A stretch of DNA of 64,000 nt from Rhynchobatus australiae (taxonomy: Eukaryota), in NCBI GenBank assembly GCA_034780895.1, contig JAUZTB010000074.1, positions 13,047,631 through 13,111,630 on the forward strand. The letters run 5' to 3'. The notes beneath the pieces were generated by a model, which had not been told where the DNA came from, did not search any database, and saw only the letters and a list, made by a program, of their open reading frames with translations. The position numbers and the translations under genes are program-made. Below, piece after piece: positions 1 through 64,000 of this stretch; positions within the stretch are counted from its first letter, which is position 1, and the number at the start of each line of letters is the position of its first letter.

Positions 1-235
1 TCAGAAATGATTTTCTGACAAGCAGGTACTTCAAATATCTGTTACAATATCAGCACACTGGAAGGTACCAATGATAAAACAGTGATGATGTTTTTGAGGT
101 GAATTCCTTACATCGGGCATGAGTCTTACAACAAGGTCCCTGTTACTGAGAGCAGATCTGAACATTTAACCTTTCAGATATGGTGTTGGGAATAAAGATT
201 CGATTAGCTCAAAAAAGACAAACTAGTTGAGCAAA

Positions 236-364
236 ACGGAGACACAAGAAATTCTGCAATCTGGAGCAATACACAAAAAGTGCTGAAGGAACTCGGCAGG
301 TCAGGCAGCATCTATGGAGGGGAATAAACAATCGACGTTTCAGGCTGAGACCCTTCATCAGGAC
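236..364 (-). mobile_element. Solo Penelope-like pLTR (~129 bp) carrying a hammerhead motif, with 11-bp TSD
   Basis: Same repeat as the 3' end of the PLE at 31670-31870 and the copies at 29010, 44627 and 46705. Flanked by an exact direct repeat agttgagcaaa at 225-235 and 365-375. Confidence 0.85.
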
Positions 365-368
365 AGTT
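327..368 (-). ncRNA. Minimal type I hammerhead ribozyme motif (PLE-type), core intact
   Basis: Minus strand reads AACUGUC-CUGAUGA-AGG gucucag CCU-GAAA-C-GUC^GAUUGUU. Canonical CUGAUGA/GAAA core, 3-bp helix II, helix I 6/7 paired, palindromic ACGU in place of helix III. Predicted cut between 334 and 333. Confidence 0.8.
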
Positions 369-3300
369 GAGCAAATTCTGTAGACTCTGCTCTTTTCCTT
401 GCCCTCTCTCCATTTTTATTCCTGAATTTTGGTTAAAATAAGGCAAAGTGGGGGGAAGTTTCCCCAAGGTAAAAGCAATTTAGCTCTACCATGACAGTTT
501 CACCTCTCCAACCTGTCTCCCCAACACTAGCACCAAACTGACAAAGGAGAAAGCCTTTGGGATATTTTGTTTAAAACAAGTCACATTAAAATCTTTGATT
601 GTAACAATAAATCTTCCAAGCTGCTAAAAATAGCTTGGCAGTAGTTTAGCGGCTTGCTTTTCAACAGGAAGGATAGATGTACTAGGAGTGATCTGTTACT
701 TTCAGAAGGGAACCCTTACTTTCTGCTAACTTACAAGGTGGACTCTGTTTCAAATCAAAGCCATAATGTGGCTGAAAGCCTTGGTTAAAAGCTCACTCTT
801 CAAATATTTAAATTGAAGTTGAAAACAAAACACATGGATATTCAGTAGTTCTTTAATTCTACCCTACATGTGAAATAATGCAAAGTGAGTTTCCCATGCC
901 CAATTAAGAGAGAATGCAGTTAAACAAAAATATATGCCGCATTTAGGACTTGCTCTTACATACTACTAGTTAAAAGAGCTGGCTGGATAAAATAGTCAGT
1001 ACACAGCATTAAAAAAAATCTTTTTCCTTTCACCTTAAGTCAAAGCATAATTTATCCAAATGTATTTTTAACTGCAAAATTTAAATATTTGTGAAGGGTA
1101 AGCCTTTAGACTCGTAGCAGTAAAGCCTTTGTTAGATTGTCTTGAAGTAACATAATTTCATGCTATGTTGCCACTTTGAGAGACGAATGTGTAAAGGGTC
1201 AAAGTTAAGTCTGACTCTGTATTTGGCCTGGCACCAGAACTCTGGAGACAGCACAGTCTTGAATGATGAATGGTCAGTTTTGTTTGTTTGTGTTGATAGT
1301 ATTTTACTGAACCAGTTAGGGTTTTATCAAGTGTTTATATAAAAATTTACACAACATGTTTTGACTTTCTTGAGCTAAGGGTTTTAAGTGTTAATTTTAG
1401 GAGTGCTCTTTTAACATTTGAAGAAGAGTAGGGATTGTGGCAACAAATTTAAAAGACTACACATTTATTACAAATACTGCCTGCCCCGTGTAACCTTCTC
1501 CTGGAAAATTTAACATTTTTGAAATAAATATGGTGCATTCCAAACACTGTCTCCTTTGCATTGAAGCTAATTTCTGAAAATACAGCAGCAAAGTTAAATG
1601 ACATTCTCCTACCCATGTCCAAATGCAGCTCTTTAACTGCTGATGCACTTCATTCCATGATCAGATTCAGTGCTGCAGATGGGAGTTCCCGATTTACTGC
1701 AGGAATTCCCACTTGGGGCACTGAGAGCTGCCCCAGAACAAAGCACCAGTGTCAATGAGAAATACATCAGCTCAGAATCACAGTTTAAGTTCCAAATAGA
1801 AAATTAGCCAAGGGTGACATATCTCTAAGCTGTTTGGCTGCACACAGATCAGCATTTATTTTCTCTACTATCAACAGTTTTGCACGACATCTTTCTCTCC
1901 CCCTCTTTGGGCACTCTTTCCCCCCACTGTTTAGTTCCAATAATGGACACTTTACTTCTGGGTGTGTACTATCACCTATATCTCGCTCAGTTCATTGCTG
2001 CCAGCTCCACATTGTCATTTTGTACCTACCCTTTACCTTGACTTACTTCACTTTCCATTTACTGTTTGTTTCTTCCTGCACTCTTCACTTTCTGCCCCTG
2101 TTCCAATGCTGCTTCCTGCCTGCTGCTGTCCTGAAGAAAGGAATATAGGTGCAAGTGGAACATCAAACTGAATGAAAAACAGTTCTGACATTGAGTGATG
2201 GAGAAACTTGTGTGACTATGTGCACAAAACCTTAATGGGTACACCTTTAATGTGCTGACAACCCTTGCAATTCCAGTCTAAAATACAGTACTGCTCCTCC
2301 CAACTCTACTTCCTCGTCCATTATTTCAGAACACAGGCTCACAAGGTACAGCAATAGTCACCATCATTGGGAGGTGTGGAGTTGGCTGGAGGGGAAAAAA
2401 TCACTTAAGTAAATAAAGTCTTTAGCACCAAATGAAGAACAAAAATAGCAGGCATGAAGAGTGTGATAAAGGTCGAGCATTCAATGGTTCTCAGTACCAG
2501 ATAGATGGGACATGTATGCTTGAAACATTTGTGTTCTCAACCTGTCAAAGTTGTCAGTCTGCTGCCTCTTACCCAGCACTCAGAGATCGTCACAGTTCAT
2601 TAAATGCATGGCCATGCAACAGCTTGGCATCTCTTCAAGGCTGCAACATTTCTGATGTTCAATATGCAATTTATCTGAATAACTGTTGTCAAACCTATTT
2701 AAAAGGCTTTTCTGAGACAAGGGTGGTAAAAACTTTTACAGAAGTCACACTGGAAATGTTTGGCACTGTGCTCACAGCGGTGAAGTTGAAGTCAGAGGCT
2801 TCTTTCAGAATGAGGAGTTATATCATTCTTTATCTTGTTCACTTGACCTTAAACCACCATGCACCTGAGCAATGAAGTATCCTGCATAAGAACTGTAAAA
2901 GCTGCGTCTGGCAAGCAGCAGGCTGACATTTCTTTCTCTTGGCAACATAAAAGAATCACCCACAAGAGTTCAACAACAACATAGCACACTGCTTCGGTTA
3001 ATTTGCCCGCTGGAAGTACCAGACAAATATAGCTGCGCTCTCGAGAATTGGGTTTGGAGGATGTGTATTGGGCAAAGTGCTGAGCCCACATGAACAAGAA
3101 TGTTTGACCTTCCTCAGCTGCAGAGCACAAGTGGTTGTGTCTTAGAAATACCGTTTATTAAACCAGACAGTTATGGCAGGATTGTCTACTGTAAAACACA
3201 CTGAAAAGAAAGTGACTAAAGTGCAGAACATTTGCTGTATTGCAGGAAAACTTATCACCACCTCATTTAACTTTGGAAGGATGGTGTCTCCAGCAACAGA

Positions 3301-3437
3301 GATCCCCAAGTCATTTGGGGTTCCTCTCATGAATACAAAGTCTGTTGCTATAGACACTTCTGTCATATCAATAAAATCATTGTGCAGTTTCTCTACACTC
3401 CTAGCTGTATAAATTCCATACAGCTCTGAAGACAATG

Positions 3438-3572
3438 TACAGGCTGTCCCTGGGTTATGAACACCCAATTTATGGACACCCCCATACATTAATGAGCTCC
3501 CATAATATGACTAAATTCAAAAGTCTGACATACATGCCTACATTCATTCCTCTGAACAGCAGACCTAGTTTC
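3438..3572 (+). mobile_element. Tc1/mariner (Tigger/pogo-like) DNA transposon end
   Basis: TA followed by caggctgtccctgggttatgaacacccaatttatggacacc, resembling Tigger-type TIRs (CAGGTtGTCCCCGgGTTACGAAC with CpG decay). Runs into an N gap; no second TIR seen. Confidence 0.55.
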
Positions 3573-4099
3573 NNNNNNNNNNNNNNNNNNNNNNNNNNNN
3601 NNNNNNNNNNNNNNNNNNNCTTTTGGTGTCATTCATTACAATACCATGGAGGTATAGTTACCATATCATGCGATTTTGTCTATTTTCTGACAAATGGACA
3701 AGATTGGCTAATGGACATCTGTAAAAACAGAACCCATTCATTATCTGGGGATGGCCAATAGATGGAATTCCAATCATGGGGCACAGTGAGGTAACAATGT
3801 CTCAATGCAATGCTTCATTTTGCTCATTCCGCACCAGTGCTGGTAAAAATGAATGTGTTGCCCATTTAGTCATCCAAGTCATAATTAGATACATAGGCTC
3901 CACTGACATAGAGCTGGTTCACAAATCCCCAAAATTCCAGTTCCCACTCAGCCAATTCATGCCAACAAATTTCTGCTGTTGTTAGCTGAAATTTCTGCAG
4001 AGGAATTTAATTGGAATAAATGTGTTTCTTACCTGAAATGGAAGGTGGCATCGTTAGGCTTGGTTCTGTGAAATAAGCCAGGCCACGTGGAGCAAACAT

Positions 4100-4410
4100 T
4101 AGTGGTAATGACTATCATAGCATCATAAGGTTGAGAATGGCCACAGGGAAGCAAATAGAACTTCAATGTGAAAATTGTCAATTGGGCAAGGGACAATTTC
4201 AATGGGATGAGAACAGATCTGGCCTGGGTAAAGTGGAATCGAAGAGGAGCAGACATAACTTTAACCGAAATGGGGGGAATTTTGAGGTCGAAATGTTTCA
4301 ACTACAGTCCAGGGACATTTCTACGAGGGAGAAGGGTAGGGAAATTGAAGTCAGAGCTCTCCAGATGAGCAAATGGATAGAGAGAGAAACAGAAAAGAAA
4401 GAGCTTTGAC
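4100..4410 (+). mobile_element. CR1 LINE ORF2 fragment (EN-RT linker)
   Basis: ORF 4168-4368 KIVNWARDNFNGMRTDLAWVKW resembles the CR1 KVLNWGKANFDGMRxDLAxVDW segment. Confidence 0.75.
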
Positions 4411-6419
4411 AAAATGCAGTCTAAGCAATATTTTGTACAGGTTCAAGTTAATTTCTCTGTTTTTGTTGCTCCTTCACACAACAGAAAATGATTTTAACAG
4501 ATATCCTTGTGTGGATATTAAAGTAATTTGCTTAAATGCCATAATTAATTTCTTAGTTCCCTGGATGCAGGACTAATTACCAGAAAACATTACAATATAT
4601 TTTACAACAACAATTTAATATGTTGTGCTTTTGATTGTAAGCCTCAGGAATCCTAGTCTGTCTCTTAAGATCTTGACTTCCTCCTATTCTTGCTCTACAA
4701 GTGTTCTATGCTGGGAATACTGATTTTGAAAGTTAGTGTCTTGCCTCATCAATTATCCATTCCCACTCAATAGCTCCAGTTTAATACCTCTCCATAGACT
4801 ATCAAGAAAGGACAAAAATGAAAATTGGATCTTATATTGAAACATCATGTTGCCACTGAAGGTATATTGGTACATTCATGTAAAATTGTCTGGTAGACAC
4901 TACACATATTGACTCTGAAATATTATCTACCAGATTCACAAAATTAGTTATGTCAAACCAAGATGAAATTACCTTGTAATGAAGCATTTCAGTATGTTAA
5001 CTGGTCATCATTTCCCTGCCTAAAACTCTTGATCATAGAGACTGTAGTTCCAAATGAGACTAAGTCAAAGTGAATACCATGAACTACAACTTACTAAACA
5101 TCTATTATAAACCACTGTTAGAAGTGTATGCATTGTACACATCAGTTCACCGGTTATCAGTCAGGATGGCCTTGTGACAAAGAAATCAATGCACCTGGTT
5201 AACATTTCAAGAGTTCATTTGAGATGGGTTTCTGATGTTTGGAGGTAATTCACAAATTGCTAATTTGCCATCTAAGTGGCAGCAATTAGTGTCATGTCTG
5301 CTTCTATAAATGGGTTATTAAATGAAATGGGTATATACTCCAGTGTAAATGGGACATTTGGCAATAATTACTGTTCTAATATGATTTCCTGGTTTTGGAA
5401 ATTAAATATGTAGTAAAGTCTAGAATTCAGCCAAGCAAGAATATTTACTGGGAAAAATGAAGACAGTCTGATGAACTTAGAATTACAGCTCAGCTTTTCT
5501 ATAGATGCTTTGTCAAGCTTGGCTTCGTGCTGCTAGTTATCATGGCTAATAAGATTGATGGTGACAACTACAATTACCACAGATGAGATAGTTTGCTTTG
5601 TAGCTTACAATGCAAGCAAAGCACAAACTTGACTGCATTGCTCATTCTTTCTGAACAAAAGCAAGTGAGTAATACAGTATTGCTCCAGAAAGTAAGTGCA
5701 AAATATCAAATATGATTTCACTCTGCAGAAATTAACAATGTTAAACATGTTTTGGTGCGTGTGTCATGGTGAAACAGGTTATTCCAACCATGCTTACACT
5801 CTTTGTTTTAATTTGGATTACAGACTCGTAAGGAGACATTACTCATTTTCAGGCTTTGTTTTTCTCACTCGTAGTTCACATCAGGGCAGATGGAGCAAGC
5901 CCAAAATGAACGACTCTCGCGGTTCTTTTTCTTTCCTTCCCGATCATCCCTGCGGCTGATTAATTTATAGGGCTTTCGTGAAATATTTGTTCTTCACTTG
6001 AAGACAATAAACAGTCCAAAGCCTCACTTAAAAATTCAGAATGAGAATGTCAGCTTTATGACTGGTTTCTTCACCATTTTCATCCACATTCTCTTGAATT
6101 CTCTTCTTTTGCTGAAAAGTTCTCATTTCTTACTGGGATACATATTCCACAGGGAACACACTACCTCTGGTACTGTGGCTCAATGGTTACTCTTCTGTAT
6201 GAGCTGAGAGAGAGTGCATTCGCAGGTACATCAGCTACAGGGAATGCGTGGCTTATCCTAGCTCCTGGAATGCTATTTTAACCCTGTGTGACTCATTAGC
6301 AGTGTAATATTAGTCTGTCATTGACTGTCGTGGATAGTTGGAAAGGATTCAGGGGAAAAATATGAGTTGAGGCCAGCACTCAATGCATTACTGTAAGCTG
6401 AAGCTTTCTGTATAGTACT

Positions 6420-6520
6420 GATGCAGAAGTGTGTGGGTATATGGAGCTTGGATATAGATTAACCATGACCTCAGTGAGTGGCAGAACAAGCCTGAGGGAC
6501 TAAATGACCTACTCCTTTAC
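6420..6520 (+). mobile_element. CR1 3' tail fragment
   Basis: gattaaccatgacctcagtgagtggcagaacaagcctgagggactaaatgacctactcct resembles the CR1 3' UTR (gatcagccatgatc...gaggggctgaatggcctactcct). Confidence 0.65.
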
Positions 6521-7711
6521 ACTGTTTCCTTGAAATGCAGCTGAGTGATAATGGTTATGTAAAGAATTAATGACTTCAGTAGAGTGTTCACACAAATATG
6601 GTATGGAGCATTACGGCTAGAGCTGGACAAATGCTGGCTGCTGCAAACAAGCTCATAATTAACTGAATTAACTAATAATATGTGAGTTTTTCCTTGATAT
6701 CTTGATTTCAGAAAAGTCATATCAAATGGCTCACCCTTACCCTTTAGTCAGAATGGGATGAAATTTAATGAAGTCCAATAACTGCTGTGATCATGAAATG
6801 GCTTTATAGCAGAGATTTTAGGACACGATGGGAGCTACTATGTGCTCTCATGTAGCTAATATTATGGGGTGATATGGGCATAGCTTAGGGTATTTCAATT
6901 CCTGCTCATTTCTAGAACTGAATGTTGGGTCAGGGATTGGTCTGATGTAGCACTTATCTGTTACTATGGAACAGGAGCAGCGTCAGTGATTGGTCCCATC
7001 AGACTTTGCTTCTGGTGTACTGGAATAGATTACTGTATAAAATACTAATTCACCTACTCATTTATCCATGTCATTTTTTTGGAAATAAATTAACTCTTAT
7101 TAACTTTACTAATAAAGTCACATTAAACACTACACATTAATAGAAAATCAGAATAATTACAAATTAGTCAGCAGTAATCATAACCCATATACAGGACAGC
7201 AGTTGTTCAAGAGCAAAGATTAATTGTGATAATTTAATTGAAAATCTATTACTTTAGAACTTATAATTGCAAGTACAAATGAAAAATGCCTATGTTACAG
7301 CCATCCATTGTTTTTATAATTTATTTCAACTGTAATTTGTGCCAGTTGTTTCAAGCTTGTCTGATTTATTTATTTCCCCCTAGGGTTTTTTTAGCTGCAC
7401 TTTCAATTGTGTCTCCTTTCCTCTCATTGGTTTACTTACTGATCATGGACAAATACATTTGGCCAATCAAGTTTGTGTCCATTCTTCTTCTCAGCAATGC
7501 AACTAATCTCAATCCACTGCTCTGCAATTTTCTTTGATCTATTTCTACCTAATGGCTGTAATTGGAGCTGTACCCTGTATCATTTCAGGGAATACATTTT
7601 TCTTTTCAGAGTCTCTGCTTCTTTTGTCTCTTCTGGTAATTAACCATTACAGGCACATTTTATTTTAACTGAAGCTGACGTGATTATGAACACCTCTATC
7701 AAACCGGCTCA

Positions 7712-8596
7712 GTCAAACAACGACAGGACAGAGTACAGGAAGGGAATAGAGTGGCATGGTGTCAAGGCAAGAACTTTTTCCTCAATGTCGGTAAGAGAAA
7801 AGAGCTAGTCATTGACTACAGGAAGTGGGCACAATACACACCCCTGTATATATTAATGGTGCTGAGGTGGACCTGGTTGAGAACTTCAAGTTCCTATGTA
7901 TAAATATCACCAATAATTTGTCCTGGTCCAGCCACATGGACACCATGGCCAAGAAGGTGCACCAGCGCCTTTACTTTCTCAGAAGGTTAAGGAAATTTGG
8001 CATGTTCCCGATGACTTTCACCAATCTTTATAGATGCACCTTAGCAAGCATCCTATCTGGATGCATCACAGCTTGGTATGGCAACTTCTTTGCTGAAGAC
8101 TGCAAGAAATTGCAGCGAGTTGTGAATGCAGCCTAGTCCATCACACAAACTAGCCTCTCCTCCATGGACTCTATCTAAACTCCCCGCAGCCTCAGGACAG
8201 TAGCCAACATAACCAAGGGACACTCCCACCCCAGTCATTCCCTCTTCCCCCTCCTCCCATTGGGCAGATGATACAAATGCTTGAGAACACATACCACCAG
8301 GCTCAAGAACAGCTTCTATCCTGCTGTTACAAGACTCTTGAATGGACCTCTTGTATGATAAAACTAACTCTTGGTCTCTCAGTCAACCTCGGCATGGCCT
8401 TTGCACTTTGTCTACCTGCTGTGTACTTTCTCTATAACTGCAACACTATATTCTGCATTATATTTTTCTTCCCTTTTGTACTACCTCGATGTACTTATGT
8501 ATGGAATGATCTGTCTGGATAGCATGCAAACAAAAGCTTTTCACTGTATCTCGGTACATGTGACAATAATAAACCAATTACCAATGACCAATTACC
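7712..8596 (+). mobile_element. Rex1/Babar LINE, 5'-truncated (RT C-terminus + 3' UTR)
   Basis: ORF 7825-8136 VENFKFLCINITNNLSWSSH...KKVHQRLYFLRRLRKFGM...SILSGCITAWYGN...KKLQRVV is typical Rex1/Babar. Ends in aataataaa plus a (ccaatta)n-like tail. Confidence 0.9.
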
Positions 8597-9044
8597 TTCC
8601 CTGCTCTGAGAAGAACATCAGCAGTTTCTGAAGCAATTTCCTTGCCCCGGAAATATTTTATCAAATCTCTGATATCCTCCCCACTGTCTAAACACCCTTC
8701 AGAAAATGCAGTGCTCATGTACTCTATTTCAGGCTCAGTGAGTATCTGAGGTAGTTTTAGAAAAGACAGCCTGGCTTTTGTATTTCATAAAAGCATAGGC
8801 TCCCATTTATTTTATTGACTGTTTTTTTAAATATCTCTTTTACACAAATCTCATTCTCTCACCTCTGTTCCACTTTGTTTTTCTTGTCTTCTTGTTTTTT
8901 TTTAACTCTCCTCCATTNNNNNNNNNNCATTTATAATCCCCCCATTTTTCAGAATTCTGTTTTTTGGGTCTCCATATTCACCCTTGATTGCACTGCAATC
9001 TTTCCAACATTCTGCTGTTTTCCACTCATCCTTGTATTTATTGT

Positions 9045-9150
9045 TAGTATTTATTTATTATTACCATGTATACTATTTACTCTGTGAACTCCATGCAAAC
9101 AAGAGATTTCACTGCACCCTGGTGTATACGACAATAAACTAATCTGATCT
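9045..9150 (+). mobile_element. Rex1/Babar-like 3' UTR fragment
   Basis: atgcaaacaagagatttcactgcaccctggtgtatacgacaataaactaatctgatct parallels the 8520-8580 tail. Confidence 0.6.
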
Positions 9151-10171
9151 TTCCTTTCAATCTGCACAGTCTAACAACTATTTTATTTACTCTTTCTAGG
9201 CATTGCAGTATCAAAGGCATGGCTTCTCACCATGATTCACCTGCAGGCACAACCCCAGAGGATGGTTAGCACTCATGAAACAAACTTACAATAGGCTTGC
9301 TTCTGGAAGGGTGGACAAACTAGTTGGGGAGAGGCTTTGTTGAAACGTCAGCACTTGATGAAAGAACATAAGACTGACTGGTATGAAACTTCATTTGTTA
9401 TCAACAGGACAGATCTTTACAAATCTCATATGTTATAAAAGTTACCCTTCTACTGGAAATNNNNNNNNNNACTGACAGTTACAGTTTTACTGGTTTCCTC
9501 ACCTTTCACAAAAATAAAACAAATTCAAAATTCCACGATTCAGCTCTCCCGCACAGTTTTCTTGCTCTCCTCACCCAAGTTGAGGAGTGTTTGCCGAGTT
9601 TCCCTGAACTCTCTGACTCTTTTACTCTACACTGTCTTTGACAATCTTCTAGGTTCCTTTTGTTGTAAAGAGGTAACATTCCCTTTAATTGGCAAGTGGC
9701 ATAGAATTGCCATATGTGTTTAAAATGCCATTTTTTAAATCAATGAATAAAATGATAACAAAATAATGAACTTCTAGTAAAAATCTCTCAAACAATTCAG
9801 CAAAAGAGTGACCAAAACCAGTATTTCTTAATACTCATTAAAAATTCTAAAAAAAGAAAGTAATGCTTATTTCTGTGCAATCATCCCTTAAAGGAAATTC
9901 TGCAGTTTCTTCAGACTCCAAATTTATCTTGTAAAACTCCGAATCTCCATTACTGTCTTTTCCTTCTCTCAGTCATTCATCTAGTCACAAACTGACCTGA
10001 CTTTGTGAAAAGTCAGGAAATTAGGAAAACCACTGTTGGTCACTTGTCTTATCCATNNNNNNNNNNNNNNNNNNNNNNNNNNNNNNNNNNNNNNNNNNNN
10101 NNNNNNNNNNNNNNNNNNNNNNNNNNNNNNNNNNNNNNNNNNNNNNNNNNNNNNNNNNNNNNNNNNNNNNN

Positions 10172-10400
10172 TAATAACACAAAAGCCAAAATACTTCAGA
10201 TGCCAGGAATGTGAAGATATTTGGAAAAAATGCTAAGGATACTCAGTGGATGGAGTAGCTTCTGTGGAACAAGAAAGAGAGGTAATGCTTCAGATGAAAA
10301 CAGTTCTGACAAAAGGTCAAAGACCTGAAACAAATTATTTTTCTCTTCACAGATGCTGCCTGACCTTCTGAGCATTCTTGGCTTCTCTTTTTCTATATGC
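10172..10400. mobile_element. Head-to-head inverted pair of older PLE pLTRs with a decayed hammerhead
   Basis: Left arm (aaatacttcagatgccaggaatgtgaa...tactcagtgga...tctgtgga) is antisense to the right arm (cacagatgctgcctgaccttctgagcattc). Plus strand 10306-10331 reads CTGACAA-A-AGGTC aaa GACCT-GAAAC. Confidence 0.7.
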
Positions 10401-12269
10401 TCTAATCTCTACAACAGCAATTCCTCATTTTCAACCTATACCCTGGCATTCATGATCATTATATACTGAGCCTGCATCTATTATTACTTAAGGGTTTTGA
10501 GGAACATAATCATGTACATTTTCAATGTTTTCCCCCCAGTTAAAACAGCCTTCACAAGTTCTTCAGATTTAAAGGAGATCTGGAATTATCTGTTGATTCT
10601 TCTCCTAACTTCATTGATTTATTTTATTTCCGTGCAGGGAACAAATAGTTTTGAACAATTAGTGAACCCAAGTAGCCTTTGGTGAATGGATGCCCCAGAT
10701 TTTCTTGGTTTGGATATATACAGGAAGAAATTAGCCTTTAGACTGAATGGTACTTTCAGTGTGAGTTCAATAGATAGTGCTGAAGTCATAGAATACTGTG
10801 GTTTGCAAAAAGTGGCCACATATAGTAAAACCACAAAGCAATTAGTAATTTCTGTGACTATAATGCACTTTTGGTCACTTCTGGGTTTCATGAATATTGT
10901 CTGATCATTGTCAAACTTGGTTGTTTTGTCCCAGTTCCCTCCAATCTCCTAGCCATATTACAGCAAAGCAATACATTAGTGGGTGCATTATCACTGACCC
11001 CAAATTGCACTCAGTTGTCAAATGGGTTTGTTTGACATTAGACGTTGTACAGCCATGACAATTGGCTGTTTCTAATAATATACTACTCCTAGTAATAAAT
11101 TCCATATTGTCATACAACTGCGGAGTGCTGCAAACTATGAAGTGCTTTCATACTGTACATGATAATTAACAAAAGATTCTTCAGCAGACTTTTAAAGCAA
11201 CATATTAAAGCCTTGAGGGCCAGTTGGACACCAGTGATGTACTTCAGTAATGAAAGACCCACTGTTGTCAGATTTGACCGATGGACAATAAAGCTTTTAG
11301 TTCTATTAGTGATTAATCAGGTTGCAAATCTAACGGCAAAACTGTTGTTTCTTTTAAGATCTAAGTACTGTCTGGTCAGAATGCATATTTGAGTGAAAAA
11401 ACCCAACAAATTAAGAAATTCATTTCTTAACAATCCATAATCAGTTTACAATCAAAGTTATAGTGAAACAGAATGAGACTTTGAGCATTAGAGGGGCCCC
11501 CATTTGGGAATGTAATAAACTTTAAAATTGCTTAATTTTTCTATTTGAAAGAATGATGCTTATCTTCACTGTTACTTTCATATTCAAAGGTTTGAAAGAG
11601 CTGGTAGAAAATAATTGCTATAACTAAGTGGTGTTACAATCAAGTTATCACCTTTCAAAGTGATTAATTTCAATTTATAATTGTCCTTAATAACAATACA
11701 GAGCAGGTTTAACGCATTGAATGTTTTCTAACTGATTATGAAAACAAACCTTGTTTTATCTAATTGTTTATCAAAACAGAACTTTACTTTTGTCTGTCCT
11801 GATAAGCAAACTACCATTACAGCACTTAGATGAATGCACAGTTTTCATGCCATCTGTTATTTTCATTGTACAAAGCAGAACAACGTAGCAGATGAATCAT
11901 ATTTAAAGCATAAAGTTGTCACTTTGGCTAATATAACATTGATTTCTCACTGTAATGCTCATTGTTATTCCTAATGGTTTACAATTCCATGGCTCAATTG
12001 GCTTGATTAGTGTTTGGATATTTCAATATTTATTAATATAACCTAAAAAAACATTTGCTATTAGCAAAATAAAGCACACACACCATTGTTAAAACTGGAT
12101 TATATTTAAGCCAATAGATGCCAAAACATATTATAGGAATATGAAATAGTTGTAGCTCCATGTGTCTAGAGAATAATTCTCTTGAAATAAGTCACACTCC
12201 ACATTAGAACTGTGAAACAGCTTGCACATCCCAATTTCATTCACCCCAATACTGATGGACAAGATTGGG

Positions 12270-12468
12270 AATTGACTTCCTAAATCTCTACTGCCATCAT
12301 TTCTTTAAGAATCTCCCTAAAACTCTCCTCTTTGGTCAAGCTTTTGGCCACATGTCCTAATATTTGTTTAGTTGGCAGGGCATCAAACTCATGTCTAAAT
12401 GCACTCCGTTGAAATGCTTTATGATGTTTTATGATATTAAAGGCCCTATAAAAACTTAAGTAATTGTC
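12270..12468 (+). mobile_element. L2 LINE 3' end
   Basis: ctcctctttggtcaagcttttggccacatgtcctaata...gaaatgctttatgatgtttta...ttaaaggccctataaaa matches the chondrichthyan L2 3' UTR as remembered. Confidence 0.7.
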
Positions 12469-12984
12469 TGAACTGGGCCACGTTAATGTTGGGAATGTAC
12501 ATATTGGCCAAATGGGGTTCACAAATTGCCAGCTGCTACACAGCAAGTCACTAGTTCCCTAGTGTCATTGATAGTGACTGGATTTGTCCAGAGCCATAAC
12601 AAAAGAATGTTTTTTGTTGACTTTAAAAGAGTTTGCTGCCAAAATGAGAGCAGGTGTAGGGCATTCAACATTCAAAAGCCACTTATGATGTCGATCAGAA
12701 AGTCCAGCAACTACAAATCATCACAAACTGCCCAGCCAGCTGCCTGTCAATAGCCCCACAAATATTGGAGCTCCCCTCATTAGTTGCATCATTCACCATG
12801 GTCCCAGATGTCCTACTCTCCTAACACCTCAGCAGCTTTCACCTACAGCAAGTTACAAGGTTCATGATGAAAGGCAAGGGTTGGTGCTCCTGTTGGTGGA
12901 GCACACCACACATTTCTCCATTCCAGAAAGTTCTGAGCCACTGTCAGTCCATAGCATCAACTCATGGCAGGTGGCAGTTTGAGT

Positions 12985-13265
12985 AGGTCACACAGTATAG
13001 CGGTTAGCGTGACGCTATTACAGCGTCAGCGACCCAGGTTCAATTCCGGCCAATGTCTGTAAGGAGTTTGTATGTTCTCCCCGTGTCTGTGTGAGTTTCC
13101 TCCGGGTGCTCCGGTTTCCTCCCACATTCCAAAAACATACAGGTTAGGAAGTTGTGGGTCTGCTATGTTGGCGTGCTGACACTTGTGAGCTGCCCCCAGA
13201 ACACTATGCAAAAAGATGCATTTCGCTGTGTGTTTCAATATAATAAAGATACATCTTATCTTCAT
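12985..13265 (+). mobile_element. tRNA-derived V-SINE with Rex/Babar-like tail
   Basis: A box tagcggttagcg, B box ggttcaattcc, V-domain gtttgtatgttctccccgtgtctgtgtgagtttcctccgggtgctccggtttcctcccaca, tail atgcaaaaagatgcatttcgctgtg...taataaa. Confidence 0.9.
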
Positions 13266-15044
13266 CACTATGTAAAAGTAAGAGAGACCTAGAAATGTGC
13301 TAGCCCTGGAAACTTACTCAAATGACACATGTGAAATTCAGGAAATGATTGCAGTGTTTATATAGTACACCTTGTGCTGTTACATCCATTGGCAAAGATT
13401 CACAGGGTGTATCTTCAGAGTCCCTTGGCACCTGCTGAATCCAACTGGTAACAATCGAATTCATGTCCATAGATCCATAAACGGAGGTATTTGTTGCCTA
13501 CAACCTCTGCTGGAAGTCATTAGAAAGATTTAGCAGTGTATATCCAAGTTATGGCAAATCAAACAAATACGTAGCATTTGTTGTATTAGTTGAAGTAGTA
13601 CAGAAGAGAATTCACTCATGTCCAAGATTCTGGAAACCCTGTAGAAAAGAACTAAGTGAGCAAAGTGGTCACATCCAGAGGCCCTGGTTCTTCCTGCTGT
13701 CCACATCTGTACCTAGTTCTAGATGTGCGCTTCATACCATGCATTAGGTGCATAAGCACGGCTGAATTTGGAAAGGCAGACAGCAAATTAGCACTGATGT
13801 CATTCCTGCCTTCTCTGCATAACTCAGTTTGTGCATCCACTGCACACAGTCCGCAATTTGGTGCGCACTACAATAGAGCAATTGAAATTAAAATTGCACA
13901 CAAATTGAGTGACAAAGCATGGAAAAAAAAACAGGACACGATTAACGTCTCCTTCAGTGTTGTCACTGAGCCTGTTTTGGAGGGCGGGAATGGGGCAGGA
14001 AGTGGATGAATCTCATTCTTATCTCTGTGGGATTTGGGGAGAATTTAATTTACTCAGCAGTATAATAGATGAACAAACCATGTGGTTCTGAGGTGTGCTA
14101 AAGATACATATCCAGTGATATTTTATCAACTGTGTTCAAAAATGTTCCATCTGTATATCATTTCCTTGTTGTATTAGCACTGCATTGCAACAGACCAGAA
14201 AATAGCTATTTTGTATGGAATGCTGTTGGGTGCGATAGTTCCATGGGAAGCTGATTTGTTGAGGCATGCAATCTGAAGTTGGTTTTTAGGCCACATGGGT
14301 ATAGAATCACCAAATGTTTTCAGAGACAGTCAGTAATGAAGACAAATTGACATATGCTTTGCTTGCTACATACATCAGAATAAATCACTTGTACACTTAT
14401 TAAAATAAAAGATGATTTGAAAGTAGATTAAAGTACTCTCTGTACATACCAATAAAATATACTTACAAACCATGGAGACTGAACTTTGTTGTTACTACTT
14501 TATTTTTGTTTTTTTTAAAAAAAATCTCTTGCCTGAACTGTGGACGTTAGTGGTCTTTCCCAGTCTTGTGATCCCTGTACACACAGCAGTTCGTGTTGGA
14601 AGCACACCACATAATTCTAGGTAAGGAAGAAAGAGTAACAGTGTGGCCATTTCCAGAGATGCCAAATTCTCCATACGACTGAAACGGCCAACTGATGGAA
14701 ATGCTGACCTCCATTCCCAAAATTCAACTCCTGTGTCTGAAGTTCTCAGCCAGAAGTACAGGCAATTAAAACCAATTAGTGTGTTTTGTTTGTACTTAAG
14801 TAATAAAGATTGGGCACCACACCAAAGAGAACATAAACTCATATATTATCTGATTACATCTTCAGAATATCCCCGAAGACTGCTGGCAACTAAAAACTTC
14901 CAAATGTTGTTTTGTACACTCTACAATTGTAGAAACAGCAATGGTCAGTACCACTAAGTACTAATGACCAATTAAACTCTCTGTGAGTGTTGCTTGATGA
15001 AAGAATGCTGGAAAAGTGAATTTACTGCTATGTTTTACAAAGGA

Positions 15045-15135
15045 GACATGAGATCTTTTATATTTACCTGAGGAGCACCTTACCCAAAAACCAGCTTGTC
15101 TGGCATTCAAGCACTGAAAGTCAGCTTATATTATG
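15045..15135 (-). mobile_element. Degraded Deu-SINE (SacSINE1-like) fragment
   Basis: catgagatcttttatatttacctgagg...gtcagcttatattatg resembles the antisense Deu-domain (catgggatcttttacatccacctgag...gtcagcctagatt). Confidence 0.45.
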
Positions 15136-18100
15136 GCCCAGAAATTGCAGCTGTGTGCTCAGAAATATATCCCTGGATTGTACAGTAATGGCTGCACATA
15201 CTACTCCAGTTCTGACATTCTTTTTCATTGAAGCCATTGATATTGGAAGCAGCACAGGATGCACAGCTACTATTATGTAGCAGACACAGAGGTACTGACC
15301 AGGGATGAATTTCTAGGCAGCAGTTTCTGAGATGTGCACATGATAAATGTGAAAAGCTTCAAGTGCTGACAGTAATACCCTGCTCCTCTACTGGCTGGCC
15401 TGTCACAGACTTTGCAGATGCAATCAACACAGAATCACCAATCTGATGTGAAATTTAACTTTGTACACTGTATTTTCGTGTAAAATCTACTGAAAATATT
15501 AAATCTTTTTGAATGAATGGTTTTGAAGTNNNNNNNNNNNNNNNNNNNNNNNNNNNNNNNNNNNNNNNNNNNNNNNNNNNNNNNNNNNNNNNTAGCCAAT
15601 CCCTCAGAATTACATTTAATAATTCTTTAGTTTTAAAAATAAAAGTTCACTTTTTATTTGAAATTTATAATATTTCATCATCCACCTTATTCCTATGTTC
15701 TAATCTTTGCTTTTTGTAAAATGTTTAAAAAGTTAAATAAAATTAGTGTTTTTTTCTTTCTGGCTTGCAAACACATGAAAAGTCCTCCAGCCAATGGGCT
15801 GCTCAATCTGTGTGATGACATCATTGTTACCGGATGCCGCAAATCCTGCCCCCCCCCCACCCCCCAAGAAAATGCCCATTACAAAGCACATCAAAAGGGA
15901 AAACCTATGCCACAGATTTCCCTTTATCTCAGAAGAAATGTTTATGTGAGGTCAACAGTGAGCACTGTCCCTTCTCCTATTTCTGGACCAATGTTCATGC
16001 TGGGACTCAATGGCTTCCGAATTCAGAGATGGGATGAGAGCCAAGACCATGCCTTCAATCATTGTGAACTTTTTACCAACACCACAATCTAGAAATGACT
16101 GATGGCAATTTGGAAGGCAAATACTTTACACTCAGCTTTGGCCTTTTCTTTAGGGAAGTATTGCTCTGTTTAAGATAGAATATTTAGGATAACTGCCTTG
16201 AGAAGTTATATTGAATACAAATTCCTCGTGTGTTATCAACAGAGACCAGCAGCAACATATAATGCCTTGGATTTATCTTCAATGCTGTGTCAAAGGGCTA
16301 TCTATAGGTAAATGACAAAACAACTGCAAACAATATTTTCCGAATGCCACATCTTTGCTGTGATCAGTTATTTAAGTTACAATTAATACAATGTAAACAA
16401 GAAAAGAAAGATATGCAAACAGATTATTGAAAAAAAATCTTAAATGGTCTTGCAGTTTTAACTAGTTAACTCTTTTTAATGATACTGGGATTAAATAAGG
16501 TGGTTTGGAACTGTTGTTGAATAACATCCAGCCTTAAACCTATTAGCATGCCACTTGGAAGTGCTGTTATTTCTTAGAAACCTGTAAAATTCCAACCTCA
16601 GTAAGAAAATTGTGCCTGGAATGGCATGTGTTTATTGGCCACCTTCAATCTGCCCTTTGTATACTCAAATGTCTCAACTGAGCACAATCTTGCCATCCTG
16701 AATCAGGTATCACAGCTCAGATCTAATACAGGCACTTCTGATTACAATCTAATCAATTTTATAGAATAGAGGAATTCTAAGAACTCCAGGTGGTATCTGC
16801 ACAGATTTGTAGAAAACTTTGAGAACCAGGCTGCTAATGTGGCTGTAGTCCATTTGACTCAGATGGTGGTCCACTCATCACTGACTTGAGATTTAAAATG
16901 GATGCAGAATTGAGCAGTTCAATGCAGACTCTGATTTAAGTGCTGAGGATTCTTCTGGGGTCAATTATACTCATCACCAACATCAATGTTTTGCTCATGG
17001 AGCTGGAAAAGTGTTCTCCAAACTTGCAAAAAGTGTTGAAATTTATTTTGAGTATCAATGAGCAGCAATCTCATTCAATCAGATAAAGTTGCAGATTAAG
17101 CTTACTGTCATTAAGTGTAAAGTGGGAGATTTTAGTTTGGAAATCTTAAACATCATTGCATAGGGATAAAGACATAAAAAAGTGAATAGAATACTGGATG
17201 CTGTGACAAAGATTATAGGATTCAAAAGTGACCAATCTCTATACTTGTTAAAGTAATGCACTGAACACGAAGTGCTTTGGGGACTTTTCCAAGGACATGA
17301 TAAGGTGCTACATGCATGCAAGTTTTTCCATCCTTAAAGTATAAGGCAAAGTTTCCTTGCTGAAATTAGTGGTGGAGTGATTATTTCAACAAAAAGCAAC
17401 CACAAACCATGAAGGTAATCGTACCCTACCCCAAATGAACCTTGAGAGTTCCTATAATATTTCATTTTGAAACAAATATTGTTTATATTGCAAAAATATG
17501 GGCAATAGCAAACTAAACAAGCACAGTACATTCTTATGAAATATTTATATAGAGCTGTTTAGTAACTTTTGGTCCTAAAGTTATTACTATTAGTCAATCT
17601 CATAGATCATTTGGAATACCAAGACGTTAATGCCACGTCGGTGTTGAGCAAAGACTGATTATGAAGTGTGGCAGTGGTTCACAATGTCAGCTGCACACCC
17701 AAAGGTCAGAAACCCATTTCAATTGTGCAGCCTGTCTGTGCTTTAATTCTCGCAGCGTTTACTACTCTTGTGAACTTACTTATGTTTTATACACAATTTC
17801 ATCTTTCACCAAATTCTAATGTGTTCCTTCAAGTTGTTATTGGATTGCTATAATTATTGTAGCTACCTCTAATAACTAGCAGAATGGCTCAAAGGGAATC
17901 ATCTTTTCTGAAATCAGGCAGTTTCACATGGGAGCAAATTGATCTTTGCGGTAGCGCAAACTCACTAGGTTAAAAGTTTGGAGGTGAGAACCAATTGTTA
18001 TGACTTGCTGAACCAGCATTCACATTTCACTGATTGAAAATAACTGGCAAGTTGTTCCTAATCATTGAAAAGCACAGTGACAACAGGTGGCTGATGAGCA

Positions 18101-18237
18101 GCATCTCCTATAGCTGCGAGGCCACAGAAAGTGCTCACTCTCCAGCACCTTCTCCATTATAAGAAGAGACTGTGAAAACATGATTGCTCGATGCACTGCT
18201 TAGAAATCAAACTAAAACTACATCGTTCTGTGCAGGA

Positions 18238-18335
18238 TAAGAACACAGAACAGTGCAGCACAGGAACAGGTCCTTTGGCCCACAATGTTTTGTNNNNNAA
18301 TTAAATTAGTAATTAACTGCCTAACTAAACTAAAC
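18238..18335 (-). mobile_element. CR1 3' tail fragment
   Basis: agaacacagaacagtgcagcacaggaacaggtcctttggcccacaatg is an antisense CR1 terminus; same motif at 41620 and 60965. Confidence 0.75.
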
Positions 18336-18609
18336 TGGATCTGTGGATAACTTCAGTATTAACACACAATCTTTTCATTCTTTCCTTTTGAGGCTTTTAT
18401 CTCATTTAAATTTTCATTCTTTTCCTGTTTGTGATCTCTTTGTTAATTTTTGATTCTCTTGTTTTCTGCTTTACTTTTTCTCTCTCCCTTTCTATCTTTC
18501 TTGCATTTTACTGCTTTACTAATTTTTCTCTGCCAAGTTACTGCATCTCTACTCAGGGGCTACTTGGCTCTGGGTGCACACTGCTTTACTCTTCCTTTCT
18601 GATGTATTC

Positions 18610-18948
18610 TTCAATAGAGTCATTCAGCAGAGAAGCAGCTCCTTCAGCATAGAGTCTGTGCTGACCATCGAGCACCCATTTACACTAATCCCATTTTATT
18701 CTTCCAGCATTCCCATCAATTCTACAATTCACCTACATGCCAGGGGCAATTTACAATGTCCAATTAACCTACTTACAAACCCACATGAATTTGGGATATG
18801 GGAGGAGACCAAAGCATCCAAAAGGAAATACAGCTGGTCCCAGGGAGAACATGCAAACTCCAATGAACAATGCTAGATGTTAGGATTGAACTTAGGATGC
18901 TGGAGCTGTGAAGCATCAGCTCCAGTAGCTACACTTCTACGTCACCCA
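18610..18948 (-). mobile_element. HE1-like V-SINE
   Basis: Antisense tRNA head (aggattgaac...ctggagctgtgaagca), V-domain (cagggagaacatgcaaactcca) and body ggggcaatttacaatgtccaattaacctac. Confidence 0.8.
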
Positions 18949-19039
18949 TCAACTCTGCAAAGTAAAAGGAGAACTAGGAATGAATTTTACCGCATTTGAT
19001 TTTCTGGCCTCAATGTCACAGCACATGTAAGTTTCATAG

Positions 19040-20460
19040 AGAACATTTACAAGTTTTTTTTAAATATGCTGAGGAATCAAGTAGTGGTAGTTTACCAGGA
19101 CAGATTGGGCATGTATTGCTTCTATCAGACCAGTTTGTACAGCAGATGGTTGCCAAATGCATTTCAAGTGCAATAGGGACAAGAACTGTCTAGAAAGCAA
19201 CAGAAAAAGCTACAACTAGAAGGCAGAATCCAAGGCACCTGGGTGTCACCATCATGCATATGCATTACTGACATAATGGAAGCAATACGCTGCAAATATG
19301 TCAATTCAAAATGTTAAAATATTTTAACTGTCAGAGAGAAGTGTATGTATTCTCAGTGCATAAGTCCAAAGCCAAGATAGTTAGTCAAAGCAACTCTAGC
19401 TCTGTGATTTCTTCATACGAGAGAAATTTGCACTATAAAAAGCCACAGACAGCAAGTTTACACAGTAATAAAGCCAGTGAGGATACAGAAGAATTGGGCT
19501 TATATTTTATTGATGCCACCAGTGGCAATGTTGGAAAGCAAAATGACTGCAAGACAAAAGACAGTGCATCGACATGAACATGGATAAAGCAGCAGATTGC
19601 TCAATCATAGATTGGGATACAAATCNNNNNNNNNNNNNNNNNNNNNNNNNNNNNNNNNNNNNNNNNNNNNNNNNNNNNNNNNNNNNNNNNNNNNNNNNNN
19701 NNNNNNNNNNNNNNNNNNNNNNNNNNNNNNNNNNNNNNNNNNNNNNTGTTTAGTAAATTACAACAGAAAATGGAACTACCAATATTTGCAGCTGATTACA
19801 CTAAGAAAACAACAAAATAACATTGAGACTGGTATGAAGTGTTCTGCTTCAAAATCACACTGAGACATTTTATTCAGAAAGTATGTAGAAATATTCCACA
19901 ACCAATGTAAGTCCTGAACTCTCAGAGCTGCTTTGAAGAACCAGGTGGAGGAAGGGTCAGATAAATTTGAACAAGAGGGAGTTCAAAATGAGAGCATGAC
20001 AGTGTGACTGTGCAGTACCAATTGTAGTGGAATGTAAGACAGATAGAACTGCTGAACTAAGCAGTCGATGATTAACAGAGGCCATTACCTACTCTTCAGG
20101 ATCGATATGAAGAGTTGGTACGAGCCAAGGTTTCACCAAATCAGATTTTTCACTTGCATTGTTCAGCAGAAGGTGGTGTCAACAAGAAATATTATTTAGT
20201 CCAAGAAAGAGCTGCTGTTGATACACAAAGCTACCTACTAATGTGAAATCATCATCAAGAGCTTTTAAGCTAACATGAGTAAGATACTATAAGGCATAGA
20301 ACATTATCTATGCAATCAAGATGATGTACTAATAGTCACAAGTACTGCCAAAAATCTTTACACATTAGAAGCCTAAGGGCACTAATGTGAAATAATGTAA
20401 AGCTCAACAGAGGCAAGTGTGCATTCATCTTGGGCCACAAGTAGATGCATCATCTGGCAG
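19040..20460 (+). mobile_element. Highly decayed Gypsy/Ty3 LTR-retrotransposon internal region (gag-RT)
   Basis: Colinear remnants: Gag knuckle-like ICQFKMLKYFNCQRE (~19300), ALKNQVEEGSDKFEQEGV (~19930), DCAVPIVV (~20005), ANMSKIL*GIEHYLCNQDDVLIV (YxDD region, ~20270-20340), KLNRGKCAF (~20400). Confidence 0.75.
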
Positions 20461-21267
20461 AACTGGCCAGGAACCAGGTAGACTATCGTGAAGGCTACAG
20501 TTGTAGACTGGAGATAAGACCAATAAATCTGCTATCAATCCAGGCATCAAGGGCCCACCCAACTGGGCCTGGGACCATGTCAGGACCAATGTAATTTATT
20601 TACCTAGGTTCACATTCAAGTCCACATTCAGTTCTAGATGCAGGTGCATTGCACCAAGGTGTAGTGACACATCTGTCACTATAACACTTGGCTATGTTAC
20701 TGCTAGGCACAGATCTGTCACTGTATAAAACTGGTGTAGGTTACTGGCAGGTGCAGTTTCTTGCAGGCATTAATTGGAATTTCAAAGAGTTCTTTTGAGG
20801 AGCTTGAACAGACAGGATAGGTTGCAAAATTCTTTCACATATCATTCTTGTCACAGCCCTTTCTAGACTTTAACNNNNNNNNNNNNNNNNNNNNNNNNNN
20901 NNNNNNNNNNNNNNNNNNNNNNNNNNNNNNNNNNNNNNNNNNNNNNNNNNNNNNNNNNNNNNNNNNNNNNNNNNNNNNNNNNNNNNNNNNNNNNNNNNNN
21001 NNNNNNNNNNNNNNNNNNNNNNNNNNNNNNNNNNNNNNNNNNNNNNNNNNNNNNNNNNNNNNNNNNNNNNNNNNNNNNNNNNNNNNNNNNNNNNNNNNNN
21101 NNNNNNNNNNNNNNNNNNNNNNNNNNNNNNNNNNNNNNNNNNNNNNNNNNNNNNNNNNNNNNNNNNNNNNNNNNNNNNNNNNNNNNNNNNNNNNNNNNNN
21201 NNNNNNNNNNNNNNNNNNNNNNNNNNNNNNNNNNNNNNNNNNNNNNNNNNNNNNNNNNNNNNNNNNG

Positions 21268-22452
21268 GCAGTGTACTTGATTTAATCTATATGGATTTTT
21301 AAAAGGATTTTGACAAGGTCCTGCATGGCAGACTAGCCAAAATAGTTAAAACCCATGAGATTCAAGGGAGAGTGTCAAACTGGATCCAAAATGGTTTCAG
21401 TGGTAGGAATCAGGGGGTAAGGGTTAAGAGGTGTTTTGTGACTAGAAGGTCTTTACCAGTGGAGTTCTATGGGGCTCAGTACTCAGTCTCTTGTTTTTAT
21501 GTTGTATAATAACTTACATTTAAATGTAAGGGATATAATAAAGAGGTCTGCAGATGACACAAAAATCTGCTATGTGGCTGACAATGAGAAGCTTTCAACT
21601 GCAGGAATATTTATGGATGATCTAGTCAGTTGGGCACAAAAAGTGGCAAATGGAATTTAATCCAGCGAAGTCTGAGGCAATGAATTAGGGGAAGTACAAG
21701 TAAGACAAGGGAATATACAACAAATGGGAGGATAATGATTGCTATGGAGTAACAGAAACATTGGAGTATATATGCACAGATCCTTAAAGGCAGCAGGACA
21801 GGTCAATAAGGTAGTTAAAGAAGCATACAGGAATGGCATCCTTTATTAACCAAGGCACAGAATATGAGGGCAGGGAGGATATGCTGGAACTGTATACTAC
21901 ACCAGCTCGACCACGGCTCAAGTACTGCGTAAAGTTCTGGTCACCGCATTAGAAAATATGATTGCCCGAGAGAAACTGCAGGAAAAGATTTACAAGGATG
22001 AGGGCAAAAATGGAAAACTGTATCTATGAGGGAAGAATGGATCAGCTGGGATTGTTTTCATCGGAACAGAGAAGGGTAAGAGGAGACAGAATGAAGGTAT
22101 ATGGAACTATGAGTAAATAAGTCGGACCGACTTCCTTAGCAGACAGGCCAATAATCAGGGGAAGGAGGAGATTTAAAGTAATCGGTAGAAGGATTAGAGG
22201 GGAGATGAACATTTTTTTCCAATTATTCCAGAGGGTGGTAGGGCTCCAGAATACAATGCCTGAGAAAGTGGTGTGGGAGAAACCTTCCTCACATTTAAAC
22301 AGTACTTGGGTGTGTATTTGAAGAACTGTGACCTGTCGGGCTATGACCCAGTGCCGGATGGTGGGATTAGACTGGAGAGCTCTGTGCAATCGGCGTGGAC
22401 AGGATGGGTTAAATAGTCTGCTTCTGCATTATAAATTTTCTCTGATTCTACA
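21268..22452 (+). mobile_element. CR1 LINE RT 3' half + 3' UTR
   Basis: DLIYMDF..FDKV.HGRL, SADDTK, YCVKFWSPH and LGLFSSEQRR motifs with stops and frameshifts; terminates in a CR1-type tail. Confidence 0.9.
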
Positions 22453-23621
22453 AAGCTACAGTGGCTGAAAACATCCAGCCCCACCCCCTGCCCCATAACT
22501 CATCATCCGTCACAGATAAAAATACCAAGCCTTCTAGATTCTTTTCAGTTCCACAGCTGGCTACCTGAATATCTAATAACTTAACTTCTCAAACAAGAAC
22601 ACACACTCACAGAACTCAGCACAGATGTGCTTGTGATATACAAGGGAACAGACCATTAAACACCTATGCCATTAGTACGATGCAATTCATTACCTTTACT
22701 ATATCTTGCAATCTTGAAGTCTTTGTTCAGAAGAATAGCAGCTGTCCAAAAGATAAATAAAGTGCTTGATGAATGAGATTTCCCCTGTGGGTGTTGGTAG
22801 GGCCTGGTGAGATTAAAGATGACATTGATGACCTTTCCAGCCATTGGCTTCACACAGCCGCTGGGTGACTGTCATCATGGGGCAGGTGACAGACCTCAGT
22901 TACAGCCTCTACATTGAGCCTCAGCTTCCTCCTTGTGGTGTTACTCTGCCATTACCAAATGGCCAACGTTATTCTAGTACAACTGTTCTCTGGTTTCCAT
23001 CTACTGAGAATCACTGATCTTTGGACCTCCTGATTGGTAATTTCAACTTCTTCCAGCTCTGCTGTAATGTATGTACCCTTGGTTCATTACACACTATCCA
23101 ACCTGCTATTCATGTCAGTGATTATTGTGGTATTTCTTTAAAAGCTTCCTGTTTATTAAGCTGTTTGCTAGCAGGTTTGGACAGGATAACCAGATGGTTA
23201 CAGAATGTTGCACACCAATAATTACCTTATTATTGCCTTGCCAATTAGATTCTCATGCACTTTGCATTAATGCCCATTACTTCCCTTTTCTGGAGCCGTA
23301 AGAACCAATACTAAACACAAAGAAATGCTCCATTACTGTTTTCCACTGACTTTAGACCCCTACATGTTTACATTTACTTTTCTAATAACATTTTCAAATT
23401 CAGAAAAATATTGGCCTTCACTGCTTTGGATTAAACAATCTTCATTTTAACAACAAGTTAAAGATTCAAACTAACAACTTAGAAGATGTAAGCTAAGAAA
23501 CATGGAACAAAAAAAAATAAACAAACCAGGCATTGAAGCAGAAACAGCAACAACACTGGCATTTGTGTCAAGTGATCTCTGTTGTGTGGGACTTCTTGGT
23601 AAACACATATCAGCCTATGTC

Positions 23622-24035
23622 TACCACTGCTCAGTCGGTGGCACTCTTCTTTCTGAATTAAGTTGTGAGTTCAAATCCTGTTCCAAAGACCTCAGCATAA
23701 AAATACTTTAGATGAAACACCAGCACAGTACTGNNNNNNNNNNTCAGAGGTGGTACCCTCTCCAGTGAAGAGGGATAGGTTGAACTCTCAACTGGATAGA
23801 AATATTATGGCACTAATCTGAAGAGAAGAGCTTAGCCACCAATGTCCTGGCCAATATTTATTTGCCCAACATCACACTGAAACAAAATTTGAGACCATCA
23901 TCATTTTCTGTGTGGAAATTGGCTGCATGTTTACAATAGTGGTGGCACTTTAAAAATACTTATTTAGCTATAAAGCACCTTGGTGGTGGTGGGAAAATGG
24001 ATTGACTTAAAGTTGTGAAAAGCACTCTATTTTAC
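23622..24035 (+). mobile_element. Deu-SINE (SacSINE1-like), near full length
   Basis: tRNA head gctcagtcggtggcactc...gagttcaaatcc, Deu core tatggcactaatctgaagagaagag...gtcctggccaatatttat, L2-type tail gttgtgaaaagcactctat. Confidence 0.8.
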
Positions 24036-25469
24036 ACAATTCTAACCTAGGTCAGCTAAAGATAAAAAGAAAATGGATCAATGAGACTGCCTGAAATATC
24101 ATGCTATTCATTTTACTTTCAGTTCCTGAAGTAGCTGAAGAATGTAAATAAAAGGGATAATTGAATGCTTATTTCTTACTGATTTAATGTAGAGCAGAAA
24201 GAACAGCAAAAAAATAATTCTAGACTCTCAGGATGGAGCCAATGTTAGAACAATACAATGTTCCAGCAAAGACAGTTTCCAGACATGGCTGTAAACTTGG
24301 TTATAAAAGTCATCTGGCTGATAAGCATCTAGCCATGCTGTCAGAAGGTGATAAATCCGACTATTCTAATCCACTTTAGGTTGGGTTTGTCTGATTTAAA
24401 TAAAATGCCAAATGAAGGAACAGAGAAGTGGTCCATAAACATTTCTGTACATTACTCCAAGGGTTCTACACATTAAGAACATGAGGTTAGTAAGTTTACT
24501 TGTGAGAGAAAAGGAATATCAGTGAGTTACTTTAGTGATGTCTGATAGGAATCACAGCATCAATTGCAAGCGAGGAAATCGAGATGACAGCTGCATTTTT
24601 TCCTCACTGATAAAAGAATCATGAAATTGTATCCCAAAACATGGAGACTCTTAAAACAAAAGTCTCTTACATTGGAAAGACTTTAGCTATCCCATAAGTG
24701 TTGGCAAACACTAATCTGATTGAATGACAGAAAGAAAAGAACATTTAACCTTCACTGAAGTGATGTTACAAATGCCGTCGCCATTTTGCTCCAAGAGTCA
24801 AAGGTTTACATGATCCGGGGATCAGGATTTAACAAGGACAGCGCCCACTCCTCCTCTGTAATAGATTCCACCACTTCCAGGTTGGATTTATGGGTCAAGA
24901 TGTCCCTTTTTATCTTGTCCCTACGGTAAAGGCTCCATTCACTAATCTAATATAATCTATACTAGGCATACATGCACTCTTGTGTATCTATGACAAGATT
25001 GACCTAAGGACAGAAAGTCACTATGCAATTTGTTTAGCTTGAGCACAACATATTGAATTGCACACAACATTACTTGCGTGGGATATCTTAAGTTTCACAT
25101 CTTATTGGCATGGATATTTAAGAAGGTTTTATAAACATTGGAATAATATTTATGCTTGACTTTCAGAAGGCAGCAAACATTCATCTATCACTTACCAGAT
25201 TCAATAGCCAACCTTGACAAGGAGTTGGTGTCATTGTTAGATTGGCTAACCGTGAATGATGTTCTTATACAGAGGTTTTTTTTTGGAAGGGCTGCAACTT
25301 AACAGCTCAGTACTTTTTTGCTTCTATTGAGCTGATTTTTCAATTTTGCAAGTCTTTCCTATGTCTTTTGTGACGGGTTCCCAGTGATCTGATCTATTGC
25401 CTGCTGAACATAGATATTGCTTATGGAGATAGATGTTTTCTCTTAAAAGAAAGGCAATATGTTTTCTTC

Positions 25470-25785
25470 AGTGCACTGGCTAAAGCTGCCAAGTAGCTCC
25501 AAGGGTACTGGTATTTATCTTGTCTCTTGCTCAAGTAACCATTCTTCCCAGATGGTGCACTCTAGTAGTTTATTCAAGTGTGGGTGTAACAGCTGGAATT
25601 GCCTTCATCTGCCATCCGTATGTGGTCACTGGACGGCAGCCCGGCTGTGGAGCATTGGTCAATTCTCATCACAACAAAAGTGCTCAACCCGATCGTTTAA
25701 TATTGTACCAGCCAAGTTCTACTTGAGGTAGGATGTGAACCCATAATCTTTGCTCACTATAACCAATGGTACTACACCACATATT
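25470..25785 (-). mobile_element. LF-SINE-like relic
   Basis: Colinear blocks matching the antisense LF-SINE consensus as remembered: ctccaagggtactgg, cttgctcaagtaaccattcttc, gggtgtaacagctg, ggtcactggacggc, then an antisense tRNA-like head (gtgaaccc). Confidence 0.55.
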
Positions 25786-25807
25786 TTTATATTATACTAT
25801 ACATATA

Positions 25808-26325
25808 TTTACTGTCTATCCCTAATTGCCCTTGAGAAGGTGGAAGTGAGCCACTTTACTGAACAGCAGCATTCTTTCTTGTGAAGGAACCCCCTATAGT
25901 GCTGATGGGCATTTATACCCAGCAGCGATGAAGGACTAGCAAGATGATGTGTGACTTGGGGGGAATAAGTTGGTGGTGATGTCCCCATGTGTTTTCTGCT
26001 GTTCTCCTTGGTGGTGGATTTGAGAGATACTGTTGGAGTAGCCTGGGTGAATAACTGCAGTGCATTTTGTAGATGGTACACACTGATGCCAATCAAGCAT
26101 ACTGCTTTGTACTGGATGGTGCAGTTCTTCTTGAGGCTTGCTGGCAATGCACTCATCCAGGCAAGGGAAGGATTTCCATCATACTTCTTATTTGTGTCTT
26201 GTATAATGGGGTGTCAGGAGGTAAATCTGCAGAATATCCTGTCTCTGACTTGTCTTGTAGCCATGGTATTTATATGGCTGGTTCGGCTGAATTACTGCTC
26301 AGAGTGACCCTTGATGGTAGAGTCC
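25808..26325 (-). mobile_element. Non-LTR retrotransposon 3' end (CR1/L2-group; same family as 36600 and 41340)
   Basis: tccctaattgcccttgagaaggtggaagtgagcc...ctgcagtgcattttgtagatggtacacactg; antisense of the family seen on + at 42080-42460. Confidence 0.75.
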
Positions 26326-26339
26326 TGGAGAGATTTGGC

Positions 26340-26653
26340 CTGGGAACAGGCCCTTCGCCAACCAACAACCCATTTACACTAATCCTACATTAATCCCTTT
26401 GTCCCTACATTCTATTAATTCCCCCCAGATCTTATCACTTACCTACACACTAGGGGCTAGTTACAGTGGCCAATTAATTTACCAACCCACACATATTTTT
26501 GGATGTGGGAAGATCAGGAGCTCCCAGAGGAAACATGAAGAATGTACAAAGTCCCCACAGACAGCGCCTTAAGTCAGGAGTGAACCCAGGTCTCTGGTGC
26601 TGTGAGGCAGCAGTGCCACTGTGCCTACATGTGCCAGTGCCACTGTGCTGCCC
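26340..26653 (-). mobile_element. HE1-like V-SINE
   Basis: ggaacaggcccttcg tail, cacctacacactagggg, cagacagcgcc...gtcaggagtgaacccaggtctctggtgctgtgaggcagcag, terminal ccactgtgctgccc. Confidence 0.85.
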
Positions 26654-29009
26654 ATTAACTCAGTAAGCTAACGTCAATACCCTTAGTTTTCTGCCAATGC
26701 TCTGATTCATGCTTTTCAATTCTTACTTGTCATTAATTTACTCTGAATGCCTTCGACCTTTATTGAAAATTACATTTTTGGAAAACATTGCTTTGTCTAA
26801 CCCTGACTGCAGTAGTCTTCCCTTTGTCACCATTGATACAATAAGTTACTACATTTGCTTAGAGGTGCAAATGATTCATTCTTTAGAGCACAGGCTAAGT
26901 TCAATATCTTAATTGATGGTTGCAGGCTAAAACTGCACAGACCCAAATACTGGACAACCTGCAACAATGTTCCTTTATATCTGATAGCTTTGGGCTACTT
27001 CAGTATGGTGATGCATGGGGACTTAAACAGAAAATATTACATTTTCCCTGTATCCTCCAGTCCATTTTTCACAATATAAATGTGTTTTCAGTATTTTAAC
27101 CTAACTGTTAGATAGTTCTCCCTATTACACCATCACATTACNNNNNNNNNNNNNNNNNNNNNNNNNNNNNNNNNNNNNNNNNNNNNNNNNNNNNNNNNNN
27201 NNNNNNNNNNNNNNNNNNNNNNNNNNNNNNNNNNNNNNNNNNNNNNNNNNNNNNNNNNNNNNNNNNNNNNNNNNNNNNNNNNNNNNNNNNNNNNNNNNNN
27301 NNNNNNNNNNNNNNNNNNNNNNNNNNNNNNNNNNNNNNNNNNNNNNNNNNNNNNNNNNNNNNNNNNNNNNNNNNNNNNNNNNNNNNNNNNNNNNNNNNNN
27401 NNNNNNNNNNNNNNNNNNNNNNNNNNNNNNNNNNNNNNNNNNNNNNCAGTCCTTTGACATGCCACTGAAATCCAGATATCCTCAATTCTTGTGCCACTGA
27501 AGGTGGTTCCTATGGAACCCATTCTTTGTAAAACGCTAGAACTGCTGATTTAACATGCTTGAGAAGAAAGGATCATTTCGGTCATGGCTCATGATCCTGC
27601 ACAATAGTAAATCACCTCAGGAAGAAAATTCCATATACAACACACCTCAGCAACATTAAAACTAAGTGCCAATACTGTATAAACAGCATTTCACAAATTA
27701 CTTAAACCATAATAGATCAGTTCTCGGGGGAAGAAAAGCCCCATCCATCACAAAATCAATTACAGCATACTGAAACTAACAGAATACATACATCAGCAGC
27801 AACATGTGACTAATAGCAGCTTTAACAGCTCATTTTAAATCTGGCCATTGGCACAAATAGGCCACAGTGATGTTGTACAAATTTTATTATAGATGCAATA
27901 AAAAATTTCAATATAACCTCAGAAATTAGAAGTTCAAGAGAATTAAATAAATTGTATATGAAATCTGAAATGTTTTTGTTATTTTGCTATTTCTTTCATC
28001 ATCATTATCTAAATACGACAATCACCTGTTTTTCTAGCTTTCATTTGACACATTTATGAGTTCCCTGGAATATTGGTTGTGGAGTTTACAGTACGAACCT
28101 TTGTTTGGGTTACTTTCAGCATGTGAGAATAAGCAATGGATGGAAAACTTAAAAAGTCATAGCCAGAATCCCTCCTCCTCCACTCCCTGCCGATCACATT
28201 ACAAAATAAATTCCTTTGCAAGTGTATTGCAAATTTTTCGTTCATACACCCCATAATCTGTACAGGTCTGACACAGGATATCAGCAGCTGTGGGCTGGGN
28301 NNNNNNNNNNNNNNNNNNNNNNNNNNNNNNNNNNNNNNNNNNNNNNNNNNNNNNNNNNNNNNNNNNNNNNNNNNNNNNNNNNNNNNNNNNNNNNNNNNNA
28401 TATTTGGGTTCAACAGGCACTGGCTAAACTCCTGCCATCGCCTCATTAAAATTACAAGTCAAAGGTGGAAGCAATTTGTTGAGAGGTAGGAGCCTTTACC
28501 ATTAGCCACTTTTAAGAATGAGTTTTGTGATAGAGGTTGGAGTAACATTTTCAAATAAGTAATTAAAACCACACACAGAGAAAGGAACTGTAAAGAATAA
28601 CAAATACATGTGTGGCACTACATAGGTGACTCTATATTCATTGCAATTCATTGCACATGATGCACTTTGGATTGTTTCTTGAAAAGCATTGTGGCAAGTA
28701 CAGTGTAGCAACTATTTATGTTATAAACGTAAACAAATATTTTAAAATGTAGAAAATTCATTTACTTGCACAAATAAATGACCAAATGTATGTGTAGAAT
28801 TTGAATATTCAGACATTTACTCTTTTTAATGTCACCTTTCAAAAGAGCATGAAAAGTAATTACTTCAGGTACAAACTATGTTAGCCTAACTTGTTAAAGC
28901 TTTACTTTTTGTGTTTTCAGCTATTATTTCAACAATGTCCAGCCCCTTGTTTGAGATCATCTAGTAACACTTGACCAATGAAAATGTAAAGAAACTTTCA
29001 CAATCCCTA

Positions 29010-29143
29010 GGAGACACAAGAGGCTGAAGATGCTGGAATCTGAAGCAACACACAAAATGCTGGCAGAACTCAATGGGTCAGGCAGCATCTGTGGAGGGAA
29101 ATGGACAGTCGACGTCTCAAGTTAAGACCCTTCATCTGGACTG
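29010..29143 (-). mobile_element. Solo PLE pLTR with mutated hammerhead
   Basis: Same family as 236-364. Minus strand reads CAGTC-CAGATGA-AGGGtcttaaCTT-GAGA-C-GTC-GACTG: perfect 5-bp helix I but two core substitutions. Confidence 0.85.
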
Positions 29144-31029
29144 GTTGCTTAATCAAGGGACTGCAGATGGTGGTGCAGATTTCTGGTGAGTGGGAATGGG
29201 CAGAGGTCCTGATTAAAGACAACTGGAAAAAGGATGAAGAAACTTACAAAAACGCAGAAAATAAGTGGAAATGAAATGAAATAAGTCCAACAAAAATACA
29301 AAAAAAGATGTGAAAACTGAAGAAATTGCAGCAGATGTTCCATTGTCAAATTGCAGCAGAAGTTCCAATAAATCATGACTTATAAAAACGTGATTCACTT
29401 CCTCATGCACCCTATGATGTGGAGGGTTACAATTTGGACAGAATAAGTTTAAAGTGTCTCCTTTGCAATACATACAGGGTCAAATACAAATGATGAATTA
29501 CAAAAAAAAGGCTGCTGATTATTTAAAAATAAGAGAATTGTCATAAAAACAGAAAACACTGGAAGGACTCAATAGGAGGGAATGAAACTCACTTCCACAG
29601 CCACATTACTTTCCTTACAAATGTATCTGGCTCCATGTGAAATTCCCCGGTTTGGATCCACCAATGATCATAGGTGTTTTGAATTATTCAGTGTCTTCCT
29701 AATCACTGCTTCTCTAATCTTGCATCTAAAATATATCTTGATGCCATGCGTTGTTACACATATTCTCCTGAGCCCTCTATACAACAGCACTGACACTATC
29801 TCAAAATCGTCACGGTCTGTAGTTTCATTTCATCCTTTGCCAAATTTGGTGTTTCAACAAAAAGTTTTTTTTTTCCCGTTCTTTCAGATATCAAAGATCT
29901 CAAACTTCAACAGCTCTTGAATTCCAAAAATACTCCTTTGGATCCTTCACTGTCTTTTGACCCTATCCCTTCCTTGGTCCAACCCTTGCCGTATTTTCAC
30001 TGCCCTTCCTGATCTTCCCCTCTTTGACTCTGAACAATCAGTCCTCAGCAGAGCCCTCAGCTTCATCTCCCTATGTTCCTTCCTTAATGAATTCGGACCT
30101 TGATACAATGTTGAACTCACCTTCCACAGCTTCACTTCTGTGCCTTTTCTTTGACTAGGTGTTCTCACCCATAACTGTGGATCCTTTCTTCCATCTTCAA
30201 CATTCTATCTGGACCACCCTTCCAACTTCTTTCCCAGGTTATTCCATCACCCTAACTCTTAACGTATCCCACTCTGAATTTGCAGCACTCTGCTCACTGA
30301 GGACCAATCTCAACACTGTCATTCAACCTACTAACAAAGGTTTAGTGAACTGACCACTACATCACAGAGGCAGAACGTCACCTCCTCTTATCTTTCAATG
30401 GACCACGACCCCACCAGTCTTGTATCCCAGACAGTCAATGATCTAATATCCTTGGGAATATGCAAACCCCACCCTCATAATCCCCAACCCACTCCTCCCA
30501 CCCCTTCAGCCGAATTTTATCTCCTCCTCGAGCTCCACAAACAGGACCATAAGGAGAAATACTTTGTATCAGCCTGTTCTTGCCCCACAGGATTCATTTC
30601 TCCTACCTTGACTTCTTTTTCTCCCTTGTCCTGTCTCTTTCCATTTAGCCATGATACCACTGATGCTTTCTCATTTCCTGATGCCAACCAGCTCACCTTC
30701 AATTGGATTAGACCTCCAATTCTTTCATATCTCCATCCGATGCCAGGATGGTCTGAAGGTCCTTTGCTTCTTCCTTGAACAGAAGCCCAGCTCATCCCCT
30801 TTCATCACTTACACTTCAACTATATTCATTTTCCCCAAATCAAAGGTATGGCGATGGGAACTGGTATGGACTTGAGCTATGCTTGCTCTTTTGTTGGAAA
30901 CTTGGCACGGTTCTTGTGTCAGTCCTCAGTAGGATCCCTCCAACTCCTTTTCTGTTAAAGTGATGACTCCCAAACCTGAAAATATCATTACTTTTGCTAC
31001 GATATCCCCCCTGCTCTCACATTCAGATG

Positions 31030-31628
31030 GTTTTTTTTGGAATGGCCATTTGGAGAGTGGCTGTTGTGAGGTAAGGGCTGTGTCTGCGGTGGGAATGCTG
31101 AGGCCTTGTCTCAAGAGGCTTAGGCGAGGAGGCCGAGCCATGGTACGGTAAGATCTTTTCACTTTCCTCTGTAGTCTTGGTGGTTTAGAGATGGCAGTCA
31201 GGGCAGCTGCGTGCTCCTCCTGCAGAATGTGGGAGATCACACAATCTTCCAGTATCCCTGGTGACTATACCTAACTGACTGCATCAAATGGCTGGAGCTG
31301 CAGTAGGACTCTCTCAGGAGAATCTGTGATGCTGAGAGCAACGTAGATAGGAACTATAGGGAGGTGGTCATGCTAAAGGTATGGGCAGCACAAGTTAACC
31401 ACCAGGAAAGATAGAGGGTGTAGACAAGGAGTGCAGGTTTCCCCTTTGGCCATTCCCCTCAGTGACAAGTATATTATTTTGGATACGGCAGGGAAAGGGG
31501 ACAGCCGTTCAGAGGAGAGCAGCAGTGGCCAGATCTACGGCACACAACTGGCTCATATCCACAGGAAGGAAGAGTGGAATCAAGGAGAGCTGTAGTGACA
31601 GGAGACTCAACAGTTAGGGGAACAGACT
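31030..31628 (+). mobile_element. CR1 5' UTR + ORF1 fragment nested in the PLE
   Basis: MAVRAAACSSCRMWEITQSSSIPGDYT (CxxC), SYREVV, PLAIPLSDKYIILDT and VVTGDSTVRGTD (GDS block of the CR1 ORF1 SGNH esterase). Confidence 0.85.
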
Positions 31629-31749
31629 GTTCTATTTGGTTACATTGACAACTTTGGTCTGCATCTTACCACAGACATTCCCTCTGTTCTCTCCTTCACC
31701 ACCCCACCCCACTCTCTGCAACTAAATAGACCCTCATCTACTCATTTTT

Positions 31750-31790
31750 CCACTTCTGTTGAAGGGTCCTCAACCCGAATGTCAACTCTG
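31750..31790 (+). ncRNA. Degenerate hammerhead motif in the PLE 3' pLTR (probably inactive)
   Basis: CTGTTGA-A-GGG tcctcaa CCC-GAAT-GTC-aac; A6U substitution and loss of bases in GAAAC. Confidence 0.55.
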
Positions 31791-32129
31791 TTTCTCTCCC
31801 CACTGATGCTGCTTCCCTGTTGAGGCTCTCCCAGCATTTTCATTTTTTTCCAGCTCCTGTAGCTTCTTGCTCCATTTATTTTGTCTCAATGCTTTGTTGT
31901 CAAAGTTCTGTGCATTGTGAGCCAGATAAAATTTGATTATATCTAAAATAATCATAGATAACAGAGTCTCAAGTGAAGACTCTAACATTAATGCAAACAG
32001 ATAATTATTTATAAGGCTAGTGAGAATCAGTGAAATCACATGAAGAAAGCATCAAAAATGTTGTAATCAAATAAACAAAGATTTGTATTAATATTGTGCC
32101 TTTAGTGTGGTAAGGTACTACATGGTACA

Positions 32130-32500
32130 TCATCAGATATGCTATCTGGTGTTGAACCACCTAGGAATTTAAGAGATTACTAAAGGCATGGTCATAGAAG
32201 TAGGTGTTTAAGAAATATCTTAAAGGGAGAAAAAGAGTAGAAAAGCAAAGAGTTTAGCAAGGGACTTCCAGAGCAAAGAGCAAAGTCACCAATTGTGCAG
32301 CACATAATTTTTGGTAATGTTTAAGTGGCCATAATTGGAGGCCTTCAGATATTNNNNNNNNNNNNNNNNNNNNNAGGGCAGAGATATAGAAGATTTGGAC
32401 ACAGGGGTAAGAATTTCAAACTCAAGGCACTACTTATCTAGAAGTCAAGGTTGACCTGGGAGCAAAAGGATGATGGGAGATGGCAGCTTTGGATGATCTG
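32130..32500 (-). mobile_element. L2 LINE 3' fragment
   Basis: actaaaggcatggtcatagaagtaggtgtttaagaaatatcttaaagggaga...gagtttagcaagggacttccagagc is antisense to the L2 end at 12270. Confidence 0.7.
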
Positions 32501-34584
32501 AAGAGAACGACAATTTACAATTACATCAGAATTATCTATCTAGTCCATATATCAACCATGAATAGATTTTAAAAAAGTTGTTTAATGTTCAACTTTAACA
32601 TTGCAAAATTAAGTAACTGTTGAAATGAGAGCATTTGCATTCTTTGTCTAGAAAATCTAACCATACAATTGTTTATATTGGTGGTTATTGAAATAATATA
32701 CATCTGAATATATTTGATATTTTCAATTTTACACACCACACAAAAAGGAGCCTGATTAAACTTTACATTTTTTATGGTCTTCAGTTTTTTGGACATACAG
32801 CACAGCTGTCGAGTTTCAAATATTTATAAGTAGCCTTGACCCTTTTGAGGGAATCTGGCTTGTAGGTTTTGAATGAGGTCATTTTTGCTCATCACATACA
32901 ATCTTAAAATCACAGTGTGAATTGTTCGCTGAAAGTGGAATTAGCAAAACTCAGAACATGCTGATTAAAAGCACATACCTTATTATGACGTTTGGGAATC
33001 TACCCAAGTTATTTTCCTTGTGAATGTTCACATTGCTAATGAACTCTTGTAAGGAGTAACATGGCTGTTTTCAATAAAGCAGTACCAAAAGAGCTGAGCA
33101 GTTTAATTTCTAAAATACACAACCTCTACATTCTAATAATAACATTTTCTCAATAAATGCACCACTGCCATTGGTTGACTCATTGGGAGAACTGGAAGGA
33201 AGCCCAACAACATTACAATTGGCCTATTTGCTTGCAGTTGTGATGCATAGCTTTAGCTCTACTGTACAACAGCTCTTTGCCTTACTTAATGAAGGCAGTG
33301 TTTGTGCTTTGGTTTTTAAACAAAAGCCTATCTTCAAGTCTCTGTTCGTTGAGATTAAATCTGCAGCTTGTATGGGGAGCTNNNNNNNNNNNNNNNNNNN
33401 NNNNNNNNNNNNNNNNNNNNNNNNNNNNNNNNNNNNNNNNNNNNNNNNNNNNNNNNNNNNNNNNNNNNNNNNNNNNNNNNNNNNNNNNNNNNNNNNNNNN
33501 NNNNCGATCTAGTAAATGGAAGTTTTGGGGTTTTATCTTATTACTGTCATTTCTCACTTTTTTTCAAGTTTCCAACTGGAACTATGCCTCTGTTATTACA
33601 ATTTGATGAATGCTTTTGCAAATTTGCTATGGATTTAATTCATATAATCTCAGTATATTGTTTATAAAACCTTGAAATTTTGGGATTTCCTGTCTCAAAA
33701 TACACTGATGCTGTGATCTCCAAGTACGGTTACTCAATACACTCCTCTATCAAGGCTTAATGAGGTGATTCAAAATTAACTTGTTCATGTTGAACAATGT
33801 TCCTGTTTTAAAGGTACAAATGAATTTTTTTTAAATGTAAGCAAAAGACCAATTGAATACTCTATTAGGATTATAAGTTTGAAAAAATCACACAGACTGC
33901 CCAGGATATTGTGTGGGAACATTTAAGTCTTTGTTTTCAACTGAAGTTATGTCCTTACAGATGCCTGAACCTATTTCCTTTTGACTTTGGTCCCTTGGGC
34001 ATTGTTTTTCCTCCTGGTCTATTACTGATGCGAGAGACTGCACCGGATGCATGAATTAATCTCAGGAGCTTCTTCCCTAAATCCCTTTGCTTTTTGTCTT
34101 GTTCAATCAGAAGGAGCCAACTCAAGCCTTTCTTTTTAACCATACTTTTAGCCAACAACCTTAGCACTTCGTATGCGCCTTGAGACGACTGCATCTGTGA
34201 ATGGTAGATAAATATAAGTTTTTCTCAGGTGATCTTGAACTGCTTAAATTTGACACTGGCAACTTTATTCTTAAGACACTACACATTTTGGATCAATGAG
34301 AGTACAGTCAAACGTGCAGCATAACTGGTCTGCTTATTCTCTAAGAAAGGGATTGCAATTTCAGCTTNNNNNNNNNNNCAATTTCTCCATCACATGAATT
34401 AAAATGAATTTGATTTGTCTTGTTAATTGCACAGAAACTACAAATAATACATTAGCCCATCAGGAGAAGGGGAACATATAGTAATTAAGCCCACAAAATG
34501 CAAGAGCTCTATTGTACCAATTAAATTCTAAACAAACTGTACAGCTGCACTATTGTGGTTTGAGTTTAAAGCTGCTTTATTCAC

Positions 34585-34629
34585 AAACAAGGATGTTCTA
34601 TTTCAAAACAAGGATGTTCTATTTCAAAA
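34585..34629. repeat. Perfect 21-bp tandem duplication
   Basis: aaacaaggatgttctatttca x2. Confidence 0.95.
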
Positions 34630-36099
34630 TTCTCAATCACAATTGCCTGGTCAGCAAACACAGTGACTTAACTTTACTTAAATAAAGATACACTTGTATT
34701 TTTTTCCCCTCATGCAGAGATCAGGGCTCAGTGTTGTGGTCAATCTTCTGCCTCTTCTTCATGACTCCAATAAAGAGCAAGTAAGATTGCAAGATTGATC
34801 CCAATAGTTTGAATGGCTAGAGATGGGTATGAAATTTAGTTGAAGTGTATTATTTTTAAGAAAAGCAAAAATACATGTAAGGTAAAATATACCGAGACTG
34901 TGAAAATATTCTAAGGTGGATCTTGATTTTGTGTCATGGTAGAAAATGAGCAATTGCAAGTCAATGGGCCATTTATATCACTCTCTACTTTACTTCCATT
35001 ATGAAAATAAAGATTGGGAAAGACCAAAAACATGTGATTTTGATCTATCGCCCTTATTAAACCACAGCAGTCAAGATCCATATCTTTGTGCCTTTGTGAA
35101 TAAGAATGCAAAACATAAATAAAGTGAAATTTAGCTGTATTTCTAGAAGTGGGCTAGTTTGTCAAATAAAAATGCAAAATTCTAATTACTTTGCAGTTAG
35201 TGTATTGAATGCAGAGATTTACCATTAAATCATTTAATTAATTACATTTAATTAAAAATGAATGTGACATTTATTTTTAAATTTTTAATTAAAAAGACAA
35301 TTATGGGATGTACTAGACCATAATATGCTTCATTAATTTGAGCAAGACCTCTTCTCCTGGGCACCAATGTTAAAATCTCACAGAGCTAGTATTCACTGAG
35401 TGCTAGCTGAATGATCGACAGCTCTGAATGACCATTCAGCAATGAAAGGGATGTTGATCTGTATTGAAATAATGGAGACACTCACAAGAGCATTTGACAT
35501 GGCTATTTTGGGCATCACCAACATAAATGATGGGCCTGCACAGTCTGTGGATAAAAACAATGATTTCCTACCAGCTAAAATAGAAATAAAGGGCTGTATT
35601 GTGGAAGGTATCAAAAGCGTGTGGTACCTTGTATTAAAATTACTTCCTTCCCAACCCCCACAGTAATGCTTTCTTACATAGATAACAAGCCTACTATCTT
35701 AAACTATCCACCAATCCCCCTTTGCAGTCCTAGTAACTGTTTAAGTTCCTAGATTCATGTATTCATATATTTATCAACACATCAAAGAAATGCAAATCAA
35801 TAAGAATTGTAGAAATGTGATTGCTACCCCTGCCATGGCTCAGTCGCTCATTGATTCACAGGCTACACTGGGTGAAGGTGACTTTCATTTATTTAAAAGA
35901 ACAAATGGTAGGGAAGGTGGAGATGATTTCTGCTCTTAAAAGGTGCAGGTATTCACCTTGAGAAAAGAAGGCAATTCACTATATAAACAGGCTTTCTGTC
36001 AAATTAGTGGTCTAATATATTTGGAAGGCTGTTAAGATTAAGATTTGATTTCTGCAATTATATAGCACCACATCACTGGATCCTTGTAGGTATGTGGCA

Positions 36100-36590
36100 G
36101 ATTTAGATCTTCAGCATTCTTAAGCACCATCAAGGCCATCAGCGGTCTAAATATCTGAGACTCCATAACACTGAGAGCCAAGAATGGGAAAGAATTCATT
36201 AGGGACAGTGGGATAATCAATTCTCGCAGGAAAGAACACCTCAAAGACCTCCTCAACCGTGACTCTATCCTTGATGTGAGTGCCTTGACTCCATCCCACA
36301 GCAATCTATTTGGCCCAGCCAAGCATCACTTTTGACTGAAAAGAAGTCAAAAAGATAGTACCTCAACTAAAAGATCGTGGGAGCTGACAGTATCCCTGTT
36401 GAAGATGTGAAACTTTGTGGTGAAGACTTTCAGGTACAAATTCACAATCTCATTGTGCACAGAAGTGAAGAGGAGAATAAAGCAGGGGACCTCAGAGATG
36501 CCAAAAATGTGACCATATTCAAGAAAGGAGACAAATTAACTGTGCTAACTACAGAGGGGTCTCTTTGAGGGTATGTCATTGCCAGGGTCT
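36100..36590 (+). mobile_element. RTE-clade LINE fragment (linker to start of RT)
   Basis: LRAKNGKEFIRD...RKEHLKDLLNRDS, GADSIPVEDVKLCG..QIHNLI..DLRDAKNVTIFKKGDK..NYRGVSL. Confidence 0.85.
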
Positions 36591-36599
36591 GTGATCTAT

Positions 36600-36741
36600 T
36601 GAGCAGCAGCATTTAATGCATGTTTTTAACCGCTTTGAGAAATTTTTGGTGAGCTGCTCTCTTGAGCACTGCACCCCTTGCTCCCATGTGACAGTTGGAC
36701 AAGGGGCTCCAGCATTCAGATCCACTGACAGTGAAGATCAT
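36600..36741 (-). mobile_element. LINE 3' end, same family as 25808-26325
   Basis: cagcatttaatgc...ctttgagaa...ggtgagctgctctcttgagcactgca...ctccagcattcagatccactgacagtgaag. Confidence 0.6.
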
Positions 36742-36841
36742 NNNNNNNNNNNNNNNNNNNNNNNNNNNNNNNNNNNNNNNNNNNNNNNNNNNNNNNNNNN
36801 NNNNNNNNNNNNNNNNNNNNNNNNNNNNNNNNNNNNNNNNN

Positions 36842-37025
36842 AACTACCCTACTAACCAACACATCTGTGGGATATAGGAGTAAACCAGAACATTTGGAAG
36901 AAACCCATGCAGTCAGAGGGAGAATGTGCAAACTTAAAACAGCCAGCTCCTGGAAGTCAGGATTGAACCCAGGTCACAGGAGCTATAAAGGCAGCAGCTC
37001 TACTAGTTGTGCCACGTGCTATCCT
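36842..37025 (-). mobile_element. HE1-like V-SINE 5' part
   Basis: gaaacccatgcagtcagagggagaatgtgcaaact...gtcaggattgaacccaggtc...ggcagcagctctac. Confidence 0.85.
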
Positions 37026-37869
37026 TTGTATGCTTTACATACTGAACAGTTTCTAGCATGTTTAATTTTGAAGGTACTCTTCCACAAGGTTTACCAAGCA
37101 GCCTGCTGTTTTAAGCATGTGTCAGGAGAAATCTGCTTCAGAAAGCAATGGTTAGATAAGGAAGGACTGTTCCTTACTGTAAAACAAACTAAATGAGCCT
37201 TGCAAAAATAAAAGGGGAAGAGCAGTTTTACTGAAAATGCAGGATTTATCAGAATCAAAATCAGAATCAATATCTGAAAATGGTTTCATTTCCTCAGAAA
37301 TATATTTAAAACAAGTGCTTCCCACCCAAGGTGCCTACATTGCTCTTCCTGAACCTATCCTGGTGATAACTGAACTTCAGACAAATTTATGGGATTTGAC
37401 TGCACTAGAGTATCATAGTCTCTCATTCTGAATTCTAAATATAGAGAGAACTCTTCAGCACGTGCTATTAGTGTGGTGTGTGGACAGCATCCTCCCTTAT
37501 CCTACACCAATGTGATAGATGACTGAGAGTGGTGTAGGGGTGGTGCCAGGAAAACACCTAGTGGCTGTTAGCAGGAGACAGCACCATTATGGAAGGCTGG
37601 CTCAAGCCACTCAACCTTGGGTTTTACCCAGAGTTGAGCTTCTAAGCACATCCTCTATCTCCCAGTCTCAAAACACCTGCTGTCAACACTCATCCATGCC
37701 TTTTTTAGTTCCTTCACCTGTCAAGGTCTTAGGATCTGGAACTCTCCTCACCGCACTGCTTCTTTGGACACAATTGCGGCAATAATCTTTGTAAGATTAA
37801 AAATATTGCCTGAAGAGTTTGAGTGTCCACATATAGGTTTGGTTTTTCTTTCAGATTTACAGGATTTCC

Positions 37870-62619: not shown

Positions 62620-62810
62620 AAAATCTGGCAGGCAATGGAAATCTGAAACAAATACAGGTTTTTTCAGGGCAGGTGTGGCAACATCTGTGGAGATGCAATA
62701 GGTTTAACTTTCAAGTTGGTATAGTTCTTTCCATACTTAAAAAAATTAATTTGTTTCGTCTCTCCACTGCTGTGTATTTCTAGTACAGTTTATGTTGTGT
62801 TTTATTCCCA
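62620..62810. mobile_element. Very decayed inverted pLTR pair
   Basis: ggaaatctgaaacaaatacag...ggcaacatctgtggaga, then gtctctccactgctg...tatttctag. Confidence 0.45.
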
Positions 62811-63689
62811 ACTTATTCTGACACATTTCAGAAAAAGTGCTTAACCAAAAGGTTTTTCATATCATCAGCTGGGAATAAAACTGCATCCACAGATTCATGT
62901 TTATTTCTGTGGCTCTGTACAGACATGGAAATGTTTCTCACAAGGTACTTTAAGTGTCATTACATTTACATTAATGTATTCTGATGACCGGATTGGTGCT
63001 TATTTGATGCAAAAGGTAAAAACCCCTCAGATAATCAATAACTTACTCCATAACATTTATTATTTAAAACCAAATCTTGAAGAAAATGTAAAAGATCATG
63101 GGATGCAAATTCTTCCTCTACTCCTTCACAGAATGCATAATGTAGCAGTGGATGGTTCTGAAAATTGGTTTTACTGACTGCAAAGGACAGAATTTTGGAA
63201 GCAAAGGAAAATGGTTTGATAGCTTGTTTAATACTGCAGACTGAGGGCAATTTTCTAAGTAGATATGAGTGAAGGGAAGAAACTGGAGGATGAATATCTT
63301 GATTTTGTAGCACAGGTTTTAATTTATTCTTAAAACAAATCAAAAACAGCTGAGGGTGACCATTTAAATCCATCGCCTCAAATCTTCCTAATCAATAAAA
63401 ACACTCAGTGGCTATAACTCAAGACAAATAAGGTTCTTCACTTTTCTGCAAGGGATCAAATTGGACATTTGAAGCAGGCTTGGTGTGTTTTCTTTAGATT
63501 CAGTGCTTGGGCATGTTAGACTAATAGGGCAGAGCAAACAGAGGAAAATTAGCTCAGGAGGATATCCCAGAAGTTCCGTCCAGTTAGATTTACTTGCGTT
63601 GAACATAGAACTATTATGAATTGAATTGTCATATCATTTCATGTTGCATTTCGCTCTATAGTTTAAACTAAAGAAGCAAATATTTAATG

Positions 63690-63900
63690 CTAACATTCTA
63701 CTGCAGTACCAAGGAATGCTGGACACTTAGAGCTGCCATCCTTTGGTGAAGGAACCATCTTAGGTTGCATCTCCTTCTCTAGGTGGCGAATGAATATTCC
63801 ATGCCACCAGTTGAGGAAAAAGGAGCTTTCTAGGAGCCAGAGTCAAATTTCCTTTATTGGGTCACTGTGTAAGCTTTGCTCAATTTGCCTGCATAACATG
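63690..63900 (+). mobile_element. Degraded Deu-SINE
   Basis: tgcagtaccaaggaatgctg...agagctgccatcctttggtga...ggtgg...attccatgccac...gaggaaaaaggag. Confidence 0.6.
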
Positions 63901-64000
63901 CTCTACGCTACACATAGCAACTAAAACTAAAGATGCAAAATAAATAGATAAATTAAAGTCTTGCTTGCTCAATGTAATACAATTTCTGCTTAAATGGTTA

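What the first reader, a model, noticed from the sequence alone, without database searches (positions are those of the whole stretch)
225..375. 129-bp solo insertion carrying an intact minimal hammerhead ribozyme, with its own 11-bp TSD
Seen: the minus strand gives AACUGUC-CUGAUGA-AGG(gucucag)CCU-GAAA-C-GUC^GAUUGUU, an unmutated hammerhead core. Helix III is reduced to the palindrome ACGU, and agttgagcaaa is duplicated exactly on both sides. Established: Penelope-like retroelements carry minimal type I hammerheads in their pLTRs that lack a foldable helix III and cleave as dimers (Cervera and de la Pena 2014; Lunse et al. 2017). Inference: this is an independently integrated, ORF-less ribozyme unit and the copy here most likely to remain active. 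The insert retains the core 5' of the cut site, so it was not copied from the 3' cleavage product. The TSD bases happen to extend helix I.
Basis: partly seen in the sequence, partly recalled or inferred. Interest (0 to 1): 0.72.

Follow-up and report, generated by a model that had tools for sequence, protein, structure and literature searches.

The report
Penelope end-stub with worn hammerhead
This is one separately inserted, slightly decayed copy of the ribozyme-bearing end of a very abundant Penelope-type jumping gene, a known kind of repeat; its one point of interest is that such stubs start at a fixed spot, often with an extra G, which likely marks where the parent's RNA begins.

Summary
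In detail: a 129-bp insert (236-364), an exact 11-bp duplication and a minimal-hammerhead core on the minus strand. It is not a separate ribozyme element. [quoted passage not shown] The insertion is old (shared with two related organisms). Against "most likely active": 401 copies have an equally intact core, and this one has lost G10.1-C11.1, one helix I pair and part of its helix I arm. The stub is not a random truncation: 16 of 83 young copies end within 6 nt at the front of helix I, none pile up at the cut site, and the base before that start is G in 65 of 100 listed copies against 16 of 100 at a control site. This likely records a capped RNA start, so stubs would be run-off cDNAs of uncleaved RNA. 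No cleavage or transcription data.

The parts
225..235 (.). TSD copy at the element's 3' side; 235-230 (minus strand) also match the PLE's own continuation (6-nt microhomology)
236..364 (-). Solo PLE terminal module (hammerhead + about 60 nt + optional tail), 129 bp, with a 9-nt deletion relative to relatives
236..270 (-). Optional ~35-nt tail between the family's two preferred 3' ends (boundaries approximate)
   Evidence: 3' ends at profile 601-620 (28 of 94) and 631-650 (52 of 94)
327..333 (-). Helix I 3' arm; 331 is a private C-to-U change
334..341 (-). GAAA core, ACGU palindrome (338-335) and C17; predicted cut between 334 and 333
   Evidence: cleavage untested
342..354 (-). Bulged A plus 4-bp helix II; 346 and 342 are CpG-type changes, 342 removes G10.1-C11.1
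355..361 (-). CUGAUGA core, intact
362..364 (-). Native remnant of the helix I 5' arm (GUC); 364 is the insert's 5' end, one base inside the family's commonest start
365..375 (.). TSD copy at the element's 5' side; 368-366 can pair with 329-327 after a U.U mismatch

Best explanation
The insert is an old, solo copy of the hammerhead-bearing end module of an abundant Penelope-like retroelement, likely pasted in by the parent's own reverse transcriptase and endonuclease and probably inert as a ribozyme today. Shown: identity with the end of RT/GIY-YIG-coding copies, TSD, two preferred 3' ends, one preferred 5' end at the front of helix I with an excess of an added G, no excess at the cut site. 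Inferred: the endonuclease nicked the target, the RT began inside uncleaved PLE RNA at the tail (here helped by 6 nt of complementarity) and ran to the RNA's 5' end, which would be a capped Pol II start at an initiator-like CCAGTCC overlapping helix I; this copy begins one base inside that start. I give 0.9 to 'PLE end stub by target-primed RT', about 0.6 to 'the fixed 5' end is the capped RNA start', and about 0.85 to 'no appreciable cleavage at this locus'.
For: 23 of the 29 closest relatives continue past window 364 into a shared tract and on into GIY-YIG (Pfam E 0.0065 and 0.0011; Atlas 0.96) and RT sequence (Pfam E 0.0053; Atlas 0.93). A decayed ~3.5-kb element with the module at both ends is in L106. 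In 1 Mb sampled evenly: 175 hits at E<=1e-3 in 130 loci; 52 of 90 uncensored 5' ends at profile 501-520, 1 of 90 at 541-550. 16 of 83 uncensored young copies end within 0-5 nt of the core against 4 in the next 25 nt (p 8e-9). Genome counts with two non-family bases in front: 640 at A+1, 576 at G+2, 75 at the cut site, 123 three bases further on, 161 mid-tail. Preceding base G/A/T 65/19/16 at A+1 against 16/32/52 at the control (hand tallies of the first 100 listed; G versus A p 9e-7). Internal initiation at two tail-bounding sites on uncleaved RNA is shown in vitro for an Anolis PLE (PMC11167929). Added G is attributed to cap copying in L1/SVA (PMC3287187).
Against: Both Pfam matches are below the curated cut-offs, 3 of 4 and 4 of 5 fragments gave no Pfam hit, and no intact ORF was found. 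No RNA evidence for a start site. The added G is weaker in non-inverted copies (8 of 17) than at inverted junctions (10 of 12), where some G come from the inverted copy itself. This copy has no demonstrable added G. The same motif also reads as a 3' splice acceptor, and in D. virilis the intron ends at helix I (PMC4209133) with the start 46 nt before the intron (PMC2377424). Frangieh et al. found initiation without target homology, so the 6-nt match may be incidental. The tree test has little power (95 columns, no starred branch). The pattern counts differ in subfamily coverage and are not normalised to total copies.
Confidence: 0.8

Rival explanations
1. Plain random 5' truncation of a PLE copy, with no special meaning of the start point.
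For: 63 of 90 young copies are longer and thin out gradually towards the RT; 5' truncation is typical of PLEs (PMC8557442); this copy shows no clear added G.
Against: About 17-fold excess of ends per base in a 6-nt stretch; added-G excess; 7 of 30 loci found by the 5' region carry a 5' pLTR starting at profile 506-521; opposite-strand joints at window 361-364 in four other organisms.
Confidence: 0.1
2. The stubs are a self-propagating, SINE- or retrozyme-like non-autonomous family transcribed from their own loci.
For: Stubs are the commonest form in the even sample, several have their own 8-16-bp TSDs, and a stub starting at an internal initiator could be transcribed. PLE-derived non-autonomous retrozymes exist (bioRxiv 10.64898/2026.07.22.740005).
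Against: Short and long copies are intermixed (12 changes against 13.0 in shuffles) and share diagnostic variants; four of this copy's five nearest rows are long. No shared sequence upstream of stubs. This copy carries bases of the parent's continuation. Not tandem.
Confidence: 0.07
3. The fixed 5' end comes from splicing at the polypyrimidine-CAG acceptor, or from endonuclease resolution of the intermediate, not from a transcription start.
For: A pyrimidine tract and CAG directly precede the core; intron end at helix I in D. virilis (PMC4209133); endonuclease resolution is proposed for tails (PMC8557442).
Against: No common upstream exon; upstream sequence is TSD, short filler or an inverted copy at varied break points; G rather than A dominates at the -3 place of the supposed exon end; junctions between the 5' region and the module scatter over about 240 nt with no single donor.
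Confidence: 0.2
4. The copy is a retained, functional ribozyme that cuts a host transcript.
For: Core intact and insertion shared with organisms C and D; TSD restores three helix I pairs.
Against: An intact core by chance is expected (7 of 76 sampled copies; 401 exact matches); helix changes are ordinary decay; minimal hammerheads are inactive as monomers (PMC4209133) and the Anolis one needs its protein (PMC11167929); the next same-strand copy (29010-29144) has a broken core.
Confidence: 0.03

Closest known systems
[quoted passage not shown]
   Same: Type I core, bulged base between 9 and 10.1, palindromic ACGU in place of helix III, location in a pLTR, mostly found as single motifs of truncated copies.
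   Different: This copy lacks G10.1-C11.1 and a full helix I. The parts read do not describe a fixed 5' end with an added G, and list fish, coelacanth, frog and reptiles but no cartilaginous fish (supplements not opened).
Poseidon PLE of Anolis (Frangieh et al. 2024, PMC11167929)
   Same: Two RT start sites bounding a 30-40-nt tail about 100-135 nt past the core; uncleaved RNA is the template; no ends at the cut site.
   Different: The parent here has a Neptune/Nematis-type CX4CxxC linker; here the 5' ends also cluster, and this insertion shows 6 nt of target homology.
EN+ PLE insertion units, Neptune type (Craig et al. 2021, PMC8557442; Arkhipova et al. 2013, PMC3846280)
   Same: RT then GIY-YIG with Zn-finger-like linker, pLTRs, optional tail, head-to-head inverted copies, 8-10-bp TSDs, solo pLTRs.
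   Different: Solo pLTRs there were without TSD and ascribed to recombination or deletion; here several solos have their own TSDs and a common start. Clade not tested by a tree.
Non-LTR retrozymes (bioRxiv 10.64898/2026.07.22.740005; PMC7229834 seen as search listing only)
   Same: ORF-less, hammerhead-bearing, PLE-derived.
   Different: Retrozymes are tandem arrays with their own lineages; this is a solo copy intermixed with long PLE copies.

Membership tests
PLE min-HHR | Conserved core CUGANGA / GAAA / UH | tested here: met
   361-355, 341-338, 335-334
PLE min-HHR | [quoted passage not shown] | tested here: met
   A354; A in 73 of 76 aligned copies
PLE min-HHR | G10.1-C11.1 pair | tested here: not met
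   G.U in this copy; C in 51 of 79 young relatives, the rest T. Met by the family, lost by this copy, which is therefore filed as a decayed descendant
PLE min-HHR | Palindromic 15.2-16.2, no helix III | tested here: met
   ACGU 338-335
PLE min-HHR | Helix I of 4-5 bp | tested here: inconclusive
   Family 5 bp; this copy 3 native pairs (one G.U), a U.U mismatch, then 3 TSD-derived pairs
PLE min-HHR | Covariation in helices I/II | tested here: inconclusive
   Variation is mostly CpG decay; one subfamily-level C-G to U-A switch in helix I (12 of 16 against 8 of 49), probably a single event
PLE min-HHR | Self-cleavage as a dimer or with protein | not testable with these tools
   Energy evaluation only
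EN+ Penelope-like element (parent) | RT followed by C-terminal GIY-YIG | tested here: met
   Colinear in L106; Atlas 0.93 and 0.96; Pfam hits below cut-off; all copies seen are broken
EN+ Penelope-like element (parent) | pLTRs, optional 30-40-bp tail, inverted 5'-truncated copies | tested here: met
   (30 head-to-head pairs among 197 hits)
Neptune clade | CX2-5CxxC linker before GIY-YIG (shared with Nematis) | tested here: met
   C-x4-C-x2-C in L038, L046, L048 translations
Neptune clade | RT phylogeny | not tested
   No reference PLE proteins in hand; the label rests on the linker and on recalled motifs
Non-LTR retrozyme | Tandem units each with a hammerhead | tested here: not met
   Single copy with TSD; nearest other hit at 10301, opposite strand
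Non-LTR retrozyme / SINE-like family | Own lineage apart from the autonomous element | tested here: inconclusive
   No clustering of short copies, but the tree is unresolved
Non-LTR retrozyme | Circular RNA intermediate | not testable with these tools
   No RNA run available

The most novel reading that the evidence does not exclude
In this vertebrate PLE family the capped transcript starts on the first base of hammerhead helix I (the initiator and the ribozyme's 5' arm are the same bases). Internal RT initiation 100-135 nt downstream then runs off the cap and yields on the order of 10^5 complete, TSD-flanked mini-insertions, 5' pLTRs and inversion junctions with one shared end and a copied-cap G, while the ribozyme's cleavage product is not used as a template. 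Genome stubs would thus map both the PLE promoter and the RT start sites, and cleavage at +32 would act to destroy or decap templates rather than to make them.
Probability: 0.55. Interest if true: 0.5.

Novelty: new member of a known kind. Interest (0 to 1): 0.3.

Why it matters
As a single locus it matters little: one of hundreds of intact-core copies, and not among the best. At family level the fixed 5' end with an added G bears on two open points named in the papers read: how pLTRs arise and what the PLE hammerhead is for. If the start is the cap site, genomic stubs give in vivo support to the internal-initiation, uncleaved-template model from Anolis and make the promoter and the ribozyme's role directly testable by CAGE and by in vitro TPRT on capped RNA.

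Tried and rejected
Rfam scan: no hammerhead family at E<=10. MFE folding: not better than shuffles, and the predicted folds are not the hammerhead; the MFE dimer is not the active fold for this copy or for an intact relative, so the energies only rank helix strength. PDB search with an RT fragment: 5 weak unrelated hits. Sequencing runs: no RNA holder listed, which says nothing on expression. Empty site: no joint skipping the insert was listed in 8 runs laid; runs X2 and X10 covered only parts of the flanks. Host gene: ORF lists for window 1-4000 and 5 kb upstream showed nothing that I recognised; they were not scanned against Pfam. Structure-stalling of RT was rejected by reasoning: a stall would fall at the 3' foot of helix I, not at its 5' arm. 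A single splice donor was rejected. A sequence look-up of earlier findings gave nothing. Lunse et al. could not be read. Not in print: no paper on the fixed start or added G in PLE stubs surfaced in the listings, but the library lacks most subscription papers and no supplement was opened.

Full report
Observation. The 11-mer AGTTGAGCAAA is exact at 225-235 and 365-375 and encloses 129 bp. Such a match arose in 0 of 3000 random flank pairs of the window and 0 of 380 mismatched pairs of family flanks. The minus strand holds the minimal type I hammerhead core as described, with the cut predicted at 334/333. A loose motif scan gave 3 hits in the window, and by eye only this one has complementary arms. 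Rfam has no hammerhead hit at E<=10.

It is the end of a Penelope-like element. The insert found 4267 first-look candidates in its own genome; 40 were scored, 84-93% identical apart from itself. Of the 29 relatives fetched, 6 stop within 5 nt of window 364 and 23 continue into one shared tract. That tract leads into the C-terminus of a GIY-YIG endonuclease with a C-x4-C-x2-C linker and then into RT sequence. Pfam hits are below cut-off (GIY-YIG E 0.0065 and 0.0011; RVT_1 E 0.0053; 3 of 4 and 4 of 5 fragments had no hit); the Atlas gave GIY-YIG 0.96 and RT 0.93. L106 holds a decayed element of about 3.5 kb with the module at both ends. The linker points to Neptune or Nematis (PMC8557442, passages and section 6); I built no RT tree. 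That the host is a cartilaginous fish is my recall of the repeat plus other agents' notes, not a call result.

Abundance and shape. In 100 evenly spaced 10-kb stretches (1,000,000 bases, 177,469 N) a profile of the 3' end gave 187 hits at E<=0.01, 175 at E<=1e-3 in 130 loci, about 2.9x10^5 loci by extrapolation. Among hits of 30 bits or more that reach the tail, 3' ends fall at two places about 35 nt apart (28 and 52 of 94), and 30 head-to-head pairs occur among all 197 hits. Both are known PLE signatures (PMC8557442; PMC11167929, parts 1-3 of 4 read). TSD-like repeats of 8 nt or more flank 6 of 20 non-inverted stubs against 11 of 380 in the null; 4 of the 6 abut the ends and 2 are low-complexity. 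Stubs L254, L282 and L294 have 16, 16 and 10 bp.

Age and empty site. Contigs of organisms C and D, whose flanks differ by about 3-7%, run from both flanks into the insert, so it predates their split. In organism J one contig bridges window 161 to 595 with 272 instead of 433 bases, 161 fewer, close to insert plus one TSD (140) plus the local indel rate. The letters were not seen, so this is indirect.

State of the ribozyme. 401 genome copies match a 34-letter intact-core pattern (control 0). I fetched 90 of the 100 listed: 39 have the majority helices and 89 have the majority helix I arm. This copy differs from the majority at 8 of its first 100 positions, including 346 and 342 in helix II (CpG type; 342 removes G10.1-C11.1, which PMC4209133 calls highly conserved) and 331 in helix I, and it has a 9-nt deletion in the tail. 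It is the only one of 6 window copies aligned over the core that is intact, but 7 of 76 aligned copies are intact in the sample, so no selection is needed. Minimal hammerheads were inactive as monomers and weak as dimers (PMC4209133, parts 1-2 of 4), the Anolis one needs its protein (PMC11167929), and 8 of 9 Xenopus dimers did not cleave (bioRxiv 10.64898/2026.07.22.740005, parts 1-3 of 5).

The 5' end is not random. 52 of 90 uncensored 5' ends lie at profile 501-520, the helix I 5' arm, and 1 of 90 at 541-550, the cut site; part of this may be older subfamilies with different upstream sequence. In the 90 young copies, chosen without regard to upstream sequence, 63 are long, 7 abut N, 4 end 11-27 nt upstream and 16 end within 0-5 nt (p 8e-9). 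The 5' pLTR starts at profile 506-521 in 7 of 30 loci found by the 5' region, and opposite-strand joints pile at window 361-364 in four other organisms. Exact patterns with two non-family bases in front count 640 at the A three bases before the core and 576 at the next G, against 75 at the cut site, 123 three bases further on and 161 mid-tail (per allowed dinucleotide 71, 64, 12.5, 13.7, 17.9). Of 25 cut-site matches inspected, 14 were inversion junctions, 8 mutated full motifs and 3 true truncations.

An added G. The base before the A start is G in 65, A in 19 and T in 16 of the first 100 listed; at the control site it is 16, 32 and 52 (hand tallies; G versus A p 9e-7; T at the control is inflated by double mutants). 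Before the G start it is G in 48 of 100. In 30 inspected loci 1 was long, 12 inverted (10 G) and 17 non-inverted (8 G; three of the 17 have pyrimidine-rich upstream sequence and may be long copies of other subfamilies); upstream sequences share nothing beyond a frequent TG. An untemplated G at full-length L1/SVA 5' ends is attributed to copying the cap (PMC3287187, passages). The start motif fits the initiator consensus YYANWYY (recalled). D. virilis Penelope has an internal TATA-less promoter (PMC2377424, passages) and rotifer pLTRs carry Inr-like motifs (PMC3846280, passages). I infer that the RNA starts here and that stubs are run-off cDNAs begun at one of the two tail sites. This copy starts one base inside, with T in front, so it fits the hot spot but shows no certain added G. 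At its 3' junction the parent's continuation matches 6 TSD bases, consistent with primer annealing; other stubs show 1-2 nt by eye.

Separate lineage? In a 71-row tree short copies need 12 changes against 13.0 in shuffles, share diagnostic variants with long copies, and four of this copy's five nearest rows are long; the tree has no well-supported branch. I find no support for a self-propagating family, but the test is weak.

Comparison and verdict. The motif, its place in pLTRs and its dispersal as single copies are published (PMC4209133; review passages in PMC6765202 and PMC6155905; Lunse et al. seen only as a reference). Earlier agents of this scan reported the same stubs and the fixed start on other DNA; I noted the start-site idea, before that look-up. 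The locus is a new, decayed member of a known kind. The family-level added-G signal is the only part that a PLE specialist might find new; it needs RNA data. Supplements were not opened and may already show cartilaginous-fish motifs or end distributions.

Noticed in passing
window 29010-29144 (-), 46801-46928 (+), 44627-44771 (-), 44792-44895 (-), 44915-44988 (+), 45110-45147 (+), 10301-10372 (+), 31747-31840 (+), 62195-62314 (+): Nine more fragments of the same PLE end; six start at profile 505-515. The five aligned over the core all have core mutations; 44627-45147 is a cluster in both orientations.
   Followed up: partly
L212, L215, L222, L225, L226, L231, L233, L235 (loci found with the PLE 5' region): Internally deleted mini-elements: module, 200-450 nt of the 5' region, then the module again, often re-entering at the helix I arm; junctions scatter, suggesting template jumps.
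   Followed up: partly
L392, L393, L396, L404, L405, L406, L413, L414: Inversion junctions joined exactly through the helix I complementarity (antisense 5' arm overlapping the sense 3' arm), as if the cDNA end annealed to the helix I partner sequence.
   Followed up: no
first 100 matches: TG precedes the A start in 39 of 100; may be a second untemplated base or CpG decay next to the added G.
   Followed up: no
window 47983-48454 and 49122-49594: A ~470-bp direct duplication 1.14 kb apart, about 91% identical, ending in a second short-repeat family (families D2, D3, D5).
   Followed up: no
window 21434-22066, 50431-50844, 54468-54611: Fragments of another dispersed repeat, by recall LINE-like (families D7, D12, D14).
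   Followed up: no
window 60-160 and 490-900: Flanks still align in distant organisms F, H, I and J while the stretch next to the insert does not; no gene was identified there.
   Followed up: partly
L097 and L090/L098: Partial tandem PLE arrangements: an endonuclease-bearing 3' part directly followed by the 5' part of another ORF.
   Followed up: no
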